Shown: in pieces, positions 1 to 64,000 of the stretch | How positions within the stretch are numbered: position 1 is the first letter of the stretch | Layout of the letters: each line of letters begins with the position of its first letter | Origin: a virus | Virus record (IMG/VR): IMGVR_UViG_3300021364_003460 | Location: 64,001-128,000 of that record | Length of the DNA: 64,000 nucleotides | Reading direction: 5' to 3' (one strand) | Made by a program: the position numbers and the translations under genes | Notes under the pieces: model-generated | Seen by the model: only the letters and a program-made list of their open reading frames with translations | Databases searched by the model: none | Told to the model about the DNA's origin: nothing

Positions 1-47
1 TAACCAAAAGTGATTTTACAGAGTGGGCTTACTATCCTTTTTAAAAT

Positions 48-323
48 ATGAATAGTTGGATTGCAGATTACTTTGTAGATAGCTTTAAAAGTATAGCTTC
101 TGAACTACCTAGCTATTCTCTCTGTAAAATAAATAAAATATTAGTAGATGAAATGCTAAGTAGGTATGATAAACTTAATCAGCAAACTAATCTATCTACT
201 AAGGAACAAAAAGAGCTGACTCTAATTAAAGACTTTATTAGAAAAGAGGATACTAGAATTGTAGAGTCTGGTAAATTGGAAGATAGAATTAATAAATATT
301 TGGATGAACATTTACCTAAATAA
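48..323 (+). CDS. hypothetical protein
   Basis: 91-aa ORF in the + strand gene run; no recognisable motif. Confidence 0.6.
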   Translation: MNSWIADYFVDSFKSIASELPSYSLCKINKILVDEMLSRYDKLNQQTNLSTKEQKELTLIKDFIRKEDTRIVESGKLEDRINKYLDEHLPK

Positions 324-402
324 AACTTATGTTTACAATCTTTATGTTAACTTGTATAGTAGTCTTTTATATGATAGCAATGAATCTATTATCTGATTAG
401 TA

Positions 403-431
403 TTGCATTCTAAACAAACATAAGCTACTAT
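403..431 (+). promoter_or_regulatory. sigma70-like promoter
   Basis: TTGCAT (403-408), 17-nt spacer, TACTAT (426-431) upstream of ORF 472. Confidence 0.45.
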
Positions 432-471
432 AGTTAAACATTAAAATAAACAATTAAATATAAAACTAAAT

Positions 472-792
472 ATGGATAGTACATTAGAAAGCCAAGTTAT
501 TGAAACAGTTTACCCAGAAGGTAGCCCTTGTGCTAGTGGAGCTTGTCCCATGCCTGCTGAATTAGAAGTAGAAGAAACTCTAATTGCTAAAAATGACTTA
601 GTAATCTTCAATCTTAGAGGTAATGTACGCTCAGGTAAAGTAATATCTAAAGGTAAAGTTCACTTAGGTATTGATACTATTGGTATGAAGTCTAATACTA
701 AAATTCCTGTTACTACAGAATTAGTTCCTATGACAGTATTTGTAGAGAAAGCTATCTTAGATAGTTTGGAAGCTGAAGTAGAAGCAGCTTAA
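472..792 (+). CDS. hypothetical protein ending in -EAA
   Basis: 106-aa ORF; no family recognised. Confidence 0.65.
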   Translation: MDSTLESQVIETVYPEGSPCASGACPMPAELEVEETLIAKNDLVIFNLRGNVRSGKVISKGKVHLGIDTIGMKSNTKIPVTTELVPMTVFVEKAILDSLEAEVEAA

Positions 793-821
793 ATATAATT
801 AGTAAAATACAGTAAACAAAA

Positions 822-846
822 AGCTCTCTATTAAGGGAGCTATTTT
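822..846. terminator. intergenic hairpin, possible intrinsic terminator
   Basis: AGCTCTCT-ATTA-AGGGAGCT flanked by an A-run and ATTTT. Confidence 0.4.
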
Positions 847-847
847 A

Positions 848-1108
848 ATGTCTACTAAAGGATACATATACTTCATAGTTGACTATGACAAGAGAGAAGT
901 TAAAATAGGGTATTCAAAACACCCTCAACAAAGACTAAAAGAACTAAAAACTTCTAACTCTGGTAATCTTGTATTAGCTAAAGTAGTACCTGGAACTAGA
1001 ATAGATGAAAAGAAATATCATAGAGTTTTCTGTCATAGTAGAATACGTAGAGAGTGGTTTCAGTTAACTCTAGAAATAGAAGAGTTTATAAATAGAGAAG
1101 CTGCATGA
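848..1108 (+). CDS. GIY-YIG superfamily (T5orf172/MUG113-like) protein
   Basis: GYIYFI...VKIGYS..P..RL..L, E...H..F...R...EWF pattern. Confidence 0.8.
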   Translation: MSTKGYIYFIVDYDKREVKIGYSKHPQQRLKELKTSNSGNLVLAKVVPGTRIDEKKYHRVFCHSRIRREWFQLTLEIEEFINREAA

Positions 1109-1338
1109 ATTTAAAAGAGCATTATAAATGGAAAGAGTATATTAATCTACCTTTAATAGAACTTATAAAAGAATATGAAACTTGGATAGATGATATAGCT
1201 AAAGAAGAAATATCTTATAAAATCTATCAATATTATTTAAAACATAAATGTTTAACCGTTAAACAAAAAGAACAAATAGTTGCTAAATTGGTAGACTTAT
1301 ATGTTATATATGATTTAGATGAAGGCATGGTTATATGA
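1105..1338 (+). CDS. hypothetical protein
   Basis: 77-aa ORF with ATGA overlaps at both ends. Confidence 0.6.
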   Translation: MNLKEHYKWKEYINLPLIELIKEYETWIDDIAKEEISYKIYQYYLKHKCLTVKQKEQIVAKLVDLYVIYDLDEGMVI

Positions 1339-2402
1339 ATCTAGGTATTTACATATCTAACTTAAAGTGTTTTGAAAAGTATGAAGATGCTAATGTTATC
1401 TTTCAGTTGTCTTCCACTTTTGAACATACTATGTCTAAAAAACTGGATAAGTATGTTGAAAGTAAAGTGCACTACAATTTTGATATAACTAATAATCCTA
1501 AATTTATTACTACATACACAAGAGAATTTGAGAAGACTCAATCTCTACCTACTGTTAATGAAAAATGTAATAAAATGTTTAATTATTACAGACCTACATA
1601 TAACTTAGAAACTGGAGAGTACAACATCTTTCCTGGTAGGGATTATCTTTTACATTACAAACTTCTGTATAGTTATCAAAGTAATAAGCTTAATGCAGCC
1701 TCTAAATTACAGAATCCTAGAGAGATTGATCTACCAGGTATTCCTCATCATTTAATATGGGATAGTTTAAAAGTACCAACTAATCTTAATAAGACTGTAA
1801 TTTTAGGTTATGTAGAAGCTTTCCATGATTTAGAGCCAGATGCTTGGGGAGAGCTTCATTATGATAAGAATTATGAGTTTGGTTGGTGGAATCATGTTAA
1901 TAAACCTATTACTTTATTAGGATGTAATTATAGTTATTGGGGTGATATCTCCTCAGTTCTCATTCATAAGTTAGCTAGCTATGGGGTAGAAAATGTACTT
2001 TACATAGGTAAATTAACTTCACTAAATGGAGTATCTGCTCATCTTAGTTCTATTGTTTCAGGTAACATATCCTATCTTAAAGGAGAAATGATTGATTGGA
2101 ATAGTAATAACTTATGTAGTGAGCTAAACCTACCTCAAGTTAGACACTATACTTTACCCAGTCACATGCTAGAGACTAAAGCATGGGCAGTAAAAGCTAG
2201 AACTATGTTTGATATTACTGATAGTAAGATTGGTTACATGGCTAAACAATCTATTAACTGTGGTATTAATTTTGGCTATATAGGTTTGATTACTAGATAC
2301 CTATTTAATGAAGAGAATGAATTAGATATACATAAGTTTAAAAGTAAGAAAAGAAAGTCATTTAGTAATATAAAAGATTTAGTTAAAAAGCTACCTATAT
2401 GA
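1335..2402 (+). CDS. nucleoside phosphorylase (PNP/UDP)-fold protein, divergent
   Basis: SYWGDI...LASYGVENVLYIGKL, H.TLPS..LET, and FGYIGLIT segments follow the PNP_UDP strand order. Confidence 0.45.
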   Translation: MNLGIYISNLKCFEKYEDANVIFQLSSTFEHTMSKKLDKYVESKVHYNFDITNNPKFITTYTREFEKTQSLPTVNEKCNKMFNYYRPTYNLETGEYNIFPGRDYLLHYKLLYSYQSNKLNAASKLQNPREIDLPGIPHHLIWDSLKVPTNLNKTVILGYVEAFHDLEPDAWGELHYDKNYEFGWWNHVNKPITLLGCNYSYWGDISSVLIHKLASYGVENVLYIGKLTSLNGVSAHLSSIVSGNISYLKGEMIDWNSNNLCSELNLPQVRHYTLPSHMLETKAWAVKARTMFDITDSKIGYMAKQSINCGINFGYIGLITRYLFNEENELDIHKFKSKKRKSFSNIKDLVKKLPI

Positions 2403-2587
2403 CTACAAAACAACAAATAGAAAAGTTTAGACAATACTGGGGTATTTCTGAAGTAGAAATGTCTAAGTTGCAACAGTTAATTATAGATGATTTTCTAGAA
2501 ATAAAGAAAGCTAAGTTAGAAAAACAGTTAGAAGAATACTGTAGTCAGATTACTTTTACTAACTATCATGGAGAAGTATTGTGGTAG
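2399..2587 (+). CDS. hypothetical protein
   Basis: 62-aa ORF coupled to the upstream stop. Confidence 0.55.
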   Translation: MTTKQQIEKFRQYWGISEVEMSKLQQLIIDDFLEIKKAKLEKQLEEYCSQITFTNYHGEVLW

Positions 2588-2600
2588 ATAAAAGGATAAC

Positions 2601-2780
2601 ATGAGTTAACCTTTTAGAAGTGAAGCCTACAGTAAAGAGTTTGATTTAGCAGATGATGGATTAAAGTTAACAGATGTTACTGAGGTGTTTGATTCTGCTG
2701 CTGATGCTATGATAGAAGACTTCAACATTCCTACAGATGAAGAAGTCACAGCAGTGTTTATTAGAGAGGTAAGTGAATGA
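2601..2780 (+). pseudogene. small acidic protein gene with TAA at codon 3
   Basis: AAGGA RBS then ATG AGT TAA CCT TTT AGA...; the frame stays open for 56 more codons to a TGA overlapping the ATG at 2777. Confidence 0.55.
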
Positions 2781-3226
2781 GAGGTACTTTAAGTTTACGC
2801 AACAACACTATAACAGTAAACCAAAAGTATAGATGTACAGATGCTATACTAGTTGATTTTATTACTCACCTTACATTGAACGCCCCTCCAGAGAATACTG
2901 TTACTGCTGACAGAGGTAGCTTTCAAGAGTTAGAGCAATACCTAGCAGCTAACTTTCCTGAGTATACCTTTGGATTTAAGTTAGATAAAGTAGCTCAACC
3001 CGCCAGCTTTGATAAGCTAGATAAACCCTTCTTGATAACAGAAGATTGGGTTTACTTTCAGATGTATCAAGGAGGTTTAAGACAACCTAACTTATTCCTA
3101 CTAGTAATCTCAGAAGCTAAGTCTTTAATAGAAAAAGTTAAAGGTAAACAAAGTTATCTCATCTTGAAATGTGTAGAAGACAAAGGTAAAGTCAAGTTAG
3201 TTGAAGTAAAAGATAACTATTTGTAG
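2777..3226 (+). CDS. hypothetical protein
   Basis: 149-aa ORF, GAGG RBS. Confidence 0.65.
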   Translation: MRGTLSLRNNTITVNQKYRCTDAILVDFITHLTLNAPPENTVTADRGSFQELEQYLAANFPEYTFGFKLDKVAQPASFDKLDKPFLITEDWVYFQMYQGGLRQPNLFLLVISEAKSLIEKVKGKQSYLILKCVEDKGKVKLVEVKDNYL

Positions 3227-3247
3227 TTAGTTTAAGCTGGCTGAAAT

Positions 3248-3928
3248 ATGTCAGCTATATCATATATGAAAAAAGTAACAATATGGAAAGCTATAGATAG
3301 CACAAAGTTTAGTAATGCAGCAGATTGTATTACTTATGAAAGTAAAATAAACCCTCAATATAAAGAGTACCTTACAATTACAGATTACTTAAAAGATATT
3401 TATGCTAGAGTAACTGTTCAACTTTATAAACACTATCTTACTAAAATGAATAATAGTTGGTCTTGCCTGTTGAGAAGTAGACAAGATTACGGTTACAAAA
3501 TAGCCCACTGGGTAAAGATTTTAGAGAATAATAGAGCTATTTGGGATTACACTAAAGTTCCAGCCAATATACCTTTAAGTGAGTTTATTTATAATAGAAA
3601 TCTTATTCAATCTAATTGTAGTGAGGTAGTTCAAATATACTTACCAAAGAAGCTGCTAACTTTAGACGTATTAGAAGATGTCTCTGAACAAGTAAAGTAT
3701 AAAGTTAATAATATTGAAGGATTTTATAAAGTTAGAATTGAATATGTAAGTTCTACTGTTTTTAGAGGTGCCTCTTTGTACTTATATACTTTAACTAATA
3801 AGAACAAGTTAACTTATGAAATTAGTAGAAGTTTGTATGATGTCTACTCAATCAAAGCTTACGTAAATGACACACCCACTACTTTAAAAGAACAGTATAA
3901 GAAGCTAATTATAGATTTACAAACATGA
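3248..3928 (+). CDS. hypothetical protein
   Basis: 226-aa ORF. Confidence 0.65.
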   Translation: MSAISYMKKVTIWKAIDSTKFSNAADCITYESKINPQYKEYLTITDYLKDIYARVTVQLYKHYLTKMNNSWSCLLRSRQDYGYKIAHWVKILENNRAIWDYTKVPANIPLSEFIYNRNLIQSNCSEVVQIYLPKKLLTLDVLEDVSEQVKYKVNNIEGFYKVRIEYVSSTVFRGASLYLYTLTNKNKLTYEISRSLYDVYSIKAYVNDTPTTLKEQYKKLIIDLQT

Positions 3929-4110
3929 AAGGAAATATAGAAAAGGGTGAACACTATGTTATAGATAGTAAACCTTATGAAGACACTACTTAGTTAGAGA
4001 GAATAGAGTTTAAAGATGGAGAGATAGTTTATACAAAAGACTATGTATTAGTAGATAGTGAAGAGGTTAACTTTCTTATTTTAGATGGAACTATATTAGT
4101 GAATTATTAA
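3925..4110 (+). pseudogene. small protein gene with in-frame TAG
   Basis: ATGA-coupled start; reads MKGNIEKGEHYVIDSKPYEDTT*LERIEFKDGEIVYTKDY...VNY*; TAG at 3991-3993. Confidence 0.55.
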
Positions 4111-4112
4111 AA

Positions 4113-5582
4113 TTGAATATGCTTCAACTTACAGTTGGAAAGGAAGTAGATTACTTTTACATAACTAATGCTTCTGATTTAATAGAGGCAGTTAACAATA
4201 TTGAAAAAGCATTAGAATCTACAGATAAAATACTTGCAGTAGATACAGAAACCTATCCTTTATATAACATTTATGGAGATAGAGCTGATTTTAGAGACCC
4301 ACACACAACAGCTACTAGATTAATACAGGTCAATGTATCTTATAATAATACTCCTTATATCTTTGACTTCTTAAAAATAGGTAGAGAAGGTTTTCAACCT
4401 TTAGTTGATTTATTAATGAGGAAAGATATAAGAAAAGTAGGTCACAATTTTAAGTATGATATTAAGCAACTTAAAGCAAGTTTAAATGTGTGGCTACCTA
4501 ACTCCTGGTGTACTTTGGTGATGGCAGCTAGAGTTAATGTATGTACTGGATTCAGAGCAGGTCAAATGAGAGGTAACTCTTTAAAAGCATTAGCTAGAGA
4601 TTACTTTGGTATTGATTTATCTAAAACAGAACAAAAATCAGACTGGTCTAATCCTAATCTTGCTTCTGAACAGTTAGAATATGCTGCTTTAGATGTTAGT
4701 AAAGGAAAAAGCCATACTCAACTAAAGCATTCTGTACTGCTAGATTTATATTATCTATTTCACAATCTACTTTATACTCCTGCACCTAAAGGTTTTGGAG
4801 GTCACTGTAAACTTAAAGACTTTAAAGAACCTATTGAAGTAGACCAAGCAGCTAACTCTATACTTGCTAAGATTGAGTATAATGGAATGCCAGTATCTAA
4901 GAAGATGCTAGACCTAATTTACTCTACAGCTAGTAAAGAAGTAGAAGAATTAAAGTTGTATCTTTGTAAGAGCTTTGGTTTACCTATTCAACAAGCACTT
5001 GATTATACAGATGAAGGGGCTAAAGTAATCACTATTCTTAGTGAGGAAACTCAAAAGACTCTCAATAATCCTAAGAAACTAGTACAATTAGTTAATAAGA
5101 CTTTGAAGAAACAAGGGATTGAGTTAACTAATGTATTGTCAGATTCACTAGAGGAAGCTTTGAAGAAACTAAAAGCTAAAGAGTCTGAAGAAGAGCCTGA
5201 TGAAGAAGAGGAGTTTTATTGGGAAGATGAGGAGGAAAGCGTAGAGTGGAATATAGATTTAATAGACAAATTAATTAAGTATAAAGAGTTAAGTAAATTA
5301 GTTAGTATTGACTATAGAAAGTTGATTAACCCTGTTACTGGTAGAGTTCATAGTAGTTATCAATGTATTGGTGCTAGTACAGGTAGAATGAGTAGTGGAG
5401 GTAAAGGTAGCTTTAATGTGCAACAGATTTCGAGTAAAACAGTAGTTATAGAAATAGAAGAAACTGATCATCCTTATATCAGTTCTTCTCAAATAAACTT
5501 TACGCAGCTTTCTGACTTAGAAGATAATCTTGAGATTGATAAAACTGTTGAGCTTTGTCATACTTCCTCTGCATATAAATAG
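4113..5582 (+). CDS. polA: DNA polymerase family A, N-terminal piece (3'-5' exonuclease, thumb, start of palm)
   Basis: ExoI AVDTETY, ExoII VGHNFKYD, ExoIII YAALD; TGRVH...ASTGRMSS...NVQQI; TTG start in track, ATG at 4119. Confidence 0.92.
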   Translation: MNMLQLTVGKEVDYFYITNASDLIEAVNNIEKALESTDKILAVDTETYPLYNIYGDRADFRDPHTTATRLIQVNVSYNNTPYIFDFLKIGREGFQPLVDLLMRKDIRKVGHNFKYDIKQLKASLNVWLPNSWCTLVMAARVNVCTGFRAGQMRGNSLKALARDYFGIDLSKTEQKSDWSNPNLASEQLEYAALDVSKGKSHTQLKHSVLLDLYYLFHNLLYTPAPKGFGGHCKLKDFKEPIEVDQAANSILAKIEYNGMPVSKKMLDLIYSTASKEVEELKLYLCKSFGLPIQQALDYTDEGAKVITILSEETQKTLNNPKKLVQLVNKTLKKQGIELTNVLSDSLEEALKKLKAKESEEEPDEEEEFYWEDEEESVEWNIDLIDKLIKYKELSKLVSIDYRKLINPVTGRVHSSYQCIGASTGRMSSGGKGSFNVQQISSKTVVIEIEETDHPYISSSQINFTQLSDLEDNLEIDKTVELCHTSSAYK

Positions 5583-6381
5583 TAGCACCTACATACAAAT
5601 AATCTAAAAGTTTATTTAAATTAAACCTACCACCAAATCTTATATCAGAAGTATACTCATTACCATTTTTATAAGCAACAACTGAAGAAGTTATATTATG
5701 TTTTTCTAATAAGTAATCTTTAAGTTGATTACAAAATAAACTAGAACTAGTGATGCTTACTCCTGTTTTGTTAAGATCAGTTAAATTATTTATTGTTTTA
5801 GGAATAATTATACATCCGTCTCCATCTAAATAACCTCTTACAAAGTGTCTCATTAAATCAGCAGGAACTCCAATTGGCATTTCTAAGATTTTAGATTTTG
5901 CAGGAATACACCCTTTTGCAATAAGAGATTCTACAAAAGGCTTGTTGTATATACTTAATGTAGTAAAAGGGTTGCCGTTCTTTTCTCCATAACCTGCTGT
6001 TTTATAATAGGTTCTTATATCGCAATTAGATTCTAAACAATCTCTTAAATTATACAACAAGTATTCATCAGATTGAGTTAAGGTTATAGCAAACTTATGA
6101 GTATACTTATGTATGCTAGTATTTCCATCTGCAAAAATTAAACCTAAAAAGTAAGCTTTCTCTTCAGAATCTATTACTTCAAAATAAGTGTAGTTTAAAG
6201 TATGCCAACTACTAGCATCCTGATAACCCTTAATCTTAATACCTCTTCTTTTTAATACACCTAATATAGCTTGAGGAGAAACATTATATTCCCTTGACAA
6301 TTCTACAGACCTTTTTCCAGCTAAATAACTATTTACAATATCAATCTTTTGTTGATCATTCAATCTATTAGGTATTCCCAT
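5500..6381 (-). CDS. LAGLIDADG homing endonuclease with N-terminal HTH, antisense within split polA
   Basis: two motifs AYFLGLIFADG and FVRGYLDGDG; HTH-like SVELSREYNVSPQAI. Confidence 0.92.
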   Translation of the reverse strand: MGIPNRLNDQQKIDIVNSYLAGKRSVELSREYNVSPQAILGVLKRRGIKIKGYQDASSWHTLNYTYFEVIDSEEKAYFLGLIFADGNTSIHKYTHKFAITLTQSDEYLLYNLRDCLESNCDIRTYYKTAGYGEKNGNPFTTLSIYNKPFVESLIAKGCIPAKSKILEMPIGVPADLMRHFVRGYLDGDGCIIIPKTINNLTDLNKTGVSITSSSLFCNQLKDYLLEKHNITSSVVAYKNGNEYTSDIRFGGRFNLNKLLDYLYVGATIYMQRKYDKAQQFYQSQDYLLSQKAA

Positions 6382-6447
6382 AGTACATTTAAATTAAACA
6401 TTAAAGTGTACTTTACATAGAACAAAGTAATATTAAATAGGCAATTA

Positions 6448-7461
6448 ATGAAAAAGAAAACAAGAGTAAGTTTAAGACATGCTTTTGTAGCCCCTAAAGG
6501 TATGCTTATTGCTAGTAGCGATTTCTCTGCTCAGGAATTTCGCAATGCAGGGGCATTATCTAAAGATGTAAACATAGCTAAAATTTACAAACTAGAAAAA
6601 GAATATATAGATAAAATAAGACCTAAACCCATTAACCCTTTAACTAATAAATCTTATGATGACCCTGCCTGTGACCCTCATATTCAAGCAGCAGTACCTT
6701 TAGACAATGAAGTTAAAAGAATAGTATTAGAAGAACCTTGGAGAGCTATAAAAGAAGACCTACATGTAGGACCTTGGAGGCAGAAAGGTAAGGTAATGAA
6801 TTACAGACTTATTTACTTATGTTCTGCTATGTCTTTAGCTCCAGAATTAGGAGTAAGTAAAGAAGAAGCTCAAGCTTTTATAGATAAATATTTCTCATAT
6901 CCTGATGGATTCTATGGTTTAGGTGAATATTTAAAATCAACAGCTCTTATAGGTAGTGAAGTTAGATGGGTTAGAACTGCTACAGGAGAACTTATTTTTG
7001 TGAATGAATCAAACAGCAAGGGTTTATCTGACTCAGGTGCAGCAAGTCGTAAAAGTGTAAATAGTCCAAATCAAGGTTTAGGTTCTACTCAAAAAAAGAT
7101 AGCTTTAGCTTTAGCTGATAAAAAGTTTACTAAATTAAATGATAAATATAGAAATGTAATTAGAGGAAGAGAGGGTGTACTAGGAGGAGAGATCCATGAT
7201 GAGTCGTTAGCTTTTATACCAGGAGAATGTTACTTCCACTTAGTACCTGATGAAAAGTTAAATGAAAAATATAATACTGATATCTATGTTAAACCTCAGG
7301 TAGAGTTTGATGAAAATATAGGGGAACATGCTTTAGCTTTAGAATATGGAGCAGCCTTAAAAAGTTCTATGGAAGAAGCAATGCAAGAAACCTTTGATAT
7401 TATAGGAACTGATATTCCTCCAGGAAGTTCAGTAGAAGTAGCTCCTTGGTGGATTCACTAG
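6448..7461 (+). CDS. polA: DNA polymerase family A, C-terminal piece (motifs A, B, C)
   Basis: LRHAFVAP, motif A SDFSAQEFR, motif B RQKGKVMNYRLIY, motif C EIHDE. Confidence 0.9.
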   Translation: MKKKTRVSLRHAFVAPKGMLIASSDFSAQEFRNAGALSKDVNIAKIYKLEKEYIDKIRPKPINPLTNKSYDDPACDPHIQAAVPLDNEVKRIVLEEPWRAIKEDLHVGPWRQKGKVMNYRLIYLCSAMSLAPELGVSKEEAQAFIDKYFSYPDGFYGLGEYLKSTALIGSEVRWVRTATGELIFVNESNSKGLSDSGAASRKSVNSPNQGLGSTQKKIALALADKKFTKLNDKYRNVIRGREGVLGGEIHDESLAFIPGECYFHLVPDEKLNEKYNTDIYVKPQVEFDENIGEHALALEYGAALKSSMEEAMQETFDIIGTDIPPGSSVEVAPWWIH

Positions 7462-7504
7462 ATTAATACTTATTTTACACAACCAACACAAAAAGACAAC
7501 TTAA

Positions 7505-7708
7505 ATGAAGTTTACTTACAATCAATCATTTTTTAGTAAATACACTTTAATTATTAATGATGATGACACTGTATTTTTATCTAATAATAATTATAGTGCC
7601 AAAGACGGGTTGTGTAATGTACCTTTTATACTTCCTTTTTTAAAAGATAGAGGTTTAACTGTAGAAAACTTTACAGGATTAAAAGAATATTTAGAAGAAG
7701 ACAACTAA
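7505..7708 (+). CDS. hypothetical protein
   Basis: 67-aa ORF. Confidence 0.55.
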   Translation: MKFTYNQSFFSKYTLIINDDDTVFLSNNNYSAKDGLCNVPFILPFLKDRGLTVENFTGLKEYLEEDN

Positions 7709-7813
7709 ATGAAGTTTTCTAACTAAGACTTTACCTTTCTTAAGTAAACTAACTTACTCCCATAACTAATACAGTTAACTAACTTATTCTTTATTTAGAG
7801 TTTAGTTAACTGT

Positions 7814-7984
7814 ATGAAAAAAGAAAGTATACTAACATTTATACAATTCTTATTTAGTTTTATAACTATAGTATTCTGTATGTACCAGATTAAACATACT
7901 TCAGGGGATGTATCTGTTTATATATCTTTGATATCAAGCATACTTGGTTATTGGCTACCTTCACCTATAGAAAATAAAAGATAA
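7814..7984 (+). CDS. 56-aa two-TM membrane protein (holin-like), below track cutoff
   Basis: MKKESILTFIQFLFSFITIVFCMYQIKHTSGDVSVYISLISSILGYWLPSPIENKR; stop overlaps the next ATG. Confidence 0.6.
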   Translation: MKKESILTFIQFLFSFITIVFCMYQIKHTSGDVSVYISLISSILGYWLPSPIENKR

Positions 7985-8427
7985 TGGGAACTTACTATTT
8001 CTTATATAGAAAAGATAATAATACTGCTTTTGACTTAGGTAAAAGTAATTTTGCTACTAACTTTGGATATTCTGTATCTACTAAAGATAATATCCTAAGT
8101 ATTATAGACAAGGAGGATCTTCTAAATTGGGTAGTCTTAGCTTACTCTTACAATGAATTTGTTAATCCTGCTGATTGTTTATTAATAAGAGATAGGTTGT
8201 TAGACTTTTTAAAAGGAGCTTACAAGAGAGATGTATGTTTTATAAGAGATGAAAGTTTAGGAGACCTTTTAGAAAGAAATATTTATGAGATAGTTACTCA
8301 CGATATCTATATTAATAGAGAAGAAATAAGTAAATATGTTTTTATTAGTAATATTGAAGAGTATAGTAAAAATCCTCTTAGTTGGTTTAAGAAAAATAAT
8401 ATAAGTAAATTAGGCAGTAATGACTAA
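7984..8427 (+). CDS. hypothetical protein
   Basis: 147-aa ORF. Confidence 0.6.
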   Translation: MGTYYFLYRKDNNTAFDLGKSNFATNFGYSVSTKDNILSIIDKEDLLNWVVLAYSYNEFVNPADCLLIRDRLLDFLKGAYKRDVCFIRDESLGDLLERNIYEIVTHDIYINREEISKYVFISNIEEYSKNPLSWFKKNNISKLGSND

Positions 8428-8590
8428 AAAAATATTCTTAATTAATGATGACAATCCTAAAGGTAAAAGAGTTTATCAGGAGTTCAAATCTAATGAAGAA
8501 GATATAGCAGATGAAATATTAGAGACTGCTGAAAAAGAAGACTTACCCTTTAGAAAGTTTACTTTATTTACTAATGATAAAAAGAAATAA
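8420..8590 (+). CDS. 56-aa hypothetical protein, below track cutoff
   Basis: MTKKIFLINDDNPKG...TNDKKK* fills the gap and overlaps both neighbours. Confidence 0.5.
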   Translation: MTKKIFLINDDNPKGKRVYQEFKSNEEDIADEILETAEKEDLPFRKFTLFTNDKKK

Positions 8591-9194
8591 GCCATATTGT
8601 TTTATTATCTGGGGTTACTCTGATTCAGGTAAAGATACAGTTTATTCTTTATTACAAAAACATATACCTGAATTACAAAATATAAAATGGGTTGCTCCAG
8701 CTAAGAGAATGCTAGAAGATTGGTTGCAAATACCAGTAGGCTCTCTAGATGACAAAAGTTTTAGGAAATATACTAAAGTTAAAAATACTGTTACTGAAGA
8801 GTTAGAAAGTAGAACTTATGGTGATTTAATTGTAAGTTCATTTCATGCTTGGGAACATTTAACCCCAGGAGGCTGGCTAACAGTTGGTCATGTAGTTGAT
8901 CAATTGTTAACTAACTACATAGGTAAAGATAGTAGATTTGATATAGCATTTACTGACACTAGAAAACCTATTGAATTAGAAGCTATCAAAACTAAGTTGG
9001 CATGTCACTATAATTTAGTGTTCATTAATATAGTAGGTAGAGGAGAACAAAAGTCATCTGATAAGTTTCTTAGTGTAGAAGACTTTATGTTTATAGATAA
9101 TATGTACTGGATATTTAATACACCTGATGTAACTTTAGATGAGTTAGAGTCTAAAGTGAAAAGGATATTGAATAACCTACTAAATGAAGAATAA
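8574..9194 (+). CDS. deoxynucleoside monophosphate kinase
   Basis: P-loop GYSDSGKDT, W.APAKRML, FTDTR...E. Confidence 0.75.
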   Translation: MIKRNKPYCFIIWGYSDSGKDTVYSLLQKHIPELQNIKWVAPAKRMLEDWLQIPVGSLDDKSFRKYTKVKNTVTEELESRTYGDLIVSSFHAWEHLTPGGWLTVGHVVDQLLTNYIGKDSRFDIAFTDTRKPIELEAIKTKLACHYNLVFINIVGRGEQKSSDKFLSVEDFMFIDNMYWIFNTPDVTLDELESKVKRILNNLLNEE

Positions 9195-9349
9195 AGAAGA
9201 AATTTTATATGAAAGAAACTTAGAAGCTATAAGTTTTTTTTCTTACCATATTAATTATCTGTCAAATCGTAGTTAGTCCTTTTGTGGCAGCTTACTTTTT
9301 TGTCAGAATAGAAAGTATAGAAAACCAATGTGATATTAAAACTAAATAA
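9184..9349 (+). pseudogene. small membrane protein gene with a +1 frameshift in a T8 tract
   Basis: MKNKEEILYERNLEAISFF then, one T fewer at 9234-9241, LTILIICQIVVSPFVAAYFFVRIESIENQCDIKTK*. Confidence 0.5.
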
Positions 9350-9361
9350 CAACTAAATATT

Positions 9362-10096
9362 ATGACTATAGAATTGGAAATCAAAAGCTTAGTTGAGAAT
9401 CCCACAAAACTGCAAACTAAAATTGAAAGTAAGTATGATATGAGTCTCTGCACTAAAACTTATAGTGAGCAGTTAAACCATTACTTTAGTGGAGATAAGG
9501 AAGCTTTAATTGAATTATCTACTTATGGCAGACATGCACCTTATCTTATTTTTGATAGCTACTTAGATGAACTTTTATCAGCTAGTAAGTTAGCAGTTAG
9601 AACTAGATGGGACTCTATTCAAGGTACACTACTTATATTTAAATACAGTCTAATTGATGAGAACTCAATTAATGGTACTACTAGAAAAGAACTAGAGTTT
9701 CCTTTACCTATTACTTTAGAAGAGTTAGACAAAAACTTATTACTTGCTGGTTTTACTTACCAATCTAAGTGGAGTAGAAAGAGAACTCAGTACAGTTTTG
9801 ACTCTGGTTGGACTTTATGTTGTGACCAGAATGCAGGTTTTGGAAGCATTCTTGAAGTAGAGTATATAGCTACTGAAGAAGAATATGCTGAGAAGAAAGA
9901 TTACTTGATGTACAAAGCGAAAAGGTTTTTAAAAACATTAGGTTTAATTGAGTTAGATAGTAAGTTATTAGAAAAAATGTTTAATTGGTATTCATCTAAT
10001 TATAATGAGTTCTATGGTACAGATAAGTTAATCTGGAATGACCCAGCTTTTCCCTACAGAAGAGATGGTACTCATAAATATACAGTAATTAGATAA
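9362..10096 (+). CDS. CYTH (triphosphate tunnel metalloenzyme) protein
   Basis: N-terminal ELEIK (ExExK), NHYF, VRTR, RKELE, KRTQY, ILEVE. Confidence 0.8.
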   Translation: MTIELEIKSLVENPTKLQTKIESKYDMSLCTKTYSEQLNHYFSGDKEALIELSTYGRHAPYLIFDSYLDELLSASKLAVRTRWDSIQGTLLIFKYSLIDENSINGTTRKELEFPLPITLEELDKNLLLAGFTYQSKWSRKRTQYSFDSGWTLCCDQNAGFGSILEVEYIATEEEYAEKKDYLMYKAKRFLKTLGLIELDSKLLEKMFNWYSSNYNEFYGTDKLIWNDPAFPYRRDGTHKYTVIR

Positions 10097-10129
10097 TTAT
10101 AAAGGCTCCAACTTAGGAGTCTATTTAAT

Positions 10130-10708
10130 ATGAATGAAACAATACAATTAGTTAACTTTCTAATTGAAGCGGGTAAGTTAGGTAATGTAGAAAGAAAGCT
10201 TCATGCTATAGATTCTACTAGAAGAGAGAATGTAGCAGAACATACTTATCACATGATTCTAACAGCAGTTTTATTGTTAGAAGATAAGTTATCTGCTGAA
10301 GAGTTACTTAAAGTCATTAAAATTATATTAGTACATGACTTAGGTGAGATAGGTGCAGATGACTTGGCTTTTAATAAAAAGACTGCTAATCAAGTAGAAT
10401 TAGAAAAACAAGCTTACAACAATATGGTAAGTTTACTTCCAGTAGATAAACAAAAAGAATACTTTGATTTATGGTTAGAGTTTGAGAATCTATGGAGTAA
10501 GGAAGCTTACTATGCTAAAGCTATAGATAAGTTACAGTCTCAAATAGTTGTTTACTCACATTTAATAAATAAACCTAATTATAAGTATATTAATCAGTCT
10601 ACTGTTAGTGAAACAGAAAGGTTGATATGGGATTATATTAGGTTTATTTTTGAAAGTCAGTTTGAGTTTATTATAGATAAAATAAAACCAAGTTTAGTAC
10701 AGGAATAA
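10130..10708 (+). CDS. HD-domain phosphohydrolase (YfbR/HDDC2-like 5'-deoxynucleotidase)
   Basis: RRENVAEHTYHM...LVHDLGE...IDKL. Confidence 0.85.
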   Translation: MNETIQLVNFLIEAGKLGNVERKLHAIDSTRRENVAEHTYHMILTAVLLLEDKLSAEELLKVIKIILVHDLGEIGADDLAFNKKTANQVELEKQAYNNMVSLLPVDKQKEYFDLWLEFENLWSKEAYYAKAIDKLQSQIVVYSHLINKPNYKYINQSTVSETERLIWDYIRFIFESQFEFIIDKIKPSLVQE

Positions 10709-10715
10709 AAATAAT

Positions 10716-11738
10716 ATGTCAGAGCAAGCTTACTTAAATTTACTTCAAGATATTTTAGATAATGGAGTAAAGAAATCTATTTATGCTGAGAATGGTAAAA
10801 CTTTACCAACAGTTGATAAAAATAAATACTATGAAGTAGACAAAAATAGTAAATACCTTTCTTCTGTAGTTGGTAAAATTCTTAGATTTGATTTAACTGA
10901 TAATAAGATTCCTCTTTATACTACTAAAGCAGTTTATTATCCTGGAGCTTTTAAAGAATTTTTATGGTTTCTTAATGACAGAGGTGATGTAAGTAAACTG
11001 CATCAAGCCGGTTTTCCTGGTTGGAATGGTTGGGCTTACAAACATTATCTAAAAAATAAAACTGAAGATGAAATTACTTTAGAATATGCTGATTTTGTAA
11101 ATCATTATCTTAGTATTCCGGGTAAACCTTATTTTGTAGAAGTACCTTATACAGATATGACTGGATGGGAGTATCCAGATTGGGCTGAATCTTTTAGACA
11201 AGGAGTACCTTGTTATAAAAAGGTTGACCAAACAAGATGGTTAATAAAATCAGTTAAAAAAGCTCCAGATAGAAAAAGCTATTTAGTTCAAGCATGGAAT
11301 CCTCTACGTTTATATGAAATGTCTAAGCAGTGTGGTAATGCTTCTGTAGAGTTAGCTGCTTGTCATTATTCTCATCAAGTTATTGTTCAAGGTGGATATT
11401 TAACTTTGATTGTTAATATCAGATCAAATGATATGCCAATTGGAAATCCGTTCAATGTTGCACAATATGGTTTACTAGCTCACATGTATGCAAAATGTAT
11501 TGGATATCCTGCTGGAGAGTTAGTAGTAATGATAGGAGATGGACATTGCTATTCAGATCAAAAAGAAGGAGTGTTAGAACAAATAGATAAACCTATAAAT
11601 AATTTAGCTCCTACATTAACTATTAAAGATAGAGGACAACAATACCTAACTGATTTTAAATATTCTGATTTTAAAGTACATAACTATTTTCCAGAAGAAA
11701 GTATTAGAATGCCTTTGACTATTGTAGGAGGGTTTTAA
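10716..11738 (+). CDS. thyA: thymidylate synthase
   Basis: AWNP, catalytic ACH, RSND, PFNVAQYGLL, GDGHCY. Confidence 0.92.
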   Translation: MSEQAYLNLLQDILDNGVKKSIYAENGKTLPTVDKNKYYEVDKNSKYLSSVVGKILRFDLTDNKIPLYTTKAVYYPGAFKEFLWFLNDRGDVSKLHQAGFPGWNGWAYKHYLKNKTEDEITLEYADFVNHYLSIPGKPYFVEVPYTDMTGWEYPDWAESFRQGVPCYKKVDQTRWLIKSVKKAPDRKSYLVQAWNPLRLYEMSKQCGNASVELAACHYSHQVIVQGGYLTLIVNIRSNDMPIGNPFNVAQYGLLAHMYAKCIGYPAGELVVMIGDGHCYSDQKEGVLEQIDKPINNLAPTLTIKDRGQQYLTDFKYSDFKVHNYFPEESIRMPLTIVGGF

Positions 11739-11881
11739 TTACTACTCCAGATAATAAAGAAATCATAGTTGTTAATTTAAATCAGTTTTGTAAAGAAAAT
11801 AATTTAACTAGCACTAATATGTATAAAGTAGCAAAAGGAAAAACTCCTCATCATAAAAAATACAAATGTAAAATTTTATAA
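11735..11881 (+). pseudogene. start-less C-terminal DNA-binding module of a homing endonuclease (NUMOD1/IENR-like remnant)
   Basis: open frame LITTPDNKEIIVVNLNQFCKENNLTSTNMYKVAKGKTPHHKKYKCKIL* with no upstream start (TAG at 11705). Confidence 0.55.
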
Positions 11882-11890
11882 TTATAAAAA

Positions 11891-12163
11891 ATGTGGAACC
11901 CTTTTAAGAAACCTAAACCATCCTCCTTGCCTGAAGTAGGAGACCTATTAGGAGATGAAATAATAATAGAAGCTCAACCAACTATGGATTTAGAAAAAGG
12001 TTGGTGGACTAAAGTTACTACTGAAACTATTGAAGGTAAACAGCATGTTTATGAAAGCTGGGTAGATAACCATAAGAATAAAAGAATCTACAGAAAGAGT
12101 AAACATTATAACCCTACTTATAATGCAGAAACAGATAGTAAATTTAAAGTATTTAAGAAGTAA
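11891..12163 (+). CDS. hypothetical protein
   Basis: 90-aa ORF. Confidence 0.6.
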   Translation: MWNPFKKPKPSSLPEVGDLLGDEIIIEAQPTMDLEKGWWTKVTTETIEGKQHVYESWVDNHKNKRIYRKSKHYNPTYNAETDSKFKVFKK

Positions 12164-12176
12164 GTAAACTATATTC

Positions 12177-12201
12177 AGGTCTCTAATACAGAGACCTCTT
12201 T
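12177..12201 (+). terminator. hairpin, possible terminator
   Basis: AGGTCTCT-AATAC-AGAGACCT followed by CTTT. Confidence 0.45.
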
Positions 12202-12204
12202 ACT

Positions 12205-12477
12205 ATGGAAACAAAACAGAAACATTTAAGACTGTTAGCTAAACATTACTTAACTAATATAGTTGCTGATCCTAACTCTGAAGCTTATTATGTACTAAAT
12301 CCTAATAAAGTTTTTGGTATATATAACAACAGTGTAGAGGAAGACATATTAGAGTTATTAGGTTTTGAAAGAGATGAAGAGTTCCAAGATACTTATCCTT
12401 TTTGGGAAACTGACTATGCTGCTGATTTATATAAAGAGTTAGGTAGCTACTTAAGACAAATAGGAGAAAACTTATGA
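12205..12477 (+). CDS. hypothetical protein
   Basis: 90-aa ORF. Confidence 0.6.
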   Translation: METKQKHLRLLAKHYLTNIVADPNSEAYYVLNPNKVFGIYNNSVEEDILELLGFERDEEFQDTYPFWETDYAADLYKELGSYLRQIGENL

Positions 12478-12669
12478 GTTATAAACAACTTATATTAAAG
12501 ATACAAGCAAACTTCTACAGTAAACTCCAAGAAAAACCTAACTGGAGTAGTGTGGGCTAGACTTTATGATGACTTTGTAGGCACAGTTAATATAGATTCT
12601 AAAACATACATTAATCTCTATGGACAAGTAGTTTGTAACTTTGTTAACAGATTTGAGAGAGTACAATGA
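12474..12669 (+). pseudogene. small protein gene with a +1 frameshift
   Basis: AGGAG RBS and ATGA-coupled start; frame 0 stops at TAG, +1 frame ...LTGVVWARLYDDFVGTVNIDS...ERVQ* ends in ATGA with the next gene; span 196 nt = 65x3+1. Confidence 0.5.
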
Positions 12670-12977
12670 TTGACTTAACTAAAATCAAACACCTAGACAT
12701 CTATAGTGATTTATATTATGAACTTCAACTAGACCTAATTGAACTTAATAGAAAACTTCCTTTATTCAATTGGGTAGTAGATAATGAGTATACTAGGTTA
12801 CTAAGAATTAATGCTACTAATACAAGTAAAGATATAAGATTCTATTGGGATGAGGCTGCTAATATTATCTGCACTGTAGATAACTTTGAAGTGGCAGCTA
12901 ACTGTACAATGCAAGAAACTATTAGTGAACTTAAAGATTACTTAGTAGAGCAATGGATAATCAAATTAGAAAACTAA
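12666..12977 (+). CDS. hypothetical protein
   Basis: 103-aa ORF. Confidence 0.6.
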   Translation: MIDLTKIKHLDIYSDLYYELQLDLIELNRKLPLFNWVVDNEYTRLLRINATNTSKDIRFYWDEAANIICTVDNFEVAANCTMQETISELKDYLVEQWIIKLEN

Positions 12978-13483
12978 TTAGAGATAACAAAGTTGGGATC
13001 ATTATATCAGATAGCAAATGGTATACTTCTCATGGAGTAGAACAACTACTTTTCTTACCTGAACTTATAGAAACCTTAGAGTCTGAAGAATATAACAATA
13101 CTTTAAGCGAGTTAAATAAAATAGAAAAACAGGTTAGTGAACTTAAGTTTTATCTAAACAGTACAGGCAATAAATCTCCAGATAAAGTTTTACAACGCAC
13201 TAATAAGCTGAGTAAAGCTATCATAAAGAAATCAGAAGTAGAGTTAACTCTTTATACCTTAATCAAAAAAGCCCTACTAAGTTATCCCTTAATTACAGAT
13301 GATCCAGAAGACAACGTTTACTATGTAAGGTATGCAGAAAAAAATATATACATACCTCTGGGTTTAAAAGTAAAGTGGGTTAGTTTAAATACTTACTTTA
13401 GGGTAATTTATGACTGTGAATATAATGATGAGGAATATTTAGAAATCTTTGACCCTAATGAGTGGATGAAAGTAGAAGAATGA
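12953..13483 (+). CDS. hypothetical protein
   Basis: 176-aa ORF. Confidence 0.6.
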   Translation: MDNQIRKLIRDNKVGIIISDSKWYTSHGVEQLLFLPELIETLESEEYNNTLSELNKIEKQVSELKFYLNSTGNKSPDKVLQRTNKLSKAIIKKSEVELTLYTLIKKALLSYPLITDDPEDNVYYVRYAEKNIYIPLGLKVKWVSLNTYFRVIYDCEYNDEEYLEIFDPNEWMKVEE

Positions 13484-13989
13484 ACTTAATAGCTTGTATA
13501 TCTTTAAATCATTGTATAGGTAAAGAAGGTAAATTAGCTGTCAGAATCCCAGAAGACTTAAAGAGATTCAAGAAGTTAACTACAGGTAACATTGTAGTAA
13601 TGGGAGCTAACACTTTCTTTGGTGATTTAAAAGGGGAGCCTTTACCTAATAGAATTAATATAGTATTAACTACAAGAACTAATGATATAGATTACAAGTT
13701 TACTTTACCTACCAACCTTTACTTTGTAGACTCTATTTCCTCTTTAAATAATTTACTTGGTACTTTTGATAAAACTAAAGAGGTTTTTATCATAGGGGGT
13801 TCACTACTGTATGAACAGTTTGTAAAGTTAGTAGATATTATGTATATTACTCATACTAACTCTATAGTAAAAGATGGTGATAGTTTCTTTAATGTAGACT
13901 GGTCTAGATGGAATGTAGAAGAAGTAGAGTTTGCTGATAGCTGCACCTTTGTAAAATATGTTAAAAAGAACAAAAATATATATACATAA
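13480..13989 (+). CDS. folA: dihydrofolate reductase
   Basis: LIAC...IGKEGKL...IPEDLKRFKKLTTG..VVMG..TF...LPNR.NIVLT, IIGGSLLY; ATG at 13480 preferred over GTG at 13462. Confidence 0.93.
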   Translation: MNLIACISLNHCIGKEGKLAVRIPEDLKRFKKLTTGNIVVMGANTFFGDLKGEPLPNRINIVLTTRTNDIDYKFTLPTNLYFVDSISSLNNLLGTFDKTKEVFIIGGSLLYEQFVKLVDIMYITHTNSIVKDGDSFFNVDWSRWNVEEVEFADSCTFVKYVKKNKNIYT

Positions 13990-14487
13990 ATGTGGAATAA
14001 ACAAGAAGAAGCTTTAGAGTTATTAGGTGAATTAGGTAAGATTGAGTTAAACCCTACTTCTAAAGTTTATATATTAAAACAAAACATAGGTAAAGTTAAT
14101 TTACCAACTATTCCTGTTGACTTTGCTTATCTATTATTTACTTCAGATAACATTCTTAAGGCTGGTAAGTTAATAGTCTACTTTGAGAAGACAGAGTTAA
14201 ATGCTAACTTAACCTTAGATTATCAATGTTATCTAAGTGAAAAAGCATTAACCCCTGCTACCTTTCCTAAGCTTTATGCAAGTCTTAAAGAAGACTTAAA
14301 GTATTTAAAGTCTTTGATGGAAGAGTATAGAGAGTATGCAGAAAAGTTATTAACAGAAATGATGTCTACTTCCAAAAAAGGTAGTAAGAATGAAGCTACT
14401 AAAACTGAAGTAGATAGATTGGATGCGGTTAGAAAAAGTCTAGAGAATTTAGATATACTTAAAGAGGAAGATAATAATGAAAATTAA
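13990..14487 (+). CDS. hypothetical protein
   Basis: 165-aa ORF. Confidence 0.6.
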   Translation: MWNKQEEALELLGELGKIELNPTSKVYILKQNIGKVNLPTIPVDFAYLLFTSDNILKAGKLIVYFEKTELNANLTLDYQCYLSEKALTPATFPKLYASLKEDLKYLKSLMEEYREYAEKLLTEMMSTSKKGSKNEATKTEVDRLDAVRKSLENLDILKEEDNNEN

Positions 14488-15607
14488 AGTAAATGCTGCT
14501 ACCTGGAAAACAGCAGTTACAAAAGCTAACTCACTGGCAGGTAAAGTATCAGGTAATCCTAATGAATCTTGTGTACAAATTAATATTAAAGAGAATGATA
14601 GTTATTTGTATGTAGTAGAAGCCGGAGTTCACAATACTAAAATTAACTTAACTGATATTGAGATTATTGAAGAAGGTAATTGCTACATTCAAGTTAACTC
14701 TCTATCTAACTTAACTAAAGCTTTGTTTAGTAAAGAGTTGATTATAGAAGCTAATAATAATAAACTAATTTATCATGTAGAGGGGTTAGGAGCTAACAGT
14801 GAGCCTATCTTTCACAATCAAAGTCCCTTTCATGGAATGGTGTTTGCCGCAGAAGATTACAGTTTAGTAGCTGAAGGTGAAACTACATTTAGTAAACTAT
14901 TAAAAAATAACATTAAACATTTTATTGATGACTTAGATAAGAATACTAAAACTTCTATTAATGTAGTTTTAAATGGAGAGTCCTCTGTTATCTCTGGAGA
15001 TGCTTCTTTGTCAGGAGGATTAGTGTACACTTTTACTTCTGAATTAGAAGGTAGTTTTTCTATTAAGACTTCCCTACTAAAAAGTATGTCTTTTATATTA
15101 GAAGATTTAGATAGCTTTAAATTAGAAAAGGGTAATACCACTATTAAAATATCTTCTAGTAAAGGTGAATCTATTCTTACTATTAGTAAAGTTAATGAAA
15201 CATCTCTTAACTATAGAATCAAATCCTTTACTGATACAGAAGACAGTTTAGCTATGGTTAAATCAGAAGAATTATCTAATGCAGTTAGGTGGCAGTCCTA
15301 TAATGCTGAGGATGGTAACTGCATTAGTATTCAATCTCAAGAAGATAAATTATTGATTAAAGGTGATAAGACTGAAGAGGCATCTAGCTTAGAATACAAT
15401 GAGTCTTCTCCCTTCAACTTAATTAAACTAACAGCAGATGGGTTTACTAAAGCTGTAGCTACCTTACCTAAAGATAATGTAGCCACTCTCAAAACTACAT
15501 TGACTGAGATTGTTGGTAGAGATCCTATTAAAAGCATTCTTGTTATCCATGAAACTGATGACTACACAAGTACAGCTTACCTTAGTGAACCAATGCTATT
15601 AAGCTAA
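14477..15607 (+). CDS. dnaN: DNA polymerase III beta-type sliding clamp, divergent
   Basis: 376 aa (beta-clamp length); N-terminal MKIKVN...KTAVTKA pattern; three alpha/beta repeats; same block as dnaX. Confidence 0.7.
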   Translation: MKIKVNAATWKTAVTKANSLAGKVSGNPNESCVQINIKENDSYLYVVEAGVHNTKINLTDIEIIEEGNCYIQVNSLSNLTKALFSKELIIEANNNKLIYHVEGLGANSEPIFHNQSPFHGMVFAAEDYSLVAEGETTFSKLLKNNIKHFIDDLDKNTKTSINVVLNGESSVISGDASLSGGLVYTFTSELEGSFSIKTSLLKSMSFILEDLDSFKLEKGNTTIKISSSKGESILTISKVNETSLNYRIKSFTDTEDSLAMVKSEELSNAVRWQSYNAEDGNCISIQSQEDKLLIKGDKTEEASSLEYNESSPFNLIKLTADGFTKAVATLPKDNVATLKTTLTEIVGRDPIKSILVIHETDDYTSTAYLSEPMLLS

Positions 15608-15666
15608 CTTTCTATGGGAGTCTAACTCCCTCTCAGTAAACATTTATTTTAAAAAGAGAAAGATAC

Positions 15667-16356
15667 ATGAAAACTACATTAACTTGGACTGCTGCTTCTA
15701 ACTGCCCTGCTAATCAGTTAACTCAAATTGAACCTAATAGATTTGCTATTATTGCACCTTATTCTACTTATATTAAATCACTATCAGACTCAGATAACTA
15801 TACTTGGGAAGATGGAGAGTTACTAACTAACTTAGACAGCTATTCTCTAATGGGACCTATTCAAGTTCAACAAGGTATCAGATTGGTTAACAAATATCTA
15901 GTTAAGTTCACTGATTCTGCAAGAAGAGAATTAGTTAAATACTTTAATCAAGCTGGCTTTATACAGTTTACTGAAGTTCCTGAAGGTTTCCTACTATCTA
16001 ATAATGTAGACATTAAACAGGTAGAAAAGTTAGATGGTGTTAATGCTGTTGAATCAGTAGCTATGGTGCAAAGAAGAAAGTATAAACCTACTTTAATCAA
16101 TACAGGAGTATTTATTGATAAATTACCTTGGCATCTGCTCAACCAACCAGCTAGTTTTAATCCTTTTAAACTAGCTAGTGATAGAGTAGTAATAAGCTCT
16201 ATAGGTGAATTACAGATTGCTTTGTATCCAACTAATGAAGCTGATTATAGTATTGTAAGAGAAGGTGAAATAATAGCAGAACTAATGTTATTTACTAATA
16301 ACAAAGAAGTTAAGCTAGTTAGAAAAGATAATAATATTACTGCTAATGCTATATAG
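15667..16356 (+). CDS. hypothetical protein
   Basis: 229-aa ORF. Confidence 0.65.
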   Translation: MKTTLTWTAASNCPANQLTQIEPNRFAIIAPYSTYIKSLSDSDNYTWEDGELLTNLDSYSLMGPIQVQQGIRLVNKYLVKFTDSARRELVKYFNQAGFIQFTEVPEGFLLSNNVDIKQVEKLDGVNAVESVAMVQRRKYKPTLINTGVFIDKLPWHLLNQPASFNPFKLASDRVVISSIGELQIALYPTNEADYSIVREGEIIAELMLFTNNKEVKLVRKDNNITANAI

Positions 16357-17119
16357 ATTTGAAGTAGATAAAAAGTGTAATAAATGTACACTTAATTGCA
16401 AAGAGGGAACTGTTAGTGGACAATCTAAAGTTCCCTTTTCTAATGTTAAGTTAATAGTAGTATCAGCTTACCCAGGGAATAGAGAATACAAAACTCAAAT
16501 GTCTCTGGCTAGTAATCCAGATAGAAGAGGAATACCTAACTCTAATAAGTCTCCTGTAGGTGCAGGGGAATTCTTAAGGTTCTGTATGAAGATAATAGAT
16601 AGAGAGCTACCTCAAGAGTACAGACCTATAGAAGACTTTACTTACTTTACTAATGCTATTAAATGCACTCCGCAGCATGGTAAAGATAAGATTACTGTAA
16701 CTGAAAGACATATTAAAACTTGCAGAGATAGTTGGTTACTTAAAGAACTAGATATGTTTCCTCCTAAAGTACCTATCTTTGCTTGTGCTAGTGAAGCAGT
16801 AAAAGGCTTGTTAGGTACTAAAGAATCTCTCTATAACAACAGAAATAAAGTTAACTACTACAAAGAACACCCTGTTATTGTTTCTACTAACCCAGTTGAT
16901 TGGGAAAAATATGTTATGAAATATGTTTCTGACATAGAGGAAAGCAGACAGTATGTAACTAAGCTAATGAAAACATCTTCTTTTAGTAAATATAAAAAGA
17001 AGATAGATGAAGTTATTGGAGTTAAGAAATGGGAAGCTTTACCAGGCAGCCCACTTTACTTTGTTAAACAAGACTTCAAATTAGTAACACAAGAAATTAT
17101 TAAATATATAAATAACTAA
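16346..17119 (+). CDS. uracil-DNA glycosylase family 4-like (Fe-S) protein
   Basis: CNKCTL, IVVSAYPG..E, GAGEFL, YFTNAIKCTP, C..WL.KEL. Confidence 0.7.
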   Translation: MLYRFEVDKKCNKCTLNCKEGTVSGQSKVPFSNVKLIVVSAYPGNREYKTQMSLASNPDRRGIPNSNKSPVGAGEFLRFCMKIIDRELPQEYRPIEDFTYFTNAIKCTPQHGKDKITVTERHIKTCRDSWLLKELDMFPPKVPIFACASEAVKGLLGTKESLYNNRNKVNYYKEHPVIVSTNPVDWEKYVMKYVSDIEESRQYVTKLMKTSSFSKYKKKIDEVIGVKKWEALPGSPLYFVKQDFKLVTQEIIKYINN

Positions 17120-17131
17120 AAGGAGAAATAT

Positions 17132-18049
17132 ATGTCAGCATTACCTAAAAGACCTCAAACAGTAGATGACTTAACAGAGAGCGAAGCTTATTCTCTTGTT
17201 AAATACAATTGGTATGATTTGCAAAATAAAGTTAATAAAAATATAACTGATAAAAAAGATAAAATTAAAGATATTGAAGAACTTAGAAGAGTTAACGTAA
17301 TAGGCTTACTGTTAGGAATAAAAGCTCCTGCTTGGAAAGAGAATGAACTATATAAACTTATTCAAGGTCAATGGGATTACTTCTCTTCTATTGGAACAGT
17401 AAAAGACTTTACTTACTTACTAAGTTATAAAGCTATTGTTTATTTATTGAGATTATATGGTTACTCTCTAAAAACAAATTATGATCAGATATATTCTGTT
17501 AAAAGAGTAAAGTCAACTAGCTTTAAATATACAGAAGAACAATCCTTAGATATTCTTAAACTTAATAAAGAGAAATTAGAGGAGTCTAGTGGAGTTTCTA
17601 TTTATGAATTAAAGAATACTACTAACCTTACTAAAGCTCTCAAGACTAACCAAACTTACTTATATAGAACTCTTAAAGAAAACCTTGCTGAGTTAGAACT
17701 ATTGGGTTGCTCTAAAACTACCACTTATAATTTAACTTATAGAGGTGTAGTATTCTTATTGCTTAATGCTAAGTATCCTTTAGATTTAGATATTGAGAAG
17801 CAGCCTACAACTAAAGTAGTATATCTAAAATCAAAACAGGTTACTTCTGTAGTAGAATCAACTGTAAATACTAAACCTAACACTGAACAGATTAAAACCT
17901 TCCTCAAAAAAGCTGTTGAGGATAAGAAAGCTAAAGCTCTGGCTGACATAAAGAAAGCTAAAGATAGTAAATTAGAATTACAGATTGTTAATGATGCTTT
18001 GTGGCATATTGAGCAAGCTGAAGAATTACTACAAGAGGTTAATGTGTAA
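17132..18049 (+). CDS. hypothetical protein with internally repeated domain (Bro-N/antirepressor-like?)
   Basis: repeated TYLLSYKAIVYLL / TYNLTYRGVVFLL; GGAG RBS. Confidence 0.45.
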   Translation: MSALPKRPQTVDDLTESEAYSLVKYNWYDLQNKVNKNITDKKDKIKDIEELRRVNVIGLLLGIKAPAWKENELYKLIQGQWDYFSSIGTVKDFTYLLSYKAIVYLLRLYGYSLKTNYDQIYSVKRVKSTSFKYTEEQSLDILKLNKEKLEESSGVSIYELKNTTNLTKALKTNQTYLYRTLKENLAELELLGCSKTTTYNLTYRGVVFLLLNAKYPLDLDIEKQPTTKVVYLKSKQVTSVVESTVNTKPNTEQIKTFLKKAVEDKKAKALADIKKAKDSKLELQIVNDALWHIEQAEELLQEVNV

Positions 18050-18258
18050 TGCACGTTAGATTACAAAGAGCTATTAATGAGGCTATAGAAGAGTTAACTA
18101 TTTGTGAAGAAACTTATTACTCTGCTAGTAAACTTAAAATTGACAGAAAGTTAGCTGAAAAGATATTAGCAGAATGGATAAGTACCTTTCTTTGTAAGTA
18201 TTATTTACAAACAGTAGAGTTAAAATTAATACCTAAAGTTTTATTAGTGATGTTTTAG
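18049..18258 (+). CDS. hypothetical protein
   Basis: 69-aa ORF coupled to the upstream stop. Confidence 0.5.
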   Translation: MHVRLQRAINEAIEELTICEETYYSASKLKIDRKLAEKILAEWISTFLCKYYLQTVELKLIPKVLLVMF

Positions 18259-18307
18259 ATAATACAGATCCTTATACGGAAGAAATAGTTAAAGAACAGT
18301 TAGGTTT

Positions 18308-18742
18308 ATGATACATATATTTAGTAGTGAATTTAAAGTAGATATTTTAGATGAAGTTGCTTTAACTATTCTTATAGAAGATAAGTGTAGATTAAAGTTA
18401 CATAAAACAGATAAAGGTAAATATTACTTTACTGGAGATAGTGAAGGCTGGTTAACTACAGTTCCTATTCTCAAACAAGATGCAGATAACTTAGGAATAG
18501 AAAACTACACTTTATTAGATGACTTTAATCCAACTAATCATTCTTTAGTAGAAGTGCTTTTCTTTGATGTAATATGCGCCTTATTAATTAAAAATAGCTG
18601 TATGACCTATTTTGAAGTAGATATAGATTCTCTTCAAACATGGACAACTAGAGTTTGGTCAGAGCCAGAAAATGAAATAACATGTTGTACATCAAAAAAA
18701 GAGGATTTATTTGATGCTATATATAATTCTTATAATAAATGA
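18308..18742 (+). CDS. hypothetical protein
   Basis: 144-aa ORF. Confidence 0.6.
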   Translation: MIHIFSSEFKVDILDEVALTILIEDKCRLKLHKTDKGKYYFTGDSEGWLTTVPILKQDADNLGIENYTLLDDFNPTNHSLVEVLFFDVICALLIKNSCMTYFEVDIDSLQTWTTRVWSEPENEITCCTSKKEDLFDAIYNSYNK

Positions 18743-19008
18743 AAACTAATATTCAAGAAAACTTACAAAAGGTTAAGTCTATTGTTAGGTATCTTATTGA
18801 AAGAGATATTAAAGGAGACTTAATCTCAATAGCTAACTTTATGATTGCTAACAAGAAAGATATACAAGGTAAAGAGTTGTTGGCTTTGACTGCTTTACTA
18901 GCTATTGATGATGCCAAAGAAGGTAAGCCTACTAGTAAAAATGAAAGTTATATGTTTCTATATAACATTGCTAGAGAAGTGTTAAGTGAAACAGTGGAGG
19001 TTAAATGA
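18739..19008 (+). CDS. hypothetical protein
   Basis: 89-aa ORF, ATGA coupling. Confidence 0.6.
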   Translation: MKTNIQENLQKVKSIVRYLIERDIKGDLISIANFMIANKKDIQGKELLALTALLAIDDAKEGKPTSKNESYMFLYNIAREVLSETVEVK

Positions 19009-19178
19009 ATGCAGAAAAGTTAGCTGAGAAGTTGGCTAATGAAAACAGACCTAGATTCTTTAGAGATTACTTAACTCAAGGAGAAGGAGGTCCAGTTGAT
19101 GTTATTAAAAATGTTATATCTAAAAACTTACATAGTCAGTTAGGTAATTTAGGTATATTTGGTAATAGTGGTACAGGT
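19005..19178 (+). CDS. dnaX: clamp loader gamma/tau subunit, exon 1
   Basis: LANENRPRFFRDY (cf. LARKYRP..F.D) and first part of Walker A GNSGTG. Confidence 0.85.
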
Positions 19179-20513
19179 AGATTAAACAGTTACCTACAAA
19201 ATTAAGTAACTAATATAGTCTCATAATAATTACTCAATAAATAGTAATTATTATGAATAGAAAAGTAAATATTGAAGAACTATTAGGTTTGTGGAATAAA
19301 GGACTTACTAGAGAACAAATTGCTAAAATTTTAAAAGTACATGTAGCTACAGTAAGTAAACATTTAAATTCTAAATTAGATTATATAGAGAGAAGACATT
19401 CTAAAGATAAACTTATTCATCTAGATATGAATAAAGTTAAAGAGTTAAGAGAAAAAGGTTACACAAGTAAAGAAATAGAAACAGAACTAAATATTTCTGA
19501 TAGTTGTTTGTATTTAGCAGGGATGTCAAAATTTCCTTTTAAAAGAAAAGGAATACACACTTACTCAAAAGATTTAGAATTCTTTAATAAAATAGACTCT
19601 TCTGAAAAAGCATATATAATTGGATTTTTACTTACTGATGGTTCAATAAATAAAAGAGGAAATATATCAATAGAAATTAAATCAGAAGATGATTATATTC
19701 TACAAAGTATAAGAGATTTAATCTGCCCTAATAAACCTATACCTAAATCTATCAGAACAAGAACAAGAGGAAAATACACTTGGACTTCTGAAACAAGTAG
19801 ATTAAATATAAAATCTGTAGAGTATATTCAACCCCTATCTAATTTTGGTATTGTACCTAATAAAACTTACAAAGACATACAATTACCAAAATTAGATGAA
19901 AAATATATGCCTGATTTAATAAGAGGTATATTTGATGGAGATGGTTCTATCTGGTCAAATAAAACAAGAAATAGAGGGCATGCTGTTAACTTTACAGGCA
20001 ATTATGTTTTACTAAAAGATATTTTTGATTACTTAAAATCTAACAATATTATAAAAGCCAATACTTCTGTAAAGAAAAAACCTCATCAGGCTGATTCCTA
20101 TTTTGTTTTCTCTTCAAAGAAAGATGTAATTAACTTTGGTAAATATATTTATTCCACAAATTGTTCTTTATATCTAAAAAGAAAATACTTAAAATTTGTA
20201 GATGCAGGTTTGCCTGTTAACTCCATGAATTGCTGGGATAACTTGAAGGCTAGTTAACTACAACATAATCTGTAAAGGTAAGTGTGAATGTTTGAAAATA
20301 ACTAGTTATAAGTCAATCAGCAGCCAAGCTGCCAAGGAATTGGTAGAAGGTTCAACGCATAGTACAAGGAGTCCCAACACTTAATATGTAAGTAGTGGAT
20401 GGTAAAGTACCAAGAGTGTGGAGATTTACTTTAAAAAGTAAATAAGATATATGCTGAACTACTAGGTGACTAGTAGAACTAAAAGATAAAAAGCTTTTAG
20501 GATAACATAATTG
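19179..20513 (+). mobile_element. group I intron in the Walker A of dnaX, endonuclease ORF in the P1 loop
   Basis: exon end ACAGGU pairs with IGS GCCUGU (20212-17) via U.G; P3 CUCCAU/GUGGAG; P4 UGCUGG/UCAGCA; P7 GCAUA (20357-61)/UAUGC (20450-54); P8 and P9 hairpins; omega-G 20513; splicing restores GNSGTG|KS. Confidence 0.9.
19253..20257 (+). CDS. intron-encoded LAGLIDADG homing endonuclease with HTH repeats
   Basis: AYIIGFLLTDG and LIRGIFDGDG motifs. Confidence 0.92.
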   Translation: MNRKVNIEELLGLWNKGLTREQIAKILKVHVATVSKHLNSKLDYIERRHSKDKLIHLDMNKVKELREKGYTSKEIETELNISDSCLYLAGMSKFPFKRKGIHTYSKDLEFFNKIDSSEKAYIIGFLLTDGSINKRGNISIEIKSEDDYILQSIRDLICPNKPIPKSIRTRTRGKYTWTSETSRLNIKSVEYIQPLSNFGIVPNKTYKDIQLPKLDEKYMPDLIRGIFDGDGSIWSNKTRNRGHAVNFTGNYVLLKDIFDYLKSNNIIKANTSVKKKPHQADSYFVFSSKKDVINFGKYIYSTNCSLYLKRKYLKFVDAGLPVNSMNCWDNLKAS

Positions 20514-21584
20514 AAATCCGCTTTAGCTAAGTTATATGCTACATCTACACTCTGTTATAACAGACCTGAAGGAGAGTACGAACCCTGTGGAGAATGTCCA
20601 GTTTGCTTAGGTGAAGATGTCAGCAATATTTCTCACTATACTATTCACAATACTACTTCAGCTTGGGAACCTATTAGAGATTTAGTATTAAAGAGTAAGA
20701 CTGCTCCTGAAGTTAATAGAGAAGGTGTTAGAGCAGACCAATATAGAAGGTTTATTATTCTAGATGAGATACAAAATGCTAGTCCTGAACTGTTAGCTCT
20801 TCTGTATGATGCCTTAGAGTATGCTCCTTCTACTACAACTTGGATAATTATATCTATGGATTTAGATAAGTTAGTTTCCAAGAATGCTGCTACTGCTGAA
20901 GCTATTACAGGTAGGTGTGCTGAATTACATTTACCTAGCTTTGCTGACTCTACTATTGCTACTGCTATAGCTAACAAAACAGACTTGAATTATGAAGCTG
21001 CTTTAGCCATAGCTAAGTTGAGTAAAGGTAACATGAGAAAAGCCTGGACTAACTTAGCTCAATTTAAAACTTTAGTAGAAGAAGAGAGTGAGATAACAGA
21101 AGATTTAGTTCTTTATTCTAGAAGTGGTGGGGCTACTAAAGAAAACAGATTAGCTATGTGGAAAGCATTAGCTAATGGAGATGGTAAAACAGTAAAAAGA
21201 CTTATAGATGACTGGACTGAGAAAGCTGCTGACATTAAATTAGTTGGTAGCTTACTACAAATGGATATTATAGAAAACTTAAATTCTCCATCTAAAGAAA
21301 TACAGTCTTTGTTAGCTGCATTAGGTAGATGGTATACTGGATTTAACTATCCTCTAGTTACTGTTTTTATGAGTCATCTTGGTACTAAAGTTATCCAGTT
21401 TCCTAATGCTGAAGAAAGAGAGTTGAGAAAGCAAGTTAGAGAACAAAAAGTAGAAGCTGTAGTAAATGTAGCTGATGTAGTATCACAGCAGTTGATAAAA
21501 GGTCAAGCTAACACATTTAAGTTACCTCCACTGTTAATAGCTACAGATTATAAAGAGTTAATGCTGCATTATGACAGAAACTAA
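20514..21584 (+). CDS. dnaX: clamp loader gamma/tau subunit, exon 2
   Basis: KSALAK, Zn module C...EPCGECPVC, Walker B ILDEIQN, I.GRC arginine finger, GNMRKA. Confidence 0.9.
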   Translation, partial: KSALAKLYATSTLCYNRPEGEYEPCGECPVCLGEDVSNISHYTIHNTTSAWEPIRDLVLKSKTAPEVNREGVRADQYRRFIILDEIQNASPELLALLYDALEYAPSTTTWIIISMDLDKLVSKNAATAEAITGRCAELHLPSFADSTIATAIANKTDLNYEAALAIAKLSKGNMRKAWTNLAQFKTLVEEESEITEDLVLYSRSGGATKENRLAMWKALANGDGKTVKRLIDDWTEKAADIKLVGSLLQMDIIENLNSPSKEIQSLLAALGRWYTGFNYPLVTVFMSHLGTKVIQFPNAEERELRKQVREQKVEAVVNVADVVSQQLIKGQANTFKLPPLLIATDYKELMLHYDRN

Positions 21585-21846
21585 AGTAAATAGAGTAATA
21601 AGAATCTTTGATAAGTTCTCTGACTCTTTAGTAGAAGAAATTTATATAAATGTAGAAAATAAATCAAAAGAGTTAGAAATTCTACAAATTCTATTTGGAG
21701 TAGAAAAAGATAATCTCATGTATGATTGCTATCCTATTACTACAGAAGAACAGTTTAGGTTTCTAGCTTTAAATTTTGATGTACCTTTAGATACTTTTGA
21801 TGATGACACTAAAGAGTATTTTCTAGAAGCAGATGCAGTTAATTAA
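21571..21846 (+). CDS. hypothetical protein
   Basis: 91-aa ORF. Confidence 0.6.
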   Translation: MTETKVNRVIRIFDKFSDSLVEEIYINVENKSKELEILQILFGVEKDNLMYDCYPITTEEQFRFLALNFDVPLDTFDDDTKEYFLEADAVN

Positions 21847-22030
21847 GTTTAAAGAACTTCCAGTACCAACTTACTTTACTTATGAAAACATTCATTACCA
21901 AAAGATGACTAAAACTAAAGTAAGAGAGTTTGGTACTACTACAAAAAGGGTAATTAGAAGTGATCCTAAAGTTACTTATTGAAGACAAGACATTAATGAA
22001 ATGTTAATAGGAATTAATGAAAGTAACTGA
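21833..22030 (+). pseudogene. small protein gene with in-frame TGA
   Basis: MQLIKFKELPVPTYFTY...DPKVTY*RQDINEMLIGINESN*; TGA at 21980-21982. Confidence 0.5.
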
Positions 22031-22844
22031 TGCTCCTCTTTCTCTAGTCTCCTATCATATACAGCAAAAGGAAAAGATAATTCCCAACCTGTACAGACCT
22101 GAGACAGAGAAGGAGTTATTAAGTGTACTAAGGTTGGGGACTCCTTATGAACCAACCTTTAGTTTGATAGAGTACAAAGATAAACCACCTGCCAACTTAC
22201 AGGTAAGTGCATTTAATACAGTTTATCTTTGTACTAAAGAAGTAGATAGCTGGAGAGAACTTAATAAGAGTTGGATAGAAATACTAAAGTTATATCCAGA
22301 ACTTTATAAAGAAAACTTAAATAGATTTAAGAAACTATTTGACTTTGAAGCGCAAGATTACTTATGGGAAACCTACAAGAACTATCCCAAGAAGTTAACT
22401 TCAGAAGTAATTAAAATAGTATTAACACACCCTAAAAGAAAGCAGACTATAGAAGACTTAGGTGTAAAGAACCAAAAAGAAGTAAATGTCTTTTTAGATA
22501 TCTGTCTAAACTTAGGAAATGTAGAATACTCTAAAACTATATTTGAGTTATCAGAAAGTTCTCTCAAATTGCTATTTATTGGTAGTGATAAAAAACCTCC
22601 TTATATTTATTACTTTCTAGTAGGTAGTAAAAGGAAAACAGGTAATAACCCAGAGTTATGGCAAGCTGTACAGATATTACAGGAAGCAGTTAATAGTAAA
22701 TACATTCCTATAAATATAGGTGCAGTATTGTTTAACCAATGGGTTAGTAGTGTAACAAAGATACAACTTAATTATAAGAAGTATCAATATCAGTTTGATT
22801 GTAATAATTTAATTGAATTAGAAAGTTTACTTAAAGGATTTTAA
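22017..22844 (+). CDS. possible clamp loader delta (HolA)-like subunit
   Basis: EAQDYLW...KKLTSEVIKI...TIEDL...NVFLDI resembles the HolA lid/collar; adjacent to dnaX. Confidence 0.35.
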   Translation: MKVTDAPLSLVSYHIQQKEKIIPNLYRPETEKELLSVLRLGTPYEPTFSLIEYKDKPPANLQVSAFNTVYLCTKEVDSWRELNKSWIEILKLYPELYKENLNRFKKLFDFEAQDYLWETYKNYPKKLTSEVIKIVLTHPKRKQTIEDLGVKNQKEVNVFLDICLNLGNVEYSKTIFELSESSLKLLFIGSDKKPPYIYYFLVGSKRKTGNNPELWQAVQILQEAVNSKYIPINIGAVLFNQWVSSVTKIQLNYKKYQYQFDCNNLIELESLLKGF

Positions 22845-22858
22845 AAAGGAAATTAATT

Positions 22859-24025
22859 ATGTCAGATTTAGCATTAGTCAACAATGACGCTATTTTAGAT
22901 GAATTAGCTTTGTTATATGGAGTAGAAACAGAAGAACCAGAAAGACATCAAGGTAATAGAATTGTTTATACAAATAAAACTAAAGTAGATGGAATTAGAG
23001 TAGTTAAAGGTAAATCTTGGCAAGAAGGAGACACTTTTAAATGGAATGTTCCCAACTCAGAAGAAATAGAAGACTTTGAAGATGAATTACCTGCTGTACA
23101 TGAAATTGAAGGGTTTATTGTACATAGTGAAATTCAACCTAAACTAGATATAGAAAATGAAGATAACTCAGAAAGAGCTACTAAAACTATTTGTTCTGTA
23201 GTTGGCTATAAAAAAGGAGATAACTATGTTAAAGAATTACCTTCTACTATTAATTTAGGTTACAGAAATGGTTCTGTTTATGGAAGTATGTATGGTGGCT
23301 GGATTAAAACAAGTGAAAAGAGTCATCCAGATCATCTTAAACCTAATGCTGACTTAGAACAATATGGATTCTTAGGAAGTAGAGGTAAATCCTGTTTAGA
23401 TTGCATTAAATGTGGTGAATCTACCTACACTAATAATAAGGGTAAAACTTTTGAGTGTACTCCAGATGCAAGAATCTTTGTCTACGTAACTCACTTTATT
23501 AGAAATAAAAAAAATGAGCAAGTGAGAGTTTCAGTTAAAGACCTCTTAGGTGAAGATGGGGTTATTTTGATGTTTAGCCTATCTCATAAATTAGGTATGG
23601 TGGGTAATTACAACAAAGATAATCCTGAGTTAAACAGAGACTCCTACTTAAGATTCTTATCTAATTTACATAGAGCATTCTGGAGCAAAAAAGCTACTTA
23701 TGCTGAGATTGATCCTAGAGTAAATCACCAAATTAGAATTTCTATCAAACCTCCACTACCTAAAACAAAGAACACTAAAAACTATTTACATTTTACTGAA
23801 ATATTTCCTTGTGACAAAGGAGCTTTAGTGCAGGCAGCTAAGTATTGGAGAACATTATTACCCCCTAAAGAAACAGAAATCTTAGATCCCTCTAACTGGG
23901 TTATTAATGGAGTAGGAGGTACTACAGTCTACTCTTCTGCTAAAGTAGATGACTCTGTAGATTATGAAGTCTATCCTGCTTTACCTGAATCAGAAGATGA
24001 GCCCGATTCAGGTATCCCATTCTAA
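22859..24025 (+). CDS. putative ssDNA-binding/annealing protein with Zn module and SSB-like acidic tail
   Basis: CLDCIKC...C; C-terminus ESEDEPDSGIPF. Confidence 0.5.
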   Translation: MSDLALVNNDAILDELALLYGVETEEPERHQGNRIVYTNKTKVDGIRVVKGKSWQEGDTFKWNVPNSEEIEDFEDELPAVHEIEGFIVHSEIQPKLDIENEDNSERATKTICSVVGYKKGDNYVKELPSTINLGYRNGSVYGSMYGGWIKTSEKSHPDHLKPNADLEQYGFLGSRGKSCLDCIKCGESTYTNNKGKTFECTPDARIFVYVTHFIRNKKNEQVRVSVKDLLGEDGVILMFSLSHKLGMVGNYNKDNPELNRDSYLRFLSNLHRAFWSKKATYAEIDPRVNHQIRISIKPPLPKTKNTKNYLHFTEIFPCDKGALVQAAKYWRTLLPPKETEILDPSNWVINGVGGTTVYSSAKVDDSVDYEVYPALPESEDEPDSGIPF

Positions 24026-24047
24026 ATTAGTCTAGTTTACTAATAGT

Positions 24048-24074
24048 ACACTTAGGTGAACTTCACCTAAGTGT
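24048..24074. repeat. perfect 13-bp inverted repeat with 1-nt spacer
   Basis: ACACTTAGGTGAA-C-TTCACCTAAGTGT. Confidence 0.9.
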
Positions 24075-24098
24075 CTTTAACATTTACAACTGAATAAG

Positions 24099-25565
24099 AT
24101 GACTAAAGTAAATATAAGATTTAATGCAGCTATCTGTAAGATAGAAGGTTTAAATAGGGATATTGTAGAAGCTATTAAATATAGATTTAGAGTTGAACTA
24201 ACTGAAGAAAGATATCAAGATTACAAAACTAAAACTAGACTACCTTTAACTAAAGAAAGTGCTAACTATTATTTAGTAGAAGAGTTTGATAAGTATATTC
24301 AGATTCCTACAGGTTTACTTTTAAAGTTAGTTAACTATCTGAAAACTATTAAAGTTGAATATAATTTACATAAACAAATTCAACCTGCTGGTTTAGATAG
24401 AAAACCTTATATATCTCTTAGAGAGGAGCAACAGTTAGCTGTAGATAAGTTTATTGCTAACAAGAGAGGTATTATTAAGGCTCCTACCTCATGGGGAAAA
24501 TCGAGAACAATAGCTGAATTATGTAGACAATTTAGTAATCAAACTAAAATACTTATTTTAGTACCTACAGTTCTTTTGCTTTATCAGATGCAGCAGGATA
24601 TAGTTGACTATATTGGTATGAGTAAAGAAGATATAGGTCTAATTGGAGATGGTAATTACATTACTAGAAATCTTATTACTGTAGCTATACCTGATACTTT
24701 AGCTAGTAAAATACAAAACTTAGACTCTGAAGTAATTAGTTATTTACATTCAGTAAATGTAGTAATAAATGATGAACAGCATACTCATTTAACTCCTACT
24801 ACTTTTGCTATCAGTGATTTTTTAGTAAATACAGAATACAGATTTGGATTATCAGCTACTCCTACTTTAGATAATTTTAGTGAAGCATTAATAGGAACTA
24901 AACTTCATGAGTTCTCTGTAAAAGAAAGTATGAAAAGTAATACTATTGAGACTCCTGAAATTATATTTCATAAGATTACAAAGAAGGTAGATATCACTCC
25001 TAAATTAGCTAACTTTAAGTTTGAACAATTTACCCCTAAAGAAATGAAAATATATAACAATCTTTATGATAAAATAATTTGTTCTAACTCATATAGAAAT
25101 CAGTTAGCAGCTTCAATAGTAGAACAAGAATTAGAAGAAGATAGGATCATATTAGTTTTAGTTAAGAAAGTAGCTACTTCTGGAGGAACAGTTAACCATG
25201 CTGAGATTATGCAAACTTATTTAGCTGCATTAGGAATTAACTTTGAGATTGTGCATGGTAAATCTAAAAACAAACAGGAGCTACTAGATAAGTTAGCTAA
25301 TGAAGAGATTAAAGGTTTAATAGCCTCTGTAGGTATTCTGTCTGAAGGAGTATCTATTAACTCTATATCTAGTTTAGTAAATCTTAGTGCTGGCTCTAAT
25401 GAAAAAGACTTTATACAAAGAGCTGGTAGAACATTAAGAAAAGGAAGACTGCAACCTAGAATACATGACTTTGTAGACTGTCAATATCCTTTTAATAATC
25501 AATCTAAAACTAGATTAGAGATTGCTAAGAAAGAGTATGGTTCAGAAAATGTAATAGTAATTTAA
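24099..25565 (+). CDS. SF2 helicase (UvsW-like)
   Basis: APTSWGKS, INDEQH, GLSATP, ILSEGVSI, QRAGRTLR. Confidence 0.88.
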   Translation: MTKVNIRFNAAICKIEGLNRDIVEAIKYRFRVELTEERYQDYKTKTRLPLTKESANYYLVEEFDKYIQIPTGLLLKLVNYLKTIKVEYNLHKQIQPAGLDRKPYISLREEQQLAVDKFIANKRGIIKAPTSWGKSRTIAELCRQFSNQTKILILVPTVLLLYQMQQDIVDYIGMSKEDIGLIGDGNYITRNLITVAIPDTLASKIQNLDSEVISYLHSVNVVINDEQHTHLTPTTFAISDFLVNTEYRFGLSATPTLDNFSEALIGTKLHEFSVKESMKSNTIETPEIIFHKITKKVDITPKLANFKFEQFTPKEMKIYNNLYDKIICSNSYRNQLAASIVEQELEEDRIILVLVKKVATSGGTVNHAEIMQTYLAALGINFEIVHGKSKNKQELLDKLANEEIKGLIASVGILSEGVSINSISSLVNLSAGSNEKDFIQRAGRTLRKGRLQPRIHDFVDCQYPFNNQSKTRLEIAKKEYGSENVIVI

Positions 25566-25590
25566 TAACTAAATATAAGGAGATTTAAGT

Positions 25591-26871
25591 GTGACTACTG
25601 AATTAGAGTCTATTTCAGGCTGCCCTGGTTCTGGAAAAAGCTTTCTACTTAAACAAAAACCTAATACTTTACTTACTTCAACTACAGGTATCACTGCTCT
25701 TAATTTAGGAGATAGTAATAGAACTATTAACTCTACATTAGGGTTCTTTAATAGAAAAGAGTTAGCTGCAAAGTCTAGCTTAGGAGAAGTGTTTCCTAGA
25801 TTGTTAAAAATTAGTAGTTTATATAAGTATATTGCTATAGATGAAATAAGTATGCAGTCAGGAGAAGTAACTGACTTAATTGTTAAAGAGATAGCTAACC
25901 ATAATAAAATAGTATCTGAGTCAAAAAAATATTCTAAAAAACATAATTTATTAGGTTTAATTTTAGCTGGGGATGCAGGGCAACTCCCTTATGTAGCAGA
26001 CAAAGATGATATTAGAAATGGTATATCTAATAAACCTTATTTTAAAGCAGCTACTTATAAATTCTTTAAACAGACAAATTTAACTGAAATAAAGAGACAG
26101 AATGATAAACAGTTTATTGAAGCTCTTAATTATCTCAGATATGGTAAAGCTAAAGAAGTGGTAGACTGGTTTATAGATAAAGTAGAGTTTAGTAATACTA
26201 TAGATGACAATTGGGAAGGATCTACTTTTTTTGCTATTAATAAAGAAGTAGATGAGTATAATTATGAAAGGTTAGAAAAGTTAAATACTCCTGAGAAAAC
26301 TTACTATGCAGAATACTCAGGTATACCTAATAAAGATTGGGATAGAAACATACCTAATTCTATTACAGTAAAACCAGGTATGAAAGTAATGATTCTAGTT
26401 AACAACTTTGAGGAAATGTATGCTAATGGAGATTTAGGTATTCTAATAGATTGCTTTCCTCAAGGAGTATTAGTTGAGTTAGCTAGAGATAAAAGACAAG
26501 TTTTAGTAAACTACAGAACAGTCTATAATACATCTATCTCTATTAGTAAAAAGACTGGATTGCCTTATGAAAAAAGAATAGGTAGTTGTAATTATCTTCC
26601 TATTAGACAAGGAGACAGTTCAAGTTTTCATAAAGCACAAGGACTTACTTTAGATAAAGTCCAACTATCTATAACTGGCAAAGGTGGAGACTTTTTAAAA
26701 AGACTTAGTGGGGGGCTCTATACAGGCATTACTAGAGTAACTGACTATAAAGGTCTTAGAATAGTAGGTACTAAAGATGACTTTATTAGAGCTTGTTATA
26801 TTAATCCTCTATATCTAGACTACCTACTCAAATTAGACTCACTAAATCAACCTCAACTTATGGCAGCCTAA
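25591..26871 (+). CDS. SF1B helicase (Pif1/RecD-like)
   Basis: GCPGSGKS, STTGITA, IDEISM, GDAGQLP, RQND, HKAQGLTLD. Confidence 0.9.
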   Translation: MTTELESISGCPGSGKSFLLKQKPNTLLTSTTGITALNLGDSNRTINSTLGFFNRKELAAKSSLGEVFPRLLKISSLYKYIAIDEISMQSGEVTDLIVKEIANHNKIVSESKKYSKKHNLLGLILAGDAGQLPYVADKDDIRNGISNKPYFKAATYKFFKQTNLTEIKRQNDKQFIEALNYLRYGKAKEVVDWFIDKVEFSNTIDDNWEGSTFFAINKEVDEYNYERLEKLNTPEKTYYAEYSGIPNKDWDRNIPNSITVKPGMKVMILVNNFEEMYANGDLGILIDCFPQGVLVELARDKRQVLVNYRTVYNTSISISKKTGLPYEKRIGSCNYLPIRQGDSSSFHKAQGLTLDKVQLSITGKGGDFLKRLSGGLYTGITRVTDYKGLRIVGTKDDFIRACYINPLYLDYLLKLDSLNQPQLMAA

Positions 26872-26900
26872 ATTACCTATAGTTTTAGAGTAATTGTTAT

Positions 26901-28178
26901 ATGTTATCCCCTCAAGAAAGAAAAGAAAGAATACTAAGTGAAATTAAGATTAGCCAAATAGTTAATGTAAAAGATTATGGGAGTTCTACTTGTCCTTGTT
27001 GTGGTAAGTCTAATAAATTTAGTATTCATAGTAATAGAGGTAAATGCTGGTCTAGCTACTGTGAGTTAAACAAATCATTAGATGTAATTAGTCTTTATCA
27101 ATGGAAGCATAACTTAGCTGATAGATGGGAAGCTACTAAAGCTATAGAACAAGAGTTTAATTTACCTGTAGGTAGTAATAAACCTAATGAGAGAAGTCAA
27201 TTATTAGAGCAATGTTTAATTATCTACCAAAAGTATTTATGGTCTAATCAGCAAGCATTAGATTACTTAAGGAATAGAGGCTTTTTAGAAGAAACTATTA
27301 GAGAACTAGGTTTAGGTTATGCACCTGATTTTAGCTGCCTTACTAAACAGGGTATTAAAACTACTGACTTACAAAGAGAAGGATTATATAAAGAAGGTAA
27401 AGAATACTACTCTAAAAGAATCATCTTTCCTATTAGAAATAAATTTGGGCATTTAGTTCACTTTCAAGGCAGATATATATTGCCTATAGCTAAAGATGAT
27501 AAAGGTGAAGATACTATTCCTAAATATAAAGATAGTAGACCTGCTAACAATAAAACTACTAAAGACTTTCTCTATTTAGAAGAACATATAGAAAAATATC
27601 TTAAGTCTAGTAATATGTTATATGTAGCTGAAGGTTGTCCTGATACTATCTCTTTATGGCAGAAAGGATTACCTGTGGTTGGTTCACTAGGTTTAGAGAA
27701 ATTAACTAGTCACATTAATAAACTAAAGAAGTTTGATTACATAGTTTTTATGTTTGACAATGATACTTACCCTTCTCACCATCCTAAATATTCTTTAGAA
27801 TATAAAAGCTGGGTTAGAGTTATACCTCAACTAATAGACTTACAAATAGCTTTACCTACTACTAACTTTTATACTTGCTTAGTTCCTCATCATACTATCC
27901 ATAAACAAAATAAGTATGCTGTTGAGACTAAGGATATTAATGAGTGGTTAACAATAGGACAGCTAACTAAAGATGAAGTAGAAAAGTACATTAATTCTAA
28001 GAAAAAAGAGTTTGTTAGTTCTCTAGTTGAACAAGAAGGTAGTAACATTAGCTATCACTTTAACTTACTTAAACTTATTCAGGTTACTGGTAAACACTAT
28101 CTTAAAGAAGAGCTATTTAGATTCCTACCTCCAATGAAGTCTCCTATAGATTATGCTTGTGAAGTGTTGGCTGCTTAA
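26901..28178 (+). CDS. dnaG: DnaG-type primase
   Basis: Zn finger CPCC...KC...C, RIIFPI...F.GR, TOPRIM VAEGCPD and FDND. Confidence 0.88.
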   Translation: MLSPQERKERILSEIKISQIVNVKDYGSSTCPCCGKSNKFSIHSNRGKCWSSYCELNKSLDVISLYQWKHNLADRWEATKAIEQEFNLPVGSNKPNERSQLLEQCLIIYQKYLWSNQQALDYLRNRGFLEETIRELGLGYAPDFSCLTKQGIKTTDLQREGLYKEGKEYYSKRIIFPIRNKFGHLVHFQGRYILPIAKDDKGEDTIPKYKDSRPANNKTTKDFLYLEEHIEKYLKSSNMLYVAEGCPDTISLWQKGLPVVGSLGLEKLTSHINKLKKFDYIVFMFDNDTYPSHHPKYSLEYKSWVRVIPQLIDLQIALPTTNFYTCLVPHHTIHKQNKYAVETKDINEWLTIGQLTKDEVEKYINSKKKEFVSSLVEQEGSNISYHFNLLKLIQVTGKHYLKEELFRFLPPMKSPIDYACEVLAA

Positions 28179-28180
28179 TT

Positions 28181-28807
28181 ATGTTATATGCTTTCTCTTA
28201 CATATTAGATGAGATTAATGTAATACTTCCTTTTAATATAGTTGCTATTAAGATTCCTGAAGATAACAAAAAGGAAGTATACTCTTTAGTAAAAGATTTA
28301 GACTTAAAAAACATTAATTTTAGAACCTCTAAAAGTATACTTACTAAACTTAAAAAAGCTAATATCAAATATAGTTACTTTGAGTTAGGTAAATTTGAGG
28401 TAGAAAAATATGGACTTGAATCAGCTTACTACAGACAGATTAGATATTTTAGTAATTTAGATGACCTAACAGTAAGTAATCTAAATTCTAACCTGTCTAA
28501 CTTTCCTGAAGGTATTACCTACTTTAAAGAGTTTAGTAGTGTACCTGAATTAACAATAAGCTATCTTTACTCAAAGTACATTAGAGAATACTATTTAAAA
28601 AGAATAAATCTACAATATCCAGAACTTCAAATAATTAAACATAAAGGAAAGTTAACCAAACAACATAAGCGTATATTACTTAACTTAAATAATCTACCTA
28701 ACTTTTATAATGAAAGTTTTCTAATTAACTATTTCTTAAGTAAACAGATAGTACCTAAATGGGCTAACAACTATATTAAAACCAATTATGAGCAGCTTAT
28801 TAAATAA
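28181..28807 (+). CDS. hypothetical protein
   Basis: 208-aa ORF. Confidence 0.6.
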   Translation: MLYAFSYILDEINVILPFNIVAIKIPEDNKKEVYSLVKDLDLKNINFRTSKSILTKLKKANIKYSYFELGKFEVEKYGLESAYYRQIRYFSNLDDLTVSNLNSNLSNFPEGITYFKEFSSVPELTISYLYSKYIREYYLKRINLQYPELQIIKHKGKLTKQHKRILLNLNNLPNFYNESFLINYFLSKQIVPKWANNYIKTNYEQLIK

Positions 28808-29183
28808 ACTATTTATAGATTCTTTCTCTTACTTTGAGAAGAAAGAGTTGACTATACCAGAAGCTCTTAAAGTTACCGATATCTTATTGCTAAGTATAAA
28901 TGTAAATACTTCTAAGTCAGATGAGTTTACTTCTTATCTAGATAACTTTATTGAGTTAAACAAACTATTGTCTAATCACTTTCCTAACCTTACAGAAAAG
29001 GAAACAGAGATGTTAGATAACAGTAGGTATGAGTTAGTAAAAACATTAAAGGAAGAAAAGAAACCAGAGGCTTTAGCTAAGATTAAAGAAAGAAGATTAG
29101 AACTTTATAATAAACATCATTCAGAGTTAGTTAGTAAAGTCAAAGAATACAAAAATGAATTAACCAATATTAAAGCAGCATAG
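28788..29183 (+). CDS. hypothetical protein ending in -KAA
   Basis: 131-aa ORF. Confidence 0.6.
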   Translation: MSSLLNKLFIDSFSYFEKKELTIPEALKVTDILLLSINVNTSKSDEFTSYLDNFIELNKLLSNHFPNLTEKETEMLDNSRYELVKTLKEEKKPEALAKIKERRLELYNKHHSELVSKVKEYKNELTNIKAA

Positions 29184-29192
29184 AGGAGCATA

Positions 29193-29534
29193 ATGAATGA
29201 CCAGTTTAAACAATTAGTAAATACAGATGAGAGAGTAATAAAAGGTAAACTACCTGTATTACAAAAGTCCAATGACCCAGATCACTATGAAAGGAGAAAG
29301 CAACAGAGAGCTATTACTGAGGAAATGGTAGCTTTATGTCTATCTTATGGTGAAAAGAAAAGGATTAGAGGCGCATTGACTTATACTATTCTAGATAAAA
29401 ACTTGAAAGATACTAGATACCAAAAGTACCTATCTGAATTAAGGGGGTTAAGAGTTGTTTTAAATAAGTTAAATGAAGATTCCTTATTAGGTATCCATAC
29501 AGTTTACTGGGTAGACTCTGTTAGAAAGAAGTAA
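29193..29534 (+). CDS. DUF4258/BrnT-like small protein
   Basis: H...R..QRAIT...V...L.YG...LRVV...IHTVY; GGAG RBS. Confidence 0.5.
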   Translation: MNDQFKQLVNTDERVIKGKLPVLQKSNDPDHYERRKQQRAITEEMVALCLSYGEKKRIRGALTYTILDKNLKDTRYQKYLSELRGLRVVLNKLNEDSLLGIHTVYWVDSVRKK

Positions 29535-29551
29535 AATATATTACTACTATT

Positions 29552-30124
29552 ATGCCTACTATTATTTCTATTGACCCTGGAGCTAAAGGTTTTATTACTG
29601 TATTAGAATTAGTAAAACAATATCCTGTTGAGTGTATTCCTATTCCCACTATTAAAATAAAGATTAATAAAAGAAATAGAACTAAAATTGATGAGGATAT
29701 GTTATCTAAACAGTTACATATATTAGTAGACAAATACAGACCTATTGAAATAGTTATTGAAAAACAGCAAGTTATCTCAGGCAGTAAAAATAATAAAGGT
29801 GAAATAGTTAATCAAGGTATAGTTTCATCTGCTTCTACTATGGAACACTTTGGTTGGTTAAAAGGTTTTTGTGATGGTAAACAAATTAAGAGAACTGTAG
29901 TAGCTGCTAAAACCTGGCAGACTATATATCCAGAGTATGTAAAGAAAGCAGACAAAGTAACAACTAAAGATAAAAGTAAACTGTATTGCTCTATTTTATT
30001 TCCTGACTTAGACCTTAAAAAGTCTGCTAGAAGTAAAGTAGTTAGTGATGGTAAAACAGATAGCATTCTTATTGGAGTATGGAGAGCAAGACAACTTCAG
30101 TTAGATAACCAAATAGCAGCTTAG
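29552..30124 (+). CDS. ruvC: RuvC-like Holliday junction resolvase
   Basis: ISIDPG, VIEKQ, DGKTDSILIG. Confidence 0.85.
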   Translation: MPTIISIDPGAKGFITVLELVKQYPVECIPIPTIKIKINKRNRTKIDEDMLSKQLHILVDKYRPIEIVIEKQQVISGSKNNKGEIVNQGIVSSASTMEHFGWLKGFCDGKQIKRTVVAAKTWQTIYPEYVKKADKVTTKDKSKLYCSILFPDLDLKKSARSKVVSDGKTDSILIGVWRARQLQLDNQIAA

Positions 30125-30154
30125 TGTAAACAGCTCAATAAAACTAAATAACAA

Positions 30155-31306
30155 ATGAATATTACTAAGAAAGTAGTTCAGTTAGATAATAAACCTGAGA
30201 TGTATTCAGTTTCCAAGCTTAAAAAGTTTGGTGAATGTAGTCAAGCATATAAGTATACTTACATTGATAAAATTAAAGTATTTAGTCAATCTAACTCAAC
30301 TATTATAGGTTCTTTATTACATGACTCTTTAGAAATCTATTTACACTCAGATAACTCTTTACCTTTTATAGAAGTATTTGAGGAGCAATCTAAAAAGACT
30401 TTTATTAAAAGAAAGTACATTGTAGAAAACCTGGAAGAGGCTACTCTTAATAGACTTTATACTCAGTTAGTAGATTACTCTAGAGACATTAGAACTTTAC
30501 ATTACAGAGCTAGTGCTAACTACACTGGAAAGAATGCTATTAGGACTGCTAAAGGTGATGTACCTTCTAATCCTATGATGACTAGTGGTTGGAAACAGGC
30601 TGCTAAGAATCTTAATTTAGAGAGTAGGTATGAGGCTTTAAAAGAACAGTTTACTTTTATATCCAACTTACCTGAGATTGATTTAGTAGAAGCCTTTACT
30701 GAAGCTTACACACTAGCCTGCAATTATGAAACTCCAGTAGAGATAGTAGAAACTTTACATTTAGAGTTTCCATTATCAGATTACAACTATGAAACTAAAG
30801 AGTTTACTAACCCTGTGTTAATGCCAGATGAGTATGGTGGAGATTCAGGTATCTATCTTAATGGTTACATTGACTGGGTAGGTTATGTTAACTTTCAAGG
30901 TAAAAAGAGGTTTGCTCTTATAGATTACAAAACTAGTAAAGAGAACCTTACTGAAGATAAGTTAGAGTATCATGCTCAATTGTTAGCTTATGTTTATGCA
31001 GTGGAGAAACTATTAGGAATTGAAGTAGAAGTTATTGGGGTTCACTCTCTCAGACATAAGAAGTTAGCTTTAACTTTAGTTGATAGAGAGATACTGCAAG
31101 AAGCTAACAGAAGTCTATTTAGTAAACATAAAAAGATAGCTGCCTGTCAGTTTGAAAAAGATCATTTACCTGATAGCCAATACTCCCCATGTCTAAATAG
31201 TTTTTCCAGAGAATGCCCATACTTGTCACTCTGTTATCCTAAAATCTATAACAAATTACATCCTGAATCTTTAGCTAACCAATTAGAAAGTTTACTGGCT
31301 TCTTAG
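30155..31306 (+). CDS. PD-(D/E)XK exonuclease (RecB/Cas4-like)
   Basis: YSVSKLK.F.EC, GSLLH, GYIDWV, IDYKTS, QL.AY, C...ECPY...C. Confidence 0.85.
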   Translation: MNITKKVVQLDNKPEMYSVSKLKKFGECSQAYKYTYIDKIKVFSQSNSTIIGSLLHDSLEIYLHSDNSLPFIEVFEEQSKKTFIKRKYIVENLEEATLNRLYTQLVDYSRDIRTLHYRASANYTGKNAIRTAKGDVPSNPMMTSGWKQAAKNLNLESRYEALKEQFTFISNLPEIDLVEAFTEAYTLACNYETPVEIVETLHLEFPLSDYNYETKEFTNPVLMPDEYGGDSGIYLNGYIDWVGYVNFQGKKRFALIDYKTSKENLTEDKLEYHAQLLAYVYAVEKLLGIEVEVIGVHSLRHKKLALTLVDREILQEANRSLFSKHKKIAACQFEKDHLPDSQYSPCLNSFSRECPYLSLCYPKIYNKLHPESLANQLESLLAS

Positions 31307-31381
31307 AAATGCTCACTTTATACTAGTATTTTATAGACATTTAATGCCTACTTAATATACACTTTAGTAATATTAATAATA

Positions 31382-31401
31382 TTATTTTAAAGTTTATATT
31401 A
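31382..31401 (+). promoter_or_regulatory. 20-nt motif TTATTTTAAAGTTTATATTA, copy 1
   Basis: identical copy at 33366-33385; both immediately upstream of start codons. Confidence 0.5.
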
Positions 31402-31404
31402 AGA

Positions 31405-31797
31405 ATGGCTAAACCTAATCCAGTATTGAATACTTTTATGAAGTATTTACGTTCAGAGTTTCCTGAACAAGGTAATTTAGATTTGAGTAATGTCTTAGAT
31501 GAAAACTTAAGTAGAGTAAAATTTACTTATCTTGAAGTTAAAGAAGCAATGTTAAAGTTCAAGACAGTAGACCCTGATTTACATAGGTTGCTGGCTTATT
31601 TTTGGCAGAGTACAAGAAGTAGAAATGCTATTGCAGAAGCCTTACACTTTGATCCTTCTACAGTTAAACGTAGAGCTAACAAAGGTATGGGAATCATATT
31701 GAACTATCTAGTAAATAGTGAAGTGACTGCTGACTTAGAACCTATTGATATCTACTGGATTGAAGCTAAAAAAAATGGTACTCTAGCTAACGCTTAG
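31405..31797 (+). CDS. sigma region 4-like HTH transcription regulator
   Basis: RLL..FW...SRNAIAEALHFDPSTVKRRANKG. Confidence 0.65.
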   Translation: MAKPNPVLNTFMKYLRSEFPEQGNLDLSNVLDENLSRVKFTYLEVKEAMLKFKTVDPDLHRLLAYFWQSTRSRNAIAEALHFDPSTVKRRANKGMGIILNYLVNSEVTADLEPIDIYWIEAKKNGTLANA

Positions 31798-31822
31798 AAA
31801 GTAATTAAATAAAACAAAGGAA

Positions 31823-31855
31823 AGGAAGTCTTCTGTAAAGTTGGCTTCCTATTTT
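31823..31855 (+). terminator. intrinsic terminator-like hairpin
   Basis: AGGAAGTC...GGCTTCCT then ATTTT. Confidence 0.45.
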
Positions 31856-31877
31856 AATATTTATTAGAGAATAAAAT

Positions 31878-32918
31878 ATGACAACAGAAAGCTTAAACTT
31901 AGCAACTATTGAGGTTATTGAAGATATCTTTCCTCACCCTGACCCTGAAGTAGAAAGATTAGAGATTGCTAAAGTTCTCAATTTTACTTGTGTAGTAAGT
32001 AAAGGTAGTTTTAAGAAAGGAGACTTATGTATTCTTATTCAACCTGATAGTGTGCTGCCTGATGCTGAGTGGACTGAACCTTACAAGAAGTTTTGTAAGA
32101 CAAGAATTAGAGCTACTAAAATCAGGGGGTTTGTTAGCTTTGGAGTAGTAGAAAAACTAAACTTAATAGCACCTTCCTCAGTCAAAGGATTTTGGAATGA
32201 AACAGAATGGTTAGAAAGCTGTTATAAAAATAATATAGGATTAGATGTTACTAACTTATTAGGTATTACTAAATATGAACCCCCAGCAGGTAATGAGTTA
32301 GGAGCTAAAGGAAATTTACCATTTAGTATAATTAAGAGTTCAGAAACACTATGGCAGAATGTTAGAAGCCTAGATAAGTATATTGGGCAGATTGTAGATA
32401 TTTCTCTAAAAATAGATGGTGAGGCAGCAGCCTACTTCTATAAAGATGACCAGTTTGGTGTGTTAAGTAGAGGAGTAGAATATGATCCTGAAGTAAATAA
32501 TAAATATACTTCTCACATAGGTAGATATAATTTGTACTCTAAATTAGCTTCCTACTGTGAAACTCACAAAGTTAACTTATGTTTAAGAGGAGAATCCTAT
32601 GGACAAAGTATTCAAAACAGACCACTCAATCCTCACTCTAAGCTACCCCTTAACATAGCTTTCTACTCTGTATGGCTTATTGATGAAATGAGATATGCAG
32701 GTAAAGGAGAAAAGCATTACTTTGTAGATGTCTGTAAAGAGCTGGGCTTGCCAACTGTTGATATCTTAGAAGAAGATGTTGAGTTAACTTATGATTTGAT
32801 TAAGAAGTATGATGAGCATTTAGAGAAAGTGAATGGTCAACCTTTTGAAGGTGTAGTAGTTAAGGGGGCTGACTTTAGCTTTAAGATTATTAATAAACAT
32901 TATGATAGCAAGAAGTAA
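31878..32918 (+). CDS. ATP-dependent RNA ligase (DRB0094/Rnl2-like)
   Basis: N-terminal PHPD..RLEIAKV module, motif I KIDG, LRGE, EGVVV, FKIIN. Confidence 0.85.
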   Translation: MTTESLNLATIEVIEDIFPHPDPEVERLEIAKVLNFTCVVSKGSFKKGDLCILIQPDSVLPDAEWTEPYKKFCKTRIRATKIRGFVSFGVVEKLNLIAPSSVKGFWNETEWLESCYKNNIGLDVTNLLGITKYEPPAGNELGAKGNLPFSIIKSSETLWQNVRSLDKYIGQIVDISLKIDGEAAAYFYKDDQFGVLSRGVEYDPEVNNKYTSHIGRYNLYSKLASYCETHKVNLCLRGESYGQSIQNRPLNPHSKLPLNIAFYSVWLIDEMRYAGKGEKHYFVDVCKELGLPTVDILEEDVELTYDLIKKYDEHLEKVNGQPFEGVVVKGADFSFKIINKHYDSKK

Positions 32919-32920
32919 AT

Positions 32921-33286
32921 ATGTTTAAGCTATATACGCCAACAAGTAAAATCATAGCAGAATTATATGATTTTACTATAGAAGCTAAACCTACTACTAG
33001 TAACTTTAAGTACCTACCGTTTGCTTTAGTTTCAGAAAACTTACATTCTGAGTTAACTGAAGATATTAATATTAATAATTGCACTTTAGAACTTCCTTAT
33101 ACCGTAGATATCTTTAATAAATATTTTAGTAAACGCTGGAATAACTTTGAGGATAGAAATGACTTTAATACAATGGTTTTAAACCTAAGTATTAAGTTAC
33201 TTGTTTTTACAAAGTTATTTCCTGGTAGAAAAGTTAAATATCAATATAGACTAGAAGGTATAGTTTATTCAATAAGTTTAAAATAA
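32921..33286 (+). CDS. hypothetical protein
   Basis: 121-aa ORF. Confidence 0.6.
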   Translation: MFKLYTPTSKIIAELYDFTIEAKPTTSNFKYLPFALVSENLHSELTEDININNCTLELPYTVDIFNKYFSKRWNNFEDRNDFNTMVLNLSIKLLVFTKLFPGRKVKYQYRLEGIVYSISLK

Positions 33287-33289
33287 TTA

Positions 33290-33345
33290 AGAAAGCTGGC
33301 TAATTGGTAGCCTAATCTATCTGAGTTCAACTCTCAGGCTTTCTA
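33290..33345 (+). ncRNA. tRNA-like RNA lacking the anticodon arm
   Basis: 7-bp acceptor AGAAAGC/GCTTTCT plus unpaired A; D-like hairpin GGCTA-ATTGG-TAGCC; 8-nt linker; T arm CTGAG-TTCAACT-CTCAG; no encoded CCA. Confidence 0.6.
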
Positions 33346-33351
33346 TTTTAA

Positions 33352-33385
33352 TGATATAATATAAGTTATTTTAAAGTTTATATTA
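33352..33385 (+). promoter_or_regulatory. extended -10 promoter plus 20-nt motif copy 2
   Basis: TG-A-TATAAT at 33352-33360 then TTATTTTAAAGTTTATATTA at 33366-33385. Confidence 0.55.
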
Positions 33386-33392
33386 TATTTAC

Positions 33393-34097
33393 ATGACAAC
33401 TGAATACACTAATATAGTTCAGCTAGGTAACAGACTAGTTAATGAACTTAAGTTTTTTTTTGAAAATAAGAATCTAGTTGGCACTAAAGAAGCAAATTAC
33501 ATTATTGAATCTTTTGAAGAGTTTATTGAACAGCTATCTAATCCTATAGTTAGTCAGGAGTTAGATAATTATAAACTCTCTATTCAGAATCCTATTGAGA
33601 AGTTTGGTTTAGTAGAGGAAGTAGTTAAGTGCATTGAAGAAGGTAAAGACAATAAAGAGATAGCTGAAGGGTTAGCTCTTAGAGGACTACCTATTGAGTC
33701 TAAACATATATCTTCCTTTAAGAAAGAATATGAAAAAGCTGATATATTAGCTAAAATAGATAAATCTAACTCTAGTATCTTTGATACTGAAGTTCAATTA
33801 CAAATGATATTTGATACTCTACAAAATCAATTACAAGAGTTGGAGTATGCTGATGAAGAAATGTTACTTAGAGCTAGAACTACTAAGTATTCTTTAAAAA
33901 CAGAAACCTTAAGAGAGATTAGAATGGCAGCCAAAGATGCTAAAGAGTTAGCTGAAGCTGTGCTTAATCTACAGAATACTAAGAAGTTCAATCAAATAGT
34001 ATTAGAAACAGTTAATAAAGAATGTGGTCCAGTTGTCTTTAATAAAGTAGTAACTGAACTTAGGAAGCAGAAACTAATGTTTAACTTTACTCTTTAA
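33393..34097 (+). CDS. hypothetical HTH + coiled-coil protein (possibly small-terminase-like)
   Basis: KDNKEIAEGLALRG..I HTH-like segment followed by long helices. Confidence 0.45.
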   Translation: MTTEYTNIVQLGNRLVNELKFFFENKNLVGTKEANYIIESFEEFIEQLSNPIVSQELDNYKLSIQNPIEKFGLVEEVVKCIEEGKDNKEIAEGLALRGLPIESKHISSFKKEYEKADILAKIDKSNSSIFDTEVQLQMIFDTLQNQLQELEYADEEMLLRARTTKYSLKTETLREIRMAAKDAKELAEAVLNLQNTKKFNQIVLETVNKECGPVVFNKVVTELRKQKLMFNFTL

Positions 34098-37000
34098 CTA
34101 TAACCAGGTTTAGAATTATAACTATTAATCATACCTCTAGTTACAGCTAACTGGAGGTTATTGTTTTCAGCTACCTTATTAGTAATAACTACTTTGTTAC
34201 CTACCTGTTCTCCTTTAACAGATTTAACTAATACAGGTTGAGTGTTATGCTGTAGAGCTACTTGATTAACTTGAGCATCTATAAAAGTATTTTTAACTTC
34301 ACTAGCATCAACTTGTACTTTAGTTTTGAGGTTAGCAGATGACTTGACTACAGTATTGTTAGATTGTTTAGCCAATGCTACTAAGTTAGCTTTTAGTTGA
34401 GTATTAGATTGCTTGTTACTTAGTCTATCTTTAGTATTCTTTTGTAAAGCTTGTAACTCAGACTGTCTACTAGCATCTGCACTACTTAGCTTTTGCTGGA
34501 TAGCGGGATCCCCCATTCTGAGTTGTACAGTAAGTGCTTTTAACTCTTTATAGTTTTCAGCAGACTGTATTACCTTATCCCAAGAGGCTGCACCTACAAC
34601 TACTTGATTGTAGTATTGAGACCTAATAGTAGCTTCTCTATCTATCAGTGAGTTAACTAAACTAAAGGTAGGTTTATTAAACATTCTAGCTTTAGGTTCT
34701 AACTCACCATAAGAGTTACCATAGAAAGTAGGATTAGCAAACAAACCTTTAGTTCTGTTACCTGTCCAGTCACCTGAAGCTTCTAGATACTTAGAGGAGT
34801 CATAGGCGATCGCCATCTGAGCAGTAGCCACATAGATAGGAGCTTTATCATCATAAAACTTGGTGAAGGCTAATGGCTGTTGTGAGTTAGTAGCAAAGAA
34901 GCCTCCTATATGTGGAATGTTAGATACCCAATCCATAAAGGGAGTTAGCAAGCCATTAGTCCATCTAGATATACCAGGAAAGATACTATGAACTAAAGCT
35001 GCTGTACTACCTGCTGCTAAACCTAATAAAGCTGCTGGAGCTAAAGCCATACCTGCCACACTAGCTAACAATAATACACCTAATCCTACACCTGCAAAAG
35101 TTATTATACTACCAGGAGAAGTAAGCTCTTTTAGTACAGGTACGCTGTTAACAAATCTATCAAAAGAAAGTAATGTTTGCCCAAAGAAGTTAGTAGTACC
35201 TTCATAAACTCTACCTACACCTCCAGTAATACTTCTCACTACATTAGTATTCCTAACATCATTCCAAGCTTCTCCTATAGCTTTACCTCCTGCAATTAAT
35301 CCTGCTATTGTAGTTAAAGTAACAGCAGCAAAAAAACCAGCTTTGCCAGGTTTTCTAGCAGCAGACTGTAATGCTGACTTACCTAAAGAGGGTAAAGTTT
35401 TCATAAATAACTTAGGTAGTCTGTTTAGTATTGTAATGTTTACAGCAGTACCAAACAAAGAACCAAAGACTACTTGACCAGTAGATTCAGCAGCAAAATT
35501 AATTTCACCTTCAGTAGCATAAGGGTCTGACTCTAAAGCAGCTAGTCTATTAAAAGAAGTAAAGATATCTAAGGACTCCATACCACTAGAGAATATTGCT
35601 ACTCCTTTTAAAGTATTCTCAAACCCACCAGCTAACATTGCAGTTCTTCTAACTTTAGGAATCTGCATTCTTTCTAAAGTATCTACTAAGGTAGCAGAAG
35701 GTTTACTAATTCCATCAGGTAAGTTTACTGTAGCTGCTCTAGGAGTTGATAACTGATTATGTCTACTAAAGAAGTTTCTGTGTCCTTGTACAAACTTAAA
35801 AGGTTTAACCATTTCTAAGATTGCATTTTTAACTCTAGCTCCATAACCTAAAGCATCTTCAGATTCTAAGTAAAGTAAGTTATTATCAAGTCTACTAGCA
35901 AAGGTATCTACAACTGATCTTATCTTGTGAGCTAGTAATTTAGATAGCTGCTCTCCTCTAGCTCCTTGTACTTTAGCCAATATATCTTCACCTAACTCTT
36001 TTGATTTGTGAATCTCTTCAGCTAAGAATTGGTCAACTGCTTGGTAAATTTCCTGTTTAAGTTTCCCTTTAACAGTCTCATCTATAGGTCTCATTATTGT
36101 CATATCTTCTAATAACTTAGTATCAGTTAGTAAATCTCCAAAAGATAAATTAGAACCAGGTTGCTGTGATGTAAAAGCTTCAAAGACACTATCAATATAG
36201 TCATCTACCATATTAGTAATTTGAGGTCTTAAAGTTTCAGTAACATACTTAAACCTGTCTGAGCCTATCCATTTAGGTTGATTTGGATTAGGACTGTTAA
36301 CATCATAGAACATATCTCCTGATATTCTAAATACCCTATTAACTACTTCTTCATGAGCTTTACCTATGCTAATCTGAACGTGCTGTAAGATTTCATTAAC
36401 TGCTTGTACTTCACTTTTGCCAGTTAAGTCAAATCCTTCAGGTAAGATAACTGCAAACTGTCTACCTCCTTTACCTTTAATTTGTACTCCCATTCTGTTA
36501 CCATCAACAGTTATCCTTTTATGGGCATGGAAGTTATAAACTTTAGCTGCACCTTCCTCACCTACAGTGGCAAACATATTTCTAAATCTATAAGTAGCCT
36601 CTTCAAATCTAGTTTCCATAGGTGAGAAAGCTAATGCTCCTAAGAAACCAGCACCCATTACTACTCCAGTAAGTGCTACTGCTCCTATAGCTCCAAACCT
36701 AATCATAGTAGGGAATGCTTCAGTCATTTTCCAAGCAGACTCAGCACCTTTCCATAAGATACCCCACCAAGGTTCAGATTTCATATTAGAAGTATCTAAC
36801 TGTAAGCTGCCTCCATAAGCTAACATCTCCCCAGGGTTATCCATTACACTAGGAGATATCTCTAAAGCTTTATCTTCAGTTTTAGTAACTTTTAAATCCG
36901 TTACATGTAATCTATTATTAGTAGCAAATATAGCCCTTAGTAATTTAGCTACTTGCTTAGTATCCATAGCTTCTAAAGCTGCTTTTTGGTGAGGATTTCT

Positions 37001-40000
37001 AGGGTCATGTGGAAATGCAGCTAATGGATTTCTAATGTCTACTACATTACTTAACTCTGTTAAACTATTGATGTCAAAAGGATCTGTACTTCTACTAAGT
37101 ATGTTTTCAGGGCGTTGATAAGCTAACTCATTAGACCTTCTTATTCTTAGCTGTAAAACATGACTTAGTATACTGTCTCCACTTACTAACTCTAATGTAG
37201 GGTCATTATAAGGAGTTGAATACTTTCTAGGTTTAGCTAGTGGAGATAACTGTGCTGTGGCTGATATAACAGCTAAACTACTTGCCATTAACTTAGTTTT
37301 ATTATCTGACTTCCTAGTATCTCTAATAGCTTTCTTCATGCCTTCTAAAACTAAAAAGTTATATTGAGAGTTAGGTGTCATTCCTAATTTAAAGAAGTAT
37401 TTAGGTAGCATTGAGTAGATAGCAAAAGAGGTATCTTGTAAAGCAGACTGAGTTTGAGCATATATTCTATACCTAATACCTTTGTCTCCTGAAGATAAGG
37501 TGATGCCAACACCAGGTAAAATAGACTGGAAAGGATTCTGTGGGCTTACTACAAAAGGAGCCATTATATCTTGTAGTGCTTTAGTAACCTTTTGCTGTTG
37601 AGGGTCATTAGGATTAAGTAATCTAAACCCCTTCTGACTAATCTGCATTCCCTTGTCATCTACAAAAATAGTTGTATCTATAGGTGAACCATTGTTTCTT
37701 TTATCTTGTCTAGTTACTAACCTAAAGATATTAGCTAAACCTTCCCCAAAAGTATTACCATCTAAAGAGTTGTAAAAAGCATCAGTAGCCTTCTGACCTG
37801 TACCACCTTCTGAAGCTACATAACCCCAACCTTGCATTAGATAACTAGCAGCTTTAGGTATTAAACCTAATCCTATTATAGATAGAGTAAAAAATCTCTT
37901 AGTTCTAGCTGCTGCAACTGACTTACCACCCTTCATGTTAATAAAGTCGGCTCTACTCCATAATGCTTGTAACCCTTTGTTTAGATTAGTATCAGAAACT
38001 ATAGTATCAATAGCATTAAGTTTAATACTGTTGATTTTGTTGACTGCATCATTCAGAACTACTTCTTCTTTTATAGAATCAGACAATTGAGCAGCAGTAA
38101 TACTACCTTTGTGCACATTACCTATATAACCTAATGTCTTTTCTAAATACTTATTAACATAGTCTCTTTGTAACCAGTTTTTGTAAGTGACATAAGAAGA
38201 CCTCAAATAATCTAAAGGGTTAAGATAGTTCTTAGCTCTGACCTTATTAATATAATTAGTTCCAGCAGTATACTCTTTTAGTATCTGTGCTGGAGACTTA
38301 CCAATGTCAGCTATTTCTAAAGCAGGTATACTTAGTGCAGCAAACCCTACCATAGTTATACTTTTCTTCAGCCAGTTACTCCTTTCATCTTCTAAAGGTC
38401 TGCCATCAGCACCTGTAGTAAGATAAGTGTCTTTATCCATGTTGATAGAAACACCAAAGGTAGAATCTGTAAGTAGCCATCCATAGGCAAAGGTAGCACC
38501 TACAGTAAGTATGTAGCCTAAATTCATCTTAGGTTTAATAGTTATGTTTTCTACAACTGAGGCTAACTTAGTTTTAATAGGGTTTAACTTACCAGGAATA
38601 TCTAATCCATCTAACCTATTAGAATACATACCAAAAGCTGCTGTACCCAGTAAAGTAGTACCTGCATAAACCTTTGTTTGAGTTTCATCATCTGCACCTA
38701 GAAACTTAGCACCTGTAGTAGCTAAAGGAGCAAATAGTAAAGCAGATACACCAAAAGACCTACCTATTTTACCTAGTGTAGTAGTTCCCTCTTTAAGAAT
38801 GTTTGCACTATTTTTTACTGTTAAACCTAACTCTTGTATTACTTTAGTTTGAAAGTTGAAGTGAGAAACAGCTAAATTAGCAGAGTAAACTGGAAATGAT
38901 ACTAAATCTTCAAACAATCCATAAGAAGTTTTAAATACAGATTTAACTATGTTAGAGGTGGCTTTTAGTTCACTTGTAAGAATACCATCTTTGTTAAGTA
39001 AGTTTATAAAAGGTAGCTTTAAGAAACCTTCCATGAGGCTAATAGTAGTGAGCATACTAGCAGTTAGCACCATTAAACTGCTGCCCATGTTACCAATAGC
39101 TCCAAGGAAACTTAGTATGTTGTCTTTACCATTGTTGTGAACTAATGCTCCTTTACCTCCTAAATGATTAGGTTTATCCCAATCAATCATTATAGGAAAT
39201 AGAAAACTAATGTTAGTACCTAGAATAGGTGCTGTTTGCTGACCAGCTTTAAACTCTAATGTACCTCCTCTTACTAAGTTACCCATTTCATCATACTGTC
39301 TACCTTTAGTAACCTCAGTTGCAAAGAACTGAAAGTAAGGAGTAGGTGACTGGTGAGCTATAACTCTAGTAACTTTATCCTTAATCTTAGGATCTACTAT
39401 AGGCATTGAAGATGTAATGAAACCTAATTGATAAAGTCCTGCTGCTTCTAATGGAGTGATGTTACCTGAGTTTAATCTATCTATAAGTTGTTTCTTTAGA
39501 GAAGTTAATTCTCCCATCACTCCTATATTCTCATTAAGGAGAGCATTACCTTTCTTACCTAATACAGCTTCACCTAACCAGGGTATAGATTGAAATACTT
39601 TCATAGCATTACTTACTACCCAAGGCGCAGCAGTCCTAGCAGCTAACATTGCTGTAGAAGTCCAGACCATCATAGGTAAGAAATTACCTTTAGGTCTGGC
39701 TGATAATAGTTTGTTTCCTTTAATGATTTTAGTAAGTATAGTTTTCTTTAATTGAGATACATTAGGATCAGCTTTAATCCTTTCCAAAGCTTCTGGCGCA
39801 TTAGTTCCTAATATATATCTATCTAAATTGGGAGACCTTAATGTTGCTATACTACCTACACCTGCTCCTACTGCTAATGAGAATGCAGAGTATCCTAAAG
39901 ATGCAGCTATTGAAGTGTAACCTCCTCCCCAACCAAATACTCTAGTAGGCTCAAAATCAGGAGTAAAATTATCATTTCTATGAGTTACTGCTACTATCAA

Positions 40001-42484
40001 TTGACTTACTAAAGATGCTCCTGTGGTAGCTTTCATAACATCCTCTAGTATCATAGATGCTCCTAGAATTCCAATAGCATAAACTCCCAGATTGCTTCTA
40101 TTGTTAAGGAATCTATTACTAGTAATAAGTCTATTAGAATTCCTTAAGTGAGCTTGAGGTAAGTTCTGTTGGTCATAAAACCTAGCAGCATCTTCAATCA
40201 TTGCATCTCTAGTAACACCTAGCTTGTTATTACTTTCTAAAGTGACTTCATAATCAAGCAGACCTCTAATAAATTTCTCTACATCTTCTACATTCTCACT
40301 AGCTAACAATCTATTTTGATTCTTACTATCCCAGTGAAGTGATTTGTTTAGTAATTGTTCTTCTAGTAATAACAGCTTCTTGTGTTCTTTAAGAATACCT
40401 CCTACTCCATCTAGATTAAGTATTCTTTGTATACCTGCACCTACTATATTGACTGCTTTACCTAACAAAGTCTTAGGTACTGCAAAACTAGATAACCCTT
40501 TAGCTTTGATTCTACCTAATGCAGAAGTTTCATCAATATAAGTACCCTTGTTAACTATAGTTAAGAATTCACCACCGTAATAAAGTCTTTCTAGAGTATG
40601 AAATAACCCAGTAAAGTTAAAGACTTCAGCAGCAGATAAGAAATCTTTAGCTATTATCTTTCCTCCTGGATCTAGAGTTAGAGTTACACTATCATAGTTT
40701 TTACCCATTCTTCCCCATTTTAAAGGATTGACAGGAAGATAACTACCTAGTTCCTCTAAAGCTTCAGCTACTTTCTTAGCTTTCTCAAAACCATCATTTT
40801 GTAATATAAACTTAGCTGTATTTGGGTCTTTACTGTCAAACTCCCCAAAGATATTAGCAGTAGTAGTATTTCTGTAATTAGTTAAAGCATTTTGGAGAAA
40901 CCTATATTGACTGCTATCTGGTTTATAAGGATTAATTACATCTTCTATAAAAGGTCTGATAGTGTAGTCAAAGTTAATAGCAGCTTTAGTATTCTGTAAT
41001 AAGTTAACTCCACTAATAAAAGAGTTAAATCCTGGTCTGAAAACTTTTTCTTTTAAATTATCTTGTTCAGCCCATAAGAAGTTTCTTAGCTGAGTTGGAT
41101 CTTTTGAAGCGTGTTCCCAACCTAGAGTTAACCCTGTAGCTACCATTTGTGCAGCTCTAAAACCAGCTATTTTACTCTTACCTACAGTACCTTGTTGAAG
41201 TGCTATATCTATTAAACTTTGATAGGATGTCTTAAACATCTCAGCAGTAACAATACCAAAAGGTACACCTATCAGAAAGTAACCTAAAATTGCTTGAGTA
41301 GTTTGTACAACAAAGTTAGTAGCAAAGCTAAGTGTTGATTGAAAGAAACCTTCAGGAGGCTCAACATAAGTTCCTACAGGGTCTATTTCCTGCATTCTTC
41401 TAATATAGTCAGGAAGATTACCTCCATAGTAAACTAAAGAGTTATCTAATACTTTACCTAATGCACCTGCTAATGAAGCTAGTGGTCCAACTTCTTCTTT
41501 ATATATTCTCCCCCAACCATTAGCTATAGACCATTTGTTTACATAGTAAGATAATCCTGATGTAGCCATCTCTCTATCATAATTAGCTATGTACCAGGGA
41601 ACTGTATCTGTAGTATTACCAGCATTCTGAGCCATGTAAGTTAACTTGTAAGCTGCTGTAGCTGGACCTTCAGTGTCAGTAATATCAAAAGTAAACAGAC
41701 CTGCATTATCCCTTTGTGCAGCATATATAGCTCTCCTAAAGAAGTAAGCAGAACCATATTGAGAAGGTAGAGTGTAAGTTATTTCAGAGTTAGGATTAAA
41801 AAATGGAGTTAGCTGTTGGTTAGTAATACCATACTCTTTAGACATTTTTCTAAGAACTTGCCTATCTTTATACCTTGCTAGTTCAGGTCTTAGTCTATCT
41901 AAAGCTTTAGGAGGTAGAAAAGAAGACATCTTACCTCTTTCTATTAACCTAAAATCTGAAGGCATTAAAGCTTTTTTACTAAACAGACCTTCAGATTCAG
42001 GAGACTGTAATGCTCTTTCTACTCTTTGATAATACTCAGCTTCTACTTCTTCTGATATAGAACTATCTCTAAAAGAATCATATAAGTAAGCTGCACCTCT
42101 TCTGACTAACTCTTGGTTTACGCTAACTAGATTACCTTCTGAATCTTTTATAAAGACTTCTCCCATTACCCTGTCTTGAGAAACGTTTCCAGGAAGTCTA
42201 AGATAAACTTGATTGTTAGAAGGTATGATTTCTCTTAGTATTCTTTTACTTTCATCTCCATAATATTGACTTCTTTTATCAAGAGAGTGAGAAGTCTCAG
42301 GAGCATCTATACTTAGAAACCTTACTTTACTTCTACCTTGTAGAAATCTTTGATTAGTAGGAGAAACTCCAGTTATAGAAAAAGTATCTGCATCATAATC
42401 TCTACTAAAGTTTACTTCAGCAGGTATTAATCTACTTTTTCTATAATTTTCAAGACTACCAAAAGTTCTGTCAGAAGAATACAT
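34094..42484 (-). CDS. 2796-aa virion protein (tape-measure/ejection-like) with N-terminal thermonuclease (SNase) domain
   Basis: YDADT, KVRFLSIDAPE, SVNQELVRRGAAY in the first ~175 aa; roughly 15 hydrophobic Gly/Ala-rich segments; ends the structural operon. Confidence 0.7.
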   Translation of the reverse strand: MYSSDRTFGSLENYRKSRLIPAEVNFSRDYDADTFSITGVSPTNQRFLQGRSKVRFLSIDAPETSHSLDKRSQYYGDESKRILREIIPSNNQVYLRLPGNVSQDRVMGEVFIKDSEGNLVSVNQELVRRGAAYLYDSFRDSSISEEVEAEYYQRVERALQSPESEGLFSKKALMPSDFRLIERGKMSSFLPPKALDRLRPELARYKDRQVLRKMSKEYGITNQQLTPFFNPNSEITYTLPSQYGSAYFFRRAIYAAQRDNAGLFTFDITDTEGPATAAYKLTYMAQNAGNTTDTVPWYIANYDREMATSGLSYYVNKWSIANGWGRIYKEEVGPLASLAGALGKVLDNSLVYYGGNLPDYIRRMQEIDPVGTYVEPPEGFFQSTLSFATNFVVQTTQAILGYFLIGVPFGIVTAEMFKTSYQSLIDIALQQGTVGKSKIAGFRAAQMVATGLTLGWEHASKDPTQLRNFLWAEQDNLKEKVFRPGFNSFISGVNLLQNTKAAINFDYTIRPFIEDVINPYKPDSSQYRFLQNALTNYRNTTTANIFGEFDSKDPNTAKFILQNDGFEKAKKVAEALEELGSYLPVNPLKWGRMGKNYDSVTLTLDPGGKIIAKDFLSAAEVFNFTGLFHTLERLYYGGEFLTIVNKGTYIDETSALGRIKAKGLSSFAVPKTLLGKAVNIVGAGIQRILNLDGVGGILKEHKKLLLLEEQLLNKSLHWDSKNQNRLLASENVEDVEKFIRGLLDYEVTLESNNKLGVTRDAMIEDAARFYDQQNLPQAHLRNSNRLITSNRFLNNRSNLGVYAIGILGASMILEDVMKATTGASLVSQLIVAVTHRNDNFTPDFEPTRVFGWGGGYTSIAASLGYSAFSLAVGAGVGSIATLRSPNLDRYILGTNAPEALERIKADPNVSQLKKTILTKIIKGNKLLSARPKGNFLPMMVWTSTAMLAARTAAPWVVSNAMKVFQSIPWLGEAVLGKKGNALLNENIGVMGELTSLKKQLIDRLNSGNITPLEAAGLYQLGFITSSMPIVDPKIKDKVTRVIAHQSPTPYFQFFATEVTKGRQYDEMGNLVRGGTLEFKAGQQTAPILGTNISFLFPIMIDWDKPNHLGGKGALVHNNGKDNILSFLGAIGNMGSSLMVLTASMLTTISLMEGFLKLPFINLLNKDGILTSELKATSNIVKSVFKTSYGLFEDLVSFPVYSANLAVSHFNFQTKVIQELGLTVKNSANILKEGTTTLGKIGRSFGVSALLFAPLATTGAKFLGADDETQTKVYAGTTLLGTAAFGMYSNRLDGLDIPGKLNPIKTKLASVVENITIKPKMNLGYILTVGATFAYGWLLTDSTFGVSINMDKDTYLTTGADGRPLEDERSNWLKKSITMVGFAALSIPALEIADIGKSPAQILKEYTAGTNYINKVRAKNYLNPLDYLRSSYVTYKNWLQRDYVNKYLEKTLGYIGNVHKGSITAAQLSDSIKEEVVLNDAVNKINSIKLNAIDTIVSDTNLNKGLQALWSRADFINMKGGKSVAAARTKRFFTLSIIGLGLIPKAASYLMQGWGYVASEGGTGQKATDAFYNSLDGNTFGEGLANIFRLVTRQDKRNNGSPIDTTIFVDDKGMQISQKGFRLLNPNDPQQQKVTKALQDIMAPFVVSPQNPFQSILPGVGITLSSGDKGIRYRIYAQTQSALQDTSFAIYSMLPKYFFKLGMTPNSQYNFLVLEGMKKAIRDTRKSDNKTKLMASSLAVISATAQLSPLAKPRKYSTPYNDPTLELVSGDSILSHVLQLRIRRSNELAYQRPENILSRSTDPFDINSLTELSNVVDIRNPLAAFPHDPRNPHQKAALEAMDTKQVAKLLRAIFATNNRLHVTDLKVTKTEDKALEISPSVMDNPGEMLAYGGSLQLDTSNMKSEPWWGILWKGAESAWKMTEAFPTMIRFGAIGAVALTGVVMGAGFLGALAFSPMETRFEEATYRFRNMFATVGEEGAAKVYNFHAHKRITVDGNRMGVQIKGKGGRQFAVILPEGFDLTGKSEVQAVNEILQHVQISIGKAHEEVVNRVFRISGDMFYDVNSPNPNQPKWIGSDRFKYVTETLRPQITNMVDDYIDSVFEAFTSQQPGSNLSFGDLLTDTKLLEDMTIMRPIDETVKGKLKQEIYQAVDQFLAEEIHKSKELGEDILAKVQGARGEQLSKLLAHKIRSVVDTFASRLDNNLLYLESEDALGYGARVKNAILEMVKPFKFVQGHRNFFSRHNQLSTPRAATVNLPDGISKPSATLVDTLERMQIPKVRRTAMLAGGFENTLKGVAIFSSGMESLDIFTSFNRLAALESDPYATEGEINFAAESTGQVVFGSLFGTAVNITILNRLPKLFMKTLPSLGKSALQSAARKPGKAGFFAAVTLTTIAGLIAGGKAIGEAWNDVRNTNVVRSITGGVGRVYEGTTNFFGQTLLSFDRFVNSVPVLKELTSPGSIITFAGVGLGVLLLASVAGMALAPAALLGLAAGSTAALVHSIFPGISRWTNGLLTPFMDWVSNIPHIGGFFATNSQQPLAFTKFYDDKAPIYVATAQMAIAYDSSKYLEASGDWTGNRTKGLFANPTFYGNSYGELEPKARMFNKPTFSLVNSLIDREATIRSQYYNQVVVGAASWDKVIQSAENYKELKALTVQLRMGDPAIQQKLSSADASRQSELQALQKNTKDRLSNKQSNTQLKANLVALAKQSNNTVVKSSANLKTKVQVDASEVKNTFIDAQVNQVALQHNTQPVLVKSVKGEQVGNKVVITNKVAENNNLQLAVTRGMINSYNSKPGYS

Positions 42485-42485
42485 A

Positions 42486-43301
42486 TTACCTTATAAAAGA
42501 AGAGTTAGCATACAAACTATAGTTAGCATATCCATAGTTACTTAATATAGTCTTGTTCTCATAATCTACATAAACTATATCTTCTAGAGTTAGCGGCTTG
42601 ATATAGTTGACTTCATATTCACTACCTTCAACAGGCTTATCTCCATCTAACCACTCAACAGCTACAGTAGGCTCAGTTGAAGGAACAAACTCAGGGTCAA
42701 CTACCAAAGGTTCAAAGTAAGGTCTCCAGTAAAGTGAGTTATCAGTTATCTTCCAATTAGTAAACTCAACCCCATTCTGACTAATAGATTTAATATCAAT
42801 AATATCTAAATTACTAATTAAAGAATCAAAGTTGGTATTAGTTCTAGTTAGTTTAATAGTCTCTATTTTAGGATTAGGTTTATAGAGATAGTAGTCATTA
42901 TAAGAAAGTAAATAGAATTTATCTGAAGTGGGTACTCTCCAGTATTCTGTGTGTATTAACTTCTTCTGTATCTTTGATAGGTAAGGTACTTTGCCAGCTT
43001 CATAAGGACGCTGCCATTCATAATACTCAACTGTATAACAAGAACTAATACTATAACCTATAGAAGGAGGAAGCTGTAACCTTACTTTAAATTGCAAACT
43101 AGGATGAGTTGGTATGTTAAAACTTATCTCTCCTTTTCTAGGTAAATTACAGTTAGCTGGAAACTTAATTTTAACTTGATATTCTTTAGCAGATAGCTCA
43201 GGTTCAGTAAGTTGATTTACTTCTAGTTGAGAATCAATGTTTTCTATTGGAATGGTAAATAGATTAGTAGAATAATCTAAAAATAGAGAAGTTAAAAGCA
43301 T
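42486..43301 (-). CDS. putative structural protein
   Basis: 271-aa ORF in the - strand virion block. Confidence 0.55.
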   Translation of the reverse strand: MLLTSLFLDYSTNLFTIPIENIDSQLEVNQLTEPELSAKEYQVKIKFPANCNLPRKGEISFNIPTHPSLQFKVRLQLPPSIGYSISSCYTVEYYEWQRPYEAGKVPYLSKIQKKLIHTEYWRVPTSDKFYLLSYNDYYLYKPNPKIETIKLTRTNTNFDSLISNLDIIDIKSISQNGVEFTNWKITDNSLYWRPYFEPLVVDPEFVPSTEPTVAVEWLDGDKPVEGSEYEVNYIKPLTLEDIVYVDYENKTILSNYGYANYSLYANSSFIR

Positions 43302-43304
43302 ATA

Positions 43305-43351
43305 TTAAAATAACAAAACTTCCTAAACTATATGTAAAGAATAGGAAGTTT
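43305..43351 (-). terminator. intrinsic terminator-like hairpin
   Basis: AAACTTCCTA...TAGGAAGTTT followed by a U-rich tract on the - strand. Confidence 0.45.
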
Positions 43352-43374
43352 GTGTAGGATATCTAAAATATTAA

Positions 43375-44292
43375 TTAACCATAGGTTCTCATTAAAATGT
43401 AATCTCCACCTTCATCAGTTTCACTATTATTTCCTAATCTACCAACTACTTTACAGTAAATAATTCCCTGTCCAGCATAATAACCTGTAGCGTTAGCTAA
43501 GTTAAGTCTCACTGTATCTCCCAAATTAGGTGCTACTTCACTACCATCTAATTTCCATTTAAACACATTAGGTATAAAGCCATAAGGGTTATTAGTAATA
43601 GAGTCTCTTAAGTAAAACTCTACCTCTGAAGTAGTTGGAGTTCCGTCACTAAGTTTTATGTGGTCATAATTAGCATTAGCACCAAATCCATGAACAGTGT
43701 GTACTACTGAAGAATAAACATTACCCCTGGATCTATCAGCATTTCCATATGTATTAACTCTTAAGTAAAAAGAATATAAATTTTCAGGATAAGATAACAC
43801 ACTATTTTCCAAAACTCCTTGGCTTAAAAAATAATAGTCGTTATAATTAGGTGCTGTTCCTCCCACAGCCATAAACAAACTGATAGATTTAGAATTAGCT
43901 GTAGCCCATATAGGAACAGAAGAAGTAAGAGAAGTGGGATTAGTTGAAAAAGTCTGCCCATTACCTATTAAAGTTTTAGCATGGATACTTGCACCGCTTG
44001 TTGTGTAAAACAACATCATTCTAGTGTTAGCAGGAAGAGTTGGGTTAGTTCCAGGATTTTCTGTATTTGTTATAACCCCAGTTAAAGTTTCTTCAGGTAT
44101 ATTAGGTCTCCAAGCTATAGATATATTACTTGCAACATTACTATACCAAGAAGCTCTATCATCTGAACCTAAAGCAGTTCTGTGAAAGGTTTGCAACTCT
44201 TCATAAACTGTGCCAGTAAGAGAACCTAATTGCTGCCCAGCAATATAATTACCTAAATAGTAATTACCAAAAGCATCACTGTTTATAGTCAT
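43375..44292 (-). CDS. putative tail/structural protein
   Basis: 305-aa beta-rich, T/N/G/Y-rich ORF in the virion block. Confidence 0.55.
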   Translation of the reverse strand: MTINSDAFGNYYLGNYIAGQQLGSLTGTVYEELQTFHRTALGSDDRASWYSNVASNISIAWRPNIPEETLTGVITNTENPGTNPTLPANTRMMLFYTTSGASIHAKTLIGNGQTFSTNPTSLTSSVPIWATANSKSISLFMAVGGTAPNYNDYYFLSQGVLENSVLSYPENLYSFYLRVNTYGNADRSRGNVYSSVVHTVHGFGANANYDHIKLSDGTPTTSEVEFYLRDSITNNPYGFIPNVFKWKLDGSEVAPNLGDTVRLNLANATGYYAGQGIIYCKVVGRLGNNSETDEGGDYILMRTYG

Positions 44293-44543
44293 AGTATTGT
44301 ATTATCTTGGTTTTCAAATGTTAAGTTAATAAAGTTGTCTAACAAAGCAGCTTGATTTTCAAAAGTTAATTGAGTAAAGTTATTAGGTATTGATTCAGTA
44401 TCCTGGTTTTCAAACTGTAAAGTATTAAACTCTAAAGATAAAGGATCTAAGTTTTCAAAAGTTAAAGGTGCAAACAAAGAATATATATTTTGCTCTTCAA
44501 AGTTTAATATAACTTCACTATTTATATAAAGAAATTTAGGCAT
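44289..44543 (-). CDS. 84-aa protein with four L(T/Q)FEN(Q/L) repeats
   Basis: GGAGG RBS; LTFENL, LQFENQ, LTFENQ, LTFENQ. Confidence 0.6.
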   Translation of the reverse strand: MPKFLYINSEVILNFEEQNIYSLFAPLTFENLDPLSLEFNTLQFENQDTESIPNNFTQLTFENQAALLDNFINLTFENQDNTIL

Positions 44544-44590
44544 TAATCTATTACCTCCTTTAGTAAATGGAGGATTATATATAACAGTTA

Positions 44591-44932
44591 TTATGTAAAC
44601 CTAATATTAACAATAGTTTCACTAGCAGTATAAATTAATGGAGTAGTTGAAATTTCCCAAGTTATACCGTTGGAAAATAACTTTCCTTTACTACTAAAGT
44701 AATCTTAGTAATACTCCATTATTAGAGTATACTGACATACTAAGGATAGGTGTTCCTGTAGAATCAAACAACTGAAAGTATCTGACTGCATTATTAATTT
44801 CTACAATAGTAGCATTCACAGAAGGTCTAATATTTCTTCTAAAGAATTTACTATAAAAGTAGGATTTGCTGAGATAACTTGATTCTTTGAGTTTAAAAGT
44901 AATGGAAGTTTACCAGTAATTCTAGTAACCAT
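44591..44932 (-). pseudogene. 113-codon putative structural gene with two compensating frameshifts
   Basis: ATG 44932 MVTRITGKLP...; -1 frame ...NNAVRYFQLFDSTGTPILS...; back to frame 0 DYFSSKGKLFSNGITWEISTT...IRFT*; span 342 nt. Confidence 0.5.
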
Positions 44933-44999
44933 AAATATAAATTAAAAATATACTATTTAATATAATTAATACTTTTAGCTTTTACTACGCAGATTTGAT

Positions 45000-46805
45000 T
45001 TATCTTTGTACAGGATTACTTCTAACTTTACTTAATGCCCAACCTGTATTTTTAACTTTGTATATAGAACTAGGATTAGGGTTTTTATAGCTGGCTACTT
45101 TGTTAATAGAAGATACTAAACCAGATGAATTGGTAATCTTACCTGACTGCACCATAAAGATATAACAGTTGTAAACTGCATTACAGATAGCATCAGCTAA
45201 GTCTTTACTAAAATCTCTAGGATGGTCTATCTTTCCATTGGGTAATTGAATAATGTTTTGTAATTCAAGCTGTGCAGAAGCAGACCAGGTACTATCTTTA
45301 GGTAAAAATAATAATCCCTGATCCATTAATTGTTTAGTAATACTAAAATAAGTATTCTGCATTGAATTAGCAGTAGACATTTCAGCAGTAGAGATACCAG
45401 CTAAATGCAATCTTTGTATAGTAGACTGACTCTGAAATCCGTCAAAACTAAACTTATATATTTTTCTATGTCTGGCTATTTCTAAGAATATTTCTTCACA
45501 GTTAGTAAAACTTACTATTCTATTAATACCTCTATTTAAATCATCTGTATCTAAGTAAGGTTTCCAAAGGATAAGAGTATCTACAGAAATACCCCATTTA
45601 CCTTCTACTTCTATTGGAGAACATACAGCTAATGCTGCGCCATCTCTTTTGATCCCATAATCACAATGAGCAAAAGAAGGTAAATTAAAGTTAGTCTCTA
45701 TTCTATTAATTTTAATTCCTGTATAATATCTAGTTTCTCCTGCTTCATTAGATACATTTAAAGGTACTTGAGTAGTATCACATTTAGAGAATCCTTTAAA
45801 TGCTTTTAGTATATTATCTTGAATAAAGAAAGTACCTTGCTTAATAGTTCTAATGCCTTCATATTCTAAAGCAGCTTTAATAGGGTTTTTAATATAAGCA
45901 TCTGAAGACTTAAGTTTCTCTTCTGTTAACTGAGGATTTAAATTAACATCCCAAGTTCTTAATCTAAAACCCAATGTTTTAGGTTCTTTTTCAGATAACT
46001 CATACATTTTTTCTATGTAATCTCCTGGCTCCCAGGCAGAGGATATAGCTATTTTCATACCTTCATCCCCAAAAGCTGCTGCCCCGGCCCCCACATTTTC
46101 CCAGATTTCATCAGCTTTAGAGTTACCATATTCATCTCTTTCAAATCTAGCAGCTTCATCTATAACAAGTAATTTTAAGTTATAACCTACAAGAGATTTA
46201 CTAGAAGTATGTTTAGCATGAATATGTACATTTTTAGAATTACATCTTATTTCCTCAGTTAATATTTCTATAAATCCATCTGACTCTAGCTTTTTAAAAT
46301 AGTTAGAACCTTTAGCATACCCAGTAATAGCAGAAAATATAGTCTCTTTTACTTGATCTAAAGATTGTGCAATAACAAATATATGTAGTGGAGTTTGAGG
46401 TAAAAAACCATAGTCTACAGCAGGTTGATGTTTAGTTATTAATTTATAAAACTCATATAAAGTAATAAAACTTACACAGCTTGATTTTGTACCGCGTCTA
46501 CCTATCTCAACTACTAAGTTTTTATATTTTCTCCCATCAACCCAAGTGGTTCTAGATTTATCAGGAAAATCTTTCCAGGAGTAAAGTATTAGTAACTCAT
46601 CTTCTGTTAAAGGTTCATTATAAAAAGCTTTAAGTATAGCTTTTTGAGTAGGATAAAGTTTGCTCTCCCCATTAAATATAATCTGTTCAGCAAACTCAAT
46701 AATACTTAAAGTGCCATCTAAACTATTTAAAGATATTGAAAAAGCTTCTTCTAGTAAATTATCAAATAAATCTTCTGGGTTTACCTTCTCATTCTTTTTA
46801 GGCAT
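45000..46805 (-). CDS. terL: terminase large subunit
   Basis: Walker A GRRGTKS, Walker B LVIDEAA, nuclease HCDYG..RD, FDGFQS, DHP...SKDLADA. Confidence 0.9.
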   Translation of the reverse strand: MPKKNEKVNPEDLFDNLLEEAFSISLNSLDGTLSIIEFAEQIIFNGESKLYPTQKAILKAFYNEPLTEDELLILYSWKDFPDKSRTTWVDGRKYKNLVVEIGRRGTKSSCVSFITLYEFYKLITKHQPAVDYGFLPQTPLHIFVIAQSLDQVKETIFSAITGYAKGSNYFKKLESDGFIEILTEEIRCNSKNVHIHAKHTSSKSLVGYNLKLLVIDEAARFERDEYGNSKADEIWENVGAGAAAFGDEGMKIAISSAWEPGDYIEKMYELSEKEPKTLGFRLRTWDVNLNPQLTEEKLKSSDAYIKNPIKAALEYEGIRTIKQGTFFIQDNILKAFKGFSKCDTTQVPLNVSNEAGETRYYTGIKINRIETNFNLPSFAHCDYGIKRDGAALAVCSPIEVEGKWGISVDTLILWKPYLDTDDLNRGINRIVSFTNCEEIFLEIARHRKIYKFSFDGFQSQSTIQRLHLAGISTAEMSTANSMQNTYFSITKQLMDQGLLFLPKDSTWSASAQLELQNIIQLPNGKIDHPRDFSKDLADAICNAVYNCYIFMVQSGKITNSSGLVSSINKVASYKNPNPSSIYKVKNTGWALSKVRSNPVQR

Positions 46806-46886
46806 TAAAATACTACTATTATTAAAACAACAATAGTAGTGTGGTATTTAGTTGCACTAAGTAGGTAAGCAATCTAAATAGATAAA

Positions 46887-47828
46887 TCAGGGGACAGATA
46901 AATCTGCTTTAATATCTAAACCTTGGTAGTCATCAAAGTTAGGTAAACTAATACTGTCTAAATCAAAAGCCTGTCTTAGTAAACTCATATTAATATCTGC
47001 ATCTACAGCTATATAGTAAATTCCTGTAGCGGCTTCTATTAATTTATCTATTCCTGTACCTATTCTGTTATTTAAAGTTAATGGAGTTTCATTAGGAGAA
47101 GTTGACTGGGTAAAGACTAACCAACCTGAACTTCTAGGAGTAATAAGAAACTGATTGCTACTTTCTAAATCATAAGTAGTCTTTTGAGTAAGAGAAGAGT
47201 TAATAATAGACTGCCTACTCAAAACTACAGGTGAGCTAGTTGATAAGTAGTAAACATTAATAGGATAGTAAGGTAAGCCTGGTTTACTCATATCTCTACT
47301 ACCATTAATTAGTTTTAGAGATAGCTGGTTTAAAGTATTACCTTTAACTAATGTAGAAGATTTGTATTCTTGTAGTCTAATAGGTTTAGTAACTTGAGTT
47401 GGCAGCAATCCATTAACTAATATAATCTGCTTCCTACCTTGGTAAGTTTGATAGTCTAAGTAAAATAAGGAAGCTGGATTAAAATCTATATTTAGCAAGC
47501 CATCTAATATTGAGTTACCAAATATACCAAAGTGAGAAGACACTGAATATAATAAATCTCTATCAAAAGAGTAAACATTATAAGGTTCTTCAAAGATTAC
47601 TGCTTCTTGATCTATTACTTCATAATTATCATAAAGAGTAAACCTTTGATAGATAGGATCTATAATAACTAATTTACCTTTAAAGTTAAGTAACTCAACT
47701 AAGTATTGAGCAGCTTGTCTAGGATAAACAATAAATAAATTTTCTATAAAAGTATTAATAGTTCCAAATGCTCTTCTAAGTTGAGGGTACTTAAATTCTA
47801 ACTCTGCTATTATTTCTTCTAAAGTCAT
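46887..47828 (-). CDS. putative baseplate/tail protein
   Basis: 313-aa ORF in the virion block. Confidence 0.5.
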   Translation of the reverse strand: MTLEEIIAELEFKYPQLRRAFGTINTFIENLFIVYPRQAAQYLVELLNFKGKLVIIDPIYQRFTLYDNYEVIDQEAVIFEEPYNVYSFDRDLLYSVSSHFGIFGNSILDGLLNIDFNPASLFYLDYQTYQGRKQIILVNGLLPTQVTKPIRLQEYKSSTLVKGNTLNQLSLKLINGSRDMSKPGLPYYPINVYYLSTSSPVVLSRQSIINSSLTQKTTYDLESSNQFLITPRSSGWLVFTQSTSPNETPLTLNNRIGTGIDKLIEAATGIYYIAVDADINMSLLRQAFDLDSISLPNFDDYQGLDIKADLSVP

Positions 47829-48313
47829 ATAGCAATCTCTATATTAATAGTAGGACTGAAGACTACTGGATAGATTAAAGTTTGGGGTGCTGCTACTAAA
47901 GGTTCTACTTTGTAAACTGTACCTGTAGTATCTCCTCTATTGTTACCATTAATAATAGGATCAGCTCCTACTAAGTTAGCTCCTCTAGCCCAGACTACAT
48001 GAGTTACCGGACCAATAGGATTACTTTCAGTAGGAGTAAATGTAGCAGTCACGCTAACAGAAAACTTACCATCATTGTCTTCTATTATATCAGCAGGATC
48101 TATAGTAGCTATATATCTAGAATAACTAGCATCTGTCACTTCTTGAGCAGCAGCACTAGCCATAGTTAAGTTTTCTCTATTTAGTAACTCATCATTAGTT
48201 GGGGTATCTGTGTTACCTAAAGAAGGCATATTAATTAAGAAAGCTACAAGGTTATATCCTATAGTATCTGTAATAAAAAACTCTCTTATTTCTTTAGTTA
48301 TAGTTGCTGTCAT
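47825..48313 (-). CDS. putative tail protein
   Basis: 162-aa ORF; YSRY...TATF...GPVTHV pattern common in tail/collar proteins. Confidence 0.5.
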   Translation of the reverse strand: MTATITKEIREFFITDTIGYNLVAFLINMPSLGNTDTPTNDELLNRENLTMASAAAQEVTDASYSRYIATIDPADIIEDNDGKFSVSVTATFTPTESNPIGPVTHVVWARGANLVGADPIINGNNRGDTTGTVYKVEPLVAAPQTLIYPVVFSPTINIEIAI

Positions 48314-49203
48314 GATATTGTTAATGTATTAGTTGAACTTTGGCTAATAGTAAAACTTTGATTACTTTCTGTAGTAGGAAGAATTAAAGTAGGTTCAATA
48401 CCAACTAAACTTAATACTGATAATGCAGTACCCTTGTAATCTAATTTAGGAGATTGTTGTAATAGAAATTGAGAAGTAGAGTTAGCATACAAATAAAACT
48501 TTATATGAGAATTATAACTTGAGTCAGTGTACTGATATTGATACTCTCCTACAAAGTAGCTATCTCCTGAAATTGGATATGAATTTTCTAGTTGACACTC
48601 ATCTACAATAAGTTGATTCTCAGTTGGTATACCTAAAGGATAGTTTAAATCAGTAGGTCTTAATGGGGATAGGTAGTAGAAATCTTTTACTGAATAATAA
48701 CCTTTTAAATCTTTATATTCATACAATAAAGTTTGATTAAGTAAACATACTCTACCAGTAAACTCAAATGTAGGTAAAAAAGAATGAGTAAATCCAGAGC
48801 TAACATTAACTAAGTAAGAGCTGCCCCAACTGACTGAATTAGCTTCTATTAAGTAATTCTTAGTAGGGTAAATTAACTCTACCTCTTTAGCTTCATTCCA
48901 ACTAGAGTAATAAGGTATTTTATCTTTTAGTCTGTTAAAGTTAGCTTGAGTTGCAGAAATGTAAACAAACTGTAAGTCTTCAAAATTAGTAATGTTATTT
49001 GAGTTAACAAATTCCCAATAGTATTGATTACCTAAATACTTACAAGATAAGTAAGTAAAAGGTAAATTGATTAAGTATTGATAAGCTTCCTCTTCTGTAT
49101 AAGGAAGATAAAAGTCAGATAGTATTAAGTCTTGTTTAGGATACAAAACTTGGATGGCTTGCTGTAATCTGACTTGTGATATGTAGTTTGTTATGTTTGT
49201 CAT
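48310..49203 (-). CDS. putative structural protein
   Basis: 297-aa ORF. Confidence 0.5.
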   Translation of the reverse strand: MTNITNYISQVRLQQAIQVLYPKQDLILSDFYLPYTEEEAYQYLINLPFTYLSCKYLGNQYYWEFVNSNNITNFEDLQFVYISATQANFNRLKDKIPYYSSWNEAKEVELIYPTKNYLIEANSVSWGSSYLVNVSSGFTHSFLPTFEFTGRVCLLNQTLLYEYKDLKGYYSVKDFYYLSPLRPTDLNYPLGIPTENQLIVDECQLENSYPISGDSYFVGEYQYQYTDSSYNSHIKFYLYANSTSQFLLQQSPKLDYKGTALSVLSLVGIEPTLILPTTESNQSFTISQSSTNTLTIS

Positions 49204-49205
49204 AA

Positions 49206-52200
49206 TTATCTAAAGTTAACAACGCCTTTTTTAGTCACAACCCAATTATCTCCTATTTTAGTTAACTCTGCTGGAGAGATTAAGATAGGTGTTTTTCCTG
49301 AAGGTAATGTAGAAGGAACATCAAAATAACTTGAAAAAGCATTATAGTTAAATTCATTTAATCTTATATTAGGTTTATAAGTTAAACTAAATTGATTAGT
49401 TGTTTGTTCTACTACCCAGTAACTACCTCTAGAATTAGGTTGCATTATTGGGTTGACATTTGCCCCTAATCTTCTTTGTTCAAGAGTAGTTTCTAATTCA
49501 GTAACAGGAGTAGCTTTATTTCTAAAACTTTGAGGATTCCTATTAAAGTCATCTATCCAACTTACCTGACTAGGATTAGTAACAACAGGTTGGGGCTGCT
49601 GAACTACAGGTTGACTAACAGGATCAGGAGTATTAGTTGTAGTTGTCTGACCTTCTGGAACTGGAGGTTGAGGATTTTGAGTTACAGGTTGTTGTGGAGG
49701 TGTGGTAGTTACAGTTGGAGTAATAAAACTAGAAGACTCTATTTGAGAGTAGGGTATAGCGTTAGTGTTGTTTCTTCCTATTATTACTCCAGCTTCAGTA
49801 AATCTTAAGTCAGTAGAGGAATCTATAATAATATTATCATCTATAAAAATATTATTTCCTCCAACTTTAATAGATATATCTTTAGTACCTCTACTACCAT
49901 ATCTATTAATAAGAGTTAATACTGCTCGTTTATTATTGGTAGATAAATTTAATATAGACTGCTCTACCTTATCAGGTAAAAATAGAGCTTTGATTGCGTT
50001 ATCTAATCTTGTAGTTTGACTAACTGGACTTGAGCTGCCTCCAGTAGAAGTCTGTGTAGGATCTGAAGCTGTAGGAGAATTAGTTGTAGTAGTTACAGAA
50101 GGTTGAGTGAATACTGACTCAGGAACATTAGTAACTTCTTTTCCAGTATATATAATTCCATCATCTGCTGTTAGGAGAATTAAATCCCCTCTAGATTTGA
50201 CTTTAGTAATTGTTACTGATTTAGATACTCCATTTTTAGTAACTGTAATAGTCTGATTCTTTAAGGCATCTTCGACATCAGGTAATCCTTTTAATCTAGT
50301 TAATAAATCATCTGTTTGGTTGACTATAGTTTGAGTAACAGATTGAGAAGCATTATTATTTACAGAACTTGGTATTGAAGTGCCTTGTTTTGTACCTCTT
50401 CTTATAACAGAACTTCCAATAGCAGAAGCTCCCCCTATAATTAAATTAGCAAAAAAGTAACTTACAAAATTGTCTATTGCCGTATCACTATCTTTATTAA
50501 ATTCTTGAGTTCTCTGCCAAGCTTCACCTAATACATCAAAACCACAAGCAGTAACAGCAGGTATAAAAGTAGTACCAAACCCTGCTATAGCTCCAGCAGC
50601 AGTTCCAGCAGGTCCAGCTACAGATCCCGCTTTTGCACCAACTATAGTAGTATAAGAAGATAAAACTGCTGACGCTGCTGCACAACCTCCTACTTTACCA
50701 GCTATATCTTTAAAAGTATTAGCATTCCACCCAATTAAACCAGATATGTCCCCATCAAAGCTAGAAGAATTACCTTCACACTCATCTTCTAAAGGTTTTA
50801 TTGTTTGATTTTGATCTCCATCTAATACTCTAGTATACCTAGTAATATAATTTCCATCAGTAGCATTAAAGTTTAATTTCCAATATATCTCTTCTTTACA
50901 CCCTAAAACTACTCCTGTAAAAGAAACAACTCTACAGAATATTCTAGCTCTTACCCATAAAATATCTCCTTTGAGCCTAAAAGTAACATCATCAAAAGCA
51001 GTTCTTCCAATACTACCTAAAATACCTGTAAACCAAGAAGTCAATCCTTGAGGAGGTTTACCTGTTATATAATCTTTAAAATAATAAAGTCTACTTTCTT
51101 GTATATACTTTAAATAACCAACTAAATGTTCATAACATAATTCCTGATTTAACCTTTTTTTAGGGTCAGATATATTATTAATGCCCTCAACTATCTTATT
51201 AACTTGATCAATTAATTGAGCTTGTTCACTGTTAGGAACATTAGCTTCTGGAACTAAAGCATTACTTTCTGAACCATTCTCAGTTGTCCCCTCTTGATCT
51301 TTAGCAGTCTTCAAATCAACTTTAGCTTTGTCAATAGCAGCCTGTAAACTATTATTTAAATTAATATTGGTTTTAGAAGCCATATTAAAGTCAGTTACAT
51401 CTAAAACTAATGTATACCAAGTTCTCTCTTGAGTAGCATGATACACATCTAGGTTTCTGATAACAGCAGTAAACTGAGGATTACCTGATGTGGGGTCTTG
51501 TAACTTTAAGGATGCTGCATGAGGAGAAGATTTTATATCTCTGTAAACCTGAGCAGTATTAATCTCAACTTCAATTTGTTTACCTTCATAAGCTAACTTT
51601 TGAAAAGCTAAGTAAGAGTTGTAAGCATTGAGTTCTGCTTTAGGTTCTCTAAATGGATTGTCTGCTACAGTTCTACCTCCTAGAGTAGAGCTAAATCTAT
51701 TACTACCAAAGGCCTTAGGGTCATCTACTAAAGTTTTCTCTTCACCATCTGCTCCAGTAAAAGCACCTACTATAATAACTTGTAGTCCTTTAACACCTAA
51801 GTTTTGATAGATAGGTGAGAAGCCAGGTATTTGTTGTTTACCTACAGCAGGTACAAACTTAAAGTTAAGCCCAGGCATAGCATTAGGTACATCTCTACCT
51901 CCTTGTATAGGTACTGTAGATTGTCTAGCTGGAAGTAGGGACATATAATAGCTAGAGAAAGGTGATTGGTTTGCTGCTACTTCAGGTTGTTTAGTTGTAA
52001 ACCTAATACCCCACTCTTCCACAGGTAGTTCTTTTAGTTGTGGAGTTTTAGTTGTAGGTTTTGTATTAGTAGGAGTTTTAGTTGTGGGTTTTTTAGCGTT
52101 AGGAGTTTGATTTTTTGTAGGTTTTGTATTAGTAGGAGTAGTAGAGGTATTATTTTTAGTTGACGTAGTTTTTGAAGGTGCAGTAGACTTTTGTGTAACT

Positions 52201-53063
52201 GTAGGTAAAGGTTTAGGAGGATTAACTTTAGTGTCTTTAGAAGATTCTTTTTTAATAGATATAAATTTATTTAAATCTTGTATTACACTTTCTACTGCGG
52301 TTATATTATCTCTATATATTTTAGCATTATCTTCAGTAGAATCTATAAAATCTGCTACCTTAAACAAAGAATCATTAATAAAAGCTTTGGCTTCTTCTAT
52401 GTAACTTCTAGCTGAATTAATGTAAGTATTTGCATTAATTTCATTTGAGTCTTTACAAAAAGTTTCTTTATCATCTATAAGTCTATCTCTTACTGCTACA
52501 AATTCAGGATAATTAGTAGCCGCCCAAAAAGTATTTAAATTACATATTCTTTTAACTAAATCATCTACATCTTTAACACTATTAGTAGCTACAGCAGTCG
52601 GAGTTGTAGGTTGCTGTAGCTTAGATTCAGTTTCTTTTAATTTAGTAACTATATCTTTAATAGCTTTTAAATTAAGACTTATACTAGTAATGGAACTTCT
52701 TACTTGATTAACAATAGAAGAAACTATTTTATTACTAAAATCTCCACTAGAAGCAGTAACCTTTGTATATAAACTATTTATTATTGGAGTTATAACGTCT
52801 CTATAATATTCATCTTTGTCTGAAATAGTAGCTAAAAATTGATTATAATTACTTAGTTGAATTTTAGATAAATTAGTAATTAAAGTTTTAACTTCAGAAA
52901 GATAATTTAATACATCTTCTTTTAAGTCTTTATTTTCCTGAGAGAAGTTAGCACTATTTAGCTGAGTTAATTCTTTCTGTAGTAAAATATGAGGATTAGT
53001 GTTTCCTTCTACTACTAACTTGAGTAACTCTTTAATAATAATACTAATACTAGTCTGACTCAT
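49206..53063 (-). CDS. 1285-aa multidomain virion-associated protein with Pro/Thr linkers and a glycine-zipper segment
   Basis: P/T/K-rich linkers; 25-nt direct repeat 52052-76/52115-39; GAKAGSVAGPAGTAAGAIAG hydrophobic zipper. Confidence 0.6.
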   Translation of the reverse strand: MSQTSISIIIKELLKLVVEGNTNPHILLQKELTQLNSANFSQENKDLKEDVLNYLSEVKTLITNLSKIQLSNYNQFLATISDKDEYYRDVITPIINSLYTKVTASSGDFSNKIVSSIVNQVRSSITSISLNLKAIKDIVTKLKETESKLQQPTTPTAVATNSVKDVDDLVKRICNLNTFWAATNYPEFVAVRDRLIDDKETFCKDSNEINANTYINSARSYIEEAKAFINDSLFKVADFIDSTEDNAKIYRDNITAVESVIQDLNKFISIKKESSKDTKVNPPKPLPTVTQKSTAPSKTTSTKNNTSTTPTNTKPTKNQTPNAKKPTTKTPTNTKPTTKTPQLKELPVEEWGIRFTTKQPEVAANQSPFSSYYMSLLPARQSTVPIQGGRDVPNAMPGLNFKFVPAVGKQQIPGFSPIYQNLGVKGLQVIIVGAFTGADGEEKTLVDDPKAFGSNRFSSTLGGRTVADNPFREPKAELNAYNSYLAFQKLAYEGKQIEVEINTAQVYRDIKSSPHAASLKLQDPTSGNPQFTAVIRNLDVYHATQERTWYTLVLDVTDFNMASKTNINLNNSLQAAIDKAKVDLKTAKDQEGTTENGSESNALVPEANVPNSEQAQLIDQVNKIVEGINNISDPKKRLNQELCYEHLVGYLKYIQESRLYYFKDYITGKPPQGLTSWFTGILGSIGRTAFDDVTFRLKGDILWVRARIFCRVVSFTGVVLGCKEEIYWKLNFNATDGNYITRYTRVLDGDQNQTIKPLEDECEGNSSSFDGDISGLIGWNANTFKDIAGKVGGCAAASAVLSSYTTIVGAKAGSVAGPAGTAAGAIAGFGTTFIPAVTACGFDVLGEAWQRTQEFNKDSDTAIDNFVSYFFANLIIGGASAIGSSVIRRGTKQGTSIPSSVNNNASQSVTQTIVNQTDDLLTRLKGLPDVEDALKNQTITVTKNGVSKSVTITKVKSRGDLILLTADDGIIYTGKEVTNVPESVFTQPSVTTTTNSPTASDPTQTSTGGSSSPVSQTTRLDNAIKALFLPDKVEQSILNLSTNNKRAVLTLINRYGSRGTKDISIKVGGNNIFIDDNIIIDSSTDLRFTEAGVIIGRNNTNAIPYSQIESSSFITPTVTTTPPQQPVTQNPQPPVPEGQTTTTNTPDPVSQPVVQQPQPVVTNPSQVSWIDDFNRNPQSFRNKATPVTELETTLEQRRLGANVNPIMQPNSRGSYWVVEQTTNQFSLTYKPNIRLNEFNYNAFSSYFDVPSTLPSGKTPILISPAELTKIGDNWVVTKKGVVNFR

Positions 53064-53504
53064 CTAAAACCCTCCTGTATACAATTTAGTAATAATTTCT
53101 TGTAGGCTGCTGTTATTAAAATCTAAATAGTTAGCTGCCATTTGAAACTTACTATTGTTAGCAATCTCTTCAGTATTTGTAAAAGAGTAAACTCTAGCAG
53201 ATTCAGTATCAAACAAAGGTTGTTTACTATTAAGAGTTTTCTTATTAGCTACAGGTAAATTGCTAACAGAAAGTAAAACTAAAGGTAGCTCTGTAAGAGC
53301 AATAATTTCATCATCAATAAAATCAGATAGTCTTAAATGTTGTAAGAGGATAGCTAATGCTAATAAAATTGCATGAGTAAACTGAGGGAATCTAGCTTTC
53401 AACTCAGAATACTTTTTATTGATTCTTAAACCCTGCCACTCTAGTTTATAAGTAGAATTATCAGCAGGTAGTTTCTCTAGAAAAGATAATAAATCTGGAG
53501 GCAT
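53064..53504 (-). CDS. hypothetical protein
   Basis: 146-aa ORF, first gene of the - strand block. Confidence 0.55.
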   Translation of the reverse strand: MPPDLLSFLEKLPADNSTYKLEWQGLRINKKYSELKARFPQFTHAILLALAILLQHLRLSDFIDDEIIALTELPLVLLSVSNLPVANKKTLNSKQPLFDTESARVYSFTNTEEIANNSKFQMAANYLDFNNSSLQEIITKLYTGGF

Positions 53505-53559
53505 ATTATGTTGTATAGAATATTCAATTTAGTGTAATTAAATAAGGAATGCAAATGTT

Positions 53560-53793
53560 ATGCGTAAATATAAAGTGACTGTAGAAGCTGAGTTAACTCT
53601 AAATGACTTTGTAGATCACATTGATGTAAATAAGTTTAGTGAGTCTTCTATTATTATTCATTTAATAAATGAAGAAAATAACCCAGAGGAATGTGAATAT
53701 AAACTATCTCTAGAGCTTTGGGACAATAGTTATGGTGAATTTATTCAAGAAGCTATTATTAAAGCTATAAATGTATCAGAAATTACAAACTAG
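53560..53793 (+). CDS. hypothetical protein
   Basis: 77-aa ORF. Confidence 0.55.
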   Translation: MRKYKVTVEAELTLNDFVDHIDVNKFSESSIIIHLINEENNPEECEYKLSLELWDNSYGEFIQEAIIKAINVSEITN

Positions 53794-53868
53794 TTAATTT
53801 CTAAAGTTACCCTGAAACAGAATAGATAGATTGAAGTTTATAAAATAAATATACTGGAGGATAGATAA

Positions 53869-54018
53869 ATGAAAACAAAGAAAGTATTAGCTGAATTAGT
53901 AGCCCAAAGTATTGCTGACTATGAAAAGTACATGTCTACACTTACTCCAGAACAACAAGCTATTAGAAGAAATGCTTTCTGGAGTAAAGTTAATAATGAT
54001 AACAAAGTGGCAGCCTAG
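53869..54018 (+). CDS. 49-aa protein ending in -KVAA, below track cutoff
   Basis: GGAGG RBS; MKTKKVLAELVAQ...NKVAA*. Confidence 0.55.
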   Translation: MKTKKVLAELVAQSIADYEKYMSTLTPEQQAIRRNAFWSKVNNDNKVAA

Positions 54019-55604
54019 TATTTAAACTCTATACTAACTACCTGATTACCTTTTATGTATATTCTTCTTATACAAGACTTTAATATTTGCCCCTTCAAAG
54101 AGGTATCTAAAGTCTCCCAGTACAAAGGGTCAGAGAAAGCAGATATTATTCTCTCTTTAGATACTATATAGTTTACAGACTGAGTAGCTGTTGACTTATC
54201 TAACTCTGCTATTCTCCTTTTAGTCTGCATAATAGAGTCTTGTAAAGTTATGTCATAAGGCAGACTTTCTAAAGCAGTTAATTGGTTCTTAAGTTTCTGC
54301 AACTCTTTACTATCTACTGTAGTTACAACAGGAGTCTCTCCTATCTTAGATAACCTCTCTGCTTCCTGTATAAGTAAAAGTATTACTTGGTGTTCTAATG
54401 AGTCAGAACTAATCATAGTAGAGTTAGTACAAGTTCTAGTTCTGTAAAAGCTACACTGATAGTAATGTCTAAGATAGTTTGTACTTTTAACTAACTTTTT
54501 AGATTGTCTACTGTAAGCTGCATGGCAGTAATAACACTTTAGTAAACCAGCAAAGGGATTAAGGTATCTTTGTTCAGTAGTCCATCTATTATGTCTATTA
54601 GCAGAGATAAATGATTTTACTTGTTCATATTCCTGATAAGTAATAATAGCTTCTCCACTAGCTCCAAAAGAGTTAACAGGATAGTTAGCAGTATTGCCAT
54701 GAGTACCCCAAGATATAGTCCACTGTTCAAAGGGTTTTTTATGACCTTTAGATTTAGTATTAATATTATAAGGAGTACCACCAGCATACACAGGATTAAT
54801 GAGGGTATTCCTTAAACCAGATACAGTCCAACTTAAGCTTTTAGAAGAATAGCCAAATAAAAGAGTTCTATTAGTATCTTTGATAGATTGATAACTAAGT
54901 TCATCCTCTTGTTGAATAACATTAGGTTTCTTTTCTTTACCTTTAGTAGTAGCTTTAACTTGAATACCAAAAGTCTCATGTAACTTAGCTACTGTTTTAT
55001 TAATAGTACCTACTTCAAAGAAACAGTCAAATACATATCTAGCTAATGTTGCTTTAGTAAATACTTGCTTATTATTTAATAAGCATATAATTTCTGTATG
55101 ATCTAAAGTGTAACTATCATTAATAACCTGATAACCAAAAGGAGCGTTCCAATGAGGTTTATTTTGTGACCTTCTAAAATTAACATCATCTTTAACTCTT
55201 TTAGATAACATTTCTACTTCATATTGAGCGGCAGCTAATCTAACATTTATAGTTAGTTTGTCTGCTATGTTATCTATGTTAAAGTTTTCATCTAAAGCAA
55301 CAGAAGTTATATCTTTCTTTTTGAGAGCATCCATTAGCTGATAAAAAACTAGGTAAGAGGAAGTTAATCTATCTATTCTTATAAATATAAACTTAGATAT
55401 CTCTCCTTTTTGAGAGTAGTTTATATCTTCTATAAGTTGCAGTAACCCTCTTCTAGTATCACTTGTCCTAGATTCTATATCATAGTAGATTTTAGTAGCT
55501 TCTGCTGCCCTAACTCTCTGCATCTGTTTGATAAGAGAATTCCTGTCTTCTTGCTGTTCTTGAGTAGAAACTCTACAGTAAGCAATCACTTGAGGTTGAA
55601 ACAT
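54015..55604 (-). CDS. large serine recombinase (XisF-like integrase)
   Basis: AYCRVST (catalytic Ser), R..R.GL, RIDRL, recombinase domain PFGY...NPVYAG, Zn ribbon CYYC...YYQC...C, coiled coil; AGGAG RBS. Confidence 0.93.
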   Translation of the reverse strand: MFQPQVIAYCRVSTQEQQEDRNSLIKQMQRVRAAEATKIYYDIESRTSDTRRGLLQLIEDINYSQKGEISKFIFIRIDRLTSSYLVFYQLMDALKKKDITSVALDENFNIDNIADKLTINVRLAAAQYEVEMLSKRVKDDVNFRRSQNKPHWNAPFGYQVINDSYTLDHTEIICLLNNKQVFTKATLARYVFDCFFEVGTINKTVAKLHETFGIQVKATTKGKEKKPNVIQQEDELSYQSIKDTNRTLLFGYSSKSLSWTVSGLRNTLINPVYAGGTPYNINTKSKGHKKPFEQWTISWGTHGNTANYPVNSFGASGEAIITYQEYEQVKSFISANRHNRWTTEQRYLNPFAGLLKCYYCHAAYSRQSKKLVKSTNYLRHYYQCSFYRTRTCTNSTMISSDSLEHQVILLLIQEAERLSKIGETPVVTTVDSKELQKLKNQLTALESLPYDITLQDSIMQTKRRIAELDKSTATQSVNYIVSKERIISAFSDPLYWETLDTSLKGQILKSCIRRIYIKGNQVVSIEFKY

Positions 55605-55627
55605 GATAGCTGTCTCCTAAAGATATA

Positions 55628-55671
55628 CCTGATAGTATACACTTTGGAGAACGTAAGTTTACACTATCAGG
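55628..55671. other. candidate attP site for the serine recombinase
   Basis: CCTGATAGTATACACTT / AAGTTTACACTATCAGG inverted arms (15/17) around a 10-nt core with central GA, 23 nt upstream of the integrase ATG. Confidence 0.6.
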
Positions 55672-55695
55672 CAAGTGCTAGAAGACTTACTCTGA

Positions 55696-55842
55696 TTAGG
55701 TTTCAAAAAATTCATCTATTTCTTGCTTGGCTTTTATTACTCTAACTTGTTTAGTCAAAGTATTTAAGTCTGTTTTAATCTGCTGTAGTATTTTCAAGAT
55801 TTGTTCTTGAGATATTGCATCTTTATTGTCTTGTTCAATCAT
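55696..55842 (-). CDS. 48-aa coiled-coil protein upstream of the recombinase, below track cutoff
   Basis: MIEQDNKDAISQEQILKILQQIKTDLNTLTKQVRVIKAKQEIDEFFET*. Confidence 0.5.
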   Translation of the reverse strand: MIEQDNKDAISQEQILKILQQIKTDLNTLTKQVRVIKAKQEIDEFFET

Positions 55843-55869
55843 TTTATTTAACAAAAGGAATTTAATAAT

Positions 55870-56817
55870 ATGTCTTTAAAATACACTTCTCAATTATCTA
55901 ACATTGGTACTGTTTATGAAGGTGAGACTCCTAATGAATTAGCTCAAAAAGCAGGTTTAGATTGGAATGTAATTGTAACTCCAGCTAACTATACTGTAAA
56001 TGGTACTAATTATCAAAGTAAGTCTACTAATATTATTGTAAGAGAAGATAAACCTGAAGTACAGTTAGGAGACTGTGGTACTAAATGGCAGCCACTTCAA
56101 AATGTAAATATTCTAGAAAGTGTAATTGAATTCTGTAATAATGAACCTACCTTAAAACTAGATAGGGTAGGTTGCTTTAAGAATGGTAAAACTATCTGGG
56201 CTTCTATCAAAACAGATAAAGTTATTGAACTAAAAGGTGGAGATTTAATTAGTGGTAGCTTGTTATTAGTTAACTCTCATGACTATGCTAATGGTATGTT
56301 AGTTAAACTATTACTAGATAGAGAAATCTGCTTTAATCAATTAGCTGTAGGAGTGCAAACTAAAACTAAAGTGTATGCCCACTCTAAGTTTCTTACTCAA
56401 GACAAAGTAATGTCAGTGTTAGCTGGTTTCCATAATCAGTTTAACCAATTTAAAAAAGATGCTGAAATACTTAGCAATACTGAAATAGACTTAGATTTAT
56501 TCTACAGACTAGTTATCAAAGAGTTTGGTAATATAGAAAAAATGAATCATCTGAAGGCTCACTTATCTGACTTAGATGAGCAACCTAAAGCAGTTAGACA
56601 GATTGTTCAGCTATACTCAGGAGCAGGTATGGGTAGTGATATGATAAGTGCATATAACACAATGTGGGGTTGCTTAAACGCAACAACTGAGTTTGTTAAC
56701 CATAAGTCTAAGAAAACTGGAGGAGTAGAAGGTCACATTAATAGCCTATGGTTAGAAAGTAAAGCTAGAAAGCAACAGAATATTTACAAACAGTTAGTTA
56801 GTTTAGCAAGAGTATAA
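55870..56817 (+). CDS. DUF932 (phage/plasmid LGT_TIGR03299-like) protein
   Basis: AGLDWNV, WQPLQN, LLVNSHD, R.ICFNQL, TMWG..NA.TE..NH. Confidence 0.8.
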   Translation: MSLKYTSQLSNIGTVYEGETPNELAQKAGLDWNVIVTPANYTVNGTNYQSKSTNIIVREDKPEVQLGDCGTKWQPLQNVNILESVIEFCNNEPTLKLDRVGCFKNGKTIWASIKTDKVIELKGGDLISGSLLLVNSHDYANGMLVKLLLDREICFNQLAVGVQTKTKVYAHSKFLTQDKVMSVLAGFHNQFNQFKKDAEILSNTEIDLDLFYRLVIKEFGNIEKMNHLKAHLSDLDEQPKAVRQIVQLYSGAGMGSDMISAYNTMWGCLNATTEFVNHKSKKTGGVEGHINSLWLESKARKQQNIYKQLVSLARV

Positions 56818-56888
56818 ATGTAGATAATTTACGTATATAAAGGCTACATAGTAGGAGATGTTGTAATCTGCCCTACTGGTCAAGTAGG

Positions 56889-57560
56889 CTAAAAAAATAC
56901 AGTATCTAGATTACCTTCTCTTAATAAGGCTTTTAGATTACTGTAGCATTCTTCTAACTGTGTTAATTTGTCTTGGTTAGAGTACCAATCTAAAGTAGGT
57001 TCTTCTAAATACTGTATTTCTATAATTCCAAAGATACCTTTCTTGCTAGTTAGCAGTCTACTATATTTTGTGTGAATACCTCTTTTCGTTAGATAGTTAA
57101 CACAAACTAGAGATAAAGAGGATTGACCTCTGTAATACTTATTAAATTTAACATCAGTAAGATGTTTTAATTCTTTGTTAATAAAACAGTCTGTTATAGG
57201 TATTTTTCTAATAAGAGTTTTTAAAGAAGGAACGTTAATTTGAGTAGCTTCATAAACTACAGAAAACTCTTTAAAAGGAATGGCATCTGTATTACAAGTA
57301 TTGTGAACTAAGGCAACAGCTACCCTACTGGCTTGAGTAATATCTAACGTCTGTTTAACTACTTCTTGTATTTTTTCATGATTGTCTATCTCTTCAAATT
57401 TTACATAGTTACTGTTAACTTTCTTTGGCTGTTTAAAAGCTACAGTAAGTAGTATCAAACTAGATATTATTAGAGATAGTAATCCAAACACTTCTTCTGT
57501 GTGATTTTTATAAAAGTCTACTAAATTATCTCTAGTAGATTTAACTTCAATTATATTCAT
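56889..57560 (-). CDS. single-TM protein with GAF-like domain (T4 holin T-like architecture)
   Basis: TM VFGLLSLIISSLILLTVAF then ASRVAV..HN...FSVVYE...GIFGIIEIQY; ATG at 57560 preferred. Confidence 0.45.
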   Translation of the reverse strand: MNIIEVKSTRDNLVDFYKNHTEEVFGLLSLIISSLILLTVAFKQPKKVNSNYVKFEEIDNHEKIQEVVKQTLDITQASRVAVALVHNTCNTDAIPFKEFSVVYEATQINVPSLKTLIRKIPITDCFINKELKHLTDVKFNKYYRGQSSLSLVCVNYLTKRGIHTKYSRLLTSKKGIFGIIEIQYLEEPTLDWYSNQDKLTQLEECYSNLKALLREGNLDTVFF

Positions 57561-57646
57561 AAAGTTAGTAAATAATATACATAGATTTACTAACACTTAT
57601 TTATGTGCAAATTATATTTAATTTTATTTAAAAAACTTAATAGTAA

Positions 57647-58366
57647 ATGAATAACAAACCTAATGGCTTTATCTTATATGAAGGAGCCTCTACTTTTGAT
57701 GGCAGCCCCATTGTAGTTATAGTAACTGGGTATAAAACTCCTAGTGCTAACCCTAAAACTGGAGATATGTTACAAACGTGGATTATCAAATCAGATGACT
57801 TTCCTAGTAATGCTATTAAAAAAGGTAGTGATAGTTCAATTTGTGGTAGCTGTTCTCTTAGAGGTAAAATATGTTATGTCTACATGGCTCCAGTCAACAA
57901 TATATGGAGAAACTATAAAGAAGGGTGTTACCCTAAAGTAAATGATAAGATACTACAGAGGATTAAGAGAAGAAGGCGTTTAGTACGCTTAGGAAGCTAT
58001 GGCGACCCCTGTGCAGTACCTTTAGAAGTATAGCAGCCTCTTATTAAAGCTGGTGCTGGTTACACTGGTTATACTCATGCTTGGCAGTATACTGACCAAA
58101 GGTGGAAACAATACTTGATGGCTTCTGTTGAATCTACTACACTAATGGAGAAAGCGCATGACTTAGGTTGGAGAACCTTTAGAATAATAGAGTCTACTGA
58201 TGAGTTAACTGATAAAGAAACGATGTGTAAGAATTGGTTAGATGAGGATATTAAGTGTGAGGACTGCAAGCTATGTAATGGTAAAAGTAATAAACCAAGC
58301 ATAGCTAATGTAGTACATGGTGTTAAATGGAAAGTAAATAACTATAAAGAGTTAGTATTAAATTAA
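57647..58366 (+). pseudogene. Cys-rich Fe-S/radical-SAM-like (Gp88-like) phage protein interrupted by in-frame TAG
   Basis: the two track ORFs are one frame: RLGSYGDPCAVPLEV*QPL...YTGYTHAW...MASVES...CEDCKLC; TAG at 58031-58033. Confidence 0.7.
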
Positions 58367-58430
58367 CCTACCAATTATAAGTAAACTTAAATTATAAATA
58401 CTTGCAATTACATTTACCATTGAGGAGATA

Positions 58431-58811
58431 ATGGCAAAGTTGCAGGTATATAATTCTCCTACAGACTTTTATGAATATGATTTAGAAGATAAATCTATAG
58501 TAACAGTAGGTAGGTCTTCTAACACTAATATAATTATACAAAGTAATTATGTTAGTAGAAGTCACTGTTCTTTTATCTTATTAGAGAAAGAAGAAGTGGC
58601 AGATAAGTTTTATTGGGTAATTAAAGATAATAGTAGCAGTAACGGTACTTGGGTTAACAATAACAAAGTAATAGTTTGCACTTTAAACAATGCAGATACT
58701 ATTACTTTTATGGGTAACTCCACATTTCCTAAAATAGTCTATATAGTTGAAGCTGAATTAGACACAGAAAGTAAAGAAACAGGAGCTTATGAGTATGCTG
58801 AGGCGTGGTAA
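58431..58811 (+). CDS. FHA domain protein
   Basis: VGRSS, VSRSHC, D..SSNGTWVN; GAGGAG RBS. Confidence 0.9.
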   Translation: MAKLQVYNSPTDFYEYDLEDKSIVTVGRSSNTNIIIQSNYVSRSHCSFILLEKEEVADKFYWVIKDNSSSNGTWVNNNKVIVCTLNNADTITFMGNSTFPKIVYIVEAELDTESKETGAYEYAEAW

Positions 58812-59361
58812 CTTAATTCTATTGTGGGGATTAGTAGCCAGCATCTCAGGTTACTTTGTCCTCAACTTTCTTATTAAAAGTGTCAGTGATAGGATAGCTT
58901 TAATATCTTTTATCTTTAGTTTAGGGGCTACTATCTATGGGCTAATAGAACAAAGGAAAACAGATAACTTTAAAACTCTAAAAGAAACTAAAGATTCTAT
59001 CTTATTAGAAGTAGATGACTTAAAACAGTATACTTTAAATCAGGTTAAAGAAATAAAACATGAATCTGAAAAGAATGATACTAGACATGACAACGCTATT
59101 ATTCTGTTAACTCAACAAATAAACGCTCTTAAGATAAGGTTTGAACATCATATAGAAGAAGCTGGTCACTTATATACTACTAAGGAGTTACTTAAGTTAA
59201 AAGAACAAATAGAGTATATTAAAGCTATAGTTAATGTTCAGACTAAGTACGCTGATGTACATTTAAAATTACTTAAATTAGAGAAAATGCTTAGGGTGAC
59301 TAAAGATTATAGAAAGGTAGATTCAGAAAAGTTAAGTAAAGAAATTCACGATACTCCTTAA
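58789..59361 (+). CDS. two-TM + coiled-coil membrane protein
   Basis: two N-terminal hydrophobic segments then heptad-rich region. Confidence 0.55.
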   Translation: MSMLRRGNLILLWGLVASISGYFVLNFLIKSVSDRIALISFIFSLGATIYGLIEQRKTDNFKTLKETKDSILLEVDDLKQYTLNQVKEIKHESEKNDTRHDNAIILLTQQINALKIRFEHHIEEAGHLYTTKELLKLKEQIEYIKAIVNVQTKYADVHLKLLKLEKMLRVTKDYRKVDSEKLSKEIHDTP

Positions 59362-59362
59362 T

Positions 59363-59584
59363 ATGGTTAAAACTGCTGAACAAAGACACCACAATCAAAG
59401 ACTATTAAATAAGTATAGTAAGCTAGTTAGTAAAAGAAGAAAAGAATGGTTGACTTTAGGTAGAGTGTTCAAGCAAGACCCTTTTGATTGTGGTAATCCT
59501 AAGTGTGTAGTTTGTGGTAAAAATACTAAAGGTAAGAATAAAACTAAAGAGAAGTATAAGTTAGATAGTTACTATTATGAGTAG
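59363..59584 (+). CDS. small basic Cys-containing phage protein
   Basis: DCGNPKCVVCG. Confidence 0.55.
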   Translation: MVKTAEQRHHNQRLLNKYSKLVSKRRKEWLTLGRVFKQDPFDCGNPKCVVCGKNTKGKNKTKEKYKLDSYYYE

Positions 59585-59843
59585 AACTTACAGACATAGA
59601 GAGCTAAATAAGTTTATAACTAATAGTTACAATACTAGAAGATACCATTACTTAAGAAGACCTAAAACTAAAAATGAGATTACTCAATTACAAAAAGCTG
59701 TAGATGAGATAACAGAAGAGGGATTTAGTGTAAACAATAGAACCCTTGCTAGAAGTAATCCTGGTAGTAGTTTAATAGTAAATGCCTGGGATGATATAGT
59801 TATAGCTGCTTTGAGTGAAGTTGATTTTGTAAAAGAAAATTAA
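59577..59843 (+). CDS. hypothetical protein
   Basis: 88-aa ORF beginning MSRTYR. Confidence 0.55.
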   Translation: MSRTYRHRELNKFITNSYNTRRYHYLRRPKTKNEITQLQKAVDEITEEGFSVNNRTLARSNPGSSLIVNAWDDIVIAALSEVDFVKEN

Positions 59844-59844
59844 T

Positions 59845-60114
59845 ATGTGGCAACCCGTAGAAACAGCTCCTAAAGATGGTACTAAAATTTTAGCTTGCTA
59901 TGTTACAGAGAATTCAGAGTACAACCCTATTACAGTAAAATGGAGATGCTATCATCCTAATGCTAAAGGAAAAGAATGTTGGAGAGATTCAATGAGTGAC
60001 AAAGTAATAGTAACTCATTGGATGCCTTTACCTAAACCCCCCTATACTTTTTTCTCCATTTTTATAAAACTCCTAAAAGCCTTATTACATAAAGGTTTCA
60101 GGGGTTTTATATAG
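59845..60114 (+). CDS. DUF551-like protein
   Basis: WQPVETAPKDGT.IL...VTHWMPLPKPP. Confidence 0.8.
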   Translation: MWQPVETAPKDGTKILACYVTENSEYNPITVKWRCYHPNAKGKECWRDSMSDKVIVTHWMPLPKPPYTFFSIFIKLLKALLHKGFRGFI

Positions 60115-60140
60115 CTATTGGTGCGGTAATAATAGCACCC
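60064..60140. terminator. tandem hairpins between convergent genes
   Basis: ATAAAACTCCT...AGGGGTTTTAT (60064-60110) and GGTGC...GCACC. Confidence 0.35.
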
Positions 60141-60158
60141 TAACTAACTTCCTTATAA

Positions 60159-61712
60159 TTATCTATATTCCTCTTTCTCTAGTAGAAATCCTCTCTCTTC
60201 TATCTCTATCCAGTTAACTAGTCTTTGATAACTCTTACTTTCTGAATCTTTACTCTCTATAGTTAATCCATCATAGCTGTAGGTTACTATATTCTCTTTT
60301 ATTACTTCTGCTATTAATCTTTGGATTATAGATTGTTCTCTACCTTGGCAATAGAAAGCTAATAATCTGGAAGCTACTTTAACTTTATCAAATCTACCTT
60401 CTGAACCTAACTCAACTTTGTAGTTATTTAATTCAGTTTTAAGATTAAACTTTAAACCTAATGAGTTAGTGTGAATTAGCTTAGTAGCTTTAGGCTTCTC
60501 TATTAAATCTGCTGTGTACTGATTTAACCATCCATCTCTTAAATTAAGTAAAGGTTTAAGAATACCTGTAAAACATTCCTCTACTTTAGTTTTATTAACA
60601 GCATACTCAATATTGTATTTAACTTTAGCTCTTCTACTTGCAAGGTAAGGTAGCTCTGATAACTTGGCTCCAAAACAAAATCCATAGACTATTATTTTCT
60701 TGATGTCTTTTGGTAAATCTTTAGACCCAATGTGTCCCCAAATACTATCAGTTCTTATAATGTGAGCTATCTGTTCCTTGACAACCTCAGCTCCTAATAT
60801 GTCACAGAGAACTAATAACTGGGCACACTTCAAGTCTACCTCTAAGCAGTAATTATTAGGGTCAGTAGCCTTTATAAAATATTTTCTGAATTTAGTAACC
60901 AAAGCCATTGGTCCACCTCTAGTATGCAATCTACCTGGCTTCTGAAGAAAGTAAGAGTCATGGTATTGAGGTTGATTAGTCAAAGCCATCTCATTCATAG
61001 CAAACATTAGAGATAACCTTTGGTACTTATTTAAGTTTAGATTTCTAATAAATTCCTTACCTTTAAGAGAATTAAAGAGGTCTAAATCAAATCTAAACTT
61101 AGAGTTTCTTAACTTCTGCCAAGCATCTCTAGTACATGAAGGTAAATCAGATAGTTTAATATCAGGACCGCCCCATTTAGCAGGCTTAACTCCTACATTC
61201 TTACTACTCCTCAAGAAGTCAGGAGATACTTCTTTGTACTCTAAAATATCAGACACATAATTATCTACTTTTTCCTGGAGTTCATCTATCACTTTAAACC
61301 TCCTACAGTATTCTTTGTTGTAGCCTGTATATGCAACTATACTAGATAAAGGTTCAATAGTATTTTTAGTAACAGTTCCCATATATTTTTGTAAGTTGCG
61401 GTTAGAATATTCTGCTGCTTTAAAAGGAGTCATTAAAGTAAATAGAAGTTGTACAGGTATCTGAAAATAGTCTGAAGGCTCTAGTTGTTGCTCTTTATTC
61501 TTCTTTAGCTTTAGTAATTGAACTAAGTAGGTTATTTGTTCATCTGATAACTTTATACCTATCATTTCATGGGCTACTTCAGCAACTATATAAGATGTAA
61601 ATTTAGAAGCAATATTGCTTTGATAATCTGCTATCTTTTTGATATAATTATTCATATAAGAAATATTCTGTTTTTTATTTAGTTGTAAGAAGAGAGTTGT
61701 TGTCAGAGGCAT
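60159..61712 (-). CDS. divergent family A DNA/RNA polymerase-fold protein, no exonuclease domain
   Basis: PGRLHT, motif A-like EVDLKCAQL, motif B-like KKIIVYGFCFG, motif C-like YSYDGL; GAGAG RBS. Confidence 0.65.
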   Translation of the reverse strand: MPLTTTLFLQLNKKQNISYMNNYIKKIADYQSNIASKFTSYIVAEVAHEMIGIKLSDEQITYLVQLLKLKKNKEQQLEPSDYFQIPVQLLFTLMTPFKAAEYSNRNLQKYMGTVTKNTIEPLSSIVAYTGYNKEYCRRFKVIDELQEKVDNYVSDILEYKEVSPDFLRSSKNVGVKPAKWGGPDIKLSDLPSCTRDAWQKLRNSKFRFDLDLFNSLKGKEFIRNLNLNKYQRLSLMFAMNEMALTNQPQYHDSYFLQKPGRLHTRGGPMALVTKFRKYFIKATDPNNYCLEVDLKCAQLLVLCDILGAEVVKEQIAHIIRTDSIWGHIGSKDLPKDIKKIIVYGFCFGAKLSELPYLASRRAKVKYNIEYAVNKTKVEECFTGILKPLLNLRDGWLNQYTADLIEKPKATKLIHTNSLGLKFNLKTELNNYKVELGSEGRFDKVKVASRLLAFYCQGREQSIIQRLIAEVIKENIVTYSYDGLTIESKDSESKSYQRLVNWIEIEERGFLLEKEEYR

Positions 61713-61853
61713 CTCTCTTTTTAGTTTTATATAATAAGATTATACTATAAGAGTAAGTAAACTTAGTAAAGATAGATATGTATGACAACTGTATATGTAG
61801 TAACTTCTAGTGAATATAATGCTGGCTTTTAGAAAAGAGTAAGTAGATAAATT

Positions 61854-61994
61854 ATGAATGTAGAAAAACTAAAACAACATTTTAAAAACAAGAAAAATGT
61901 TAGGTTTCATGAGCACTCAGATAGGTTACTAGTTTGTTATATAACAGAGAAAGATAACACTTCAGTAGCTATAGGTTTAACTTTTTATAGGTAA
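61854..61994 (+). CDS. 46-aa hypothetical protein, below track cutoff
   Basis: MNVEKLKQHF...GLTFYR*. Confidence 0.4.
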   Translation: MNVEKLKQHFKNKKNVRFHEHSDRLLVCYITEKDNTSVAIGLTFYR

Positions 61995-61998
61995 AAGT

Positions 61999-62631
61999 AT
62001 GACAGTAACAATTAAAGATAGCAATAATCAAGTAATAGGTACTGCTGACAGTATTAAAATTACAACAGAAAGTATTGTAGAGACTTATCAACCTGCTGAT
62101 GTAGTTAGAGATAAAGAGGGTAATTATGTCAGCAGTAAACCTATAGGTAATCCAATTTCTTTTAATGGAGAATTACTTATAAAATTCAGGTTAATTAATA
62201 CTTCTTTTATTGGAAGTAAAAATGAGGAATATAATATCCAAGCTCCTAAAGGCTTTTTTGATAGTACAGAAGAAAGCTTAATTCTTGCTAATCTTAAAAA
62301 GTGTAGATTTACTCATAGTCAAGAAGGTGTTGCACAGGGTATTTTCTTTACTAATCCTAATAGTATTATAGGAGTAATGGAATACTATTTTCCTAAACTA
62401 TATATTCATAGAAACTTTTCTGATAAAGTAATTGGGGGTTTTACTGAATCAGATTTTGATAGCCCTAGTATAGAAGTTAATAAGTTTACAGAAGTATACA
62501 AATCTTTGTTACATTTAGGAGACTCTGATAGTATTTATCTTTATGAATCAACAGATTTACATGAGTTAATGCAAATTACTAAACAAAAGTTAAATAAGTT
62601 ATTTGTAAGTTGGTTGCATAAAATAAATTAA
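61999..62631 (+). CDS. hypothetical protein
   Basis: 210-aa ORF. Confidence 0.6.
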   Translation: MTVTIKDSNNQVIGTADSIKITTESIVETYQPADVVRDKEGNYVSSKPIGNPISFNGELLIKFRLINTSFIGSKNEEYNIQAPKGFFDSTEESLILANLKKCRFTHSQEGVAQGIFFTNPNSIIGVMEYYFPKLYIHRNFSDKVIGGFTESDFDSPSIEVNKFTEVYKSLLHLGDSDSIYLYESTDLHELMQITKQKLNKLFVSWLHKIN

Positions 62632-62632
62632 T

Positions 62633-63139
62633 ATGGTAGAACTTAAAGACAGAAATAACAATGTTGTTGCTATATATGAAGCAGTCACTTTAAAGATAGC
62701 AGAATGTATTCCTCCTCAAAAAGCTATTCTTCTTGATACAAAGACTTATATAACTTTTAAATTACACAACTTAATTCAAAAAAGAGGATTGCCCATAGAT
62801 CCCTATGAAGGGTTTTCTATTGAGTATAAATACTCTTCAGAGTATATAATTAGGTTAATTGGCTGTAGATTCAATCAAAATAGCACCAATGAAGGAACTA
62901 CCCTTTATAAAGAAACTATAGATTTAAGTAAATATCCTAAAGAGCTCAAACCTGTATTAGCTGAGATCCACTCCCAAGGTTCACTAGGTCTATCTAAATG
63001 GTATGAAGTAGTCTACTTTGATTCAGACATTAGATACTGTTGGTGTAGCTATGCTGGTAGTGATACCTTTAAGAAAGGTGAGCAAGTGGTAGCCTGGGAG
63101 TATGTTGACAATATTGAGTTAAGTAATAAAGTAAACTAA
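62633..63139 (+). CDS. hypothetical protein
   Basis: 168-aa ORF. Confidence 0.6.
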   Translation: MVELKDRNNNVVAIYEAVTLKIAECIPPQKAILLDTKTYITFKLHNLIQKRGLPIDPYEGFSIEYKYSSEYIIRLIGCRFNQNSTNEGTTLYKETIDLSKYPKELKPVLAEIHSQGSLGLSKWYEVVYFDSDIRYCWCSYAGSDTFKKGEQVVAWEYVDNIELSNKVN

Positions 63140-63180
63140 TGTAGGCGATCGCTAACAATCAATAAAATAAAGGAGGTTAC

Positions 63181-63672
63181 ATGACTAAACCCATTATTGG
63201 AGAAATTTACATATATAAAGATGAAGAGTATACTTACACAGAAGAATGTGATAAGTTACAGAAAACCCCTTATTCTGAACTATATGTAGAAAGAGATGAA
63301 CAGATAACTACAATACCTAATGGTAGCTATAAAAAGAAAACTGAAGTTGACTTATATAATGAACTGTTTAAGTTAACTAACTATTATTGGTATGTTGAAC
63401 CTATTACAGTTAAGACTAAAAATAATAGAAACGTTACCAGAGGTTATAGATTTAGTAGAACTTTAAATCTAGTTAACTTAGAAGGCTTCTATTGTTTAGA
63501 AGATAGTAAATGGGAATCTAAATATAAGTTAACTATTAGGTATAAAGATACTGAAGAAAGAGGATATATCTTAGAAAGTGTTAAGTCAGATAACTCTCTT
63601 GAAGAAGTTATAAATCAAACAAAAGAATACTTAGTTAACTTATACAAAGCAGACTTAAAGGAGCTTGCATGA
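63181..63672 (+). CDS. hypothetical protein
   Basis: 163-aa ORF, AAGGAGG RBS. Confidence 0.65.
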   Translation: MTKPIIGEIYIYKDEEYTYTEECDKLQKTPYSELYVERDEQITTIPNGSYKKKTEVDLYNELFKLTNYYWYVEPITVKTKNNRNVTRGYRFSRTLNLVNLEGFYCLEDSKWESKYKLTIRYKDTEERGYILESVKSDNSLEEVINQTKEYLVNLYKADLKELA

Positions 63673-63884
63673 ATTACACTAAAGAGTTTGAAGACTGGTG
63701 GACATATACCTACAAAGGAAAGTTAAACCCTACTCCTAGTTTAGAAGAAGCCTTTAAAGAGGTAGCTTATGCAGCTTGGCAACATCAGCAAACTGAAATA
63801 CAAGAAGCTAGAAATATAGCTGAAAAAGTTAGAGATGAATTAAATGAAGAAGTATCAAAATATTACAAGTTTAGTTGGGAGTAA
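63669..63884 (+). CDS. hypothetical protein
   Basis: 71-aa ORF; FEDWW...AWQ pattern. Confidence 0.55.
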   Translation: MNYTKEFEDWWTYTYKGKLNPTPSLEEAFKEVAYAAWQHQQTEIQEARNIAEKVRDELNEEVSKYYKFSWE

Positions 63885-63890
63885 TTAAAC

Positions 63891-64000
63891 ATGACTATAC
63901 AAAAAGGTAGCCCTCTCTACATAGCTCAAAGACAGTATAGAAAAGGGCTAAAAGAAGCAAAAAGAATTATTGAACTAGAGTTATCTCAGTTTGATGAAAA
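63891..64000 (+). CDS. hypothetical protein, truncated by the window end
   Basis: ATG at 63891, frame open to the edge. Confidence 0.4.
   Translation, partial: MTIQKGSPLYIAQRQYRKGLKEAKRIIELELSQFDE

Follow-up and report, generated by a model that had tools for sequence, protein, structure and literature searches.

The family A DNA polymerase (PolA) of a 190,865-bp lake cyanophage-like virus is encoded by two separate open reading frames (ORFs), with an antisense LAGLIDADG gene lying in the gap between them. The locus is part of a stretch of 64,000 nucleotides of this genome (the window), and its features are collected in Table 1. From comparison with related phage sequences, we consider it probable that the only PolA of the phage works as two chains joined non-covalently, and that the split block has spread by recombination, most likely by homing. 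The N subunit (about 56 kDa) would carry the proofreading exonuclease, the thumb, and motifs 1-2, and the C subunit (about 38 kDa) would carry the palm and fingers with motifs A, B, and C.

Table 1. Features of the split polA locus (positions in the window)
Feature	Position	Strand	Remarks
PolA N ORF	4113-5582	+	489 aa; 487 aa if ATG 4119 is used
PolA N core	4113-5432	+	3'-5' exonuclease, thumb, motif 1 (STGRMSS), motif 2 (NVQQIS)
Proximal N tail, SKTVVIEIEETDHPY	5433-5477	+	homologous to the first predicted beta-strand and loop start of the intact linker
Distal N tail, ISSSQINFTQLSDLEDNLEIDKTVELCHTSSAYK, plus stop	5478-5582	+	no counterpart in the intact protein; predicted mostly disordered
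LAGLIDADG endonuclease ORF	5500-6381	-	293 aa
A/T-rich spacer, 66 nt	6382-6447	.	endonuclease gene and C piece diverge from it
PolA C ORF	6448-7461	+	337 aa
C-piece leader, MKKKTR	6448-6465	+	net charge +4 (+5 counting R10); no counterpart in the intact relative
PolA C core	6466-7461	+	second linker strand, RHAF, motif A (DFSAQE), fingers with motif B (RQKGKVMNYRLIY), motif C (HDE)

One polymerase in two pieces

An earlier reading of this DNA, made from its letters alone (the sequence-only reading), had proposed two PolA ORFs around a free-standing antisense LAGLIDADG gene, and both the ORF coordinates and the Pfam matches agree with it. The N piece matches DNA_pol_A_exo1 (PF01612; 6e-22) and positions 30-135 of the DNA_pol_A profile, and the C piece, which begins MKKKTRVSLRHAF and ends in the clade-specific C-terminus ..WWIH, matches positions 134-336 of the latter. 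The two ORFs are in different frames and 866 nt apart, and no single chain holds the thumb, palm, and fingers of a family A polymerase. Jointly, the pieces make up one PolA. The nearest relative, P0162, is an uninterrupted PolA of 796 aa, and in the alignment to an uninterrupted homologue that had been proposed as a check, it spans both pieces, with 15 residues (453-467) having no counterpart in the window. The break itself stands, but its exact ends do not lie at NVQQI and LRHAFVAP as first read: homology to P0162 extends to 5477 (..IEIEETDHPY) and restarts at 6466 (VSLRHAF). In the same way, the motif spacing of about ten residues that had been assumed is right for Klenow and Taq (about 8-10 from motif 2 to RxxF) but not for the intact linker of this phage clade (about 35-40). 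An intact polA elsewhere in the genome had been named as counting against a two-piece enzyme; our search of the 190,865 bp found no second PolA or PF00476-type polymerase.

Over both pieces, polymerase motifs 1-2, A, B, and C are all present, as are the catalytic Asp, Asp/Glu, Arg, Lys, and Tyr. In the N piece, the exonuclease motifs Exo I (DTE), Exo II (NFKYD), and Exo III (YAALD) are invariant in the alignment, and the invariant residues include D42, E44, Y188, D192, and R423 in the 487-aa numbering, which counts from the likely start at ATG 4119 (the first possible start is TTG 4113). In the C piece, for which an alignment to Klenow was also made, D25, E30, R111, K115, H250, and D251 are invariant and E252 is conserved.

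The locus has two adjacent ORFs that form one protein, a break within a domain, and a self-contained endonuclease gene in the gap. The middle ORF matches LAGLIDADG_3 (PF14528; 1e-10) and LAGLIDADG_1 (PF00961), and its product combines a helix-turn-helix-like region at the N-terminus with two LAGLIDADG motifs (LGLIFADGN and RGYLDGDGC). Both motifs keep their acidic residues, with A84-D85-G86 and D186-G187-D188-G189 invariant among homologues, and the C-terminus YMQRKYDK is kept as well. Close homologues, 75% and 59% identical, are found in related large contigs, and further relatives occur in Staphylococcus, Bacillus, and crAss-like phages; among PDB structures, no sequence relatives were found. 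The gene looks intact and is predicted to be of the homing type.

The spacer upstream of the C piece presumably contains the start signals of both the endonuclease gene and the C piece. Promoter and terminator scans gave matches at chance level only, and a hairpin in the spacer was weak and not significant (z-score -0.9). Most genes of the phage have no Shine-Dalgarno core. Target-site duplications were also looked for, with only chance-level matches, and a 19-nt imperfect inverted repeat (5401-5419 / 6398-6416) is, by our own estimate, a chance expectation in A/T-rich DNA.

The break in the polymerase fold

The AlphaFold model of P0162 has a Klenow-like PolA fold (pLDDT 93), and its linker is modelled as a strand (441-446), a loop (447-462), and a second strand (463-468). 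The body of the N piece is also well predicted, and strand 441-446 appears in both models. Placed on the P0162 model, the break falls in the loop between the two predicted strands, that is, in a clade-specific linker that would run from motif 2 to the strand preceding motif A. The predicted secondary structure suggests that the two strands pair, in which case the loop that holds the break would be that of a surface hairpin. Of the two strands, the first (TVVIEIE, acidic) would stay on the N tail and the second (KKKTRVSL, basic) on the C leader, and both linker strands, together with a large thumb-palm interface, probably restore the fold.

The sequence-only reading had described a 50-aa acidic tail as gained by the N piece and as partly antisense to the endonuclease. 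The antisense part is confirmed, as positions 5500-5582 of the N ORF form an 83-nt overlap with the conserved 3' end of the endonuclease gene. The first ~15 residues of the tail are ancestral linker, so that the tail as a whole is not a gain. For the distal part, the N-piece model has pLDDT values under 50 in the segments 452-460 and 474-487. The stop codon of the N ORF and the 27 codons before it would have come with the inserted endonuclease gene. On the other side of the gap, the basic leader ascribed to the C piece is present (MKKKTR). Charge complementarity between the two ends had also been suggested, and it is strong in the window phage and in the Microcystis phage Ma-LMM01, but across split forms it is a mere trend, with a mean net charge of -1.4 for N tails and +1.7 for C leaders. 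Because exceptions exist, we do not retain it as a general rule for split forms.

The same break in other phages and the proposed spread of the split allele

The two-piece enzyme very probably works, because the same cut is found in many related phages. In Ma-LMM01 (gp180/gp178) and its MaMV relatives, which are also Microcystis phages, the same linker is broken, with a 119-nt gap and no endonuclease. In one IMG/VR phage (L041), the stop and start at the same break overlap as ATGA, and in a second clade of split forms a small ORF lies between the pieces. Stand-alone C pieces whose start lies a few residues ahead of RxxF make up at least 34 protein clusters, and the N pieces that end 13-28 residues past motif 2 number more than 20. 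The start Met and the stop at the break are conserved across dozens of lineages, and the C-domain tree requires at least 8 changes between the split and the intact state. In Ma-LMM01-type loci, dN/dS is 0.08-0.14 for both halves, which indicates purifying selection. The heterodimeric, non-covalent PolA that was first proposed from the window alone now has strong comparative support: the break recurs in numerous phages that have diverged from one another, some with an endonuclease and some lacking one, both halves are under purifying selection in the Ma-LMM01 lineage, the catalytic motifs are kept, and no other PolA was found in the genome. The endonuclease as the cause of the split fared less well, since the break point is widely used without any endonuclease.

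Ma-LMM01 is a cultured lytic phage, and by comparison with these loci its gp180 (annotated as "3'-5' exonuclease") and gp178 (annotated as "DNA polymerase") are the halves of one enzyme. In the available part of the literature that names Ma-LMM01 with DNA polymerase (PMC3201878), we found no statement to this effect. Related polA genes contain true inteins in motifs A and B, and Ma-LMM01-like relatives have a group I intron in motif A of the same gene (L014; RF00028, E = 8e-8). The gene family is crowded with further mobile elements.

The window polA is a mosaic. Over the N body, identity to intact P0162 is 85% (83% over P0162 residues 1-452), and identity to the corresponding pieces of contigs c231334 and c8821 is 66-67%, whereas the C piece is 49% identical to P0162 and 88% and 83% identical to the C pieces of the same two contigs. 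The N body is itself mosaic along its length, and the last 40 tail-proximal residues are 95% identical to split P0163 and P0168, compared with 50% for P0162. The same tail is found on several N backgrounds, and in the N-body tree the split forms of the window's tail family each pair with intact genes (support 98-100). The nearest N bodies in the crown group are intact genes, so that the split state would have arrived together with the block that now holds the endonuclease gene. Searches of viral, metagenome, and genome collections found no DNA of close relatives. Overall, recombination seems to have brought the split allele into the window lineage, along with the endonuclease gene and a C half of foreign origin. 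We suggest that the split junction travels as one block with the endonuclease gene and the C half linked to it, most likely through endonuclease-driven homing with co-conversion, and that the block would enter intact polA genes of related phages and turn them into two-gene versions.

The alternative that survives best keeps the functional two-piece PolA and makes the endonuclease a later passenger in an existing gap, with the N/C mosaic produced by ordinary recombination of co-infecting phages. Breaks lacking an endonuclease are what it would lead one to expect, and P0165 and P0172 share the proximal tail but have another ending (..SSSQLNYAVSF), so that the content of their gap differs from that of the window. 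The lengthwise mosaic of the N body and the wealth of other mobile elements in the family are also in its favor, and modular recombination instead of homing could explain the discordance between N and C. Nevertheless, the distal tail that overlaps the endonuclease gene accompanies the junction in the window, P0163, and P0168, close homologues of the endonuclease occur in related large contigs, and, as noted above, the intact state of the nearest crown-group N bodies ties the arrival of the split to the endonuclease-containing block. We regard a passenger endonuclease as rather unlikely.

It is very unlikely that polA was killed by the insertion, leaving two decaying remnants while the host or another phage polymerase carries out replication. 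The distal N tail does resemble a read-through into foreign sequence and is predicted to be disordered. Against decay, both ORFs are full length and keep every catalytic residue, identity to relatives is 83-88% for the C piece and 66-85% for the N piece, and no other PF00476-type polymerase was found in the genome. Moreover, split forms are widespread and old, and those of the Ma-LMM01 phages, of which the cultured lytic type has the same split, evolve under purifying selection.

A self-splicing group I intron that carries the antisense endonuclease ORF, and whose removal would yield a single polA mRNA and a one-chain enzyme, is a most improbable reading. Phage polA is a classic intron host, as in SPO1 and Bastille (according to the passages of PMC10580990 that cite them), and Ma-LMM01-like relatives do have an intron in this gene, though in motif A. 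No intron was detected by Rfam, either over the whole window at the gathering threshold or over 5200-6700 with Intron_gpI (RF00028) at E <= 10, and the L014 insert served as a positive control (RF00028, E = 8e-8). This negative result is weak at the polA break, because Rfam also gives no match in the dnaX region of the window, where a group I intron with a LAGLIDADG gene is reported. The break also lacks room for an intron core, on which the sequence-only reading was correct: outside the endonuclease ORF, at most ~22 nt and 84 nt (under ~106 nt in all) lie between polA-homologous codons, which is too short for a group I core. The endonuclease ORF is antisense, the same break occurs where an intron would not fit (the ATGA overlap of L041) or with 119 nt (Ma-LMM01), and the conservation of the start Met and stop in dozens of lineages also speaks against an intron.

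A split intein that joins the halves after translation, or ribosomal bypass of the gap during translation, has next to no chance of being correct, and both were discarded on sequence grounds: there are known cases of fractured genes in which split inteins accompany an endonuclease gene between the halves (PMC2677866), and relatives have true inteins, but, as first noted from the window, intein ends are missing at the break, where the tail begins with a proximal extein-like stretch that matches the P0162 linker and then runs antisense to the endonuclease, and the C leader is only the 6 residues MKKKTR without an HN-C/S/T junction. We know of no precedent for the bypass of 866 nt that hold a gene on the opposite strand.

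Known systems and significance

The split polA is a known kind of arrangement (Aeh1 nrdA/mobE, T4-type gp43), here in another form. Friedrich et al. reportedly described, in 2007, that nrdA of Aeromonas phage Aeh1 is split by the free-standing HNH gene mobE. As in that system, an essential gene of replication or nucleotide metabolism is found in the window phage as two adjacent genes around a free-standing endonuclease gene, probably without an intron or intein, and with new C- and N-terminal tails at the break. The Aeh1 fragments assemble non-covalently, and by analogy we assume the same for the window PolA. In contrast to Aeh1, the host gene encodes PolA rather than a ribonucleotide reductase (RNR), the endonuclease is LAGLIDADG rather than HNH and lies on the opposite strand, the tail is partly ancestral linker, and the split allele is seen on several gene backgrounds. 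In Aeh1, the NrdA tails created by the mobE insertion are required for activity (Crona et al. 2011, PMC3045599).

T4-related Aeromonas phages have a two-piece PolB, gp43A/gp43B, and in one of them a GIY-YIG endonuclease gene lies between the halves (Petrov and Karam, cited by PMC2677866). The likeness is that a replicative phage polymerase is made as two genes, with the break within the polymerase domain and, in one case, an endonuclease gene between them; the window enzyme differs in being family A and not B, and in its break point, endonuclease family, and orientation. Dassa et al. (2009) described fractured genes in which split inteins flank an intervening endonuclease gene, and also noted fracture without inteins (PMC2677866). 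The layout of gene half, endonuclease gene, and gene half is the same, but the window PolA has no intein halves, so that protein trans-splicing is not to be expected. Published work also mentions split phage DNA polymerases for OM43 phages (PMC10580990) and for a lineage of uncultured marine cyanophages (bioRxiv 10.1101/325100), with PolA as two ORFs and sometimes a small ORF between them. The likeness is one of layout at the level of annotation, and neither these splits nor that of Ma-LMM01 have the window's endonuclease gene in the gap.

In SPO1, Bastille, LUZ24, and phiL7, polA is interrupted by group I introns that carry endonuclease genes. They share with the window the host gene family and the class of selfish endonuclease, but unlike in these RNA-spliced genes, no ribozyme core was detected at the window break, which is too small for one.

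With the window phage, family A polymerases would join the short list of essential phage enzymes that survive fission by a selfish endonuclease gene. The thumb/palm break is a natural, evolution-tested split point in a Klenow-like polymerase, which is of interest for enzyme engineering and domain docking. The annotation of Ma-LMM01 should be corrected so that gp180 and gp178 are read as one enzyme. The comparative data make two ideas testable, namely that the tails at the break serve as assembly handles, as in Aeh1 NrdA, and that the endonuclease carries a ready-made split allele into intact genes. Tentatively, and as a possibility that we do not put at even chances, an acidic tail with its stop, the antisense LAGLIDADG gene, a start with its basic leader, and the linked foreign C half may form a self-contained mobile "fission cassette" that, with one homing event, makes a functional enzyme of two subunits from an intact essential PolA, with the same hairpin loop acting as a recurrent point of fission and fusion across a large clade of phage polymerases. 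If this is true, subunit boundaries in replicative enzymes would regularly come and go through selfish endonucleases.

Organization of the polA locus

The sequence-only reading had placed a family A DNA polymerase (PolA) in two ORFs with an antisense LAGLIDADG gene between them, and the ORF list, the Pfam matches and the sequence agree on this arrangement (see table). Pfam divides DNA_pol_A between two ORFs: its first third (profile positions 30-135) matches the N piece, which also has a 3'-5' exonuclease domain (PF01612, 6e-22), and the remainder (positions 134-336) matches the C piece; the middle ORF is LAGLIDADG_3 / LAGLIDADG_1. The N ORF and the endonuclease gene overlap at their 3' ends, on opposite strands, by 83 nt. 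The endonuclease gene and the C piece diverge from an A/T-rich spacer of 66 nt. Searches of the whole 190,865-bp record, of which the window spans bases 64001-128000, with PF00476 and with the protein of an intact relative matched the N and C pieces only. Promoter and terminator consensus scans of the locus gave matches at chance level; a Shine-Dalgarno core is present in just 14 of the 53 large ORFs of the window, and the C piece, which lacks one, is thus typical of this phage. An imperfect inverted repeat (79% complementary) has one arm in the motif 2 coding region and the other in the spacer 5' of the C piece; in DNA this rich in A/T, chance alone should give several pairs of this kind, on a rough estimate.

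The endonuclease keeps the acidic residues in both LAGLIDADG motifs and has a helix-turn-helix-like region N-terminal to them. Homologues 75% and 59% identical occur in related large contigs, and all others are at most 39% identical; its relatives include intron-encoded or free-standing enzymes of Staphylococcus, Bacillus and crAss-like phages, with none found in the PDB by sequence. A second LAGLIDADG gene, in dnaX, is 29% identical to it, and the surrounding region gave no intron match in Rfam even at E <= 10.

Features of the window and of relatives' polA loci (L numbers; L001 is Ma-LMM01)
Feature	Sequence	Position	Strand	Detail
PolA N piece	window	4113-5582	+	489 aa; 487 aa from ATG 4119
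LAGLIDADG endonuclease gene	window	5500-6381	-	293 aa
PolA C piece	window	6448-7461	+	337 aa
Inverted repeat	window	5401-5419 / 6398-6416		19 nt
Second LAGLIDADG gene (dnaX)	window	19457-20194		
gp179	L001	3745-3900		51 aa
Between-piece ORF	L086	5760-6050		
Between-piece ORF	L087	5712-6068		
Between-piece ORF	L088	5728-5940		
Between-piece ORF	L090	3970-4230		
LAGLIDADG_2 gene	L087	6780-7370	-	after truncated C piece
ORF-less insert	L014	6436-7000		~500 nt
RF00028 match	L014	6759-7000		E = 8e-8
RF02033 match	L014	6529-6724		E = 4e-4

Break point in the fold and charge of the new ends

Klenow and Taq separate motif 2 (NLQNIP) from RxxF by ~8-10 residues, much as had been stated for Pol I, but the linker of this phage clade is 35-40 residues long. 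Polymerase homology had been said to stop at NVQQI and to resume in a separate ORF; it does resume there (from 6466), but the protein match of an intact relative extends to 5477. P0162, to which the N piece is most closely related, is an intact protein of 796 aa on a 190,726-bp contig, and its AlphaFold model (pLDDT 93, pTM 0.92) is Klenow-like, with Foldseek matches to apPOL, Aquifex Pol I and Klenow. Its modelled linker consists of a strand (441-446), a loop (447-462) and a second strand (463-468) at pLDDT 87-95, and we infer that the two strands would pair. Residues 453-467, the loop and most of the second strand in the model, are unmatched in the window, and thus the N tail retains the first strand (TVVIEIE); the C leader corresponds to the second strand by position only. 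When the N piece is modelled alone, strand 441-446 is kept with moderate confidence, and most of the distal tail falls below pLDDT 50.

The N piece had been described as gaining a 50-aa acidic tail, partly antisense to the endonuclease. Its acidity and antisense portion stand, but its first 15 residues (SKTVVIEIEETDHPY) were not gained: they are the homologue of the linker in the intact form (SKASILIKYFLSLDPY), turned acidic. The final 27 codons of the tail lie opposite those for the endonuclease's conserved C-terminus (..YMQRKYDK..) and are therefore insertion-derived, like the tail of Aeh1 NrdA (PMC3045599). The C leader, MKKKTR, stands in place of ..DKEIWQL.. of the intact form. Mean net charge in split forms, counted for 14 residues from the start of the tail and for the C leader, is -1.4 and +1.7, respectively; the first strand of most intact linkers, which have no C leader to count, carries 0 to +2, with two outside this range (-2 and +3). 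The proposed charge complementarity is marked in the window and in Ma-LMM01, but exceptions exist among the other split forms, and it is not a rule.

The same break in relatives and the proposed spread of the split form

The closest phage-collection records, the Microcystis phages Ma-LMM01 and MaMV, are ~35% identical. Ma-LMM01 likewise has a divided polA: gp180, which carries the annotation '3'-5' exonuclease', has the C-terminus ..NAQQISNVELMVDIEEDRLFEDN and gp178 (annotated 'DNA polymerase') begins MTKIKMNSRFAL, 119 nt away with no endonuclease gene within, and the two are not described as halves of one enzyme in PMC3201878. Six IMG/VR relatives share this layout, and both PolA halves are under purifying selection in such loci (dN/dS 0.08-0.14). 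The small gp179 ORF, in the third frame, overlaps the N stop and C start; it has no Pfam match and is kept in MaMV-like contigs, where dN/dS is 0.18-0.53 from a very small number of sites. The polymerase of Microcoleus phage My-WqHQDG, 699 aa long, is intact and reads ..SVQQMSGKVVTLKDGRKTSLRG.. across the break position. At IMG/VR locus L041 the stop codon of the N piece and the start codon of the C piece share the sequence ATGA. A conserved ORF of 70-120 aa lies between the pieces in a second clade (L086-L091); its winged-helix Pfam matches are weak, sub-threshold and confined to L087 and L088. It recalls the 'small unknown ORF' that PMC10580990 reports between the genes of the split DNA polymerase in OM43 phages. 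L087 also carries an antisense LAGLIDADG_2 gene.

An exhaustive profile-free search for C-piece relatives, clustered at 50% identity and followed by inspection of N-termini, gave at least 34 clusters of stand-alone C pieces, with a Met start a few residues before the RxxF strand, and ~11 intact clusters. In the N-piece search, more than 20 N pieces end 13-28 residues past motif 2. Split and intact forms are intermixed on the C-domain tree, with at least eight state changes and well-supported split/intact sister pairs (e.g., P0021/P0026, 98; P0036/P0037, 99), although our trees are quick searches on mosaic genes. The evidence that the two-piece form works is comparative throughout, and it probably functions as a PolA.

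The polA of the window is itself such a mosaic. Intact P0162 is 85% identical to it over the N core and 49% over the C piece, and two contigs with split PolA show 66% and 88% (c231334; P0168 and P0006) and 67% and 83% (c8821; P0172 and P0005). By sliding-window comparison, identity over the final 40 residues, around the tail, is 95% to P0163 and P0168 vs. 50% to P0162. When the N bodies are placed on a tree without their tails, the five split forms that share this tail family each fall beside intact genes: the window joins P0162 and P0171 (support 100), P0168 joins P0179 and P0180 (100), and P0172 joins P0167 and P0170 (98). The simplest reading is that intact polA genes receive the junction, endonuclease gene and C half together, as one block, which homing with co-conversion would yield; alternatively, ordinary recombination may have produced the mosaic. 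Scans returned no DNA of the window's close relatives. P0165 and P0172 share the proximal tail and have different ends, so the split is kept even where the gap holds something else.

Splicing alternatives and known fractured genes

As far as can be told, the polA gap is probably neither an intron nor an intein, nor a site of ribosomal bypass. The homology limits leave only ~22 and 84 nt of the gap outside the antisense ORF, too little for a ribozyme core, and relatives are split at the same break without space for a splicing element, in line with the earlier reading that a group I core is missing. Rfam gave no match at the gathering threshold nor at E <= 10, a weak negative since the putative dnaX group I intron was equally missed; by contrast, RF00028 matched the ORF-less insert of a Ma-LMM01-like relative at E = 8e-8. 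Anatomy and comparison argue against splicing more strongly than Rfam does. An intein is rejected, again as first read, because the proximal tail is an extein-like linker, the C leader has six residues and there are no intein halves.

Relatives carry other interruptions. The ORF-less insert (L014; also L015, L039, L040 and L042, all Ma-LMM01-like IMG/VR contigs) lies in motif A of the C piece, between DFSS and QELR, and also has a HEARO-like match (RF02033). Large inteins with endonuclease domains and ..VHN/C junctions occur in relatives' polymerases at motif A, just before C-DFS (P0014, P0019, P0041), and at motif B (P0024, P0047); P0014 and P0019 are also split C pieces. Proteins ending ..VH directly before DE of motif C (P0009-P0013, P0020, P0164, P0166, P0171, P0176-P0179) suggest a third interruption site.

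For Aeh1 nrdA/mobE (PMC3045599) and for T4-type gp43, it is established that a free-standing endonuclease gene fractured the gene with no intein involved, and such fracture was noted by Dassa et al. 2009 (PMC2677866). Split DNA polymerases have been reported at annotation level in OM43 phages (PMC10580990) and a marine cyanophage lineage (bioRxiv 10.1101/325100), and a chimallivirus split polymerase is the subject of a 2026 preprint. Compared with known fractured genes, this one is new in its host enzyme (PolA), its antisense LAGLIDADG gene, its structurally defined break and the evidence for spread of the split allele.

Follow-up and report, generated by a model that had tools for sequence, protein, structure and literature searches.

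A 56-nt tRNA-shaped element sits at the end of an RNA ligase operon in the window, by which we mean the whole 64,000-nt stretch of viral DNA analysed here. We read it as a deletion remnant of a phage-type tRNA gene, which would now end or cap the transcript of the ligase operon, and we give this reading a probability of about 0.5. A phage-type tRNA gene would once have closed the ligase cassette at its 3' end. Before the window phage and its closest relative diverged, a deletion would have taken out all of the sequence from the end of the D arm to a few bases short of the T arm, leaving the acceptor stem, the D arm and the T arm in place. The element would be co-transcribed with the ligase and a small 121-aa ORF. 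Its present role, if it has any, would be to end or cap this transcript 7 nt upstream of the next promoter, with the closing stem or the T-arm hairpin, together with the U-rich run, acting as an intrinsic terminator or as a protective structure of the 3' end. From comparison of the sequences we infer that the change would have been a deletion rather than an insertion, and that the element would be at most a terminator or a 3'-end structure.

Structure and recognition of the element

The element and its neighbours are listed in Table 1. The tRNA-like fold proposed in the initial annotation (an acceptor stem, a D-like hairpin, a T arm, an unpaired A and no CCA) was confirmed by the sequence and by folding, as the minimum free energy structure is the same Y shape (-18.1 kcal/mol, z = -3.2 against shuffles). 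A single unpaired U separates the 5' acceptor strand from the D-like hairpin. In the window copy 17 of 17 base pairs are intact, the D loop has its GG, and the canonical T loop matches the T54-Psi55-C56-R57-A58 consensus. The reported start 3 nt past a stop codon is also correct, this being the stop of the 121-aa ORF, but the element lies one gene past the RNA ligase and not two, since only that ORF stands between them.

Table 1. Features around the operon end, with positions in the window
Feature	Position	Strand	Description
T1 hairpin terminator	31823-31858	+	8-bp stem, 12-nt loop, tail ATTTTAAT; after the 130-aa gene, upstream of the ligase
RNA ligase, 346 aa	31878-32918	+	N-terminal OB fold and RNA_ligase nucleotidyltransferase domain
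121-aa ORF	32921-33286	+	between the ligase stop and the element
tRNA-shaped element without anticodon arm	33290-33345	+	56 nt, Y-shaped fold
Acceptor-like stem, 5' strand	33290-33296	+	7 bp, perfect with 33338-33344
D-like hairpin	33298-33312	+	5 bp, loop ATTGG (GG present); homologous to the L049 D arm
Linker	33313-33320	+	8 nt where the anticodon arm and variable loop are expected; 90 nt in L049
T arm	33321-33337	+	5 bp closed by G-C, 7-nt loop TTCAACT
Acceptor-like 3' strand and unpaired A	33338-33345	+	A at the discriminator position 33345; no encoded CCA
Tail TTTTAA	33346-33351	+	immediately 3' of the element
Extended -10 promoter of the 234-aa gene	33352-33360	+	TGnTATAAT type; begins 7 nt past the element
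Conserved 234-aa gene	33393-34097	+	anchor for finding relatives; homologous to Ma-LMM01 gp123

We scanned the whole 190,865-bp record with a strict pattern (a Watson-Crick 7-bp acceptor and a 5-bp G-C-closed T stem with a TTCRA loop, abutting the 3' acceptor strand). The scan returned three sites, all on the plus strand, namely the element and two sites near the end of the record. The same scan of 200 dinucleotide-shuffled genomes returned none, so the element is not a chance structure.

Standard tools do not recognise it. ARAGORN made no credible call at the element with default, intron, mitochondrial or relaxed settings; it reported no tRNA in the window or in the whole record, and its tmRNA search was likewise empty. 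Rfam gave no family at this position, RF00005 included, either at the gathering cut-off or at E <= 10. The tRNA, Y RNA and tmRNA comparisons put forward in the initial annotation therefore produced no credible call at the site. A blastn search of the element region against 50,697 phage records found no match, and neither did exact-pattern scans of viral contigs for the element with a fixed or a variable gap. We rejected two known RNA types. For the tRNA-like domain of tmRNA, the 3:70 pair is A-U and not G3:U70, and the ARAGORN tmRNA and Rfam searches were empty. For a bacterial Y RNA of the YrlA type, there was no Rfam match and no TROVE domain in the 190,865-bp record.

With 8 nt between the D and T arms, no cloverleaf and no match to a tRNA model, the element is not a functional tRNA gene. 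A tRNA origin is indicated by its homology to a longer element in the relative L049, the T-loop consensus, the G53-C61 pair, the GG of the D loop and the occurrence of its arms in phage tRNA genes. It is also not a conserved structured RNA, as it was found in 2 of about 12 related lineages and its pairing is broken in the second of them, L004.

The element in related phages

We used the 234-aa protein as an anchor and fetched about 12 distinct lineages; an alignment of the 234-aa family used as a query returned no relatives in IMG/VR. The 56-nt form was found elsewhere only in L004, with 88% identical DNA, and in its identical copy L009. A metagenome scan for the element returned nothing beyond L009, which is a second copy of the L004 variant. 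In L004 the element follows the ligase stop directly, 3 nt past it, while in the window it stands 3 nt past the stop of the 121-aa ORF, which is a clean insertion in the window phage relative to L004. This ORF belongs to no Pfam family, has only chance-level sequence matches in the PDB, and returned no relatives when used as a query in IMG/VR.

Most of the ligase-bearing relatives lack the element. It is absent from the site in L005, although the anchor protein of this phage is 91% identical, and also in L006-L008, L046-L048, L066 and the contig of P0017, where ORFs continue into the promoter. In L057-L065 the ligase is absent too. The association of the element with the ligase, to which the initial annotation had given weight, is thus not conserved, since most relatives with a ligase do without the element and some relatives do without the ligase.

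The relative L049 (64% identity) carries a 140-nt element at L049:4823-4962, which lies after the ligase stop and before the same conserved promoter. In this element the 5' acceptor strand with the D arm matches the window in 17 of 24 positions and the T arm with the 3' acceptor strand in 20 of 25, the T stem being identical throughout. The interior of about 90 nt includes an anticodon-like arm (loop of 6 nt) as well as two hairpins, an inner T-like one and one of 10 bp. With the Rfam tRNA model the 5' 69 nt (L049:4823-4891), which the inner T-like hairpin and a weaker 3' strand close, score 31.7 bits against a cut-off of 29. A full tRNA at this place in related phages had been named as the mark of a simple deletion relic. 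This was borne out in part, as the L049 element is longer, has an anticodon-like arm and exceeds the Rfam cut-off over its 5' 69 nt. Since the outer arms are shared and the L049 interior is longer, the 56-nt form is most simply read as a deletion derivative. On seven viral contigs, the same T arm together with an A1-type acceptor forms part of real genes for tRNA-Ile, tRNA-Val and tRNA-Ser, and it was found in 0 of 185,579 prokaryote genomes, which points to a phage-type tRNA as the ancestor.

Comparison with L049 also shows that the helices were once under selection. All six stem differences (6/6) between the window and L049 are confined to three base pairs, and two of these pairs are compensatory (3:70, A-U against G-C; 12:23, U-A against C-G). 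Such clustering has P ~ 6e-4 if substitutions are placed at random. These changes suggest that the helices were selected as in a working tRNA, which is a statement about past and not about current selection.

The pairing is lost in the nearest homologue, which bears out, at least in part, a second outcome that the initial annotation had named as refuting its proposal. L004 and L009 have U.U at the acceptor pair 6:67, A.C at the outer D pair and G.U at one T-stem pair, and the L004 fold (-8.9 kcal/mol, z = -0.05) is no better than that of shuffled sequence. The argument that perfect acceptor pairing reflects a conserved structure does not hold, because the pairing is not kept in the only other copy. 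Three parts of the wider proposal stand, namely the derivation from a tRNA, the distinction from an att-type half-tRNA and the location at the end of an operon. The conserved structure and the tie to the ligase do not.

When the differences between the window and L004 are polarised with L049, three of the five arose in the L004 lineage, and one of these lengthens the U-run after the T hairpin. The arms of the element are 71-80% identical to L049, compared with 71-81% for coding DNA and 59-70% for 4-fold sites. The window and L004 copies of the element differ at 5 of 56 positions, and the 4-fold sites of the flanking genes differ at 12 of 66 and 26 of 79. The element is therefore slightly less diverged than these sites, and a weak constraint on it may exist, but current constraint on its fold is not evident from these alignments.

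The patchy presence, the decay in L004, a divergence similar to that of neighbouring DNA and the relatives that manage without any structure at the site would also fit a recent tRNA pseudogene with no role, in which the fold is still intact because little time has passed since the deletion and few substitutions have accumulated. We consider such an inert relic unlikely. The L004 change that gave a longer U-run behind the T hairpin hints that the element has stayed in use as a terminator, and the exact placement of the element between a stop codon and a promoter is not what an inert sequence would call for. The intactness of the window copy is more order than a long-dead relic needs, and this counts against the remnant reading.

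The operon end and terminator T1

A further point against an inert sequence is the similarity of the 3' arm and tail to T1, a functional-looking terminator. T1 (-14.4 kcal/mol, z = -2.6) is conserved in L004, L006, L007, L049 and the ligase-less relatives. It follows the 130/136-aa gene in nearly all relatives and abuts the promoter of the 234-aa gene where the ligase is absent. The 3' arm and tail of the element (33338-33353) are identical to T1 in 15 of 16 positions and the 5' arm in 6 of 8. The two are near copies 1.5 kb apart in the same orientation, and they bracket the ligase cassette; the 3'-arm-plus-tail motif occurs twice in the whole record, in T1 and in the element. We rejected the possibility that the hairpin in the ligase-less relatives is a further-decayed form of the element, since it is the T1 orthologue, which is present in the window upstream of the ligase.

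The likeness of T1 and the element could mean that T1 is an older tRNA remnant, or it could come from gene conversion, and we choose neither. The arms of T1 in L049 equal the acceptor arms of real phage tRNA-Val genes, and T1 itself may be an acceptor-stem remnant.

Several predicted features are consistent with termination by the remnant. A terminator pattern scan flags the T arm (33320-33338) with its U-rich tail as terminator-like, the closing stem and tail copy T1, and the next promoter follows after 7 nt. The element is atypical as a terminator, having a three-way junction and a U-run of only 4 bases. The relatives without the element have no terminator at the site, and since their ORFs reach the promoter, termination at this position is not required.

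The main rival to a remnant acting as a terminator or cap is a processing signal of the t-element kind, which we regard as possible but rather doubtful. RNase P would cut at 33289/33290, and RNase Z or exonucleases would act after 33345. The mRNA of the ligase operon would then end 3 bases past the stop codon, and a small tRNA-like RNA would be released. The 12-bp acceptor/T stack, the canonical T loop, the GG of the D loop, the unpaired base at the discriminator position and the absence of CCA are features that RNase P and RNase Z read, and all are present in the fully intact window copy. The element also starts 3 nt past a stop codon in both the window and L004 despite the different upstream gene. 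Plant mitochondrial t-elements work in this way (PMC1920247). Three findings speak against processing: L004 has lost the fold, most relatives (the 91%-identity L005 among them) do not have the element, and its sequence shows no excess conservation.

The gene order here is primase, PD-(D/E)XK nuclease, 130-aa gene, T1, ligase, 121-aa ORF, element, promoter and 234-aa gene, with a giant ORF on the opposite strand beyond the last. The ligase matches PF09414 (E = 3.2e-12) and PF21189 (E = 1.3e-11). Apart from L046 and L047, the relatives for which the upstream DNA was read keep the -10 promoter at the same spacing, whatever its upstream neighbour. A perfect 11-bp inverted repeat made of A and T only (33354-33388) overlaps the -10 box and the leader of the 234-aa gene. 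It is kept in L004 and L066, the other relatives having a different type of leader, and may serve as an operator or a leader hairpin.

Between the stop of the ligase and the promoter (window 32919-33289; also L004, L006, L007, L047 and L066) lies a hypervariable cassette site. Some relatives have nothing in it, and others have a 54-aa, 74-aa or 121-aa ORF, a 214-aa plus a 32-aa ORF, or a tRNA-like element. The ligase beside it is likewise present or absent depending on the relative.

Genome context and comparison with known systems

The phage proteins distantly match those of Microcystis phage Ma-LMM01 and Microcoleus phage My-WqHQDG, so the window phage is probably a large cyanophage. Its 190,865-bp IMG/VR record, labelled as a provirus, is part of a 221,872-bp ENA contig, and the relatives lie on contigs of 231-265 kb. 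The record looks like a jumbo phage of the lytic type that was cut by the provirus caller, and not like an integrated prophage.

Two paralogous tRNA-like RNAs lie outside the window, at L044:4121-4192 and L044:4528-4595 (G000:C1:190120-190191 and 190527-190594). Both combine a perfect acceptor of 7 bp with a canonical T arm, a variable loop of 5 nt and U73; the D arm is almost absent, and a separate hairpin/T-run terminator follows each of them. Their anticodon-like stem of 5 bp ends in a loop of 8 nt in which the core GUACAU is conserved. Seven base pairs have changed both of their bases from one copy to the other and still pair. Standard tRNA tools miss both, while relaxed ARAGORN reads the second as a tRNA with a 4-base anticodon; a pattern search for relatives of the two gave chance matches only.

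The same genome encodes the catalytic core of a cysteinyl-tRNA synthetase (CysRS; 366 aa, L043:12742-13842, G000:C1:62741-63841; PF01406, E = 1.6e-111). It ends within the first 25 positions of DALR_2 and hence is without the anticodon-binding part. U73 is the main identity element of CysRS, and the core and the two distal RNAs are possible partners. In our view the distal U73 RNAs and the truncated CysRS core are a more promising lead in this genome than the 56-nt element. A 365-aa ORF (L043:9435-10532, G000:C1:59434-60531) reaches the catalytic ArgRS family PF00750 only at the border (23.0 bits against a cut-off of 23.3) and has no sequence match in the PDB; it may be a second synthetase-like fragment or noise. 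A further RNA_ligase-domain protein of 203 aa is encoded at L069:2867-3478.

Such a set of genes brings up a role of the element in trans. The excised RNA, with or without CCA, would be a decoy for toxins that attack tRNA acceptor ends, or a substrate or cofactor of the RNA-repair or synthetase-like enzymes of the phage. The adjacent ligase, a protein with a PNKP-ligase domain, the CysRS core without its anticodon-binding domain and the two other non-canonical tRNA-like RNAs with their seven compensatory pair changes would all suit a mimic of this kind. We nevertheless hold it to be very improbable. The decoy proposed in the initial annotation is implausible against anticodon nucleases, as the element has no anticodon loop for them. 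Its A73 and A3-U70 fit neither the CysRS rule (U73) nor the AlaRS rule (G3:U70). Moreover, the linkage to the ligase is not conserved, the fold is lost in L004, the element has no promoter of its own, and the record contains no gene for Ro60 or for a CCA-adding enzyme.

A related idea, which we find quite improbable, is a maintained anticodon-less elbow RNA that host RNase P and RNase Z would cut, that would receive CCA, and that would be used in trans with the RNA toolkit of the phage (the ligase, Pnkp, Hen1, the CysRS core and the two non-canonical tRNA-like RNAs). One possible use would be to soak up host toxins that act on the acceptor ends of tRNAs by modification or cleavage. Under this idea of a maintained RNA, L004 would represent a loss of function.

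My-WqHQDG has a GenBank-annotated 286-nt tRNA-Arg (CCU) at L003:5539-5824 on the minus strand, with an insert of about 215 nt in the anticodon loop, and it adjoins a PD-(D/E)XK nuclease gene. Neither ARAGORN nor Rfam at the gathering cut-off calls it, and it is probably an intron-containing phage tRNA. We rejected a link between this intron-bearing tRNA and the element, as there is no convincing sequence relation or exact synteny. The Tyr and Met tRNAs of Ma-LMM01 are unrelated to the element, and the ligase neighbourhoods of My-WqHQDG and Mic1 have no tRNA alongside.

For the favoured reading, a tRNA remnant at the operon end, the relatives place three stages side by side: a degenerate element of 140 nt, an anticodon-less form of 56 nt and a form that no longer folds. 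Seen in this way, a tRNA mimic of striking perfection can be a gene caught in the course of decay. The T1-like closing stem and tail hint that remnants of tRNA genes can be reused as structures at operon ends. In phage annotation, such elements need to be compared with relatives before they are called decoys.

The element belongs to known kinds, the tRNA remnants and the tRNA-like elements of operon ends, and is not a new class. With the tRNA-like domain of tmRNA, the YrlA Y RNA and mascRNA it shares elbow-type tRNA mimicry without a decoding anticodon, but it differs from them in having no Rfam or ARAGORN match, no reading frame for a tag, no Ro60/TROVE gene and no conservation. Like intrinsic terminators, T1 included, it is a stem followed by a U-run that would end a transcription unit, with the 15/16 match to T1; unlike them, it has a three-way junction in place of a small loop inside its closing stem, and its U-run is short. 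The t-elements of plant mitochondria have a non-canonical tRNA-like fold with a conserved T-arm motif and direct cleavage by RNase P and RNase Z (Forner et al. 2007, PMC1920247). The element resembles them in placing such a fold directly at an mRNA end, whereas it belongs to a bacterial and phage system, is not conserved among relatives and, as judged from its sequence, would offer the structural prerequisites only. Another likeness is to pseudogenes and deletion derivatives of phage tRNAs. It differs from these in its clean lack of an anticodon arm and variable loop, in the perfection of the remaining helices and in its exact terminator position. It shares with them the 7/5 acceptor/T stack, the G53-C61 pair, the T-loop consensus and the GG of the D loop, and it is homologous to the longer, tRNA-scoring element of L049 and matches phage tRNA genes in its arms.
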